Positions 1 to 64,000 of a stretch of 64,000 nt of DNA are shown one piece after another (position 1 is the stretch's first letter; every line of letters starts with the position of its first letter). The translations under genes and the position numbers were made by a program. Source of the DNA: Podarcis erhardii (Eukaryota); NCBI GenBank assembly GCA_964252035.1, contig OZ176204.1. One strand, 5' to 3'. Under the pieces are notes generated by a model. The model was not told where the DNA came from. It was given only the letters and a program-made list of their open reading frames with translations, and searched no databases.

Positions 1-3000
1 TCCACCATCCTATATTTCACTCAGGATGATTCATTTACAGCACTTTCCTTCTAATCTCATATTCCTATTAATATGCACTCTTAACTACCTCAGCTGTGTA
101 GTTTGCTGAGTTCTCATTATATATGTGCAAGTTTCTGGGATCCTCCATTGTCACACAGTTTGCATCAGCAACAAACACAACCAAAGGCAAGGCTATGTGG
201 ACAGAAAGAGGCTTCATTTTCAACAACTCTCTTTAAATTCTATGGGCCATCATACGTGGACTTTTAATTGACTAGTCCATTGTGAGAGGAGGGGAATTGC
301 TTCCACTGAGAAACTAAGGCTGCAGTCCTAAGATTACTCACTGAGAGTCAGCCCTGTTGAATTCAATAGGACCTACTTCTGATTAGACATGGTCAGTCGT
401 ACACTGTTATAGGGTCAAAAAGACTTGCCTCTGCTGGGTATCACATTTTCCATAGTGTAGCTGCATAGAGGCATAATGTTTCTGCATAATAATATTACTT
501 ATCCCTACTCCCTACAATTTCTTCTGTCTGTCCCTAATAGACACTTTGCAAATTATGAATTACTTGCAGAATGTCCATCATTGTAGTGTGTTCTTTTGTA
601 CGTAGGCAGCAGCTGTATTTTGCAACCCGTTGTCACCCACAATTCTGTATCAGTAGGCACTATTATTGCCAGGGGTGAAAGGTTTTGCCTGCACTGCAAA
701 ACTGGCTAGAAGTCTTAATGTTTTATTTCCCTCCTTCTCAATGAACATCCAATATTTACTTATATAAGAGAAATTAAAGGAAACTACTTGGGGCCCAATA
801 GTGGCTTGAGAGCTAAGCCTGCTGTTGCCTATCTATTCTTGACGGTGTTCCAGACTGTAGACTATTTAGTTTGTCTCACAAAATACAATGAAAGTGTTTT
901 GAGAACTAAAGCTACCCCTCCTTTCCTTTGCCTGTCCCCATCCAGAGTTTTGTTCTCAATGTGACATTAGAATGCCACAGAATCTTGGGAATTGTGGTTT
1001 ATATATAGGTGTTAAAGATCTGTCAAGTTGGAGTAGAGTTCTTTCCTCGCATTTACTACACACAGTCCTTTACTAATTCACCTCTCTCAAACCTTCAGTC
1101 CTTCACAGATCCAATGTGGTGGTGTAAGTTGCTTTTGAAATTGGGCCTTTTGCCCTAACTAAACATGGTGGCACCCCATGTTTTTTTTTGGGGGGGGGGA
1201 GTAAGGAAATTCTTCCTTTTACCTAAACATTTAACTTAACACCTGGAAGCATAGTATTCTTTTCTTCCCTTCCCAAACTTTGTTTTAGGAGAGGGATTGG
1301 AAACCTATTGATTTCCTGAGACTCTTTTCAGGAGGGTTGTCTGGGCAGGTTGTTTCCCAGATGCACAAGAACAAATGCACAAAAACTGGCAACAGCTCTA
1401 CCTTTCAACTAAATAACATGGGGGGCACTTGCTTCCTGGGAAGTTCTGACCAATTAGTGTTCAAGTAAACTGACCTACTTTGGCAACAATCTGTGCTCTC
1501 AATTGCTGGATGAAATTATGATCTTCTACCCATCTTTACTGTAGGAATAGTCTGAATTTTGGAAGCAAAATATGCCAGTATGTGCCTTTGTATACACATC
1601 TGGGGAATGCCAGGCTTTCCATGTATATGGTTATCCATATAGGTAAAAACTACTACAGTACAATTAAAGCCTTGGTGGGCCAGGTGCAATTAATTATCTA
1701 TACACTGTATTTTAGCTAAGTAATCCATACTAGGAATAGGCAAATTTGTCTTTAACTTCTGTTGACAGAGAGACTGGATCAATCCATGGAAGGGTTTTGG
1801 TTCAGCAGAGGGATCCTACTGGTGGATGGGATGAACCAACTTTGCAGATTTCTCCATCACCTGGAGTTCCCAGTGCCACCTCCCACGTTGTTCTCGAGTA
1901 CCCCCCAGTACTCCGGCAGAGTGTAGGCAGTGGCACTGGGGGCTGCAGAGGGAGAGGGAATCTGCACAAGTTACTCTGCTAGAGAAAGTGTTCTCTGATG
2001 TGGGACTCTGCTAGGAGGATGTGCATGTCAACAGGAGTAAAGTCTGGATTCATCTCTGTGTTAATTAGGCTGTTTTCTTTCAAGCTTATCAAATCAGCAG
2101 TGAACCCAGTTAGGAAGTGGGACTGAACCAAGAGATGTGGTGTACAATTCATGCTTTCTGTTTTGGTCAGTATAAGAAAGAAACATGTTTGCCTGCACAA
2201 ACATCCTCCAATGTCCTTGGATCACCAAACAATTCATTGATTTTTTAAAATTATTATTTGCAAATCAAATGGGATTTTGGAAAAAAAATAATTTTTGCCC
2301 AGTGGATTTCTGTTTGAATGACAACCTTCCAGTCCTTTCAATGTAGCAGCCCTCACGATAGGTTTAGCTGGAGGTGCTGACGGTAGCAGCCTGAATCTAA
2401 ACACCTTTACTGGGAAGGAAGTCTGACTGAGTTTAGTGGGATTTCACTTCCCAATATGTGTGCTGTTATTAGTGAGTCATGCGTGGGAGCAGTTGGTGCT
2501 GCCGGCTGCAGAACAAGCAGAGGAGCCATTTTCTTTTGTGATTCATATGCCACATAGGCTGAAGATTTGATGTTAGTATTAATAACTAGCCTGACAGCAG
2601 GCCTAGTACTACCTATGCCTGAAATGCCTGTATACGAGCCCAAATAATGTGATTTTGTTAAAAATGCTTATAGCTACTTATTTCTGCATAACAAGAGTAA
2701 CTGGCAGCACTTCATTCTGTTCACTGTATTGCTAAGCTCTGTGTTTGCCTGTAGACTCCAGATATTTGATTCAACTAATTGGAAATACTTTAAGACCCAA
2801 CAACAGCTCATTTCACTAGCAAAGCTTCCTGTGCTGTGGGTGAGAAGAGGGGGAAGAGCAATACAGGCAGTAGAAAATTCAGGTGGCTATTATTTCAGGT
2901 AGCAAAAAACAACTTCTATGCTCCCCCCCACCCTTCCATCTGCTGCAAGGAGCATAATTTGCATTCAATTCATCGCACAGCAGTATAGAAACTCTATATA

Positions 3001-3649
3001 CTTCTTTCAACATAACATAATACAGGTGGTAAGTCAAGGCTGGATTTCCCTTCCTCACTGCCCTGTCAACTGAGGAGGGAGGGCTCTGCATGATTTTCAT
3101 GCCATGCTGTTACCTTTGGCTAAGGCACCTTGCTGTGACTTTTCCCTTTTATTATAACTTTGTCTTTAATCCTTTAGTTTTACTCACATGCACACACACA
3201 CAATCCTTTTGAAATAGCATTGTGAGGTTTCAGGCATGTAAATAAACTTTAACGTCAAATTTACTCAGCAACACAACACTGAAAACGGTGCTAATTTCCA
3301 GGCCAAGATTTGAATAGTGCATTTTTTCTCTGAGAGAATTCAGTCAACTCTAGCATAGTCCCAGTAATAAGGATTCCATTAGCCACTATTGGCACTGGTT
3401 TCAATTTGTGAAAGAAAGCAGAACTCTGTCCTGTTTGTTCTGCTGCAGTCTTGTCTACTGGTACCCTCATGGATGGATGGATGGATTCTTGCACTTCATC
3501 TAAGGTCCCAGGGTAGGTTAAAACATTTAAAATATTAAAAATGGTTTAAGACAACTTAAAATGACAAAATAAGGTCCATCTTAAGATATACACCTCAAGT
3601 GTCAAAAGTCAGGGTAAAATGATGCCAGACACACCTCTGTGGTGAAGGA

Positions 3650-4320
3650 GTACTTAGGGGCCACCACAGAGAAGATCGTCTCTGAGGCTGTCACACCGCC
3701 CACCAGTTGCAGCACCTGAGATGGTCTATAGCAGGGGTCAGCAAACTTTTTCAGCAGGGGGCCGCTCCACTGTCCCTCAGAACTTGTGGGGGGCTGGACT
3801 ATATTTTTTTGGGGGGGGGGATGATGCAAGAGCACCACAGGCCCCGGTGGCTGCTTACCTGTGTCTTGTGAGCGGCAGGGGCTGGCGGCGACAGGGGGAC
3901 GATGAGCAGCGCGCCAAAGGGCTCCGGAGAGGGGCTGCTTAAAATGGCGGCCGCTCAAGTGCTGCTGCTGCTGCTGGCACCAACAAAGCCCTGCCCCCTT
4001 CCTCTTCTATAGGCAGGGTGGGGAGAAGCCAGGAGGAGGGAGGGAGGGGGCGCCACTGGTGCTGCCATGTAAGGGAGAGGGAGAGAGAGGGAAAGAATGC
4101 ATGCGCTGGCAATCCACGCTGCGATTCCCGACTCCAGAAGGCAATTGGGCCTTATCCGGCCCTCAGGCCTTAGTTTGCCTACCTGTGGTCTATAGGGAAT
4201 GAGGCAGTCTTTCAGAAAATTGGGGCCTGTGTCATTTACAGTTTTAAACACTAACATGAACACATTGAACTGGGCTCGGAAACGGACTGGCAACCATGGC
4301 AGTGGTCAGTTTAAGATCCT
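3650..4320 (-). mobile_element. Old L2 ORF2 3' fragment split by a hAT MITE
   Basis: Translation PVRFRAQFNVFMLVFKTVNDTGPNFLKDCLIPYRP, then across the MITE SQVLQ...IFSVVAP, parallels [26 protein letters not shown]...AFSVVAP of the element at 47886-48260. Confidence 0.75.
3732..4187. mobile_element. Non-autonomous hAT element (MITE)
   Basis: Imperfect TIRs CAGGGGTCAGCAAACT / AGTTTGCCTACCTGTG; perfect 8-bp TSD GTCTATAG at 3724-3731 and 4188-4195. Confidence 0.85.
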
Positions 4321-7300
4321 ATTCTATTGAAAAGTAAGTAGATACTGGTGTTGGAGGGTGGGGCTGTGGCTGTGTGTGTACAGTACAGGAAGCCCCCGTT
4401 TACATACGTTCAATATGTGCACCACTGAGCATTGCGGCACACCCAGTAGTGACCCAGAAACACATATTTTTGCCATTTTGTCACCCCCCTCAGTGATGAC
4501 ACTCGGGGCGGACCACACCCACTGCACCCCCTTCCTATGCCACTGCACTGATGGTGCCTTTTGTCTAGTGTGGGTAGCCTTAATCATGAGAGATAACTCA
4601 AGGCATTTGTAGGAGTCCTCAACTTTTATTTGTCAAGGGGCATGTTTGGAAATTGAATAAACTGTTGTAGCCACTATAAAGTGCCAGTTTCACACAAGAA
4701 AAAACTGGAGATGCTGTGAATCCCCCTTCCCAAAAACACAGACTTGGTGTACCCCAAGCAAATAAAGCACAGGAAAAAACACAGTCAACATTCTCCAAGA
4801 AGCTAAAAAACTAAATTTAAAAAAATTAAGAGGGCAGGAGGATTGGGGGGCACCAAGTCAGGTGCCTGAGAGTGCTGTATTGCCCATTGTTTTGCACTGA
4901 GAACCCCAGATTATACCCTTAGCTACCGTATGATTTTATTTATTTGTATTTCTTATCTGCTTTGTTTGCCATAGTTCTAGGCTGGGTTATAATAAGTAAT
5001 ATGAGGCTAGCATATAAATCTATATAAATAACAAATGCTTTACTCACATAACAGCAATTCATTATGTTATCCATATATTTATCTTCTCTTAAAAACTTCT
5101 GTTTGCACATGATACAGGCATCATGTGATGTTTTAAAGATGCTCATCCATTTTCTAATGATTGGTTGACATCCTCACCTGAAGTTTTTAAGATAACTCAG
5201 TGGATTTGATGTATGAACTTGTGCTAAGCGAATGAATGGTATCTTCTGTTCATAGAGTGTAGTAAAATCGAGACTTATATAAACCTGTACAGTACTAACC
5301 TTTTAATGTAGTAGAAGTGGCCTTGGGTCAGGTATCCCTCTGTAGCTTGGGGCTTCTATTCCTAGCTACAGAGATCATTCTCAGAGCCCTGGAATTGTTA
5401 GATTAGAAGATTCTTTTTCCTGGGTTTGGGTTTCATGTTTAAAGTCTTTCATCAGTTCATAAGTTTGGAAGCTCTTATTTGTGTTTTTATTTTATAAAGG
5501 TGGCCGTGGTGGCTGCCACGACGCCCAGCTGTTAAGTGAGTGAGTGGTGTTTGTACTATCAGCGGCAGGAACACCATGCATTCACCCGGGGTGGGGGGGA
5601 GAGAAAGAAAAGCTCCCCAACGTCCTTGATAATCAGAAAAATTAGCAAGGACCATTGTGAAAAGCCCTTGAAATGAAAGCAGTACGTGGGTTAATGTTTC
5701 AGCATGATAAATCTCCCCTGGTTTAAAAGGGATGGACTGGATGATAACGTTTTTCAATTAGCCACAAGAAGGTTGTTAGATGCGTCACAGCTGGTGATTA
5801 AAATGTTGTATGGGGGAAAGTGGGTGGGTGAGGGTGGGTGGGTGGGTGGGAAGGAGAGCAGAACGCTCTGGAAAGAAATAAAATGCACAGATCAGGTACC
5901 CTTGATATAGGTTGCAGAGGCTTCTTTACCTAACTTGATTGGATTCAGATAGTGAAGAAGGTTGCTTTTAAAAAATGTATAGTACTTCCAAAATTCCATA
6001 CTCTGAAGGGCTAAAATTCTGCCTTGCTCTCCCATATAGAGTATATTAATCCAAAAGACATCATCAAAAACAAAGAAAATCAAGGGACTTGTAGGTTTGA
6101 TTGCCTATGTATTTGGCTTTTTTAGAATTGTGTACAAAATCTACCCCTCCTCTTTACAAGCCCCTTGATTCATAAACTATTTTTTTTCTGGCTCAGATTT
6201 CCCTGTGTGTTCAGAGTAGACTAATTTCTACCAACCACCCTGCATTGGGTGACAAATGGGTGGAAGCACAAGACTTGTTCCAGATTATAGCCAATGCTTT
6301 TGTTGTTCTGATTCATAAACTAGCCAGCCTGAAACAACACAGGCAACACAAACTGGCCTTAGTTTTGTTTGTTGGTTGCATTTTCTGCATGAAAAAAACC
6401 ACATTGATGGAAAATTTTATTCAGTTTGAAGTGGGTCTCCCCCTTTTTAAAAAATAATCAGCAAGAGATTCAGGAATAAAAGACATTATTGGTGTTCTGA
6501 AAATGCATTTAAGGGTGAAACTAGTGTGTTTTTCTTCTTCCTCAGCCCATCCAGGTGTGGGTTGCAGTTTTTCAAACTAACCACCTGTGTTTTTTGGGTT
6601 GCTATGAGGAGGTCTGGACCACTGTTCATAAGGGGTGTTTATGCACAGAGGTGATGTGTCACTTCTTCACTGACCTTTCTAAAGCCTCTGCAGCCCAGGC
6701 TCAAAACCATGTCCATCTTGTCCATTCAAACTCCTTGGTTTTTGTTGCCCCCTCAGTCTGAAGGGGAGAGGAAGTTCTGCTACAGCTGGGTGCTGGGACT
6801 TCTGCTGCTGATAATCTGTTTTGTGAGTTGGCTGCTGAAAAGCATAAGGGAGAGGGAGAGAACAGTCTCCCTCTTGATGTATATAAAAAAAAACCAGGGC
6901 TGGGTTTTATAAGTTTATAGCTATGTCTTTTTTTTTTACAGAGCTATAATCGTGGTGCTTAGAGTGATCTGAAAGGAACAGAAACACTTAGCCTTGAACT
7001 TTTGTTCTGCTTCTTCTTCTTGTGCCTCTGAGGTACAAAACATACCTGTAAACTTATACTCTGTCAAACTGATTTACCAGGAGGCTAAATGGAGATGGAA
7101 AGGAAACTTGGGAGGCAGTGGGTGATTAATTGGGTCACACGCACCCCTCTTATTTGGATATACAGCAGCTCAGTTAGATGGATTCCAAACAGTCTGTTCT
7201 GTAGCTGGGGAACATGGATCCTTTTTGGTCATATTAAGGAAGTGGGAAATAGGGGGGTGTTTTGTGTGTTAAGTAGAAGATTTTGGTGGTTATACAAATA

Positions 7301-8759
7301 GGGGCCAAACTGAATGGCCTGAACTTCAAGAACTACATTTCTCAGGTAAACCCTCCAAATCCCTACAAATTGAAGATTACTGTTGTTTGCTATTGTAGCT
7401 AATCTCCTGCCCCCACCCTAAAAATCACCAGCATTGCTCAGAAATTTTAAAATGTTCTTTAGCAGCCTGTGTGCATCCTTCAGAAGAAAACAAACAACAA
7501 CAACAAACAGACTGTATATGTGCATGTAGGGATTTGTGCACACATACTAATTGAGAACAGAACACCAGCCAGTGACAGCTCTGTGCAAATAGACATGTTT
7601 CAGCATCCAGCTATGCAAATAGCTGCACTGCAGAGCAAAATCTGAAAAGCATTAATTGTGGCACTGTGACTGTTGCATGGCAACAGTTGTGTTTGAACAA
7701 ATGACAGCTACTGCCCCTTGATTTCTCTCTCTCGTACTTAGTGACAAACTGGAATAAGAAGCAATGATGGCTGCCCTGGGGAAAGCTGTGGCAGGTGCTA
7801 TAAGAGCCCCAAAGTCAGGAGGCAGAGAGGTGAAATCTGTTGCGGGTGACCTTCAGGCTCTTAAAATTATGTGCACAACAGAAGAGGAACAGAGCTCCTT
7901 GATGAATTGGGGGGGGGCTTTATGGGGGCTAAGATGTGTCAGATCAACAAGGTAAAGTAATAAAAAAGGATAGCAAAAATAAACTACCCTCAATTTCTAA
8001 TGAAAGATGTGTTTATACTGGGATTTTTAAAAGTTCGTATTTTTAAAAAATGTGCAGGAAAATCTATGCAAGCTGGAGGCTCTCAAGAGTTTTGGAAAAG
8101 TGGATCCTGCAAAGAGTTACTTTATCTGCAAACAAGCATATGCAACAACCACCATTTTGGATGTTCTTTTGTTCTTACATAAATGGGAGTTCTTCTGCAG
8201 TGTGTGAGCTTGGCTGATCAAGATCCAGATTTGACATCCCTACATGCATCAAGGCTTGCCAGGCGACAACCATGTGAATCCTTTTGTTACTTTAATATTG
8301 CTGCAGCTCTGAAGGAGGATGCAGCTTCAGTTTCCACACTCACACTTCCCCCACCTGCTGCAGCCAGAGAAACTCTTGTTTTGACACACAGCAGTTGGGG
8401 GTGGAGGGTGCGTAAGAGGCCTAGGAGGAGAAACAGGAAAAGCCACAGCTGAATCCTGTTTAATGGCTGTGGCTCTACCCAAGAGATGAGAAGGTTCTGC
8501 AAGTTGTGACCTAGCGGGGAACCCTACCTGTATCCTAATTGTTGCTAAGAAACCTTTTGACTGCAGTGTCTGGACCAGACTCAGTGAAATGTCATGAGTA
8601 CATCCCTTGTTCATTTTAAAAACTAACTATTAAATGATCTTGAGGTGCTGCTAGACTGTTGCTATTTTCAGGTGGGGTTCAGTCACATACTGCCAAATCA
8701 AGGAGCACAAATGTGGTTGATTTGATGCTCTTGTACATCAGATTACTTAATCTTGTTTT

Positions 8760-8844
8760 TAAGTTGTATTTTAATCAATTGTTTTTACCTGGTGTTAGCC
8801 ACCCTGAGCCTGGTCTTGGCTGGGGAGGGCAGGGCATAAATAAA

Positions 8845-8888
<44 letters not shown>
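8760..8888 (+). mobile_element. LINE (L2-like) 3' end with (TTA)14 tail
   Basis: GTTAGCCACCCTGAG...GGGAGGGCAGGGCATAAATAAAATT then (TTA)14 at 8847-8888; same tail architecture as the L2 at 47787. Confidence 0.7.
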
Positions 8889-8891
<3 letters not shown>

Positions 8892-10306
8892 GTGTTTTCC
8901 ACAAAACTAGACATTTTGTGATGAGGAAAGTACTGTGAAAATGGGGGGTAACAATTGCTTGATGTAAAATTGTGTAAACTCCCTTTAAACAAATCAGAAT
9001 GATGTTGTCTAACCTCCTTGCAAGCTTTTTGCTAACAAAAAATAGGATAAATGCTCAATAAACAGGTCTAAGAAGTGACCTTAATAAGCACAGTTCACCT
9101 TTTATTTGGCCTCTTGAGACTGCAATCCTAAGCATACTTACTTGGAAGCAAGTTCCTTTAAAATCAACGTGACTCTCAGTTAAATATGCTGGTGTGTTGG
9201 TCCTTTAAGTTTCCAGTATTCTTCTAGTTAATTTAACAAACGAAAGAAAGCCCAACAGTGATTGAACAGAACCCAGGAGAATGCTGTTGAGAAGCCATAC
9301 TCTATCCAGGATCTTTATAGCCCAGTTTAAGTACTTAAATATGGCTGCTGTCCTGACAACTGCTCATGCTGGCTGAAGTTGATGGGAGTTATAGTTCAAC
9401 AACAGGTACCACGTTGGTTACCCTTGCTTTGGACTGTGACAGGGTTTCAGTTAGGCCGAGGTTCTATCATTTTAGCTTACTGACGATAGTTGTTAAGTTT
9501 GCCTGACTTTCTCAAGGATAGTTCAAATAACCAAATGGAAAGCTTGGTTTACATTATTAGTTTGGTCACTTTTTCCATTGATTCTTTCTTCAGTTTCTGT
9601 GGAACTGCTTGATTGACATCATAATTGAATGGTGATTTGACATCTCAGTATAATTAGTAAACGAGATTGAAAAAAACCTGTTTTCTAGGATGATGTCCTA
9701 TGCATGCATTTGAATATGTATTGGACAGAACAATTATATATTTACTTAAGATACTTAATTCCATTCTGATTCAGAGATTGGCAAACACTGTTTATGAATG
9801 AGCTGGAAAGGAAGTTTCCATGGATTATGTGGGCTTGCAAAATATTCAGATATGAGGTTTATGTACCCAACAATTAGAGCTCAGGTTAAGAGAAGCTACA
9901 AAAAAGAGTATAAAGTTCTACTTCAGGCAATCTGAGCTCTAGTTGTCTCATGTGGCAAACCTGTGTTTGGACTGTACCACTTCAGTAAATGGTTAGAGAT
10001 TTAAAGTGATTGAATGCTATTCCATTCAAAAGAAATACACATAGAAAACTAACATGTTAGAGAGAAAGGCAAGGATGCTTCTCCTAGCCATCTAGTTTTC
10101 TATGCATTTTTTCAAATGGAAGAGCATTCAATCTTGTTGAGCCCCTAACAGAAATCTGCAATGGTACAGCTGAGAAACAGGAGTATTCCCTCATTTGTGA
10201 GAGGTAGGCCTGAGCAATCCTGATAAGAAACTAATGTGAATGCTTTTTCGTTGGAATCAGTAGCCAGCTTCTATTAGTGGCTCCGTTCAGACATGGTTTG
10301 GTACTA

Positions 10307-10546
10307 TAGTCAAACCTCGGATCCTGAACACCTCCATTTTGGAATGTTTTGGCTCCTGAACACCGAAAACCCAGAAGTAAATGCTCTTTTTTTTAACGTT
10401 TTTCGGAAGCCAAACATCCGGTGCGGCTTCCGCTTGAGTGCAGGAAGCTCCTGCAACCAATCGGAAGCTGCGCCTTGGTTGTTGAATATTTCAGAAGCCA
10501 AACGGGCTTCCGGAACGGATTGCATTCGACAAACGGGGTTTGACTA
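10307..10546. mobile_element. Tc1/mariner-type MITE
   Basis: TIRs TAGTCAAACCTCG / CGGGGTTTGACTA flanked by TA on both sides. Confidence 0.8.
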
Positions 10547-10847
10547 TATTTGAACAAGCTTTGTGTTGACACACAACTCTATTTCCTCCCATACTCAGGT
10601 TCAGTTAGTTTCCTTCTCTTTAGCACACACAATTGTCCCATAGCTCTCCTCTGTTCAGATGCCATTTCATCAGAGCACAAACTATGGCTTCTGTGCTTGC
10701 TCTCCAAGATTGCACACTATGGTTCAAAACTTGTTTGTATTCCTGCTTGGAGGATTGGTGTGAACCACAGTTTGCCAGATTAGATGTGATGCAAACTGTG
10801 ATTTGTCCTAAAGAGGAAGTAACTAACTGAAGTGGGGCACAAGGAGG

Positions 10848-10994
10848 CAGTGGCGTAGCGTGGGGGGTGCAGGGGGGGGCCGGCCGCACCGGGCGCAACA
10901 TCTGGGGGTTAGGGTTAGGGGCGCAAATCCACGGGTTAGGGGGCGCAAATTACTTGCCTTGCCCCAGGTGCTGACAACCCATGCTACGCCGCTG
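10848..10994. mobile_element. hAT-type MITE containing TTAGGG units
   Basis: TIRs CAGTGGCGTAGCGTGG / CCATGCTACGCCGCTG; perfect 8-bp TSD CAAGGAGG at 10840-10847 and 10995-11002. Confidence 0.85.
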
Positions 10995-11699
10995 CAAGGA
11001 GGAGGAAAACATGAGCACAAGGCCTTGTCACCTAGCTTGCCATTAACATATGAACCGCTTCAGTAGTGCCCCTCCTGAGTTCAATAATGAGTGAGAGTGA
11101 ATAATTTTTCATGCACTTCCCAAAGACAGAAAGGTTGATCGTTTTATTCAGTAGCTGTCAAGAGATAATACTGCTCACTCTCTAGGATGATGTATCTTCT
11201 CTACCAGCAGCCTAGCCACTGGATTATATAAATTATATATAAATCAGAACCTGGCTACCTACTTTGGGGGCAGGAGGGAAAAGATTGATAGGGATGTTTA
11301 TTGATGCTTTGCTGTTCTCAAACACTCCAGCTGCCATCCCCCAGCCCCTTGCTATCCTCAGGGCTGCCACCTCCTTACACACCTGTTGAGTTAATTATTA
11401 TTCAAAACAGCTCTTTCAGATCTTCATGTTTATGGAATTGTGGTGGCTGATGCGGAGAGGGCAAATGCTATTGTCTATAGGTTGGCTATTCAGTCTAAGT
11501 ATGTTAAGGATCTTGTATATATAGCTGTTATAAAGACTATTCATTGTTGGGTGTCTGTCTCTTCCTAAACTCCTGCCCCTGTGAAGCTGTTGAGGACTTG
11601 CACCAAATTTGGGAAAATAATATTTATTTTATCACTTACAGAGATATTTGGCCTTCCCTTCGGCCAGATTCCCAGAGCAGTGATGGCAGTCTGTTCATT

Positions 11700-11886
11700 G
11701 CCTGAAATGGGGAAATGTCTGCAGGGAAATGGAAGCTCCTGCAGCCAATCAGAAGCCGTGGAAGCCCCGTCAGACATTTGGTTTCCAAAAATAGTTTGCA
11801 AACCAGAACAGTCACTTCTGGGTTTGCGACATTCGGGAGCCGAAAATGTTCGACTCACAAGACGTTCGAAAGCCAAGATATGACTG
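11700..11886. mobile_element. Partial Tc1/mariner MITE related to 10307-10546
   Basis: Shares the core GGAAGCTCCTGCA.CCAATC.GAAGC; ends AAGATATGACTG followed by TA; left end not identified. Confidence 0.5.
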
Positions 11887-12220
11887 TAGTTGTTTTCCAG
11901 CTTGTTCAGATTGGTTTCCCCTAGAACCAATCTTTCTAAGGGACAAAAGTGAAGGGATAAAGCAGGGTTTGTCCCAATAACTTTTCAGTGTTTAATATAC
12001 TGAGGCTATAGGTGAGCCATGAGGAGGCAAGGGAGAAATGACAAACATAATCTTGAGCTTTTGCTTTAGTTGCCTGCTCATTTTAGGTAGACAATTGGAG
12101 CTGCCATCTTCGTAGAGCATGCAGTGTAGGGGAGCAGAAAGAGAGAGAGTTGTGAAGATTTTCAGTGTAAAGTGATTTGCTACCCAACTTTACTGATTCT
12201 TTCTCTCTCCCTCTCTCTAG

Positions 12221-15200
12221 TGAGGACGCTGCAGATTGTTTTGGCCAGCCGAAATCTCCATTGGAAAAATTTATGGTCAGACTGTGCACGTACCATCAGA
12301 AGCACTTCGTCCGTGTCCTAAACGACATTTGCACTGAAGTACAGACAGGCTGTGAGGGACAGCAGTTACCAGGAGCAGAAAACATGGATGTGTCCACTTG
12401 TAGCTCTGGCTGCAGCCAGTATCGCACTGAGAACCAGGAGCTTGGAACTTCTTGCTCTGAATCAAAGCTCCCTTCTTCCCTGGACACAGAGCAATCAGGG
12501 TCTCATGGCTCTCTGCGCAAACTTTGCCATGCCCTGAAGCAGGCTGTAGATCTGAAATCTACAGATAGAAGGGAAAACTGCAGCCCAGTTGTCCGAAGAG
12601 ACTTCCCTGAGCTTCCTAGTGTTAGAACAAGTTCTGCAAGTCCCAGGGACAGTCCCTCTCAAGGATACCTCACTGCTTCCAATTCCCATCACTCTGCTAA
12701 AAGTCTGGAAGGCCAAGCCCTTGGTAGTGACCAAGAGATGGGGGGTAGGAAAGGTGAGGATGACAAAGACCAGGTGCAAAATAGAGCTTTGCTGGGAGGC
12801 TACAATGCTGTGAAAGCAACAAACATACACATGAGTGAAGACGGTCTGGTGGGCTCCCAGAAGAACACTTTTAAAGCTTTCCCAGAGGAAACACGAGAGC
12901 CAGGCTTCACCACCAACTCCCCTAGGAGAGCAGACAAAGAGAATGCCTTGCAGTGCAGCTCCAAAGCCTCTTTGCACTCGGATACTGAAATGAATGACCA
13001 AGAAGCAAGACTGAAGGCAGAGAACCACCTCCAGGCTTCAGGGAAAAGCAAGGGGAGCTATAACATGCAACCTGTTGACAAGACCCATGTGGAGAATGCC
13101 AAGGACGGCTGGCTATCCAATAGCCCTGTGCCAGTGGTTCACCACAAAACCACCAATGGACACTCCAGGACCAAGAGTAACTCATCCTCCACCAAAAGCA
13201 CACGTAAGAGCAAAAGGCCTTCAGGGTTGAGAATTAATGACTATGACAACCAATGCGATGTTGTTTATATCAGCCAGCCAATTACAGAGTGCCACTTTGA
13301 GAGCAAGAGGGTGGTCTCCTCTAGGAAGACGGCAAGGAAGAGCACTCGTGGATACTATTACAACGGTGAGTGCTGTGAGATTCCCACAGTTCGCACCCTG
13401 GCCAAGACTTCCCAGGTACAGGAGAGTGGGAACACTCTGGCACCAAGGCCTGAGGTGCTGACAAGCCCTAGCCAGGGAGCTTCTCTTCCGAATGATAGCT
13501 GCTTAGCAGCAGCCCAAGCCATGAGTGGCGATGGTGACAAAAGACCTGCTGTGGCCGTCCCTCAAGGAGATGCCTCCAACAACACTACTCAGGAGAGAGA
13601 TGAGATGTGTCCGGCTGAGAAGGCCGCTCCTGAGGTAAGTTTTGTGAAGGAGAGAGAAGACAGTTCTGCTGAAGCATCCACAATTGCTCTCTCCCCGCCA
13701 CCCGGCCTTGTTTTGCGTGTAGAGAAAGGCAGCCTGTCCAATTCTTCACTGCAGACCACGCTTGTCTCTCCCTGCCAACTGAGCAAAGGGGAGCCACAGG
13801 ATGAAATGGACATGGACACTGTGCAGAAGGCTGGCAATGGTACAGACTCTTGTAAGAGTAGCAGACCCAATGAAGACAGCGGCAACACAGGAGAATCTGT
13901 GGTGTTGTCTGCTTCAGAGGTTGCCAATGGTGAGGAAAGTGCCATGTTCTCAGAGACCGAGGCTATCCCCGAGCCTTCCATTCTTCCAAACCAGGTGCCT
14001 CCTGACAGCATGGCCCTTCAGCCCCCTGAAGACCTTTCCCCCGGAATGGACTTGATGCCTCCACTGGAGGAGCCTGCCCCTGTTGAACACTTGCCACCAT
14101 TTGTAGAACTACCTTCTGATGTGGAACCCCCACTTCTTTCCCCTATAGACCTGGCAGAACCTCCTGCCCTTGTCCATCTGGAGCCTTCCATAGCCTTCCC
14201 TGGAGAACTCCCTCCTATTCCAGAGCGTATGTGTCCAGGGGAACCTGTTGCCAGTTCAAGGGCAGTGTCTCCTGGCATTGTGGTTTCTGAGCCTCCTGCC
14301 CATATTGACCTAGAGGCTCCTTCAGGGGCTCCTTCTATAGAATCTCCAGTGGTAGGACCTGGCAAGTTAGATATGGAGCTCTCACAGCCACTTTCTGACT
14401 TGGATGCTGCAGAGCTCCCTGGCAGCTTGCAGGGTGCAGATGCACATGAAAGTATTAATACTCAAAATAGCATTGAAGGGATTCTGGACTCAGGTGGAAT
14501 CCACTCTGGGGAAAGTGAGACTGTGTTGCCTGTTGCAGATAATGATGAAGATTGGGGAGAGGGAACAGTAAAAGATACAAGTGAAACAAGCAAGGTGGGT
14601 GATGGAAAGGAACTTGATAGCGAAGCTCCAGCAGTGCCCCAAACATCAGAAGTGGACAACAAGGAGGGAGCTTCTTCCAAAACAAGCCCGGACAAAAAAC
14701 GAAAGCGGGAGAAAAAACCTCAGATTGTATCCGATCGCTGTCTTCGAAGCCAGCAATCCCTGTCATCTGCAGAGGATAGTCCTGAGCAATCAACTTCTTC
14801 CATGTCTCTACAGCTTCCTCAAGTTCAGAACAAGCTTTCTAAAAGCCCTGCTAAGCGTTTCAAGAGGGAGGTGCAACTTGACGGTGCAGCATCGCTGTGT
14901 TTCCCAAATGACGGGTTCCATGAAACATTGCTAAACAACATTGGGAATTCTTCTGAGCAGCAGCCAGGTGACAGAAATGACATCACAATGGGGCAGGCCT
15001 CTCAGACACTGTTAGCGAAAAAGACCATAGTCGAGGAAGACCAGAATGGAGAAGGAAACAAGGACAAGGCAGGGGCGATGCTTGAAATTGGCTTAGAGGG
15101 TGTTTCTGCTAAGAGAAGTGTTCGTGTCCCAGCAGAGACCTCTGATAAGGGTGAAAAGCAGTCAGATTTGACATCAGGCACTCCAGATAACTTTGACAGT

Positions 15201-16910
15201 ATGATGGAGGTTACAGAGGAGTTGCACACCCAGCATGGGCCCTGTTCTGTTAGCAGGAGTGAAAGCAAGCTTGTACCACCAGAGAGATCGGTAAAATCTA
15301 AGAAGCCAGCTCTCCAGTTCTACAACTTGAGGCACACCCCTGCCCCAACCCCTGTGGCCACTGCCTCGAAAAACACTTCTGGAAAAGAAACCGTACAAGG
15401 AGATTCTAATGCTGTGGCTATACAATCAGGCTCTAATGTCACAGACCAAGAAAATGCACAGAGTGAAGACACCGTTGGCTTCAGTAGCATGGAAGTGCTC
15501 TCTGACAACAAGCCCAGTTTTGTGGAATGGTGTGCTGAGGAAGAGAACCAAGAACTCATCACTAACTTCAACACTCAGTACATGAAGGTCCAGAAAGGGT
15601 GGATTCAGCTGGAGAAAGAGGCTCAGCCAGCTCCAAAGGTCAAGAATAAATCCGACAAACTGAAAGAGATCTGGAAAAGCAAGAAGAGGACCCGCAAATT
15701 AAAAGGGCCCACGGAAGGCCAGAAGCTCTCCCCGGTTCAGATGCTGTTCATGAAGGGGTTTGACATGTCCAACATCTGCAAGTGGTTTATGGAGACCACT
15801 GAAACCAAGTCTCTGGTCATTGTGAAGAAGATGAACACACGTCTCCCAGGGGACATCCCCCTCATCAAGCTTCCACTCCAGAAGGGCTGTTATTCCGGCA
15901 GCTACCCTAGCTCCCTTCAAGCTGAGCGCCTGAAGAAACACTTGAAGAAGTTTGCTGCTATGACCCCGGCCAAAAACACCATCAAGATTCAGAGGCTGTG
16001 GGCTAAGCTTCGAGAGGGCTCTGAGGACAAAGAGCCCGAGCAGGCTGCCAGTTCGAAGCAGACGCCTCCCTCCGAAGCAAGCGTGGAACACAAAGCCGAA
16101 GCCAAGAGCGCCCAGCCTCCCAGCACGCCTGTGCAAACCAGCTCTCGCATCCTGAGGAAGTACTCCAACTTGCGAGGCAAACTCAACGCCATACGCAAGG
16201 TGGCCAAGCAGGACAAGAACGATGGCGTGACCAAGCACCCCTCTACTGAAAGCAAGCCGAGCGGCAAGAGCCTGTGCATTAAGCCCCTGGTGTCTCCGAA
16301 ACTGGCCCAGCAGGTCCAAGCACCCCCACTTGCGACTAAGACAAGCCTGGTTGAAAGAGGAGGGAAGGGGCGAAAGGCGAAAGGCAAGGTACAGGAGGAC
16401 ACCTCATCCAAAGGCCACCTTCAGCAAACCAGGAAGAAGTCGCCGACCGAGAGCAGCAGGTCACAGAGGCTGTTGAGCACCTCGAGCAAAGAAAGGCTTC
16501 CTCTTAAGAAGGCCAGTAAACCGAAGCCTGCAGGGCCTCCTGCTACCAGGAAGCAGGCGGCTGCCGACAAGAGTCATAAGCCTGTGTCTGGGAACGAGAA
16601 GGCAAAGAAGCTGAATGACTTGCGACCTGGGAAAAGGAAGCCCCCCGTCCAGAAGGGGAAAGCCAAGGCCGGTCAAAAGGCAAGTCTGCCTTCCAGGCAA
16701 GAAGGGCTTGCTAAGCCTCCCAAGCAGAAAGTGGTGCACGACTCCAGCAGCCGACTTCCCAAAGTGGCTGCCCCAAAGGCAAGCAGTGGCAAAGCCTTGA
16801 CTAGGTCAATGAAGCGAATTCAGGAGAGCAGCAGAGCCCAGGGCAAGAGGAAGCTGAGGGCAAGCAAAGACTCTTCACCCAGCAAACGCAGGTGTCTGGA
16901 TGCAAAGTAA
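12221..16910 (+). CDS. LCOR: LCOR giant terminal coding exon (C10orf12 / PALI1 isoform); 5' part of the CDS lies in upstream exons outside the window
   Basis: Seen: 4.7-kb stop-free frame ending TAA at 16908-16910, preceded by branch-like CTGAT, a long pyrimidine tract and TAG (12219-12220); the exon starts in phase 2 (T GAG GAC). Known: motifs KSPLEKFMVRLC, SGLRINDYDNQCDVVYISQPITECHFE, EWCAEEENQELI, SPVQMLFM, SSLQAERLKKHLKKF and RILRKYSN match vertebrate PALI1. Tail-to-tail synteny with SLIT1 matches the human locus. Confidence 0.96.
15519..16200 (+). other. LCOR: Region encoding the PRC2-interacting (PIP) domain of PALI1
   Basis: Translation FVEWCAEEENQELI...KGWIQLEKE...DKLKEIWKSKKR...KWFMETTET...RILRKYSN is the most conserved block of PALI1 as recalled. 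Boundaries are approximate. Confidence 0.8.
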
Positions 16911-19900
16911 CCGGCTGGGGTTGGGGGTGGGTAGGAGGTGGGTCACGGAAATACTTCCTAATGCATTAAACAGATCCACTTCTGAACATTCTGGGGAGGG
17001 ATGCAAGTGTTTAGCCGAAGGCCACCCCCCGCTCTCAGATGATGAAGAGCCCCCTAGCTGTGTTGCAGCAGAAGGGGAAGCTATTATTCTCTGCCCTTGA
17101 GAAGGAAAGTTGCTGCTTCTGAAAGCTCCTGGAGTGGAACTAGGAGTTTGGCAGTTTCAGTTCGAAGTACAGTGCCTTATTTATCCTTTTAGGAACTGAA
17201 TAAATTAATCTGTGTGATTTAAAGGCTGGCAGTTTATAGTTAATGCACAAGCACTTGAACTGTAATGGAAAGAGAACCAGCTTTCATGCACATCCCATAG
17301 ACCTTGGCAGCCCACCTGCTGGGGTTCACACAGGAGCATTTTCTTCCTTTTGTGCATTGTAGCATCCTGGCACTGTTTAAGCCAAGCAGGGCATTATAAA
17401 GCCAAAACCCAAAGCATTTGCATCCTTTAATCCTGTCAGTCAGTCAGAATGGTGTGTGTTGTTGTTAAGGTATGAACAGTTGGACTATCTTGTGTAACTG
17501 GGGCTTGGCTGTAACGTAGCCTTGCTCTCGTGTCAAAAAGATGCTGATTCTGAAGCGTCAGTGATTGGCAGCCATGATCGGCCAACTTTGTACTTAGCCA
17601 AGAAAGGAACTGGACCGCTTGTTTGGATAGAGAGCCCTCCCCTATTAAGTACATGCACACTGCCTGCCACTTCTGACATGGTTGTTTACAGGCGGGCGCC
17701 TTCGGTCCTGTGTCCTAAAATGAAGCCTGGATGCATTTCAGAATGGTGGTATTCCTGTCCATTTTACTGTGAGGCCTGAACACCCCTGAAATATGGGTAC
17801 TTGAAAGCACATTTTAGCAGTGAAATAGACGGACAAAAAACCATTCCAAAGTGAAGCTTGCATGCATCTTGTGGGTCTGTACAAAGTAATGTTGGAAAGC
17901 GCCCATAGTCAGAGGTTCTTCTCTGCTGTAAACTTACATGATTTCTATGCAGTTGCTGCAAGTTCTTTTTTCATCTTTCCCTGTTTGCCGTATGTCAAAA
18001 AGATTTTAAAAATTATTGTTATTAAAATAAGAATGAGGCAATGCTGGCTGCAAACAAGGAAGCAACTAGAAATATCTGGTGCTTTTGCAAGTGTGGTTTG
18101 GTTCCAGCTTAAGAGTAAGGAAGCTTCTCTCCCCTTGCAAGGCCTCACCTTGCAAGTTTAATCAGTGCATTATGTAAAGGTCAAGAAGTATCTGTCTTCA
18201 GACAAGGTATTTCTACGAACACCTATTAGAAAGGCAAACAGTCCCCTTCTCAGTGCAAACATTTGTTTTGGATCTGACAGCATTTGGAAGCAGCCTTTTT
18301 CTCAGAGGAAACTCCCTGCCCCTTGTACTTTGTGCTACCCATCTGCTGGGTGACAGGCAGTGGTTGCTGCTACTCTGGGCTTGGAGAGAAAAGCAGCCTT
18401 TTATTTATTTCCATAGTTTTCCTTTAAATCACAACAAAGGCAGAGGTATTTGCTTAGAAACTTGTGCAAACTTCCTCTCGCTTGCTGTGCGTGGCACCCA
18501 GGAGCTTCCCGCGAAGGCCTTCGAATGGCTTGACCTTTCAGAATAGCTTTCCATGGATACCATCTGAGATCGACGTACTCAAACACATCTTTACACATTA
18601 TTATATTAACTGGCTGGAACCAGTCTTTCCAGTTGGTGAGGGATTTGTAGAATAAAAGGAAAGGCAAACTCTTTAGGGAGCAAGAACAAGGCTTAGGTGC
18701 AAGGAAATTGGTTTTATTTCGTTTTTTAAAGGAGGGAGGGTGCGTTAGCATTGGCACTCCTATACCAAAGCTCATTACTGCAGGCAGAACACAAATAACT
18801 AGCTGTATAATTTGTTCCATTGATCAAAGAGATTTGGGAGGCATCGCCTGGAACTGCAAAGCCCTCCTGCTCACCTGCTTACCCAAGTCTGTGTCTTGAG
18901 AGGGTGCACTAAAGCTATAAGACACATCAGGGTGGACTCTTTTTGTATGGATACTTTTGAATCATTGATTTTTAACTTCTGTCTTTTGATGTAAATCATG
19001 CTGTATAAAATGAATTGTTGTAAGCATTAAGTCAGGCCTAGCATTCTCTGTAAAGATTGATACGTATTTGTCTGATTGCTATTTGAACTGCACATATAAA
19101 ATGTGCTAGACATTCCACCAGGAGTATTAAAAGGTATTTAAGGAAGTGTGGTGAGTGAGCATGTATGTGTGAGTGAGAGAGAGGAAAGGGTGAGCATGTC
19201 AGGTTTTTCACCTCTACTTTTCTCCAACTTCAAACGCCTCCATCCAGAAAGGTGTAAAATCTTCCTGCTCCCTCAACCCAGGGCTGCTTCCTAACACAGT
19301 GCTGGGTGGCCGAGCACCTTGTGGTACTTTTGGCTACTGATTCTGATCCCGACACTGCTAATAAAATATTTCTACACCTTTCTGCTTTCCCATTTCTTGT
19401 GTGGTCTGTAACTTAAGAGAATCCCTTTGTAAGCCCTGTGTAGCATTTGAGAGCTTACCCAAGTTGCCCCTCCCCTCCCACCTTTTCTGCAAGGTTGCTT
19501 ATGAGAGGTTGGAATACAGTGACCAGGCCTTGCAGTGTTTTGGTGAGGTCCGGAGAGAGTTTGGTCCAGTGGTTGATTTATCCCAGGTTCTAGCACCAGT
19601 GGCTTCTGGCAAGGCAAGCCTTTGCCATGTAGACAATAGACTAGTGTAAGCTTGGGGGGGCGGGGGAGGAGAGAAGTGAGCCAAGTAGTTTAAAGCAATT
19701 TAGAGTTGTTGTTTTTTTAAAATAAATTCTGATGGTGATAGCTTAGTATGATTTATATTGAAGCAAAGCTACCTTCTGGTTGGGAGGCATTCTTCAGACT
19801 GTGCTCTGTGCATCAGTCCTTATGTCATGCAAGTGACACTATGTCACCAACATGCCAGGTTGATATGCTGTCCGCTAAGTAAGTTGCAAAGAGGCCATTT

Positions 19901-22900
19901 CCTCTCCCTTTGATGCCCTGCAACACACTTTTGTGGTAGGGAGAACTTGACTCTTAATTCTTCCAGTAGATATAACTTTGGAAACCAGCCTTCTTGGGTT
20001 GGGCTCCTCTCTTTGCAGGGGCTTAATTCCTGCGCACTGTTTCCCATCCGTCCACTTCTTCAGCATTTGTCTTTCTTTTTCTTTTTCTTTTTGCAAGGGG
20101 TGTGTGTCCTCTGTTGGTTTCTGCAGCAAAAATAGGTGCTCTTTCCAGATTTGATGGTTATCTGCAGTAGTACAGTTGCTATGGCCTGGTGATGTTATAA
20201 ACTTGGTATGAACCTGGTGCTGCTCTCTAGCAAAAGAATTGTGAGAGTAAGGAGAGAAGCCTGGGGTTGCGACTGTAATAGCCTTACTCAGTATAGTGAC
20301 AAGAAAGGCTTTTCAGTTCCTCTAACCGTGGCTCTGTTTCTGCTCCTCTCTACGTGCTTGGCAGGTTCTACTGCTTAAGCATCTTGGGCCCCATTGCCAA
20401 AATGGTCTACAGGCAGTGCTTTTTGTGGGGGTAAAAAATGAAGTTTCATGTCTTGATAAAAGTGGGGTAGGTGTCAGCACAAGATGGCTTCCACAGACAG
20501 CAAAAAAGAGGTGATACCAGTGAGTACTGTCACAAAATCCCTGCTCACAAGTATAGTCAAACTCGGGTGGTTTGCACATTCTTGTTTCCATGCTACCTGG
20601 GCATTCCTAGAAGAGAGTGGATGGCTTTGCTTATTGGATAAAACTAGCCTCCGTACTGTTTTCTTTCCATCAGATGCAATGGGCCATCATGAATCCTAGC
20701 CTCTCCTTTAGCACACACCATGTTTGAAAAGGGACCCTCTTCCCCCTGATGGTATGGTGGAGAATTCCCCATAACTTGCCCTGTTGCTCATCTCTTCATA
20801 TCTCATCTCTTTAAATCTGGCCCTTTGCCCTCCCTTCTTGCTGAGACAAACTAGACGTTCTTCACAAAAAGATCTTCCATAAGTTGTGCTTCCATTTTCT
20901 CACAACAGCCTTTTTCTTGGTCAAGTGTGCAGTGCTTTTCTTTCCCTGTGGTTGAGAGTATTACTACTTTCAGTAATTTTCAATGAAGGCTGTTATCTTG
21001 TACTTAAGGGAAAGCCCCAACTTCTGTGCACATTATCAATGATTGATGGTGCAGGGCACACAATGCTTAGAGAAACTTTTGTAGCAACTTTAGCTCTGGA
21101 CAGTTCCTTTGTCATAGCTTCTGGGTGGCTCCTGCAGGAATGCTATTTATGGCTCTTTCCTCCTGACATTATTACTGTCACTATGCATAGGGTTTAGAAT
21201 AATGATGATATCTCCCTTTTCCCATTCTATGTCTGGGGAATATTTAAGCTGCACAAAACTGTTACTGAGGCTTATCACTAATCATTTATTATTATTATTA
21301 TTATGAGCTGCAACATCCTGGCCAATTATTCCTATTCATCTTCTAAACCAGAAGCTGCTGAAAAGATCTTTTTCTCTCCAGAGTCATTTCCTTGTTCCAT
21401 TTGTAGCCTCATGTGATAAGGCAGCCTTTGCCAGCCTGCTGCCCACCAAATTTTTTGGACTGCAGCTCCTATCTGCCCTGGCCAAAACATCTAGATGACA
21501 CTAGCTTGGCAGAGGCTTTGATAAGACAGTCTTCTGCCTTTGTCCTCTTTAAAGGTGGTAGCCAGTACCTCGCTTCTCTTTTTGTTGCAGAAATCAGTGT
21601 TGGTACCACTCTTCCTCATCACCAGGAAGCACAGCAGAGCAATGGGGAATTAACTTGCGCCAAAGGGAAATGCCAAGTATTGGGCTGGATTCAACTATTG
21701 AGTCCCACTAGCAGGAGCCAGCACAAGGTCTTCTGTGAGCGCAACAGGGCTTTTAGCCCCTCTCCTCCCTGCCTCCCAAATTGGCTCGGGGCTGTGTGTC
21801 AGGGTAATTGACAGCAAGCGGAGGAGGGAGAAGGGCGATTGTTCCTTCTTGAAAACTGAAATGCTTGTGTTGACAGAATAATCTCCTTAGTGCTACGTTG
21901 AATTCCTCCACAAATTGAAAAGGGACTTCATTAAATCTGTGAGTGCTTCTGAAAAATGTTGCTATAAATATAACTCTCTTCACTCAGTTCCCACATGCCC
22001 ACCAAATAGAAACAAATATGCAGATAAGAGATATTTGATGATGCTATGCAATGGCCTACAAACCAGTGCCTCCCTAGTCTTTCACACATCCCACCTCTGT
22101 CCTTGCTTGGACTTCATCTGCCACTGCTCACTTCCCTGCTACATGCACACCTAATCTAGCTCTGCCTAGTTCTTGAATTTCATGGAATGGCGCTATCTGG
22201 GCGAGGTCCCCGTGTTCCTGAAAGGTCCCATATATGATCATAGGGGGTTTTGAGGGGTTAAACTGCCTCGGGCCACTTCATGCATGCTATTTTCCTGCAC
22301 AGAGATAATCTCCATGTGGCATCTTCCTGGCACAGATAATCTCAATGAAAAGACACTTGTATGTTCTTCCCTAAGCCTTCTTCTTGCTCTCCTGTTGTCA
22401 GTTAGTTTCTTTTGTATTTCCAAACCTCCCCCCCCCCCCCCACATTTATCTAGGTCACTGAAAAATTCCCTATCTAGTCTAAGATGAACTCAGGAGCTCT
22501 GGTTTGCAGGTAGAGGAGGCTCTGGCCTCTTCTTAAAAACCCTTCCCTCTTGAAGTGTCGCCCTAAGAATTGTTTCTCACAGAAATAGTGGAAATGAGTG
22601 GAGTCTGAATGGGTTTTGTTAACCGGTGTGTGACCTTTTACCTAAGAGGGTCTTTTTACACTGTAATGCTTATCAAAGGTTTTTTAAGGATCTGCTTTTT
22701 GTGTGTGACTTTAAAATGCAATGTGAATATATACATATATGTATATGTGTGTTTATATATAAATATATATAGTAGGTGCTGTGTTAACATAGCATCCAGC
22801 TAGCGGTTGTAATGCTTTCCTAGGTGCAGGGTAATTGCTGCCTTTTCTTCCTGGGTGGTCACAAAAACTAGAAGAATACTGTAAATAGTTTTAAAATATT

Positions 22901-25900
22901 TATTTCCTGTACTTTGTGCTAATAAGTCTTGGGTGTGCTGTTGGTTTGCAATGTACCGGTAGTATGGTTTTTTGGGTGGGTGGGGGGTTCCTACTGCAAA
23001 AATAATTGGACATTGGGGGGGGGGGAGAAGGACTGGCATCTGGTCTGGAGTTTATGCTGCAAAATCAAGGACTTAGTTCCCACTGAAGTTGCATTTGGGC
23101 TATACCCAGAATAGACAAATGAATATTAATGACACTTACATAATTGAATACTCCATATTTAAAAGCCCTTTCACATAGAAAGCAAGCTATTGGGGCGAAT
23201 TGTTTTAGCCTATCCTCCCCGATATGCTAGCTTTTGCATGTGGGAGAATGTTTTCATATGATAGAGTGTTCAATCATGTGAGCTCTCGCCTGCAATCTGA
23301 AGTGAAACAGCCCAAGCCCTGGCTTATGACATTACTTAGAACTGGGCCTAAACCAAGTAAAAGCATTACATGGGTTATCTAAAATCTCATTTTCTGTGGA
23401 AGCGAGTCAAAGTACAGTTCTGGGCAGCCCGCTTTGTCACGTGCATCTTTGGGGACAGTACATGTGAGCAATAAGAATTTTTAGTAATAATGTTTTCAGT
23501 GACAAATTAATGTTTAAGTCCTTATGGGGATATTTGTGTAAATGTGTGTGCACATCTCATTGAAGACTGCCCTTCTTCATTGGCCTTGCCACATAGAGAA
23601 AGAGACATATTTTGCTTCAACATCTCTGCATGCTTATTCACCTGGGCAGGTGGACTCAGGGATACTGAATTAAGGGGAGCTCTTGCTGGGGATAGGATGG
23701 AAGAAATGCCAGTGGCATACATGGAGGAAGTGATGGTGCCCTCTAAGCATCATTTATAGCTGACTCTTGTAATCTAACCAGCACGTCTTGTGTTGTGTGT
23801 TTGATGTTTCCTGTGCTCATTGCCCCTCTTCTTTTTTAGATTAAGCCAATCATTCATCACTTCCCATGTTTCCAGCTGCTGTGAAGAGTCCAGGGCCCCA
23901 TTTTTTACTCTCTCTCTCCCTGAATTTATTTTGTTTTATTACTTTGGACCATTAACTATTTCTATGCTCTCTGCTCCCTCCTGTGTTGTATTAGTCTTAT
24001 TTTGAATGTCTCTTTTGTGATTATCTCATACTTTTAAAAGTTAGGCTTGTGCGGAAGTTCCTAAGGGTTTGTTTCTTGTTTGTCTTGGCCATTCAGAATT
24101 CCCACCCATCACCCCTCTCTTCTTTCTATGGAAAACATGGCAATGCAGCTTCCTAATGGAGCTCCAGAAAACTTGTTGCTTTGCTTGCACCCTCCTTCTG
24201 CCATCTGAAAAGCTTCAGCCCTGCCTATATCCATTGTAAAAGTCCTCAATTCTCAGATGAAGTTGTTAAACGAGGTGGGGGGAGGGGTAGACTTGCAACC
24301 TTTCCACAAGGGCATTCTTGAAGTTTAGGATAACCTCCTGCCCAGTTGAATGAACCTCTATCAGTGTGTTGCACAGCACTCAACAAGACTGCGGTTGTGT
24401 TCTGCACTTCCTGTGTTGATTTATAGTCAGTTCATTCTTCACTCTGTGTTGCACAGGTATTTTTACTTGCTGTGTCCAAGAGACTCCAATCTTCCCCATT
24501 CTGATGAACCAAATGTGTGTGTTGGGGGGGGGGTCTATTCTATTCCCCTTCCCTCAGGTCTGGTACTGTGCACATCACCCAAACCCAGTGTGTGATCATG
24601 AGTTGGGTATTTGAAGGCTTAAGTTGGAGCCTCATTCCCTTCAGGGCCCTGGGAAATGCTGTGACTTTAGAAGAAGAGCGTGTCTGCTGTGAATTGTTGG
24701 TAAAATGTGTCATTAGGTAATATTTATATACCTCACCTGAGTAACATTTGAAAATGTATATAAAAATAAAGGTTCTTTTCAGTGGCTTCCTACCCGTTTG
24801 ACACACCTACAACACTTAGGGCTACTTTACCATGGAAATTGTATTGAATCTTTGCCATTACTTTTGTGACAGCTCCATGATTTTTCTGTGTGCTTTATTA
24901 ACTCACCAGTGGAAGAGAACGCATTCTTGTTACAGACTGTGGGGCTGCAGGAGAGGCTTAGACCTCTGCCTCTTTCCATGTTTCTTCTTCCTCTTTATGC
25001 ATTGTGTATGTACTCTGCGTGCCCTAAGGAGTCTTACTTTATTGCCACTTATTAAACATTTCTTTTATATCAGTATTGGTGTGGTGTGATATAGTTTGAT
25101 GTGCAAAGACGAGACATGTTGATGAGCCATCTCAATTGCTGCTTTTGGAGGTTATCAAGACATATACACAATTGTGAAGGATGTCACCAAACAATGAACT
25201 GTTGGAAGATGGAAAGATTGCCTTGTTAGCTACCACTCCCATGTGGGTGTTGTCTTTGACCTGGTCTACAGCAGGCTGGCTCTCCAAAAGAAACTAGAAT
25301 GTTTGGGTAGGAAATTCAGAGCCTGGTCATTGCCCTAGCTTCAGCAGAGGTAGGCACTGCACTGTTTTTGACACCAGTCTTCCTCTCCTAGTTGATCCAT
25401 TTCTCTGTGCTTGGCTCTTCGTGCTTAGGCTGGGTTTGATACTACATTGTTGGCACTATTGCCAGCCAGGTGTGGTTGCACCTACCTAATTGCCACACAC
25501 TGGCTATACAAGAGCAAAGGTGTAGCTCAATGTGTCTCACTTCTCCTGAGCAAGCTACTACCCAGCCTCTCATTTGTGAGGTACGGGAGAATTTGGATAA
25601 AATCAGTTGGTGGCAGCAGCACCTAGAAGCTCAAGTACAAGTCTGAAACAGGCCCAGCTACCTCAGAAACAGAATACCAATCCTATGTCAGTGCCACACT
25701 TCCTCTTACATGCCTAAGGTCCAAGGGTTGTTTAAGCCTGTCAGAAGTGGGGCTTTTAAAACCCAATCCTAATTTTTGCAAGTTAGTGGTTTGTTTTATG
25801 TCCAAGTGCTGCTTAAGGAGCAAAATTTGGTGTGTTTAAGCTGTGGACCAAGTACTTTCCTAGAGTACAGAACTGAAGGAGATGACTGCCCCCTTCTCAA

Positions 25901-27000
25901 GTGTGATTGTTGAAAAAAAGAAAAGTGCCGTGACCTGTATTGAAGTGACCCTCTAATTTTCTTTTCTGAGAAAACTGAATAACAGCAGGTTTAATTTGGG
26001 CCATTGTTCTGGGAGAGGGAGACAAGCCTATTATATTTTTCTATGGGGAAAGAAAAGACCAGCTACGTGGCTAAATGAATGTCATGTTCACATGGACGAC
26101 AACATTGGTAGTTTTAAAAAAACAACTAAATCAATTCTGCTGTTTCTAAAGGAGGGACAATTTTGAGTTCCCTCACTTGAGTCATCATAAACTCAGATCG
26201 TTAAAAGCGTGGCAAGAATCACAAACCTCAGTTACTAAAACCAATGATGCCGGTTTTCATCTGACAGAGAAGCACCTGCCAAGAACAGAGAAATGCTGTC
26301 TGACATCCTTACAGCATAGAAAAATACTATACCAAATACAAATATATTAATATATGTAAGAATCTAAGTATTATGTATAAAGACCTACTTCAGCTGTTGG
26401 CTTACAACAGGTGACAAAAGGCATCATTTCACACAATTGCTGAGTGCCCTTTCCATGAGCTGCCCCTGAAGGTTGCACCAATTGGGTTTTTGATGCTACC
26501 CTCCGTGTAGGCACCAAAACACTTTGTTCTGATCACTGGGAGGTTCAAAGCCAGCAGTGAACAAGCAAAAGCTTGGTACAATCTTCATTCAAGTATGGTG
26601 ATAAGTGGAAGGTGTTGCCACTTGGTTGAGATAACATTGCAAGTGTAAACTTACTTTGGTACATGATGGACAAAATGAACAGTGAACATCAAGCATTGCC
26701 CTCTGCAGCATATGGCTACCAAACAATACCCAATATAATCTACTTTATTACCAAAGTATGGACTGCAGTGGCAGGCACAGTTTTAAAAAATCAGACTTTC
26801 CGTTTGATATGTGTATTGGCTATAATCGGAAATGTGAAGTCATAAGAAATTCCAAAAACCCTAATTAGTTTATTTTGTGTAATTGAACTTGTTTAGGAAC
26901 CTTACAAATGGAAGTTTAAAAGCTGCACATTCTCAGTGTGAAGAAAAATACATTTAACATTCTTGAGGTTTCTATAATAAATAGAAATGAAAAATACTTA
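16911..27000 (+). other. LCOR: Probable long LCOR/PALI1 3' UTR with several candidate AATAAA signals
   Basis: No credible coding exon between the stop and SLIT1. AATAAA at 17199, 18651, 19360, 24765 and 26976; Pumilio-type TGTANATA at 22880 and 24755. The distal end is inferred, not shown. Confidence 0.45.
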
Positions 27001-29683
27001 AGATGGCAAAACCAGAATATGAAAGAATGGCTGCAGATTTAAATGGCCCCACAGATCCTGTTATGTTAACAGAGTTTCATGCTGTACCTGTCTGCAAAAG
27101 TCACCAGTCAAGGCTTTTAGTACTAGCAAGGCAACTTATGCCCTGCTGTCATGTAGTTTCTGTCTCTTAACCTGCAGCAATAGAAGAGTTAGCAGGCTCT
27201 GCATGACTAGCACACACAGAGATACAAGGTGGGAGCCCCTGTAGAAGCCCCTGCAACTAGCCATCCATTTGATTCTCTGCAGGAGCAAAGGATAGCCTCC
27301 TTGCTGCTGCTTTTACCCAAAATATAGTGTATAGTTGAAAACCTGTGCTTCTAATAACCAATTGTTTTATACTAGGTGGTATCCTGAGATGCTACCCTTT
27401 TATTTCTCCCATATCCAATATACCTCCTAGAAACCTGCAACCTTGAGATTACATGTACCAGATGCTTCCAGGCAAGTAGCTCTACCTTTTAGGAGGGAAA
27501 CTTCCCCCTACCATAGGAAACATGATCCATAAGTTTCAGGGAACAAGCATCTGGCTGAGGTTGCCCTGGAAACAAGAACACATGTACAGCCAAGGCCTCC
27601 AGGCTTGTACCGGAGAGCACGTTGTTTCTCAGCAAGTGGATTCTGGCATGACTACTGGGTGAAAATTCTGCATCCTGAGAATATCTCAATTTTTTTTGAA
27701 CAAAGTTGTTTCAAGCCTTCAAGTGTCTCCTACACACTTTAAAGCCTCTGTCTGATGGAAGTCTCAAATACCCAGGCTGGTTAAGTAGCATTTCCAGTGG
27801 TTGGGACATGGCAGCTTCTGTGTGCTATTTTCTCCTCCCAACCAAGAGAAGCAGAGCAAACTCTGCAAATAATCTTTAGATTTGCTTAATTAACATAGTG
27901 CATATAGATCAGAGATATTAACTTTTCATGTGCAGAATTTGAAGGAATCTGGCTTGGTGTTTCTCCCCCCACCCCACCCCCCGCAACTCTAATGGTTTTA
28001 CTTCTAATTATTGGTCAGTAGCTAGTGATGATAAGTGCAAACTACTTTTTCTCTGCAAGAATAAGTTAGATCAAAAGTGTCTTTGACCAATTTGCAGCTC
28101 TATTGTCCAGGGTCTAGCATAAAAACTATCAAACAGGGATTTGGAAACATAGCAAGAGAAGGTACTGTCAGCTTAGTTTATTTTAACTGCCTAGATCTTA
28201 AAGAGCCATCTTATTTCTTCTGATGCTGTGGCCCAGGCCTAACCCCACCTGAGCAAATAATCTATAGCACTTGCTTTGGAAGCCTGTGCTTCAGCATTTA
28301 TTGCAGGCGGTGGCTGATGTACCCAACCCCACAACCTATTACAAGAGGGCAATGGTAATTTGTGGGTGGGCCTGGTGTATGAAGAGTAATGCTACAGTAA
28401 ACTGAGTGCAAGAGACACATGCAATTCATTCCCCCCCTCCCGTTCTAAAAGGCAGGTGAAAGTGAGCATGATGGGTATGAAAATGATTATTCTCGAGTTC
28501 ACAGACATTGGGTTGCAGAACAGGCACCACTTTGAAAATATCCAGACTTTTCATTACAGCAAACCAGATGGCATTTGGGCAGGAGACCGATTTTTGCGGT
28601 GTAGAAAGGCAAGGATATAGGCAGAATCAGAGAAAACTACGTCTGTCCCTGTTGCTGCCCTCAAATCATGGAGATGGCTGGCTTTATAACTGGGGACATG
28701 AAAGTCTCCCTGTCCCATCCAGCAGAGGTACAACAGGAAGACTGCTAGCCAAGGTTTCTCCAGCCCTCATGCAACAAGATCCTACACATGCTTACTTGGC
28801 AGTTAAGTCTCATTGTATTCAATGGTGCTTACTCCCAGCTAAGTGAGTATAGGATTTCAAAATTAGGGAAGTGGTGATAAGTCCTATTAATGCTGGTGGA
28901 TCATTCAATGTGGAGCAAGTGTGGCTCCTTTTTGCTATTAGTTGAGACCAGACTGCAGCTCCAAGGTTAAGCTGTTTTTAAATACCATTACCTTGCAACC
29001 ATCCGGTATAGGAGGCAACTGTTCATACAAACGCTTCCCATTCACCTAAGGGATTTTATCTTTGCTAATTCTGCAGCACACAATCCTCCTGCCTTTGCCC
29101 GGGTGCTGCCTCTGCATTACTTGCAATTTAGTCCTATAAACAGAAGATGAGGTTGCAACGAGCAGCCAGTAGAAATAGGAACAGGTGGGTATTCAACAAG
29201 AGAAAAAGCAAAACTGCCAAAAGAAAAGGGGGGGAAAGACAGACATGGTGCAGGATAGCAGGGTCTAACACCAGGTAAAATGACAAGATATGAAATGGCA
29301 GGATCCCGTGTCTAGGCATGAGCTGTGGACATGGCCTCTCAGGGCACCACACTGGGCAAAACAAACAGGCATGGCCAGGCTTGCTAAGAATCCGTATTGT
29401 GCACAAGTAGTGGCCCCAGATAGAGTCTGTGCTGGATATAAATACATCTGTTGGGCTGGATTTCCCAGCAAAAGTCTTCTATCTACACCTTTGTCTGGTC
29501 CATCCAGAAGAGCCATTGTCACCATGCCAAAGGAGATGCTCCGTTGCCAAACTGAGAGCCCTGCCCCACCCCTCTTCCAAGCAGCAACAGGGGCAAGAGG
29601 AGATGGCAAGGGTGTTCCCAAGGCCTCTGCCAGGGCAGGCCTGGCCCACTTGTCTCTGGCTCCGGCCTGTCCCTTGCTGGAGG

Positions 29684-29922
29684 CTACATGCACTGGGAAC
29701 AGCCGCATTTGCTGGGTTTTTCCACCTCCTCCACAAAGGAAGAGCCATCGCTGCACTCAAAGGTGTATTTCCTGCGCTTGAGGCGCAGTCCTGCACAGCA
29801 TCCTGGCCCTGGGCACGATCCCCGGCACTCCACCCAGGAGACAGGCCGGGTTGTCTGGCAAATGGCATAGCCTCGCTGGACCTGGTGGAAGTCTCGCACG
29901 GCCTCACCCCGACACTCCGACT
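29684..29922 (-). CDS. SLIT1: SLIT1 exon 37 (cystine knot, stop TAG)
   Basis: ttccctag acceptor, phase 1; [23 protein letters not shown]...KCGCSQCM*. Confidence 0.96.
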
Positions 29923-32900
29923 CTAGGGAAAACATTAGGAAGAGGCAAGTTAGGCAAGGAGGCTCCTCTGCGAAAGCCTTCATTATACATTATGCTTGGG
30001 GTTCTGGTAAAGGTCAACTCAAAAAACTGGGCATTCTAGTATGTATAAGCATACTATGACGAATGATCTTGCCTTCTGAATGGTTAGGGTCAGGTAGAAC
30101 AAAATCTTATCTGTCCCTTATCTGGTTGGCTGGGGGTCCTGCGAAACTGGTCTTGCTTTTTGTCAATGGAAGGAGAGGACAGAGAGGCAGGACGGGGTGG
30201 GGTGGGGGATGGGAATCAAGAATTTGTGGCTCAGTTGCTCATGCTCCCTTACCAAAGTTGTGGCCATAGTGTCTGGAAGAAGAGTGCAATGGTATTGTAC
30301 TGGGATGTACAACACTGGCTGTTCTGTGGGACCATGGAATTTCAAATTCCCATTTATAGCTGGTGCAACAGAAGGGATGGAGGTCTACAGTTGCTAGAAA
30401 ACATACTAGGGGAAGAGGCTGGGCAAGAAATTGCATCTAAGGACGCCCTGGCTGGGGTTTCTTCTGCCCACGGTGGGCATACCTGGCTTAACACAATACT
30501 GGCAGCTTAGGTAGAGGCCTAAGCGTCTTATCAGGGGAGGGCCCTCAGGGGTCCTTAGCTATGGGGCACATGGGAATGTAAGGAAGAAAGGGAGAGGTGC
30601 CTGACCTTGGTCACAAAGGTCGCCATCAAATCCCCCGTTGCATTCACAGAAGGCCTCGCCTGTGTCTGAGATCTGGCACTGACCATGAACACACTGCAAG
30701 CTCTTGCATGGGTTGTGGAGTTCCCCTTGCTGGTTGCACAAGGCTCCCTTGTAGCCATCCTGACACTGGCAACTATAGGAGAGGGCATCAAGGGGCATGC
30801 AGATTCCATGGATGCACCTGTAGAATGAGTGAAACATAAAGCTAAATATATCTGAATTCAAAAGGTTGCAGTTAGGCCACCATCTTCTAGAAGCATCATT
30901 TAACATAGGAAGGACCTGCAAGATTCTCTGTGCACCCTGGCTTCTCCAACATCATCTTAGGAATGCAAAGAAGTGAGAGAGGAGGAGCGTTCTCACTGAC
31001 TCCTCAACTTTCCTTATCCTCCAAACACACAAGTACAGCTTTATTGAGGCTGCTTTAAAGGTGAAGGAGGAGTTGGCATTTGGTATGTGCTGTTGTTCTT
31101 GAACGCTGTTCCCAAACCTATGCCCCTGTGCTGGGCTTTAAGTAAAAGTAAAGGTACCCCTGCCCGTACGGGCCAGTCTTGACAGACTCTAGGGTTGTGC
31201 GCTCATCTCACTCTAGAGGCCGGGAGCCAGCACTGTCCGCAGACACTTCCGGGTCACGTGGCCAGCGCCAGAGCAGCAGACAGAAACGCCGTTTACCTTC
31301 CCGCTATAAAGTGGTACCTATTTATCTACTTGCACTTAAGGGTGCTTTCGAACTGCTAGGTGGGCAGGAGCTGGGACCGAACGACGGGAGCTCACCCCGC
31401 CGCGGTATTCGAACCACCGACCATGCGATCGGCAAGTCCTAGGCACTGAGGTTTTACCCACAGCGCCACCCACGTCCCTTATGCTGGGCGTCCCTTGTGC
31501 TGGGCTTTAGAGGGAACTAATTTCTGTTTTTGTTGCTTCAGTCATAAATGCCCTGTCTGCCCCGCCTCATCAGAGATGAGCAAACAGGAGAGGCAAAATA
31601 CTGCCCATCAGAGCCCACAAGATGCAGTTCCAGTCACACTTAGGAGCACAGGGAGCTGCCTTATACCAGGTCAGACTATGGGTGCGTCTAGCCCAAAATT
31701 GTCTGCTCTGACAGGCAGTGGCTCTGTAGGGTCTCAGCCAGAGGTCACTCCTGATCCTTTCAAAGTGGAAATGCTAGGGATTGAACTTGGCCCCTTCTGC
31801 GTGAAAAGCACATGCTCCACCACTGAGCTGCAATCCCTCCCCACACGCTCTCCATCTTGCACACAGCACTGCAGTGAGAGAAGAAGCCCACAAGGAAAGG
31901 GTGGATTCTGCTGCTGTGTACTCACTTGTGGCCCTGGCAGGGGTTGCTAACGGGCTGGTCGCAATGGGGCCCGACCCAGCCTGGATCACAGTGGCAAATG
32001 GGGCCATGAGGGGTGTTGGGTTGGCAAATGCCATGCAGGCAGTAGAGCTTGCGGCAAGGCTCACACCCGGGCACCACCCCTGGCTTCATCTGTGTCTTAG
32101 TGAAGTCCTGCAGCTCGTTGTTGATGTAGAGGTTGCGGATGCAGCCATGGAAGCTGGAGCCATTCAGGATCTGCCAGAGGCGGAAGGCGGCAGAGTTCAC
32201 ATCCACGGGCATCCCTGCGAAGGGGAGAGCCAGAACAGCAAGGTAAGGGACTGGAAGAGGAAGGAAGAGCAAGGTCCTGGGGCAAAGAGAGATGGTGCTG
32301 GTGGAAGGAAAAGAGCATTCCTTATTCTGGAATGCTGTGTGGAATGTTAAGAGCCACATTCTTCCATTTCTCTCCCCTCTCCCCACTGCCACAGCACCCG
32401 TCGCTCCTCCTCAGTTTGGCACGTGGCTCTTAGTGCCCTGCAGTATGAGCTCAGACACCCCACCCTGGAGAGGAGAACAGAAACATTCCTCTTGCATCAC
32501 TACTATCCAATGGACATGAGCGAAGAAGAGTGAAGGAGTTCTCCATTCAGTTAGTGCCCTCCAGGTGCAAGTATGTAGGTGACAAAGATACCAGCCTCTC
32601 TCACCCCCTTCTCCCCAACTGGACTGGGCCCAAGTCACAGTCCTACCCCCAACATAGAGTGGAGCCTCAGAGTTCAGCGTGTGGGCCTTGCCAAAGCCGT
32701 CCATGGTCATGGGGTCTCCTCCATCGATGGAGAGGTTTACCATCCGCTCAAAGGTCACCAGCTCTACAGTGTGGAACTGCCCGTCATTGATGGTCTCTGC
32801 ACTAGGGAGAGAAGGGAGGTGTGGGATGGGAAAGGCTGGTGGCACCCAACCTTTGGCCTGATATCTGGCATCCACAGCCATCTGGACCCATCCAGCATGG

Positions 32901-35900
32901 AAGTGCAGCACCCGTATCCACTTTGCCTTGTGTTCCTTGTCACTTCTGCACTAACTCCCCACGATCCAGACCCCCGAAACCTTCCTTTTGCCTTCATGGT
33001 CAATGTGCAGCTTTGCTCAATGACTGAGGGTACTCTGAGCTGGAAGGAGAAGCCAAAGGCAGAGGGCTACCTGTAAATGGCAGAGCTGGGGTAGGTGCCT
33101 GGATCATAGCTGACGCGCACATGGCCTTGGTACAGCTCCACCGCCATGTGGTCAGTGTCCCCATTATATAAGAGGATCCCATTGTCTTCAGCCGTGGAGA
33201 CCTGCAGAGAATGAGGGAATGAACAAGCAAGGGGCAGAAACATGAATTCTACAATCCAACCAGTCCCACAAATGGCATGGATGAAGAGTGTGGGCAGATG
33301 CCCGCTCTTGGGGTGGCGGAGGCGGCAGCCTTGCTCATCAACACTTACCTGCAAAGTGATGTTGGCACTGGGCCAGTTTTGCAGGTCAGTGAACTGGAGG
33401 TATGTGTCCCTGTCCACAAAGTTGACACTCAGCAGCTTCTCGCATTTGGGCCCCCCAAAGCCAGGAAGGCACTGGCATAAGGCACGACTGCCTAGCTCCA
33501 CACAGTTGGCCCCATTCTGGCATTCTGCCCTCTCGCATGGGCTGGGTTGGAGGGAGCCATGGGGTGGAATCTCACAGAGCTGGCCGCTATGATAAGAGGG
33601 AGAACACAACAAGGCACAAATTGCGGGAGGCAACTTGGGGATAACACCACAGGGTTTTAGCAGGACCACAGCTGGACCCTGCGGCACTCATACAGTTTTA
33701 AGGCAGTGTGCACTCTCCTCTGATTTTCCTCTTCCCAGAGACTGAGTAAAATGTGCCTGGAATCACATGCATGTGTGTTGCCCCATGATCTTTCCTGGTC
33801 CTTGTTTGTGCCTGCAGTAAGAGCACTCCAGTTCACTGAACTGGGGCATCAAGTGAATGGGACAAGGCAAATACTCAAGTGACATACAAGTCATCACACT
33901 GCCCTGAATCCCAAGGGAAGACTGACACACTTTACTCAGTTTGCTTCTTCACCAATAAAGACAACCAGAATATCTTTGGCCAGGGGTGTCCTTATGGGGT
34001 GGTCCAGCAGACAGGGCCAGCCCAATACATTTTAGCACCTGAGGTGAACCACAAAATGGTGTGCTCCCCACCAACCAGGGAAGAAAGGGTAAAGATCTGC
34101 ATCAGGAACATAGAGAGTATCAAATCAACCTTACTGGACAGTTGAAGTGGGACTCAAAGGCCATTGTGGGGGAGGGGCTCACTCTGAATCATGCCCAGAG
34201 GGCAGCCCCCACTATTTTCTCCCTAGTCACTGTAGAGGTGGCATGTGGGGGGGGGGCTGTTGAGGAGGTGGCAGATCTGCCCTCCAAGGAGTACACCATA
34301 GCTGTTGCTGCCACCACAGCATCCCTTTGAGGCTGAATCCACTGCCCTGTGGATCCGGCCACCTGAGGCATTTGCCTCACTTTGTCTCATGGGCAAGCTG
34401 GCCCTGCCACCCTCTTAATTTGCCCAGAGGCATTCTACATTTATGCAGGTTTATGTCATGGGCATGTGCCCCAAGTCTTTTAAGCTGTCCTCAGCTGCAG
34501 GACAGAGCTATGTTGCATATCTCTGTACATTACTTCCCTATATACAGGAACTACTTTTGCCAGGATGTTCAGAACAACTTGTCTCGACTCCTTGGTGGGC
34601 AGAGCAATTCACACTAGGCATGTAACTCCTTGTGTGGTACAAAGTCCCAGCAAATGTGAGATGCATTCTTTTAATCTCATAAGCACAGTCAAACAACTCT
34701 GGAAACAGCCAGGGTCTTAAAACTAATCACTGTTTGACACTTCTGGTAATAACTGATCACTCTTTTCATTGTACCTCTTTCTCCCAGCCACCCTTGTGGA
34801 AGAGGAACTCTTCCAGTAGAGGGCAATCCCAGGTGTTGAGATTTTCAGGTAGCTTAGAATGAGCTGAACTGGTATATACTCCTGCCCATCTCACAACCTT
34901 ACCTGTAGCCTCCGGTACAAAGGCAGGAATACCCATTTGGCTCATCAAAGCACTTGGCGTTGTTCTGGCAGCGATGGTCTAGGCAGTCGTCATAGTCTAC
35001 ACTGCAATTGTCTCCCACAAAGCCGGGCATGCATTCACACCTGTAGGCAGGGACAGGGAGAAGCCACTCACTGGCTGTAGCTGCATCCCTTTCCTATCCA
35101 CTTTAGAAGTCTGCAATTCCCCTGGTTTGCTGTAGGTTTAAATTTTTCTGCTTCCCCCCATGCCACCAAGGTAGCTGCTAAATCACTCACTTGGGCCCAT
35201 CAGGGGTAGCCCTACACACTGCATCATGTTGGCAGGGGCTAAGCTCCAGGGAGCAGACATCCATTAGCTGCTCACAGTAAGTCCCTGCAGGAAGGAGAGA
35301 AAAGTAGAGAGAGGCAGGCTCAGGCCCCATGTCCCCCGGGCCCAGTCTGCATGTGGCTGAACCAGCTCCCCCAAGGAAAGAGCAGGGAAGGGAAGGAACG
35401 AGGAAGAACAACCTTTGCTGTCCCATCACTTGCATCCGTGTAACAGAACCAATAACTTATGGGTGGGTTTCCATATCCGGACCGGCAAAGTTATTGAGCT
35501 TTTCTTACTTTGCCCAAAGTTGTTGAGCTTTTTGGGCAGATTCACATGAAGTTTTTAAGTTACTTTTTAAGAAAATCAGCAAAAACGATGCTGCCAACAT
35601 GGGCTGCCATACGTCCAAATTTTCCCGGACATCTTAGCAGAATGTACTACAATATTCCGGATATGTCCAGGAAATTCCAGACGTATGGGCAGCCCACTAG
35701 AAACACTGTGAGATAAGGTATGGCAAACTTTCATTCATACAATAGGTGCCAAACTACTTTGAGGGGTGGTTTTTCTTTTAACAATAAATTTTATGAAATA
35801 ATTTAAAATAAAATATTTATAGTCTCATGCTTCAGCCCAGAATGCTGTTATTTGTATCTGACTCCCAAACCCATGACTCAATATTCAACCAGAGTATAGG

Positions 35901-38900
35901 TGGATCTCCTTCTATTGTTCAGGGAAAGACACTATTGTTCATGGGCTACGTACTAACCTGGCAAGGAAGGGGGAACTACTACTTGGGAAGCTAATGCATC
36001 AGGGTATCTTCAGGTATTGGTGGAGGAGAGGTGCTACCACTAAACTAAAAAAAGTAAATGTTGGGCACTGGAGTCAGATCCTTAGGATAAACCTGCCTCT
36101 GGCACTGACCAGCTTAGAAGTTTGTGCTTTGCTACCTTAGCTCTCTTCTGCTTCTCTTCAAGTGCATCTGCCTCCATTACAAGCCTGGCCCTACCTGTGA
36201 AGAACGGAAGGCATAAGCATGTGTAATTGCTGGATCCATTAATGCATGTGGCACCGTTCTTGCAATTGTTATTGTTGCAGTTGTTGGTCCTTAGGCTGCA
36301 GGTTGGACCTTCAAATCCATCCATGCAGGAACACCTGTCGAGAGGGAAATGAGGGTTGTTTAACAAACTGAGAGGTTAGAAGCTGCTCGCTTTGGGGCAT
36401 TTCAGGGGTTTTGTGGGTGGTTTTTCTTTATCATTCTCGAAAAGAGCCCAAAGAAGAGTGAAAGGAAGTCAGGGCTTTGCCAGAAAAACATTCAATGCTC
36501 CGCCAATGGTTCTGAATATTGCACTGTCTTGAAACTGAGACACTTTCATCTCTGATTGGCAGGATGTAGATGGATCCACTTTGGAGGCCACTCGGCATAG
36601 AAGGGATTAAAGAGATTATTGTTTCCAGGAGAGTTCTGGGGCAGACACACTTGGAGCATAGCTGTCAACATTTCCCTTTTTTAAAGGGAAATTCCCTTAT
36701 TCCGAATAGGATTCCTCACAAGAAAAGGGAAAAGTTGACAGCTATGACTTGGAGGGGCTTTAAGTTGAGTAGTGGAACAGGCAAGGGAGGGGAGGGGTTA
36801 AAGAAGAAGAAGAAAAGAGGACCCTTGGGATGGGCAAGAAAAGAAGGCTATGAGGATATGAGACTCAAGGTTAAATGAGCCTAAATGTTTGTTTAAGTAT
36901 TGTCACTTAACTGTTTCTTGCTACTCAGCAGTGGTTTCGGGTGTGTTTACTGTATTTTTCTCTGGTTGTTGAATTTTTTAATATAAACCACCCTGAAATC
37001 CATTTTCATGAAGGGCAGTATACAACTATTTTAAATAAAAATGTAAACCAGCAAATAGGCAAATAAAATCAATTTTCAAAGCTATACCTATGGCTGCATT
37101 TGCATGCCCAAGCTAGATCAGTGTGTGTGCTGTATCTACAGTTCTATGCACATAATGCATGTGGTGCTATGTATGCATGCATGTGCCTGGTTGTGCACTG
37201 CGTGGGTCTGAACTTGAGATTCATTTACGTACACCATGTCACATCTGTGCACACATCAGGAAAGGGACACATTGCATTCACATATATTTGCATGTTGGGG
37301 GGGTGGTGTTGTACTAAAAGCACAGGTGAGTGTGTGCTGCATATGCTGTCATTTCCATTTATACTGCCTGTAGCCTATTTAGCTGGAAGAGGAAGCAGAG
37401 GTGGAAGAACTGATGACCTTCCGTCTCTGGCATATTGAATTGCTCTGCAGGCTGAGGGTCCTGATATCCTTTCCTAGAGGGCTCATCTCCCTGCCTACTA
37501 CCTTTCCCCAAAGGCAGAATCTAGTCTGGCATGTGCAGGCAAACAGCTTTGTCAACCCCCAAAGGACATTATGTGCTGGCTTTGAAGATGCTGGGTTGTT
37601 ATGGTGACGGGATGAGAGGCCATTTAGCATCTTGGCAATTTGGGTACACAGAAAGGGCTAGGGCCCCATTCTCTCTCTACTGCCTGTGGTTTATTTTCAG
37701 CCACTAATTATGGTCTGTTTCCCAGAAAGCCACCCACACTGTACTCTGGAGAGTGAAGTGGGGAGGAGTCCTGTGCATTGAGGCCCAACTGCAAACCAGA
37801 GCTATAGCTCCCCAAGAGGCTGTAAACGTCTTAAAAGGTTTCCCCTGCTGGGTCCCAACCCATTTTTACAGAAAGAAACTGACTACGGCTTCCAGGATTA
37901 GTGATTGTGGTGGTGGACAATCTTGGTGGAGGGTAAAGAATGCCTTTTTGCACAGTATCAACAGAATGCTTCCCAAATTTCCCCCCCAAATCTGTTACAA
38001 AGCACCCCTAAAAACATCCAGCTTTTGTTATGATGGCCTGCACCTCAGAAGGACGTTGGTTTTAGTCTGGAGAGGCCTCAAGAGAGACTCCATTACAGAA
38101 AGCCAAGCTCACATGTTCCAAGCAAGCTGAGCTGCAAAAGCCCCTGGCAAATTCATTGTCTCCTTTCACTGTAAATCTCTGCCATTCCTCCCTTATAATT
38201 TGTAAATTTAGAAGTAAACGAAAGAGCACCATAAACAAGGATATGGCCAACAAAATATCACTCTCACGATTACTAATCAAGAAGTTTTGATCGCCTGAGG
38301 CTCTTGTCTGCAGAGTCCAAAAGATACATTAATCTCTTTTCTCCAACTCATATAAGCAGCAGATTAAGATGCATTTGTAAGAAGCCATTTTGCAAACATC
38401 TTAGACACCATTTTAATTTCTTTATACTCATTCACTGGCAGGAAGACAGGTTTTGCCTTCTTTGCTTTTATGCTAATTTTTAAGCCCAAGGTAAGCATAA
38501 AAGGTGATGCTTTTTGCCTTAACAATTAGGAATCCTTTGGATATCAAAGAGACCTCATCTCTTTGGCTATCCTTTGGATATCAAAGAGACCCAGTAACAT
38601 CCCTAATGGACTCCCACATCTCATCCTCCTCCTCTTCCCTTTTTTTTACTGCTGAAGAGGTGCTCTCATCTCCACCACATACCACCAAACCCTCACAGAA
38701 CAAGGTATGAAACTCTCTCAAGCCCATCAGCCGGCCAACCCCCACTCCCCTTCCCCCTATTTTCTCCTTTCAAGCCCCATCAGGTTCCTCTTTCCTAGGA
38801 AGACCTGCTCTCTTTATTCTCCTTGTCATGCCTCAAACTCTTCCTTTTGCTTTCTTCTAATTCTTGCCCTAAACTCTTCCCCAAAATCCCTACCGAAATC

Positions 38901-41806
38901 TCTACCATTTCCCCCCCATTTGAGAACCTGAGCAGCCACTCACGTGAAGCTGGCTTCACTGCCTTCATGAGACAGGCAGGTCCCACCATTCTCACAGGGC
39001 CTGCTGGAGCAGCCATCCACAGAGAGTTCACAGTTTTGGCCCTGGAATAAGACAAGGAGAAGTAGCAGCCACACTACAAAAAACAAATTATAAAGCTCTG
39101 GCCAGGACGTGAGGTTTCTCAGTCTTAGGTCCTTGCTCATCAGCAATAAAAGAACAAAAAATAATAATAGGAGTTGCTGCCTATACATAATGCAGGCTGT
39201 CCTTTTTGGGATTGCTTGTTTTCGCCACCAGGATTTCCTTTATAGCTATTAGTCAAGAGCTGCCTTCCCAACCAAGCGTCCTCTGTAAGTTTTGAAGTTC
39301 AGTTTCCATCATGATCAGGGACAATGGGTGCTCTAGTGCAAAACATCTGGTGAACATTCAGATGAAACAGCGAGTTCCACATTCTCCACCCCACCCCCAT
39401 AAATAGTGGCAGCTCTAGGTCCAATCAGTAGGGACTGAGAGTGTATCTCGCCCATTCCTGATGGCAGTGATAAACTAGGCTGGTTGTCAAACTGGAGAAT
39501 GGGTTCCTTCCACCATGTCTTGGTCCTTCTCTGAGTCTTTTTCTTTTGGTCGACACAAGCTGTCAGAGGCTATGGTCCCCAAAGCAGGGAGAAAGCCCAA
39601 TCCTTCCCTTTGTCAATGATCCCTTCACCCTCCCTAGTCACCCCTCTCCTCCTCCCCATCCCTCTTCTCACCTTGTAGCCACTGGGGCAGATACAGCGGT
39701 AGGAGTCCAAAGGGTCTTGTTGACATGTGCCCCTGTTTTGACAAGGACTGGAGAGGCAGGGGTTACACTTGGCTTGGATGATGAGGGGAGGAGGCCCTGC
39801 ATAGATGAAAGAAACCAGACAACTAGGAATTGGGGTCAGAGCCAAAGAATCATTGAACGGGAGGGAGGATTTCCACACATCCTCCTGTGAAGACTGTCCC
39901 CCTTCTTGGCCAGAATCTTTTGCAAGGCACTTGCCAGAAACATAGAGGAGATCGCAAACGGATTAATGGTGGAGCTGAATATATATTAACAGATGGAGGA
40001 GTTCTGAAACGAGAGCCTGCCCACCCCACTCTGTGGCACAAAGCCAGGTTGTGCTTGTTTTTCTTTTTTAAATAGTAGGCCCTGTAGTTCAGTGCTGGGA
40101 CACATGCACTGCATGCAGAATTTCCTAGGTTCAATCCCTGGCTCCTCCAGTTTTTAAAAAGGGGGGCTGGGTGGCAACTGATGGGAAAGACCTTTGGACG
40201 ATGAACAAACAGTCGAACGTGGTTAAGTGAAGTGGCTTGATCATTCCAGCCCTACATGGAACACCTGCCCCTTCCTTTGCCAAATAGAGAGGCCAGGAAC
40301 AGGCTGGAAGATGCGAACAGTTGGAGTGCTCCTGGATTTGGCTTTAGTGACTTAGTTGGATGAGAAGGCTATGGAAGGAGGAGGCAACATAGCCTCCAGC
40401 CTGTGTCCTTCCTCCAGGTCTTCATTCAGAGTCTGACCACCAAGACACTCATCTTACCTTCTCAACACTATGGACCAAACATGATAGGAGTAGCACAGGT
40501 GTGGGCCAATGTGGTGAGACACAGAAGTTGCACAAGCCTTGCCACAGTTCCAATCACTAGCAAAAAGCCCTTCCTTTCATCTCCCCCTCCTTGCACATTA
40601 ACAACCCTCATGCTCCCTCACTATGTGCCTCATGCTCAACCAACAGGCCCAAGCCCTATAGTACTTGGAGTTACCCAAACTGTTCGCCTGACCTGCCTTG
40701 GAGCTAAGGTGCCTCAACCTTGGTCCCAGTTTGGTTGGGAAAGGGAAGAGGGCCAAAGAGCAAATGGGCAGGGTAGGGTGGACCAGAAAGAGCCATTGTT
40801 TGGACAAAGCTGGTCTACAAAATGAATAAAGTATAGAGTATCCTATGAAGTATTCACTTACCTAGGCACTCAAACTTCTTGGCAGGAGTGGTGAGCAGCA
40901 GTTTGCCCTCCATATCTGCAGGGCCAGCACAGCGGGCAATGCCAGGCTCCTTGTAGCCAGTTTTGACCCAGCCTGAGAGCCAGCGCATGTGGCAGTCACA
41001 GTGCAGTGGGTTGGCACCGATGGCTCTGTGAAGCAGGGAGAACCAGAATCTCTACATAACTCCTTAAGGTCTGGAGGGGGGGGGCTGTCATTCATTGCAT
41101 TTGATCTCTCTGGCTGCCTCTAGTGGCCCTGGAACTGATTAATAAGTAAGGTTTCTATTTTCAGACTCTGAAACTGCCCTCATAGAGCAACATAGCTGCA
41201 ATCTGAGGTAGTCTCTCTCTTTCTTCATAATGTTCTTAAAGGTATGATTCACACATGCTGGCTTGCAACTTGCTATCTCAGTTCCTGATGACATCACTCA
41301 ATAAGATGCAGCAAAATGTGCAAATTGCGGCCACCGAAATGCCGGGTTTTGGTACCACTCATCACTTCAGGGTGCGGGTGCTGAGTGATGAAGACACATA
41401 GAGGTAGTCCCTAGGGTTGCCGCCTTTCCTGGAGGTGCTGCTTATTAGCATATCTAAAATCTTTTCAGATGTATGTAAATTGAGAAACAATTTACTCTGA
41501 AGGCTGAAATTGCTCTGCAGGCTGAGGGTCCTGCTGGGGGAAAAACCCCCTAAACAAAAAACATACCCTAGTCTTCCCCCAAATGTACCTTTCCCCATCC
41601 TTCTCCTTAGATTCTAACCCAGGTAGAGTCTGTTGCAGTGCTTTATAGTTCTGAGCATTGGGGTGCTGGTCTACGCTGGTTTCTCCTGCATTATTCTGAA
41701 GTGCAGTAGAAGACAAGCGGCACAGCACAACTTCCTCCCCAACTTCCTTCCCCCACCCCACCCACAGTCAACTGGGTATTAAGAGCCACTACAGCCTGGT
41801 GTGGGT

Positions 41807-41849
<43 letters not shown>

Positions 41850-44800
41850 CATGCTAACTCCTTTGCCTTACTTAAGAGGTGCAAACTACAGGACTGCATG
41901 CTAACTCCTTTGCCTTACTTAAGAGGTGCAAACTACAGGACTGCAAGCTTAGTTGCTGCCTCCTGATAAAAGGTGCCAGGAGGAACTTCAGCAACATTGC
42001 AAGAAAGCAGAACCAGACCAGTTCCTGCTGCTGTTCAGCATACAGAGCACACTACGTCTGCCATCATGTCAGCCAAGGCAGCCATCACACCAAAATGAAA
42101 ATAGGCTTTACCCCTGCCTAGCATCATTCTCTGAACTGGTGGATAAACAATGGGAAACAAAGGATGCTTTCTAGCTTTTGCCTTCCAAGTACTGTCCCAC
42201 AGAGCATCAGGTAGTAGTGCCAAGCTGGGATTCTCATGCAAGAGGAAAGAATGGGTGTTCAAACTGATGCAAATACTCACAGGTGAGATAGGGAGATGAC
42301 GTCAGCAAATATCCCCTCAGGAAGTGTAGCAATATCATTTCCATGGAGGGACCTGTGCACAAAACACAAGTAGCATTCTCAGTGTCCTGGACCGTGAGAC
42401 CCACCTGTCTTACTTGTTTTGATGGACCCTTTAAGAAGGTTAGGGGAGCATGATCTGCCTAAAACCAGGGAAGTCAGGAATTGGGGTTTTTAGACTCCTC
42501 CCCCCTGTATCATCTGCATCATATGTCAAGCACTGGATTACGAACCCGCAGACTTATGATAGACTGCCTGCTCTATGCCCAGATGATGTGTGGCTGAGCC
42601 CTAACTGTCCAAGGAAACAAGGAAAGCAAAATGAATGTCCATATGACACATAACACACACAAACTAAGCAAGTGGAGGGTCCCTCAGCCCATTGTTCTCC
42701 CTCCACTACCAATTGCCTGGCTGCTCACTTCTTAAAGTAACAGTTTAAGGAACAGTTTAGGCCAAAGTCAGACTCCAGTGAGGGGATTCTCCTTGAACAG
42801 GGGCATAGGGGAATACATGAATACAAGGTACCTACAGCAGCCGTAGTGAACGGAGACCCTCAAAGGCCAGGGGAGGGATACACTGCAGGGCATTGTAGCT
42901 GAGGATCCTGAGGGATGGGGAAGAGAAGAAAGAGTTTGAATCATCACACATTCCTAAAAAAAAACCCCAGCCCACATACTGTCTGATATCCCTCCCCCAG
43001 CCCCATATTAGTTAAAGGAAGGAAAATTTCCTCCCTCCTGCTCTCTGTGCCCATCAAAAACACTTTTCCTGCAGGTGGGGTGGGGGGTCTCCCTAAAATT
43101 GGACTCAGATCCTAAGGTAAGCTATGAAAATTCACAGAAGGAAACCCTCCTGGCCTTTCCGCCCCCAGCAAACCACTGTGCCCAAACCCCCATTGTTCAG
43201 GAGACACACCCACCAAGCCTACCAACAGGCTTTTTGCAGGGCACAGTGGGGGGGGGGGGACAGGAAAATTTCCTTCTGTGAAGTTCCCTAAGTTAGCACA
43301 CCTTAGCAGCCAAGCCATTGTTTCTTTCAAGATTCTCTAATGGGCAACTCACATAAACTGGGGCACAGTGTGTTCTTGGGGTATGGTTGGATTCCACTCA
43401 ATGACGATGCTAACAACCCATGAAGTTCATACTCTCTCCAGATTCGTCAAATAGTTGGCACGAGTCTAAAATTGCAACTTTGATGGCAACACAGAAAATA
43501 ATAGGGTCTGCTGGTCAATGAAGGATTTTTACTTTCTACATTACTTCTATTCAACTCAGTTCAACTATTCAGTTCAACTTTTTTTTTTAATGGCTAGGTG
43601 TCTTTCAGTTAAATAGCAGTGACATTCTATTTACTGCTAAGATGATTTTAAATATATTATCAATCAACAATATGTGTCACCAGCCCCCTTTCAATTGGGA
43701 TGACTGAAATCCCACTAAAATCCTGTTATTTCAAGGCTCTGGCTGCCAGAAAACAATTTAATTGTATTTATTGACTGAGGCGTTCAGTCCTACATTTGTC
43801 TTTTAAATGAAAATAAGTTTCCAGCCCTTCTGGTTGACCCTTAAGCTTGGAACTCAGAAACCGAACACCACAGTCAATAGAACAGAAAGAAACCTCCTAA
43901 CCTAACGTTTATGATGATGTAGCAGCTTTAGGATTTATAAGCTAATATCAGAATGGGAACAGACGAGTACATGTGTATGGGTCACATGGATTTAAGCAAA
44001 TTCCAGATTATAAGTAGTTGTTGTCACAGAACACCTTGTAGACAAGAATGAACTGCAGGAGGCATGCATTCCTGTTTAGTTAGTTGGAACCAGCAACTGA
44101 CACCCCATCAATTGATGTTCTCTTTGGCCAGGCAGTAGACCCCAGGGATCAATGGCATTTCTACCCTGCTTTGCACAGTATAAGCCAGTATACTGTAACA
44201 TCAGTCATTTAAAAAGGCATTTCTCTCCCTGTAGAGGAGGCCTCTTTTTGCTGGAGGCAGTAGGACATCCTCCCTTTCTGATCTGCTGTTCAAATGCTGT
44301 ATTGGGCACTCACAGAGTGGTGAGCTGGCTCATATTGGTGAAGGATGAGTTGCTGAGAGAGCTGATCTTGTTGTTGCTCAGATCCCTGTAAGACAAAAGC
44401 ACTGTGCAAGCTCACATCACATTTAACTCTCTCTTCCTATAGAACAGACCCTCCAAGTGTCCCTATTTTCCAGGGAAGTCCCTGATTTAGAAAAGCCGTC
44501 CTGGTTTCTGATTTGATCCCAGAATGTCCTGCTTTTCTTTAGGATATCCCTATTGTCATTGGAGAAATGTTGGAGGGTATATGGAGTTATCCAACCCCCA
44601 GGCCACTGGAAGGCAATCCTGTACAGGGAAGATTATTTTTTAAAAAATAATGTTTTATTATGGTTTTATGTATGTTGGAAGCTGCCCAGAGTGCTGGGGC
44701 AACCCAATAAGATGTGTGGGGTAAAAATAGTAAAATAATCATTATGGAATGGGATGTCCCTATTTCCATTGGAGAAAATAGGGATGGAACAATTCTGTCC

Positions 44801-47800
44801 TTCCCAGATTTCTGCATTCAAACTCTACAGTCTTTTGCATATCTAAGGACACTCTCATGTGAACAGTGGCTTCACAGATTGAACATCCAGCAGATGCAGC
44901 GCTGGTGGCACCTTCAAATCTGCCTTCTCCTTTGGCAACAGCTCTGGGCTGATGACTGCATGTCCTCAGCTAATTCTTCTAATCTCTTCTCTGTCTGGTG
45001 CTGCTAGAAAGGAATCTTGATAAACTGTATCATGTAGGAAGAAGGAAATCTAGCAGTGCACATGCTCTGAAGGCCAGGGAAAATCACAAGATGACCTGCA
45101 GAGCATGGAGTGAATCTTGGAGTCAGTGTGCTTAAGACTTAGACTCAGCTGCATTTCAACAGCCAGCAAATAAAATAAACTGCAAAGGGTCCTTTGGAAT
45201 TCCTTAGGCAGACAGTAAACAAACATTTGAGATGAAAAGTCAGTGAGGTGGGGTCAATGGGGCAGGGGAAAAGGCTATCATTCAGAAAATTCCAGGAACC
45301 ACATATGAGAGAGATGCCAGAAGGGTAATCTACCTCTTTGGGAACTGAAATCAGTTCCTAAAGGACTCACAGTGCCTTAGCAGAAAAGCAAAGCTATTCT
45401 AATGTCCAGGGAAACCAAAGTAAATAGAGAGATGGATGAACTCCAAATCCAAAGTCAGATGGACTAGATGGCGTTTTTAGAATTATTTACTTCACCCAAT
45501 ATCCTGAGCTGAGTTAACTGCACCTTGCTCAAGAGAATCCAGCTTTTTTAGTTGTACGGCATTTGCATTTTAGCGACCCCATAACCAAGGCGGCTAAAAT
45601 CTAAAAACATTTAATGGTTAATTTTAATGCTTTATGCTTCTCACCTCCTCTTCAGCTGTACAAGCTAATATGTTAAGCATAATTTTATGTAATTCAGAAT
45701 GGGTCCTATGCTTCCTCTCAAATTCTCCCTTAGACAAAAAATATTTCTTATCCTCCATGCTAGCTTCTTTGACCATCCTCTTCTTGTTTTTCAGAAGCTT
45801 CTCTGTTTCCATATAGCTCTATGGTATGTGTGTGTTTTAACGAAAAGGCTTTTTTTTGCATTTTGATGGAAGAACCAGGTGGGAGATACAACATCTGGGT
45901 GCCACTCAGCCTTTCTGCACCTGCTTTATTCTCTTTGGTGCTCTCCTGGGAGCCTGAAAACAGAATGGCCACCTGATTCCACAAAGATCTCCTGTACCCC
46001 CAACCAGCCCCTCTGTACTGGTGAAAGGCTGATACCATGTGAGCCAAATCAGTTGATCAGCGTCCACTGAGGGATGAGTTGCACCACTCCCCACCTAGGC
46101 CTGGTCTAAAAATTTCCACAGACATGCTGCACAAATGTCTGAGAAAAGGCCACAGCCCACAGCCCATCTCCTGCCTCTCTGAAAAAAAGACTATGGCAAG
46201 CTCTCGGGGACCCACGCGAGGCCACTTCTTCTCAGATACTTACACCAGCTGTAGGTAACGGAAGGTGGAGAGCTGTCCAGGAACCAGGGTGAATTGGTTG
46301 CCATCCAAGTAGCTGCAAGGACAATGAAGGATGCATCAGAGGTCACAGCAGCAATACAGGAGAGGACTGTTAAACTTCCAACAATGGTGTTCAAAGGACT
46401 CTAAACCTAGAAGCTATAACTAGTGATAAGCACTGTCCCTGCTCCTCTGTTAATGGTGCCAGCTAAGGGAAAACCATCAGAGTTATCTTGTAAGTGCAAA
46501 TGCCTGTATTTCACGCCTGTATTTCTAACAGGGTGGCATACGTGCTCTCCTAAATCTGAAACTATGTTTGTCTCAGGCTGCCTTGCTTTCTTCCAGTTTT
46601 CCAGATGTTTGATTCTAGGGTATCAACATTGGATTCATTAACACTGCAGAGTAATATAACAGTACCACAGGCCCCTTCCACCTGCCACAGAACTCATTCC
46701 CCTAAATAAAAAATCCCTTCAGAGTTCAGTGGAATCCAGTTTTGAACCCACAGAGAATGTGGCATGCACTGGATCAGTGTTTAGCTTTTGAGGATGATCT
46801 GCTGAACAGTGCAAGGTATAAAGCTGCATGCCTCTCACTAGGCTGGTCCCAGCCCCTTCATCCACGGGTGCAACTTGCCAGTGCCCACATTGCCCCTTCT
46901 TCCCGGATGCAGCGTCAGCAGAAGGGCCCAGGCAGCATTACTCACAGCTCTGTGACGTTCTTGGGGATCCCTTTGGGGAGGGATTTCAGGTGCTTGTTGC
47001 TGCAGCGAACAACAGTGTCTAGGCAAGTGCACTCCTGGGGACACTGAGGGCGTGGGAAGCAGCTTGTCTCCTCCTGACCTGCCAAGGCACAAGCCAAAGG
47101 GTTCAAAGTGGAAAGAGACGGCATGGTGATGGAATAGGAGATCTTGAAAGCAGACATTATCCTATGTTTCTCCAGGGAAATCTAGATTTCAGTCTGCCCT
47201 TATATCGCCATTATAAAGTGTCCCACTTTATCAAAGGGCCAAAGGCATCAGCAGCAATTAGAACTGAGAATATTAATCAACTGGTGTGATTAATTCATTG
47301 CAAATAAAACACCGCTCTTAATTGGAAAGAGTGTGAAAGGTCCCTTTGACATCTATGTCCTCCTATTGATTTACACAAGGGTTTCAATTCTCAGAAGCAC
47401 ATGGGAAAAGCTATGGAGCTGTTAATTCCCCCCCCCCCGAACAGCAGCCACCCCTCCACACCCTGCATAGATGCACCATATCAGAAGCTGCTGTTTGGAC
47501 CAGGGCCAGTGGCTTAAGATGATTTGCTAGACAGTTAATGATTTACCTATTTAGTAAAGTGACGCTGTGTTAAACATCTCCAAAAATATTTCCTGCATTA
47601 AGATACTGTACTTATTTATACTGAGTGGTTAAATAGCTGATTAAATTGCCTTGCTTTTAACCAATTAATTGACTTTGGGGGGGGGGACCTTGAGACCACT
47701 CCTAACCACGGCGGCACAGCCCCTTACGTAAGTGTGGACCTGCTGCATGCCTGACAAGATTTGTGCTATGTTTCAGTTTATGTCTATAATAATAATAATA

Positions 47801-50800
47801 ATTTATTATTTATACCCCGCCCATCTGGCTGAGTTTCCCCAGCCACTCTGGGCGGCTCCCAATCAGTATTAAAAACAATACAGCATTACATATTAAAAAC
47901 ATCCCTGAACAGGGCTGTCTTAAGATGTCTTCTGAACGTCAGGTAATTCTTTATCTCTTTGACATCTGATGGGAGGGCGTTCCACAGGGCGGGCGCCACT
48001 ACCGAGAAGGCCCTCTGTCTGGTTCCCTGTAGCCTCACTTCTCGCAATGAGGGAACCGCCAGAAGGCCCTCGGCGCTGGATCTCAGTGTCCGGGCTGAAC
48101 GATGGGGGTGGAGACGCTTCTTCAGGTATACAGGACCGAGGCCGTTTAGGGCTTTAAAGGTCAGCACCAACACTTTGAATCGTGCTCGGAAACGTACTGG
48201 GAGCCAATGCAGATCTCTCAGAACCGGTGTTATGTGGTCCCGGCGGCCACTCCCAGTCACCATGGGCACTGGTCAAGCTCAGCAGCAATTACATTGACAT
48301 GCCTAGCAGTTTTTGTATTGCCTGGTGCCTTCAAACTAGACATGGATGACCACTGCCTACAATCAAGGTGGGGTAGCAGACACCATGTAGACAGCGCACC
48401 TGGTCCTTCAGGGGCACAGTTACCCCATTCAGGACCAGGGAATCCTCCACACCTGCCCGCCTCCTGACCCCCAAAAGCAGTACTTCTGTCTTGTCAGGAT
48501 TCAACCTCAATCTGTTAGCCGCCATCCAACCTCCAACCGCCTCCAGGCACTCACACAGGACCTTCACCGCCTTCACTGGTTCTGATTTAAAGGAGAGGTA
48601 GAGCTGGGTGTCATCTGCATACTGATGAACACCCAGTCCAAACCCCCTGATGATCTCTCCCAGCGGCTTCATATAGATATTAAAAAGCATGGGGGAGAGG
48701 ACAGAACCCTGAGGCACCCCACAAGTGAGAGCCCAGGGGTCTGAATACTCACCCCCCACCACCTTCTGGACACGGCCCAGGAGGAAGGAGCGGAACCACT
48801 GTATAACAGTGCCCCCAGCTCCCAGCCCCTCTAGACGGTCCAGAAGGATGTTATGGTTGATGGTGTCAAAGGCCGCTGAGAGATCCAGCAGAACCAGGAA
48901 ACAGCTCTCACCTTTGTCCCTAGCCCGCCGGAGATCATCAACCAGCGCGACCAAGGCAGTTTCAGTCCCATGGTGAGGCCTGAATCCCGATTGGAAGGGA
49001 TCCAAATGGTCCGTTTCCTCCAGGCGTGCTTGGAGTTGTTCAGCAACCACCCGCTCAATCACCTTGCCCAAGAATGGCAGATTTGAGACTGGGCGATAGT
49101 TGGCCAAATTGGCCGGGTCTAAAGATGTTTTTTTAAGAAGCGGTTTAATGACCGCCTCTTTCAGCGGGTCTGAAATTCACAGAGGGAAGCATTCACCACC
49201 CCGCAGATCCCATCGCCCAGCCCTTCCCGGCTCGCTTTTATCAGCCAGGATGGGCAAGGATCAAAGAGACAGGTGGTCGGTTTCACTCGTCCAAGCAGCC
49301 TGTCCACATCCTCGGAGGTAACAGATTGGAATTGATCCCATGTAACAGGACCAGACAGAACTCTAGCACTCTCCCGCCCTGGCCCTGCTCCCACGGTGGA
49401 GTCTACCTCCTTCTGAATCTGAGCGATTTTATCTGCAAAAAACTTTGCAAAAGCATTGCAGGAGATCTTGGGGTCCCTACCAGGCCCCGGTGGTACAGGT
49501 GGTTCTGATAGATTGCGAACCACCTGAAAAAGTCTCCTGCTGCTGTTTTCTGCAGATGCAATGGAGGCGGTGAAGAAGGCCCTCTTCGCCGTCGCCATTG
49601 CCACTTGGTAGGCTCGACGTTGAGCTCTAACCCGTGTCCGGTCTGATTCAGAATGAGTTTTCCACCACCGGCGCTCTAGCCGTCTCAACGATTGTTTCAT
49701 CACCCTCAGCTCCGGGGAAAACCACGGGGCTGTCCGGGCTCCATGCAATCGGAGAGGGCGCTTCGGAGCCAGACAGTCAATAGCCCTGGTTAACTCCGCA
49801 TTCCAGCGGGCCACCAGGGAATCAGCTGAAAGGCCATCAACTTGGGATAAAGCATCCCCTACCACTCTCTGGAAGCCAATTGGATCCATTAAGTGGCGGG
49901 GGCGGACCATCCGAATCGGTCCCACCTCCCTGCGGAGGGGAAGGGTTGCGGAGAAGTCCGGTTGCACCAGGAAGTGATCTGACCATGGCACTTCTTTTGT
50001 TTCGCTTTTAGTTAATGTCAGATCACCAGCATCCGTAGAGGTAAACACCAAGTCTAAGGCATGTCCGTGGCTATGAGTTGGGCCAGACTTATTCAGGGAC
50101 AGCCCCATGGAGGCCATGCTTTCCACGAAGTCCCGAGCGGCCCCTTGTAAGGTCGTGTCGGCATGGATGTTAAAATCCCCCAGGACAACCAAGCTAGGTG
50201 TCTCCAGGAGCATATCCGCCATGACCTGAAGCAGCTCGGGCAGGGAATCCTTGGTGCAGCGGGGAGGTCGGTACACCAATAGGAATCCTGTACTGCCCCT
50301 ATTGCCCAACTTCCAGAACATGCACTCAGAAAACTGGGTCTTCCCAATAGGACGCCTGGTGCAGACTAATGACTTCCTAAAAATCACTGCAACCCCCCCT
50401 CCCCGCCCACATGACCTGGGTTGCTGTGCGTAAGAGAAACCTGGTGGGCAAGCAGCGGCAAGGACAGGCCCATCTGCTTCATCCAACCAAGTCTCTGTTA
50501 CACATGCCAGATCAAATCCTCCATCCATGATCAAGTCATGGATGGCAGTGGTCATCCATGTCTAGTTTGAAGGCACCAGGCAATACAAAAACTGCTAGGC
50601 ATGTCAATGTAATTGCTGCTGAGCTTGACCAGTGCCCATGCTGGGACAACAAAAAAGGCCATCCCAACTGAGGAAACAGTATGAGAAGAAGAAGACTGCA
50701 AGACATACATGCATGCATACATAAACACACACACGCACCCTAAATCTCCCACAACTTTTCAGAATGGGGCGACCACATCATTTCATTAGTGGCTGCAGTC

Positions 50801-53661
50801 TTCTTTGCCCTTTACAGCAGCCTTTGGGTTCCTCCCACTTCAGCTGATCTGTGTGAGGAAACTCATTTCCATGTGTGAACTGCGACTGCAAGATTTGAGG
50901 GCTGAGGCAGTTTACACACACAGTGCAGCCTGGGCTAATGGACATTCAGCGTTTTCAAAATCTGGCTTAATACATGGCACTCCCATTTCCCGTAATGACT
51001 TCCTGTGTGCCCTCTGTTGGTTTAAATTCATATTGCAACAACTCTGGACAGGGAAAAGGGTTGGACATTTATGGCTTAATGGGAATATCAACCTCGTTCA
51101 ACCACAACAGCCTTCCCAACTATACTACACTGGTCTGCTAGCGGAAACTCAAATAGGGCCTTATGTGGGTCTGTGGGAAGATACACCTGCTATACAATCA
51201 TAGCCTCAGTTTGCATAATTGCTCCCTCCCCATCTTCCTCATCCCCACAGAGAGCCTGTGAGTTACCTTCCTCACACCTGAAGTCGGGGAAGGCCACATC
51301 CTGCAGTGGGATTTGGCGTAGGAAGTCCGGATTATTGCAGCGGGGGTTCCCAGTCACAATCTTCCTCCTACGAAGCCAGTCGCCTAACCAGGCCAGGCGG
51401 CAATTGCAGTTGAAGGGGTTAGCCAGCAGGTTCCTGGGTGGGAAGGGTACAGGAGGGAGATAAATAAACTGGGCAAACACAGGATAATCTAGCAAAGGCT
51501 TGTAGGTAGCAGCCCTCCAAGGTCTTAGGGACAGATTTTTCCAATACTGCTACATAGGAGCGCTTTTGAGAAGCCAAGGATTAAAGTAGGGACCTGCTGT
51601 ATAGAAAGCGTGGGTTCTACTCCTGAGCTATGGAGCCTCCCTACAATCAAGGTGGGGTAGCAGACACCATGTAGACAGCTCTCACCAAGGGATAGAGGAC
51701 TGAGCGTGTTCAGAGGTTAGTTAATAGGTTAGAATTTCCCCGCCTCGCAACTCACAGTGTGGAGAGCGACTGCAACGTGTCAAAAGCCCCAGGTGAGATG
51801 GTGCTGATCTGATTGTCGTACAGTGAGAGGAGGCGCACATTGCGCAGTCCCGTGAAGCTGTCATTGTGGATGCAGTTGATGCGGTTGTTCCTCAGCATCC
51901 TGGAAGGAGGACAGAGAATGGGAAGAAGCCCGTTCTACAAACTACCCCTGGAAAGCCAAAGGAGACTGACAGCATTCTCCACCCTGCTACTCCTCCTGCA
52001 TACTGACAACCCACCACTGCTGCTCTCTCCTATCTTCCCTACCCCAGTTAGGCCAACAACCCCCGTTAGGCCAACTTACAGGGTCCGCAGCCCATCGAGG
52101 CCCCGGAACATGGCGCTGCGCACTGACTCCAGCTGGTTAACCGTCAGGTGTAACTCACTGACTGAAGCTGCCCCTTCAAAGGCCCCATCCTCAATCTCTG
52201 ACACCTTGTTGTTGCTCAGGTTTCTGGGAAAGCAAGGAACATGAAGTGATAGTGGAACACAGGAGCAGGCAGAAAGTTTTCTCAACTCAGTGCGCAGCCT
52301 ACAAGGAGCATTTCTCTCCAACAGAGACAAATGAAGAATATTTGTAGTAGTTCCAACAGCGCTGGTTTTATTTTGCTGTCTTTAATTCTTCTGCAACCTG
52401 CGCCTGCTGAACCCACTTTGAATGTATGCCATATGTTTACTCTGAAGCCTTTGACTTCCTCTAAAAAAATTGTTTCTGCTTCTGAAGGCCCATCGAGTAG
52501 CCCCTGGCAGTCTTGATCAGAATCTTCTCCCTCCCGTGCCTGCTCTTTGCACTGAAAGGAAAGCTCCCACTGATGTCAATGGAAGCTTTATTCTCCTTGT
52601 AAACAGCAGTTGAGGTGGGGCGGGGGGGGGGCAATTCCAGCACTGGGTCTAAGCTCCCCTCACTCCACACCATTGTCCTGATCTGGTTGGCCCCCCTATG
52701 CCAGCTGTTCAACTTTTAAAAATCAACTATGCAACACCAAGCAATGTGACAAAGGTCATCTCTAGTTTGGCCTTTCCATTCTAGGCATACATGTCAGCCT
52801 CTTGCATTAGAAATATCTGGCTCCTGTTGGAATACTCCTGCACTCTAAGCCCTGTTCATATTGCCGCCTCCTTTCCCCCAGATCTTGTGTGCACAAGAGG
52901 TCTTTGGAGTATCTCCTCTGCTATGAGAACCCCTTACCCACACACTCACATTTTCTTTAAGTGTGGGAGCTTCTTAAAGATGCCTGTGGCCTCCAGCACT
53001 GTGATTTCATTGTTGTTCAGCCGCCTGCAACAGAAATAAAGGATTGTAAGCATACAGCTCGGAAAGCAAAGCAGTGAATAAAATAAAATATATGTGTATT
53101 CTAGGCCCATCTCTGAAAACTAACTTTGCATTGCTTAACACATTCTTTCCACTCTGTACTGAGTTAATCCCTGTGTATAAAAATGTGCATATGTATCAGA
53201 ATATAAAGTGTAATCCAAATGGATTGTTCTGCCAGGAGTAAGTATATGGCTTTGAAAGCCAATACACACCAGCTTTCGAAATCAAGCATCTGCAGCCACT
53301 TGTCCACATGAACAATGTGCCCTTTTCCTACACACAGATAATTTCAAAGTATATTCTATATAGAATAGAAATAGAAGGTGAAATGGCCCAATGAAAGACT
53401 CAGTACTGGATAGGGCCAAGGGCCATTCCACTGTGCTTGCATGGAGAATAAATGCTTCATATAAAAGGCTTCAGATACCCGTTTAGTAAACAATATGGGA
53501 TGCTGGGTGCAGTGCAGTGCACTACAGAAGGGAGAGGCACTGGAATGAAATACGCACCAGAAATAGAAGTTCTAAGCTTTGTCAGTGTGTAAGATGAGCA
53601 CTGGGTACAGAAGTTAGGAATCTTAGATGAGTGGCTGAGGCAACCCAGTCAGATGGGTGGG

Positions 53662-53711
<50 letters not shown>

Positions 53712-56700
53712 GAAGAAGAAGAAGAAGAAGAAGAAGAATTGGACATACTGCAGTGATTCAAAGTATGAATTAAGTATGAGGAGAAAAAACCCTTAGACAA
53801 CAAGGAGTTTCCCCCTCACTTCTATTTTCACCTTAAGAAAAAGAACTGCGAGAATTGTTGGAAAAGGTAATAAATATTATTTTTTTTAAAAGAAAGAAAA
53901 AGAACTGCGAGTTTCATAGATTCACGGTTAGCAGCAAGTATGTAGGGAACCTTTTAACCTTTACCTCCACTGTCAGAGGCAGCATTCTTCCAAATACCGG
54001 TCCCTGGGAATTACAAGTGGGAAGAGCACTGTTGTGTCAGATCCTGCATGCAAGCTTCCCATAGGCACTGTGAGAACAGAATGCTGGACTAAATGGACAT
54101 TTAGCCTGATCTAACAGGGCTCTTCTTATGTTTGTTGGGCTCTATAGAGTTAAAATGAAATCCTGCTTCACAGATGGCAGCCAGTCTGGGAGGTCAGGTG
54201 TGCCTCAGCAGGGGGAGCCAAACAGCAGGCAGGTCCTTCCATCTCAATGCATGATGGGGGAGGGGGGAGGGCAAACCCCAAAACCATAGAGAATGCCTCC
54301 GTGTCCCTGCCACAGAGATCAGTCCTCAAAACCCCAGCAACCCTACAATAGCAACATTTGCTATCCACAACTGTGTAAATAAAGCCACACGGAAAGCAAA
54401 TAAGAGTACTTGGTTTTTGATAGTGAGGAGGGAAGTATGGTTCTTAGATATGGCCAAAGCATGCTGACTTACAGTTCAGCTGTGGCTTGAGGGAGGCGCT
54501 CTGGGATCTTTGTCAGCTTCAGGTTGGAACACTCGACCACGTTGGCTTCACAGCGGCACTTGGGGGGGCAGACGACGTCACTGTGACATTCACTGTTCAA
54601 CTGGTAATCTTCCGTACCTGCCACCAAGAGAAAGCAATGAGAAAGAGTGCACACAGAGGTGTGTGTGAATACTTGGGACTGTTGAATAAGCATATTCTCT
54701 AAGGGGATTCCTTCTGTCTGGGGGCATGAGGCCTCACTCTTCTCCCAACATTCCTGCTCACCCAGTCCCAGACCTTCTCCTGTTGAAGGGAGCTTCTACC
54801 ATGGCTGCTTGAAGGTGAGTAGAAGCCACCAGGCAATTGGGAACTCTGCTTTATCAGGGATCCCAGTTGAATGCAGAACTCATAAATAAAAATATATAAA
54901 TCCTCTGGCCAGCATAATTAAGCCAGAAATTTCTGTACATAGAGTAAGGCTCCAATAAGTGGCACCACCATCAAGTAGCCAGAAGCAGTGGAGACTTGAC
55001 AGATTGAAACTGGCTGTGAACCACCTGTGGCCTGTTGAGTTCACCACTCCTGTGCTACAGCAAATGGAGAAGGTAGATATGAAAGACAGAGACTGGTTGA
55101 TCTTGTTCTGAGCCTCTGGAAGGACCACAGTGCCTGCAAACAGTCCATGCCACCACTGCTGGATCTAATGCAAGCCATTAAAAACACATCATAACAGCAA
55201 TCCTGCAAGGCTGCAACCTCATTCTGCCAGTAGTGCAAACATACCACGAACATACGCATGCAACTCACGTGCAAATTCTAGCATCTCCATACTGGCTCCC
55301 TTACCTGGGATGAAATACTGTTCTTTGGCTGTGAACAGAAATATGCGGAGTCTTAATTTGAATGAAGCAAACTTAAGATATTAAAGGCTATGCTGCTCAT
55401 AACTTCCTCAAACATGTATGAACAAGTATATATACAGCAGTGTGAATGAAAACAGAATGCATATTTCTATCCAGATACATATGCTTAGAAATGACATCAT
55501 GCATATTAACTTAATATGCATTTCTGATGAAAAATAGACATATACACCACCAGCCATCAATGTGTGCACAAGATGTAAGAGTTAATTTTTAAAATAAGAG
55601 AACAGAAACACTGCAGTTTTTCAGTGGGGGGGGGGTGTTTCTACAATATCTTCCCCTAGATTTCACTGAGGTGCTAATGTCAGGATCCCTGAATAAGTAT
55701 GCAATGAAGTGCTAGGGAAACATCCAATATCTGCTCTGTCCTGATCCCCAAATCTATACGCAGCCCTACAGAAGAAGATCATTCGTACGGGAGCAGCGGA
55801 ATTTCTTGCTCTTGATCTGTCCAATGCGCTTGTTGGCGAGGCGGCGGGGGCTGGCACAGCGAGCACCACTTGTTTCAATAGGATTGGCACGCAAGAAGTC
55901 TGCCAGCCACTTCAGGTTGCAGTCGCAAATAAAGGGGTTCTGGGCCAGATGGCTGTAGAGGGAAAGAAACAAGAGCAGCTTGAATTTCAGAGTTGTTCTG
56001 GTGGCTGCTGTCAGAGCAACCTTAAATCTAGCAACCAAGATGCTGCTTCTAAGCTGGCATAATGCTGAATGCTCTTGTAGGCACCCTGAAGGCAAAGTGG
56101 TCCATTTCCTTGTGACTTCACTTTGGTGCCAGGATGCTGGGCTCTGCCAATAGCCCTGGGCCAGCCTCTACACTCTAGGGCAGTCTTCCCCAACTTGGTG
56201 CTCTTCAGATATTTTTGGAACAACTTCCATCCTTCCATCAGCTCCAGTCAAGTTATGGGAAGACACCCAGTTAGGGAAGGCTGGTTTTGAACATGGTTGC
56301 AAAGGCATGGCCTTGCAAGGCTTGTGGCTCTCTTTCTATGCCCCTGTGGTAATCTCCTGCCTTGGCCACAGAATCTTACCTGCCTTCTCAGTGGGACCCC
56401 AGTGTTCCAAGGGCGTTTCCTCCCTTCCTCCCACAGAACCCTGTTCTCATTGGACATATCTTCAGAGAAGCCAGCACTCACAGAGTCTGGATGGCTCGCA
56501 AGGTGGCAAAGGTGCCCTTGGCCAAGGTCTGGATCTTGTTGTCGTACAGCGAGAGCAGCGACAGGTTCTGCAGGTCAGCAAAGGCATCTGCCCGAATGCA
56601 GTTGATCTTGTTGGCATTCAGGAGCCTGGAGTGAAGGAGCACAAAACACCATATCAGAGTGTGTGTGTGCACGTTGTGGTAGTTGTAGTGGTAGTGTCTG

Positions 56701-59700
56701 TCACACACACACAAAATATTCTTGGCCATTGCTCACAGTAGGGGATTTCGCAGATCCCACCCACTCAACTAACACCCAGCATGTTACTCACACAGCCCAG
56801 ACCAAGTGACAGTAGGTCAGAGAACAAAATGGCCACAAAGAAGACAGGTGAGGAGACAGGATACCCACAACCCTTCCCTGAATCTGAGGTGGACAGAAGG
56901 GAGGGATAGCATAGATCAGGGGTTGGCAAGGTTTACCTCGCCTGGGATGGTTCACTCCCGTGAAGATTGCTCCATGGGCCAGATCGCGCCTGCGCAGATG
57001 AGATTTTTGGCATCTGAATCTGCACAGACGCGATTTCTGGCGCAGCAGAAGCAAGTCCCCACTCCGCACTGCTCCAGTTTAGCACAGTGCACAGGGACTC
57101 ACCGAGCAGGTGGCTCGTGGGTTGTTTAAACAACCCCCATGGGCCACTTGTGGCCCATGGGTTGCAGGTTGCTGACCCCTGGTATAGTTGAGGAATATAG
57201 GCAGATGAGGAGGGAAGCAAAGATTAAAGCTGGGGAGAAGACAGTAACTCTAGATGGGATTGTGGAGTAGAAAGACACAGGGGACAGTGAAGCAGGCTGT
57301 GTGGAAGATGAAGGCAGGAAAGAAGAAAAGGCTTGTTAAGGAGAGTTGCAGGTTCCAGGGAAGAGATAAAGGGCTGTCAGGTTTGTACATAAGTATGCTG
57401 AAATTGTATGGGAGCCAGATGGGAGGTCTGGAGCCCCTTTGCCATCTGGATCAAGGTTTCCACACTGCCACTCGCCCCCTGCTATAGTGATGTCCAAAGG
57501 GCCCTCTAGCTATCCCTCTCACTTGTGCTTACAGTAGTTGCAGTGCATACAAGCCCCCGAATACCCCTTTGGGCAGCTCTGTGATCTTGTTCCCGTACAA
57601 GACTCTGGAAAAGAAACAAAACCAGTGCTCGAATTAGTAGGGTCTCTCGGTGGTTAAGTCCTGATGTATCTTGAGGAAAGAGGCCATCTTGAACAACTGA
57701 ACCCAGGCTCACCCTTCATACATAGCAGACGTAACGATAATGAGACTGTGAGGTGGCAGCTGGCTTATGATGCCAGCGTCAGGGAATCTGTGATTTAAGT
57801 CCCCACTGAGGCCCAGTTCATATATGCAAATGGCCATATGCAGCCACTTGATACAGCTAGGTAGGCGCAGCTCCACATGGCAAGCTGCCTGTGTCAAGTG
57901 GCTCCCCGCAAGGTTGCAGCAGTTTCGCTCATTCCATTGCAAACCTTCAAAAGAGAAGGGTTAAAATGGTGTGACTGAAATTGCCAAAGGTCCATGGAGA
58001 ACTATTTCATGCAAACACTTGCCATCTGGAGCTGTGCCTGCAAAATTGCATTTCAAGAGACAACCATGACACAGATTGCTCTTTGGAATGGAGCCACATT
58101 AACTTGCTAGTGCAGTGGGTGGTGGGGGAGTGTGGTGGGTGGGGCAACTCACATGCTAACATTATCGGCAGCAACTGGGAATTAGAAAGGCTAAGCAATA
58201 TGTTGGCCAAGAGGGCAGTGAGTTGGAATTGGCATATTCAGGAAGCCACAGCGCATAGCCAGTGGTAGAGCTATGTGTGTGGAGCTTGTGCAAGAACATT
58301 CTCATGCTGCATGCAAGTGGCATTTCACTTCCCCACCTAGACTAATGTCTGCCATGCTTGCTCCTACTGAGGCTACTCACAGAGAGTTGAGTGAGCGCAG
58401 GCCTTGGAAGGCATCAGGCGCAATCTCCAAGATCTGGTTGTTGCTCAGGTCTCTGAAAGGCAAAGACAAAGTTAACGCTCCTACGCATGTAGTCACAGCT
58501 CCTTCCTTTTCTGAAGGTGCCTCTCCCACCTTGTGTTCTTTATAGAGTATAATAAAGGCTTCACTCCTGTTCCTTAGCAGGACTGAGATGAAGGTGCACA
58601 TCAGCCAATACAACTCTGTGCTCCCTCGAGTACACCTTGCAATGCAACACCTGCTTCCCCTCTGCCCATATCACATCTGGACAGAAGGTATTGCCTTAGG
58701 CCTGCACAGACTATTTGTCCATCAAGCCCAGCATTGTTCACTCTGGCTGAAGACACTCACATCCTTCGTAGCTTCTTATATGATGAGAAGGCTCCAGGTG
58801 GGATAGACTTGATGCCATTCAGTTCTAAGCGTCTGCATGGGAAACAGAACACAAGAAAGCAAATCAGCTTGACTGCACCATGGGAGTAACTGAAGTGCCG
58901 TCTCTTCCAACAAGGATGCCACAGAGATCAGGCAGGAGGTAGTCCCCAAGAGTAGGCAGACAGCTGTATTCCTGGATTCACTTTGACACATCTCCCCCAG
59001 TTCTCTGGAAGCAGAAATCTCTGATCCTGGTACAGCTTTTAGCCACAAAAGGGACTGGCAAAAACTAGAGTCATCTCCGCATAAGGGAGGAGTGGTGAAG
59101 CTTTATGGACCAGTGGACCACATCTTTATCTCCCCCTACCCTTGTGGGCCAACTTCAACAGTCAGTAGGGCCACCCATATGCCAGTCACCTGACACATAA
59201 TGGCATCAGGTGATCGACACCTGTCAAAGCTTTGCACAGCACTTCCCAAATGCCCAAACCAGGTGATTGTCAGATGTTTGGGAAAGCACTGTGCAGAGTG
59301 CTTTGCTAGTCACATGCTTGGTGCTTGGGAAATGCTGGACACACGCCTCTCAAAGTGCTTTGTGCTTTGTTTCCCAGACACATGGCAACTGGCTGATTGT
59401 GGGGTGTTTGGAAAGCCCCTTTCAGTCATGCCCTGTCCTCACATCATGCATATGGCTTGAGTGAAATGGCTTGGCAGGCCAAATCTGGTCCATGGGCCAG
59501 AGGTTCCCCACCCCTGACATAAGGTCACAGTTGAGAATTGCCCTATGGTACTCCTTAGGCAACAATATATTCCCTGTTCCAATACCAGCCAAAGGAGACA
59601 GGATCACCCAAGCAGAGTAGATGTGATTAGGAAGGGTGCTAGTGCTCAGGTCCCACCACCCCCTGCCTTCCCACCATGTTCCTAGTATCCACTCACATCT

Positions 59701-62700
59701 CAGTCATGGTCTCAGGCAGGTTGGCAGGGATGGCTGTCAGCCCCTTGCCGCGACAGTCCACAATGCCATTGCTGCAGGTGCACATGGCGGGACAGGAACC
59801 TGATGAAAAGCTGCAGATTTGGGTCCTGGTAGCATCCATCTGGCCTGCAGAGAAGAATGCAGAAGCTTAGTGCATCCTCTTTGCATAGGGCTTGCAACCC
59901 ACGGCACTGCAGGGCATCCCTAGCCCTGCCTACCTGTTCTTTGCTTGTGGAACATTGTGGTCTCTTGGGGTTTTGGAATGTGTACTTTCTTCAGGGCAGC
60001 TAGAGAGCCTTTGGGCCACAGCATGCCCTCCTCTCAGCCCCTCTCCACAGATGTTTACACGTAGAGATAAATACATATGCAGGCATATACATATGCAGAA
60101 CTGCTACACAGGTTGATAGTTCAAATCAGCAGAGACAAGAAACGGACAGTGTGATGGGGAGGGCAAGTGCACAAATGAGCATGAGACAGAAAGGGCAGCA
60201 TGGTGCACCATTTCACAACGCTGAGGAGGAAAACTGCATAAAGAGCACAGGCTGGTGCAGGGAGCAAGCGGGCATCTTTCAAGATGGCAGCTTCCAGCAC
60301 TAATGGTTTGATAGCTTCACACTGTCAGAAATAGAAAAATGCAGGATAAAAGGAGACAATGCTTTTAAAAGAATTTCTGTAGAATGAAAAGCAATTTCTG
60401 CAGTCCAGGCTGCAGTCATGCAACCACCATGGCCTGCACACGAGACACAAGAGCTCCCGAAACTAATGTGTCGTGGTAAGAGGGTCTGTGTTCATTTGAG
60501 AGACCAATGGTCTCTTGTGGCAGGTTTCACTTTGGTTCCAGGGCTGATATGCCTTGAATCTGAGGGCAGAAGGGGCCTCTTTCTGGTGATTCTGGGGGTC
60601 TGCAAAGCTTCCTGGAACCCCATAGATGCCACTCACCTGAACAGCTGAATTCATTCTTCTGAATCTCTGCAACATTGAGGCCACGGAGGGCAGCAGGGCC
60701 GGCACACTGTGTGAAGAGCCCAATTGTGGGGCGCTGGCGCAGCCACTGGGAAAGCCAACCCAAATGGCAATCGCAGAAGAGCTGGTTGGAGTGCAAGCGG
60801 CTGTAGGGACCCAGGGGAGGAAAGGTTGGGGGAGGGGGAAGAAACATCAATCACTGTCTTTCCACAGCTACCTCTTGAGACACCTGCATAGATACTGCAG
60901 GTAAAGCCATTTCTAGAGAGACAGACTTAGGTTTACTGAGCTGGAATGAAAATGTGGGGACATTTCCTGGGAAGGAGAGTCCAGTCCAATAGGGATCTGA
61001 AGCTGTGGGATTTGGGCCTTAGTACTGTGCATTCTGGGATACGGGTGGCACTGTGGTGTAAACCACTGAGCCTTGGGCTTGTCGATCGGAACGTTGGCAG
61101 TTCGAATCCCTGCGACGGGGAGAGCTCCTGCCAACCTAGCAGTTCGAAAGCATGTCAAAGTGCAAGTAGATAAATAGGTACTGCTCTGGTGGGAAAGTTA
61201 ACGGCATTTCCGTGCACTGCTCTGGTTTCGCTAGAAGCGGCTTAGTCATGCTGGCCACATGACCCGGAAAAACTGTCTATGGACAAATGCCGGCTCCCTC
61301 GGCCAGTAAAGCAAGATGAGTGCCGCAACCCCAGAGTTGTTTGCGACTGGACGTAACTGTCAGGGGTCATTTACCTTTACCTCTTTTTTTACTCTGCATT
61401 CCATGGACTGGATTGCTCTCACCCAGTGTCCTGCCCACCACATTAATGCCACCCCTTTCTGTCCCATGATACACCTTGTCATTAAAGGAACCAACAACTC
61501 TATGAACAGAGCTGTGGCTCTTTCTGCCATTGGGGGGGCAGCATCCCACATCTTTGTAGGGCCCCAGGTTCTTGGGATCCTGGGCACAGGGTTAGGCATT
61601 ACCTACTATGAAAACACCAGTGCCAAGAAGGGAGATCTGCAGGACCTAAAAGTGAAAAGTTGCCACCAGGATTCCTTGTATGGACTGGTAGCTCCCAGCC
61701 CACCATGCTTTATGAAATGTCCAGTCTGCGGTCTTCCACCCCACCCCCAATCCCACCCCACTCTTGGGCTGCTTCATCATGTGCTCACAAGGTGCGCAGT
61801 TTGGGCATATGGTTGAAGCTGGAGATGGGGATGGTGCTGATGTTGTTGTTGTTCAAAGTCCTGCAGGAAGGAGGAAGAGGAAGAGCATCAGTGAATGCTG
61901 GAGAGAAACATCTTGTCCTTTCATCTGGCTATGTGTGCAGTGTACACACAAACAAACAACGCTCACAGAATGGCATGTGACACTTCTCAGATTGACAGCA
62001 CATCTTATTTTCAAAATCATTTGCAGCATGGGAGAAGCAAGGGCCAGTTCTAACACACCCCTACAACAGAGGATCTTAGAATGACAGCTCAACAGGTGAA
62101 TTTTAGGGCACCCCTTAGCAAGAAAAGTTACAATGACTAATAGGCCAGCTTCCCCAGGATTGCATACATATTACCTTCATCTGACCCAACACTCCCCTCA
62201 AGCTTGGGAGGAAGGCCCCGCTGACATTTGTAAGCTCAGGACCAGGCTCCAGTGGTTTGCACAAGGGGAGCTACTGGGCTTTGGGTGGTCACTTGATCAC
62301 TTTTGAAACCAGACCAGGTATAATGTTATTTGTTTTGCTTTGTTTTCACCACTGGGATTTAAAAAACCCTGTTAAGCTACAATCCTATGCACAATTGCAT
62401 AGTAATATGGTAGGGCAATTATTACTAATTATTACTGTTGTTGTTGTTGTTGTATTGATTTATCACCCGCCCTTTGAAAACAATTTAAAATTCAACATTA
62501 AAAACAGTTCAAAACAAATTAAATACTGAAGCTAAAGTGACCTATCAACACTTCTCTAGGGAGGGTATCCCATAAAGTAGGGGCCACCACTGAGAAGGCA
62601 CTGGTTCCTGGTTCCCACCAATCTAAATGATCTCAAATGCAGGCCAACAAGTAGGGCTTCTGATATCCACCTTAAAGCAAAGGTAGGTTCATACAGGCAC

Positions 62701-63803
62701 AGCTTCTCCTTCTAATAACTTAGCCCCAAACCAATGAGGGCTCTAAAGGTGGAAAATAGCACTTTCAGTTCTGCTGGGAAGCACTGCGACTGATACAGAA
62801 TCGGTGTAATACCAAAAGACCTCCATCTTTCTGGGGAGATGGAATGCTACCTGGACCCTATATGTTACCAGCATGGGTGGGAATCTCAGGATATAACACT
62901 CTAAGTTAAAAACATCTCTGGTGTGGCCTGGTGCCTACAAATGAATAGTGGCCAGGAGTGGGGTGTTGAAGGGGAGAAGGCTATGGCCACCTGAGCCAGC
63001 AGATCATACACCAGTGATAAAGCTATAGAGAAAAACAGACTCTTTGCCCACATTTAGGGGTGGGCACTGTTTCTTGTGAAGAGTTAGCCCTAACCCCAGG
63101 GTGCTTCCAGACCACCCTCCCATCAACTGAGCTGGATTCTACCACAGTCATGCTTCTCTAGGCAGGCTCTCCATCCAGCCCGATGGGACAAACGTTCTAC
63201 AGAGCCCTCCCAGAGACACTTACAAAACTTCCAGGCCACGGAGAGCACGGAAGGCCCCTTCCTCAATGCAGCTGATGTGGTTCTTGTCCAGTTGTCTGAG
63301 TGATGAAAGAGGAGATTAATATACCTGTTCTCAATAGCTGTGCTGGCAGACCAATATCTAGGAATCTCGACACAAAGACCAATCTGCTGCACTCAATGAA
63401 AGGAGAAGAAATGCCGGAGGACTTTGTGGTATGCATAAGTAGCACTGGAGAACGGCAAGTAGCCAAGAGGAGGAGAGGGATAGGTATGGGTGGGTGGGAA
63501 ATATGATTTGGGGCACAACAGGCACTGCATTGTATCTGTGGGACACGTTCCCACTGCTATTATCCTATTAGTATTTGCTGTTGTAGAAGGAACTTTTGAG
63601 ATCTTCCTCTACGCAGTTGCTAGCCCTATGACCTCAATATGTGCATGCATGAAACATAATGCCAATCTCTCCAGGCCAATGTGGCATGCTGTGCTTCCCT
63701 ATCCACTGCCCTGCTGGGCCTGGTCACTCACAGGTTCTTGAGATCAGTAGCTCCGCGAAACGCCTTCCTGGGAACAGCCAGAAGGAGGTTCTCGCTCAAG
63801 TCC
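29684..63803 (-). CDS. SLIT1: Slit guidance ligand 1, spliced CDS, exons 5-37 (5'-partial): LRR D1-D4, EGF1-6, laminin-G, EGF7-9, cystine knot
   Basis: 33 exons found by eye, each with AG/GT boundaries and compatible phases. SLIT1-type sequences include [30 protein letters not shown] and [11 protein letters not shown]. Adjacent to LCOR as in mammals. Confidence 0.97.
30606..30817 (-). CDS. SLIT1: SLIT1 exon 36 (EGF8-9)
   Basis: 212 bp, cag/gtcag; [18 protein letters not shown]...GDLCDQ. Confidence 0.95.
31141..31478 (-). mobile_element. Sauria SINE
   Basis: Minus strand starts GGGACGTGGGTGGCGCTGTGG, has B-box-like GGTTCGAAT and a core with AAGTAGATAAATAGGTAC, ends GGTACCTTTACTTTTACT; 14-bp TSD TGTGCTGGGCTTTA at 31127-31140 and 31496-31509. 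Confidence 0.88.
31741..31841 (-). mobile_element. tRNA-derived SINE head (degraded)
   Basis: A-box-like GCAGCTCAGTGG and B-box-like GTTCAATCCC on the minus strand; no full cloverleaf. Confidence 0.6.
31926..32214 (-). CDS. SLIT1: SLIT1 exon 35 (LamG end, EGF7)
   Basis: 289 bp, cag/gtgag; [38 protein letters not shown]...CQGHK. Confidence 0.96.
32647..32801 (-). CDS. SLIT1: SLIT1 exon 34 (LamG)
   Basis: 155 bp, tag/gtagg; [29 protein letters not shown]...EAPLYVG. Confidence 0.96.
33071..33201 (-). CDS. SLIT1: SLIT1 exon 33 (LamG)
   Basis: 131 bp, cag/gtagc; [35 protein letters not shown]. Confidence 0.96.
33349..33586 (-). CDS. SLIT1: SLIT1 exon 32 (EGF6, LamG start)
   Basis: 238 bp, tag/gtaagt; GQLCEIPPH...[35 protein letters not shown]. 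Confidence 0.96.
34903..35040 (-). CDS. SLIT1: SLIT1 exon 31 (EGF4-5)
   Basis: 138 bp, cag/gtaag; [46 protein letters not shown] (too short for the ORF track). Confidence 0.94.
35191..35284 (-). CDS. SLIT1: SLIT1 exon 30 (EGF4)
   Basis: 94 bp, cag/gtgagt; [32 protein letters not shown]. Confidence 0.93.
35601..35695. mobile_element. Short MITE-like inverted-repeat element
   Basis: Ends GGGCTGCCATACGTC / GACGTATGGGCAGCCC (one extra G); no clear TSD. Confidence 0.5.
36195..36334 (-). CDS. SLIT1: SLIT1 exon 29 (EGF2-3)
   Basis: 140 bp, cag/gtagg; [46 protein letters not shown]. Confidence 0.92.
38944..39041 (-). CDS. SLIT1: SLIT1 exon 28 (EGF2)
   Basis: 98 bp, cag/gtgagt; [32 protein letters not shown]. 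Confidence 0.94.
39672..39796 (-). CDS. SLIT1: SLIT1 exon 27 (EGF1)
   Basis: 125 bp, cag/gtgag; [42 protein letters not shown]. Confidence 0.95.
40078..40150 (+). mobile_element. tRNA-derived SINE head (degraded)
   Basis: TGTAGTTCAGTG A-box-like and GGTTCAATCC B-box-like. Confidence 0.5.
40862..41025 (-). CDS. SLIT1: SLIT1 exon 26 (D4 LRRCT)
   Basis: 164 bp, cag/gtaagt; [54 protein letters not shown]. Confidence 0.96.
41809..41846. repeat. (GT)19 microsatellite
   Basis: Read directly. Confidence 0.97.
41848..41945. repeat. Perfect 47-bp tandem duplication
   Basis: 41848-41894 equals 41895-41941, followed by a further TGCA. Confidence 0.95.
42281..42352 (-). CDS. SLIT1: SLIT1 exon 25 (LRR)
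   Basis: 72 bp, cag/gtgagt; [24 protein letters not shown]. Confidence 0.95.
42836..42907 (-). CDS. SLIT1: SLIT1 exon 24 (LRR)
   Basis: 72 bp, cag/gtagg; [24 protein letters not shown]. Confidence 0.95.
44314..44385 (-). CDS. SLIT1: SLIT1 exon 23 (LRR)
   Basis: 72 bp, cag/gtgagt; [24 protein letters not shown]. Confidence 0.96.
46244..46312 (-). CDS. SLIT1: SLIT1 exon 22 (LRR)
   Basis: 69 bp, cag/gtaagt; [23 protein letters not shown]. Confidence 0.95.
46946..47078 (-). CDS. SLIT1: SLIT1 exon 21 (D4 LRRNT)
   Basis: 133 bp, cag/gtgagt; [45 protein letters not shown]. Confidence 0.96.
47886..48260 (-). pseudogene. L2 ORF2 C-terminal segment
   Basis: [22 protein letters not shown]...[13 protein letters not shown]...[10 protein letters not shown]. 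Confidence 0.9.
48396..49170 (-). pseudogene. L2 ORF2 reverse transcriptase domain, interrupted at DQVR by a foreign patch
   Basis: [12 protein letters not shown]...YADDTQLY...[11 protein letters not shown]...PLKDQVR, then non-LINE sequence. Confidence 0.9.
49161..50553 (-). pseudogene. L2 ORF2 endonuclease plus linker (starts just after the first catalytic Asn; frameshift near 49175)
   Basis: Open frame of about 460 codons. After CE the frame shifts; the RT frame [14 protein letters not shown] resumes in another phase. Confidence 0.9.
51267..51433 (-). CDS. SLIT1: SLIT1 exon 20 (D3 LRRCT)
   Basis: 167 bp, cag/gtaac; [32 protein letters not shown]...PDFRCEE. Confidence 0.96.
51756..51899 (-). 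CDS. SLIT1: SLIT1 exon 19 (2 LRRs)
   Basis: 144 bp, cag/gtgagt; [48 protein letters not shown]. Confidence 0.96.
52080..52223 (-). CDS. SLIT1: SLIT1 exon 18 (2 LRRs)
   Basis: 144 bp, cag/gtaagt; [48 protein letters not shown]. Confidence 0.96.
52950..53024 (-). CDS. SLIT1: SLIT1 exon 17 (LRR)
   Basis: 75 bp, cag/gtgagt; [25 protein letters not shown]. Confidence 0.95.
53630..53738 (+). repeat. L2 3'-end remnant with compound (AAT)16-(GAA)9 microsatellite
   Basis: AGTGGCTGAGGCAACCCAGTCAGATGGGTGGGG resembles AGTGGCTGGGGAAACTCAGCCAGATGGGCGGGG at the 3' end of the L2 at 47787; (AAT)16 at 53663-53710, (GAA)9 at 53712-53738. Confidence 0.85.
54473..54617 (-). CDS. SLIT1: SLIT1 exon 16 (D3 LRRNT)
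   Basis: 145 bp, cag/gtaagt; [49 protein letters not shown]. Confidence 0.96.
55305..55328 (-). CDS. SLIT1: SLIT1 exon 15, 24-nt microexon
   Basis: ttctgttcacag/CCAAAGAACAGTATTTCATCCCAG/gtaag; encodes xKEQYFIP, the known SLIT1/2 exon 15 peptide. Confidence 0.93.
55789..55952 (-). CDS. SLIT1: SLIT1 exon 14 (D2 LRRCT)
   Basis: 164 bp, cag acceptor, donor C/gtacga (weak); [54 protein letters not shown]. Confidence 0.93.
56482..56625 (-). CDS. SLIT1: SLIT1 exon 13 (2 LRRs)
   Basis: 144 bp, cag/gtgagt; [48 protein letters not shown]. Confidence 0.96.
56917..57181. mobile_element. hAT-type MITE
   Basis: TIR-like CAGGGGTTGGCAAGGTT / AGGTTGCTGACCCCTG; degenerate 8-bp TSD GCATAGAT / GTATAGTT. Confidence 0.7.
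57533..57604 (-). CDS. SLIT1: SLIT1 exon 12 (LRR)
   Basis: 72 bp, cag/gtaag; [24 protein letters not shown]. Confidence 0.96.
58381..58452 (-). CDS. SLIT1: SLIT1 exon 11 (LRR)
   Basis: 72 bp, cag/gtgagt; [24 protein letters not shown]. Confidence 0.96.
58761..58832 (-). CDS. SLIT1: SLIT1 exon 10 (LRR)
   Basis: 72 bp, cag/gtgagt; [24 protein letters not shown]. Confidence 0.96.
59697..59844 (-). CDS. SLIT1: SLIT1 exon 9 (D2 LRRNT)
   Basis: 148 bp, cag/gtgagt; [50 protein letters not shown]. Confidence 0.96.
60637..60800 (-). CDS. SLIT1: SLIT1 exon 8 (D1 LRRCT)
   Basis: 164 bp, cag/gtgagt; [32 protein letters not shown]...KNEFSCS. Confidence 0.96.
61036..61382 (+). mobile_element. Sauria SINE
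   Basis: GGGATACGGGTGGCACTGTGG start, GCAGTTCGAATCC B-box, core AAGTGCAAGTAGATAAATAGGTAC, tail TTTACCTTTACC. Confidence 0.88.
61789..61860 (-). CDS. SLIT1: SLIT1 exon 7 (LRR)
   Basis: 72 bp, cag/gtgag; [24 protein letters not shown]. Confidence 0.96.
62436..62812 (-). mobile_element. Old L2 3' fragment
   Basis: GGGAGGGTATCCCATAAAGTAGGGGCCACCACTGAGAAGGC and GGGCTCTAAAGGT...AGAATCGGTGTAAT align by eye with 47971-48011 and 48148-48233; (TGT)n-like tail. Confidence 0.7.
63224..63295 (-). CDS. SLIT1: SLIT1 exon 6 (LRR)
   Basis: 72 bp, cag/gtaagt; [24 protein letters not shown]. Confidence 0.96.
63732..63803 (-). CDS. SLIT1: SLIT1 exon 5 (LRR)
   Basis: 72 bp, cag/gtgagt; [24 protein letters not shown]. 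Confidence 0.95.
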
Positions 63804-64000
63804 CTGCAGATGATAATTTTAAGAGAGCCATCTGTCAGTGGAGAGACAATGAAGTACGGGGGGTTGGCAAGGTAGTGAGGCATCAGGTTATGAGGACTAG
63901 CAGGGGAATACTAAGCAGCAATGAAGAAATATTCTGCACATGTTCAGATGCATGACCACCCTTATTGTTTTATATGCACCAGAGTGAGCTCTGGCACTGA

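What the first reader, a model, noticed from the sequence alone, without database searches (positions are those of the whole stretch)
48261..48395. LINE ORF2 segment replaced by a 135-bp patch stitched from two nearby loci, one inverted
Seen: 48261-48357 is the exact reverse complement of 50544-50640 (97 bp); 48356-48395 is identical to 51640-51679 (40 bp, SLIT1 intron 19, beyond exon 20). The pieces overlap by CC and the second overlaps the resuming LINE by GC; TCCCAG precedes the first piece in both donor and recipient, offset by 4 nt. The patch sits where ORF2 jumps from DQVR to VTGSG, so roughly 80 codons are missing (estimate from typical L2 ORF2). The inverted piece spans the element's own 5' junction (about 10 nt LINE, filler, candidate TSD and flank), so the event post-dates integration. 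Inference: a break in the LINE was repaired by serial template switching (MMBIR/FoSTeS or polymerase theta) to sites about 2.2 and 3.3 kb away. It leaves a perfect 97-bp inverted repeat about 2.2 kb apart that could fold the pre-mRNA (dsRNA, ADAR editing, sequestering the cryptic acceptor at 50641) or promote inversion of the EN-RT block.
Basis: partly seen in the sequence, partly recalled or inferred. Interest (0 to 1): 0.8.

Follow-up and report, generated by a model that had tools for sequence, protein, structure and literature searches.

The report
Locally templated patch inside a dead L2 LINE
A broken lizard L2 retrotransposon in a SLIT-gene intron lost 244 bases of its coding region and gained 131-135 bases copied from two unique sites 2.2 and 3.3 kb away, one inverted; this is a clean example of a known error-prone copy-and-switch DNA repair scar with no evident function.

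Summary
48261-48357 is the exact reverse complement of 50544-50640 (97/97). 48356-48395 is an exact copy of 51640-51679 (40/40). These are the only near-exact repeats in the 64-kb window.

The host is a young, 5'-truncated, minus-strand L2-clade LINE (about 47786-50555), 95-96% identical in protein to Podarcis muralis copies. It lies in a 4.2-kb intron of a SLIT-family gene.

Four intact relatives have 82 residues between DQVR and VTG. Two other L2 copies have 244 nt there, and none carries the patch.

The 97-mer donor contains L2 nt 1-12, a GG filler, the 7-bp target-site duplication and 76 nt of flank. The patch was therefore made after the 5' junction existed.

Best reading: serial microhomology-mediated template switching (MMBIR/FoSTeS-like repair), a known mutation class.

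Not resolved:
- Timing. A young L2 and a 23-nt flank-templated filler at a Zootoca L2 5' junction keep an integration-coupled origin alive.
- Read-level proof that the assembly is right.
- The dsRNA and inversion consequences, which remain speculation.

First readers flagged similar unverified cases elsewhere in this genome.

The parts
47780..47786 (.). 3'-side copy of the candidate 7-bp target-site duplication (ATGTCTA on the + strand)
   Evidence: Identical to 50558-50564. It abuts the end of L2 homology and the tail.
47786..47888 (-). L2 3' UTR ending in an (ATT)n tail (TAA repeats 47786-47802 on the + strand)
   Evidence: Homology to the Zootoca L2 copy L002 runs to 47786. L002 has the same UTR and a longer (ATT)n tail.
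47889..48260 (-). L2 ORF2 C-terminal part ([14 protein letters not shown]... to the stop at 47886-47888)
   Evidence: Aligns to the C-terminus of P0001, P0005 and P0137. DNA homology to L001 and L002 resumes at 48262.
48261..48357 (.). 97-nt patch piece: exact inverted copy of 50544-50640
   Evidence: 97/97 identity with no extension; pair I1. Absent from the L2 copies L001 and L002 and from all intact relatives.
48356..48395 (.). 40-nt patch piece: exact direct copy of 51640-51679
   Evidence: 40/40 identity with no extension; pair D2.
48261..48262 (.). Junction J1 microhomology CA, shared by the L2 (TG of the Leu codon) and the 97-mer donor; an interrupted match TCCCAG lies 4 nt further in
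   Evidence: Three-way comparison of the window, L001/L002 and the donor.
48356..48357 (.). Junction J2 microhomology CC, shared by both donors (extended match CTGCC / CTCCC, 4 of 5)
48394..48395 (.). Junction J3 microhomology GC, shared by the 40-mer donor and the L2 Arg codon of DQVR
   Evidence: L001 and L002 both read GC at this position and then continue with 244 nt that the window lacks.
48396..49107 (-). L2 reverse-transcriptase part, ending at ...LKDQVR
   Evidence: Pfam PF00078, E = 3.2e-37. 95% identity to Podarcis muralis P0001. One codon is missing in the RVQK-VVG stretch.
49164..50555 (-). L2 endonuclease plus linker ORF (464 aa). It is separated from the RT frame by a 7-bp deletion at about 49175/49176.
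   Evidence: Pfam PF03372 and PF14529. 96% identity to P0121. The 7-nt gap is seen against both L001 and L002.
50544..50640 (.). Donor of the 97-mer: L2 nt 1-12 (50544-50555), GG filler (50556-50557), 5' TSD (50558-50564) and unique flank (50565-50640)
   Evidence: The L2 frame is continuous across 50543/50544: P0121 reads ..[10 protein letters not shown]... The TSD matches 47780-47786. The segment is unique in the window.
51640..51679 (.). Donor of the 40-mer, in the middle of a 322-nt SLIT intron (51434-51755)
   Evidence: Unique in the window.
51267..51433 (-). SLIT-family exon (C-terminal cap of the third leucine-rich-repeat domain) lying between the two donors
   Evidence: PDB 2v70 (human SLIT2 D3), E = 2.8e-26. 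Splice sites read. The exon is conserved in Logan contigs L003-L005.
46946..47078 (-). Next SLIT exon downstream. Intron 47079-51266 (4188 nt) holds the L2, the patch and the 97-mer donor.
   Evidence: ORF and splice sites. Aligned to L004.

Best explanation
This is a real germline deletion-insertion scar in a dead, 5'-truncated L2 LINE. After the element had been integrated, a break or a stalled replication fork occurred inside ORF2. A free 3' end then primed DNA synthesis on short stretches of nearby single-stranded DNA, pairing through only 2 nt each time. It copied 97 nt from the opposite strand 2.2 kb away, across the L2's own 5' junction. It then copied 40 nt from the same strand 3.3 kb away, in the neighbouring intron. 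Finally it re-annealed to the L2 244 nt from where it had left. The net result is that 244 nt were lost and 131 new nt were gained (135 nt counting the shared dinucleotides). This is microhomology-mediated serial template switching of the MMBIR/FoSTeS kind.

Shown: the donors, their orientation, the size of the deletion, the three microhomologies, and that the 5' junction existed before the patch.

Inferred: that there was a break or fork stall, which polymerase acted, the direction of synthesis, and the timing. The interrupted TCCCAG..CA match at J1 hints at synthesis of the window + strand from left to right.

The patch has no evident function.
For: Identity and uniqueness:
- Exact 97/97 inverted and 40/40 direct identity with sharp ends.
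- Donors and patch are unique in the window. They are absent from two other L2 copies and from the flanks of five fetched loci.

Deletion:
- Relatives carry 82 residues / 244 nt where the patch sits.

Junctions:
- Each of the three junctions has exactly 2 nt of microhomology. For blunt random joins, P(2 nt or more at all three) is about 0.004.
- Imperfect longer matches flank J1 (TCCCAG with a 4-nt bulge) and J2 (4 of 5 positions).

Order of events:
- The donor 97-mer contains the L2 start, the filler and the TSD in native continuity. The junction therefore came first.

Against an assembly join:
- A 2-nt overlap cannot arise from k-mer or overlap assembly joins.

Literature:
- Multi-template, direct or inverted templated insertions flanked by microhomology are the published MMBIR signature (PMC8421209).
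- Reverse-complement copies that leave perfect inverted repeats are the published template-switch signature in ape genomes (PMC7954356).
Against: - No reads, no second assembly and no orthologous locus could be examined, so the event is inferred from one assembled sequence.
- The donor spans the L2's own 5' junction. That has only a 1.5-3% chance for a random 97-nt donor within +/-3.3 kb. Both donors also lie on the 5' side. These points sit slightly better with an event tied to integration.
- The L2 is young: 46 of 50 conserved CpGs are kept and there are no in-frame stops in about 2.5 kb. Zero differences in 137 nt therefore does not show that the patch is younger than the insertion.
- Nothing in the sequence identifies a cause for a break at this spot.
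Confidence: 0.55

Rival explanations
1. Integration-coupled origin. The patch was made while the L2 insertion was being completed. After the first-strand cDNA had been joined to the upstream flank, the polymerase making or repairing the second strand left the cDNA template. This polymerase could be the L2 reverse transcriptase or a host enzyme. It copied 40 nt of upstream flank and 97 nt of the junction region, then returned 244 nt further on. The patch would then be as old as the insertion.
For: - Both donors lie in or at the upstream (5') flank, and one is the 5' junction itself.
- Another copy of the same L2 family, in Zootoca (L002), has a 23-nt filler between its TSD and its 5' end. That filler is an exact direct copy of flank 435 bp upstream. 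Upstream flank is therefore used as a template during integration of this family.
- The window L2 is young enough that 0/137 differences is compatible with equal age. Expected differences are about 1-2, giving P(0) of about 0.1-0.3.
- Templated insertions, deletions and inversions at L1 insertion sites have been reported experimentally (PMC11702581).
- Unverified first-reader notes in this genome report a 55-bp inverted templated insertion into another L2 and a SINE carrying an inverted copy of its own flank.
Against: - The patch lies 2.16 kb from the 5' junction, not at it.
- First-strand synthesis is logically excluded, because its template would include its own future junction.
- The best extended homology (J1: TCCCAG..CA) fits synthesis of the + strand, which is the opposite of second-strand synthesis.
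- The support rests on one comparator locus and on unverified notes.
Confidence: 0.22
2. Assembly or sequencing artefact. The junctions exist only in a chimeric molecule (for example an amplification or library chimera) or in a mis-filled gap, and not in the animal's genome.
For: - Perfect identity of both pieces.
- Donor distances of 2-3 kb resemble library insert sizes.
- In-vitro polymerase chimeras also show microhomology and inversion.
- No read-level data were available. Exact-protein look-ups for three ORFs at or across the junctions found no independent contig.
Against: - Three junctions within 135 nt, each with only 2 nt of overlap, cannot come from overlap or k-mer graph joins.
- A single chimeric read would have to outvote the true coverage.
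- The window has no N and no other near-exact local repeats.
- The L2 on both sides is otherwise colinear with other copies.
Confidence: 0.1
3. Fragment capture. A double-strand break in the L2 was closed by end joining that trapped two short free DNA or cDNA fragments derived from the local SLIT pre-mRNA or DNA, one in each orientation. This would be a class 2 templated-sequence insertion rather than synthesis by a switching 3' end.
For: - Both donors lie within the same transcription unit.
- Class 2 TSIs show microdeletion and microhomology and are thought to derive from reverse-transcribed RNA (PMC5110952).
- An active RT family (L2) is present in this genome.
Against: - It needs two independent fragments from within 3.3 kb, whereas published TSIs come from distant loci.
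- The interrupted homologies next to J1 and J2 fit primer annealing better than ligation of pre-formed ends.
- Sequence alone cannot separate this model from the best explanation.
Confidence: 0.1
4. The patch is part of the L2 family itself, or of another repeat family, and was inherited from a source element.
For: None found.
Against: - Four intact protein relatives and two DNA copies have normal ORF2 sequence at this position.
- The patch has no match in the fetched loci.
- The 97-mer contains this copy's private TSD and flank, which a source element could not carry.
Confidence: 0.01

Closest known systems
MMBIR / FoSTeS templated insertions at rearrangement junctions (MMB-TIs; PMC8421209)
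   Same: The inserted DNA is copied from nearby sequence. There are several templates, in both direct and inverted orientation. Every junction has 2 nt of microhomology. The switching strand returns to the original locus with a deletion.
   Different: The donors are 2.2-3.3 kb away. The yeast signature and the MMBSearch tool look within about 100 bp. This is a fixed or segregating germline event in a lizard intron with no copy-number change beyond the patch. Dependence on replication could not be tested.
Short-range template-switch mutations (four-point model; PMC7954356)
   Same: A reverse-complement copy replaces the local sequence and leaves a perfect inverted repeat. The model is agnostic about mechanism.
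   Different: Those events involve a single excursion within one fork, spanning tens of bases. Here there are two excursions, 97 and 40 nt long, over kilobases.
Polymerase-theta end joining with templated insertions
   Same: Priming from 2-nt microhomology, iterative synthesis and dissociation, and a deletion at the break.
   Different: From general knowledge, typical inserts are much shorter and are templated from the immediate break flanks. A 97-nt tract copied from 2.2 kb away is atypical.
LINE integration by-products: twin-priming 5' inversions and templated insertions at L1 insertion sites (PMC11702581)
   Same: Retrotransposon context, a 5'-truncated copy with a short TSD and a filler, and use of flank DNA as template. 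The Zootoca L002 copy shows a 23-nt flank-templated filler.
   Different: Twin priming inverts the LINE's own 5' segment. Here the LINE is colinear, and the inverted piece is flank plus junction placed 2.16 kb inside the element.
Class 2 templated sequence insertion polymorphisms (PMC5110952)
   Same: A 'patch' of foreign sequence at a repaired break, with microhomology and microdeletion.
   Different: Published patches come from distant, often RNA-derived sources. Here there are two local pieces from the same gene.

Membership tests
MMBIR/FoSTeS-type templated insertion | The inserted sequence is an exact copy of a template elsewhere, usually nearby | tested here: met
   97/97 and 40/40 identity to unique sites 2.2 and 3.3 kb away.
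MMBIR/FoSTeS-type templated insertion | Microhomology at every template-switch junction | tested here: met
   CA, CC and GC, each 2 nt, established against two other L2 copies and both donors. P is about 0.004 for blunt joins.
MMBIR/FoSTeS-type templated insertion | Several switches, with direct and/or inverted templates, and a return to the original locus | tested here: met
   Three junctions, one inverted and one direct template, and the L2 resumes colinearly after a 244-nt loss.
MMBIR/FoSTeS-type templated insertion | Origin in a collapsed fork or one-ended break, with dependence on break-induced-replication factors | not testable with these tools
   This requires genetics or replication data.
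Polymerase-theta (TMEJ) templated insertion | Short insert templated from the immediate flanks of the break | tested here: not met
   The pieces are 97 and 40 nt long and lie 2186 and about 3240 nt from the recipient site. The 'typical' size and distance come from general knowledge, not from a test here.
L2-clade LINE | APE-type endonuclease plus reverse transcriptase in one ORF, a conserved C-terminal region, and close relatives annotated as such | tested here: met
PF03372, PF14529 and PF00078. 95-96% identity to Podarcis muralis RT-domain proteins, with colinearity to the C-terminus. C-terminal motif. It was not checked against a repeat library.
L2-clade LINE | Insertion hallmarks: 3' tail and target-site duplication | tested here: met
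   (ATT)n tail, and a 7-bp ATGTCTA at 47780-47786 and 50558-50564. The same architecture is present in L002.
Twin-priming 5' inversion of a LINE | The 5' portion of the LINE itself is inverted relative to its 3' portion | tested here: not met
   The EN, RT and C-terminal parts are all on the minus strand and colinear with other copies. Only flank plus junction is inverted.
SLIT gene (host locus) | Exons encoding SLIT leucine-rich-repeat domains | tested here: met
   PDB 2v70 (SLIT2 D3), E = 2.8e-26. Exons are conserved in contigs from other vertebrates.
SLIT gene (host locus) | Paralogue SLIT1 and the exon 20 / intron 19 numbering | not tested
   No full-length orthologue could be retrieved because of length limits and spent searches. 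The atlas look-up was uninformative.

The most novel reading that the evidence does not exclude
The patch is a by-product of L2 integration itself. In lacertid lizards, resolution of the L2 5' end or second-strand synthesis would routinely recruit upstream-flank DNA as a template. This would leave flank-derived fillers at 5' junctions, as in the Zootoca copy L002, and occasionally internal flank-and-junction patches like this one. Such scars would then be a readable signature of how L2 elements complete integration, a step that is poorly understood.
Probability: 0.2. Interest if true: 0.5.

Novelty: new member of a known kind. Interest (0 to 1): 0.25.

Why it matters
On its own this is a tidy, fully resolved natural example of a three-junction, microhomology-mediated templated insertion in a reptile germline. 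The ancestral sequence can be inferred from sister L2 copies, and both donors are identified to the base. That is useful as an illustration or as a benchmark for template-switch callers, but it is mechanistically unsurprising.

The event lies in a dead LINE inside an intron and has no evident effect on the SLIT gene.

It would matter more if a genome-wide survey showed that L2 or SINE insertions in this genome are enriched for flank-derived patches. That would tie such scars to the integration mechanism.

The 97-bp perfect inverted repeat has a predicted RNA duplex energy of about -200 kcal/mol, and both arms are in one intron. It is a plausible ADAR substrate, but nothing here tests that.

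Tried and rejected
1. Orthologous or empty-site comparison. The SLIT exon ORF found many Logan contigs. The three fetched (L003-L005) come from distant vertebrates. Only the exons align, at 80-85%, and the introns do not. No empty site and no donor orthologue could be obtained.

2. Independent contigs carrying the junctions. Exact-product look-ups for the 464-aa EN ORF, the 125-aa ORF starting in the patch, and the 86-aa + strand ORF spanning all three junctions found nothing. This is uninformative, because ORF callers may never have called these ORFs.

3. Paralogue naming with the protein atlas. The scores were weak and mixed SLIT3-fragment and VLR hits, so the result is unusable.

4. The representative-library search gave many L2-like RTs at 70% identity or less. 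It added nothing beyond the closer Podarcis hits.

5. Other copies of the L2 or of the patch within the window. There are none, only two 40-nt 3'-UTR fragments.

6. L001 could not be used for TSD or filler analysis, because that copy is truncated at both ends.

7. Models rejected:
- Two successive inversions cannot duplicate sequence.
- First-strand (TPRT) template jumping would have to copy a junction that did not yet exist.
- A 'reverse' scenario in which the 5' junction is a copy of the patch fails, because the T-T-A codons are native L2 sequence continuous with I-H-D.

8. Dating the patch relative to the insertion. CpG retention and the absence of stop codons show that the L2 is too young for 0/137 differences to discriminate.
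Full report
OBSERVATION

Reading the three stretches and comparing them by script shows two exact matches. 48261-48357 is the exact reverse complement of 50544-50640 (97/97). 48356-48395 is identical to 51640-51679 (40/40). Neither match extends by even one base, and each piece occurs nowhere else in the window.

The repeat finder reports the same pairs (I1 and D2). A self-BLAST of the whole 64-kb window finds no other near-exact repeat of 40 nt or more. Chance is not an issue. The window contains no N.

HOST ELEMENT

On the minus strand lie three ORF pieces:
- a 464-aa ORF at 49164-50555, with the endonuclease domain (PF03372, PF14529)
- a reverse-transcriptase ORF ending at 48396 (PF00078, E = 3e-37)
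- a 127-aa C-terminal ORF at 47889-48269

The nearest proteins are Podarcis muralis 'reverse transcriptase domain-containing' proteins at 95-96% identity. Next come Zootoca, Varanus, Anolis and snakes. The window is therefore lacertid, and the element is a young member of a lizard L2-type family.

Homology to a Zootoca copy runs to 47786, through an (ATT)n tail. At the other end the intact relative P0121 reads ..[16 protein letters not shown].., whereas the window reads M-TTA-IHDLI. The copy is therefore 5'-truncated at about 50553-50555.

The heptamer ATGTCTA abuts both ends, at 47780-47786 and 50558-50564, with GG between it and the L2 start. This is a short TSD plus filler.

Besides the patch, the copy has a 7-bp deletion at about 49175/49176, which causes the frameshift between the EN and RT ORFs. 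It also lacks one codon in the RT.

The element lies in sense orientation in a 4188-nt intron (47079-51266) of a SLIT-family gene. The exon at 51267-51433 matches the C-terminal cap of human SLIT2 domain 3 (PDB 2v70, E = 2.8e-26). Further exons lie at 51756-51899 and 46946-47078. The 40-mer donor sits in the 322-nt intron between the first two of these exons. I could not test whether the gene is SLIT1, nor the exon numbers.

WHAT WAS LOST AND WHAT WAS GAINED

Four intact relatives have 82 residues between ...KDQVR and VTG.... I fetched the DNA of two other copies of the family, L001 from Podarcis raffonei and L002 from Zootoca vivipara. Both are colinear with the window L2 up to 48394 and again from 48262. 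Both have 244 nt in between.

Neither copy, nor any flank in the five fetched loci, contains the patch. So 244 nt of ORF2 were replaced by 135 nt, of which 131 are new.

JUNCTIONS

Lining up the window, the two other L2 copies and the donors shows exactly 2 nt of ambiguity at each of the three joins:
- J1, L2 to 97-mer: CA at 48261-48262, which is TG of the Leu codon in the L2 orientation.
- J2, 97-mer to 40-mer: CC at 48356-48357.
- J3, 40-mer to L2: GC at 48394-48395, within the Arg codon of DQVR.

For blunt random joins, the probability of 2 nt or more at all three is about 0.004.

There are also interrupted matches. At J1, TCCCAG lies 4 nt from the CA in the L2 and directly before it in the donor. 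A shared 6-mer in such short windows is expected about 0.6% of the time. At J2, CTGCC faces CTCCC. These fit a 3' end of the window + strand annealing to its next template. That is a weak hint that synthesis ran from left to right on the + strand.

DIRECTION AND ORDER

The L2 reading frame is continuous across 50543/50544, and the T-T-A codons are native L2. The TSD at 50558-50564 matches the one at the 3' end. The copy at 50544-50640 is therefore the original, and the copy inside ORF2 is derived.

The derived copy includes the junction-specific GG filler and the truncation point. It cannot have arisen independently, and the 5' junction must have existed first.

This excludes first-strand (target-primed) reverse transcription as the source. 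It also excludes inheritance from a source element. Two successive inversions are excluded too, because the sequence is duplicated rather than moved.

MECHANISM

The anatomy has five features:
- templates within a few kilobases
- one inverted and one direct template
- three switches
- 2-nt microhomologies
- return to the original locus with a deletion

This is the published signature of microhomology-mediated template switching (MMBIR/FoSTeS; PMC8421209). On a smaller scale it matches the template-switch mutations that create perfect inverted repeats in ape genomes (PMC7954356). I take this as the best explanation (0.55).

Polymerase-theta end joining shares the logic. From general knowledge, however, it usually makes much shorter inserts from the immediate break flanks, so it fits less well.

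RIVALS

(a) Integration-coupled origin (0.22). The L2 is young. 46 of 50 CpGs conserved in the two other copies are intact in the window. CpG observed/expected is 0.5-0.7 in the L2 against 0.2 in the flanks. There are no in-frame stops. If the patch were as old as the insertion, only about 1-2 differences would be expected between patch and donors. Zero differences therefore does not date the patch.

Both donors lie on the 5' side, and one is the junction itself. That is a 1.5-3% coincidence for a random later event.

In passing I found that the Zootoca copy L002 has a 23-nt filler between its TSD (CTATTTTC) and its L2 5' end. The filler is an exact direct copy of flank 435 bp upstream. Upstream flank is thus used as a template when this family integrates. 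Templated insertions at L1 insertion sites are documented (PMC11702581).

Against this rival: the patch lies 2.16 kb inside the element, and the J1 homology points to + strand synthesis.

(b) Assembly or library artefact (0.10). It cannot be excluded without reads. However, 2-nt overlaps cannot be produced by assembly graphs, and three switches on one chimeric molecule would have to dominate the consensus.

(c) Capture of two free local DNA or cDNA fragments by end joining (0.10; PMC5110952). Sequence cannot distinguish this from copying. It does need two independent local fragments.

(d) Part of a repeat family (0.01). This is refuted.

CONSEQUENCES

The event leaves a perfect 97-bp inverted repeat with a 2186-nt spacer. 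Both arms lie in the same SLIT intron. The predicted RNA duplex energy is about -200 kcal/mol.

An acceptor-like polypyrimidine-CAG motif does abut the donor arm at 50641 on the gene strand. Editing, masking of that motif and inversion of the EN-RT block remain untested ideas.

OTHER NOTES IN THIS GENOME

First readers flagged elsewhere in this genome:
- a 55-bp inverted templated insertion into another L2
- a SINE with a perfect inverted copy of its own flank
- a tandem duplication with a snap-back templated junction

All are unverified. They are leads for a genome-wide test and are not used as support.

VERDICT

This is a new instance of a known kind of mutation and is of modest interest. 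Its main open question is whether it belongs to L2 integration or to later repair.

Noticed in passing
L002:5493-5515, 5920-5950 and 8088-8095 (Zootoca vivipara OY735918.1): Another 5'-truncated copy of the same L2 family has the TSD CTATTTTC at both ends. Between its 5' TSD and its L2 start lies a 23-nt filler that is an exact direct copy of flank sequence 435 bp upstream. This is a flank-templated filler at an L2 5' junction.
   Followed up: partly
window 49175-49176 and about 48760-48766: The window L2 has a 7-bp deletion relative to both other copies, which causes the EN/RT frameshift. It also has a one-codon deletion in the RT (RVQK-VVG). There are no in-frame stop codons anywhere in about 2.5 kb of ORF.
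   Followed up: partly
window 47889-50555 versus flanks 47160-47785 and 50556-51190: CpG observed/expected is 0.48-0.72 in the L2 but 0.21-0.25 in the surrounding intron. 46 of 50 CpGs conserved in two other copies are retained. This indicates a recent insertion.
   Followed up: yes
window 47424-47439 and 52621-52636: A C10 run and a G10 run with matching AATT flanks form a 16-nt, 94%-complementary inverted pair 5.2 kb apart, straddling the L2-bearing intron. It is probably chance or low complexity.
   Followed up: no
window 31142-31471 and 61043-61380: A 67%-identical inverted pair of about 340 nt. It is presumably two old copies of one interspersed repeat.
   Followed up: no
P0006, P0093, P0099: L2-type RT fragments that are 52-70% identical to the lizard element are filed in public databases under a plant (Tanacetum cinerariifolium) and under Vibrio parahaemolyticus, on contigs of about 1 kb. 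This is most likely vertebrate DNA contamination of those assemblies.
   Followed up: no
L004 (Logan SRR34021268 contig, 2789 nt): A distant vertebrate carries the same four consecutive SLIT exons within 2.5 kb. Its equivalent of the 4.2-kb L2-bearing intron is only about 875 nt long.
   Followed up: no
window 50641-50660, minus strand: A polypyrimidine tract followed by CAG, which looks like a 3' splice site, directly abuts the end of the 97-mer donor on the gene strand. Its TCCCAG is the same hexamer that lies near junction J1 in the L2.
   Followed up: partly
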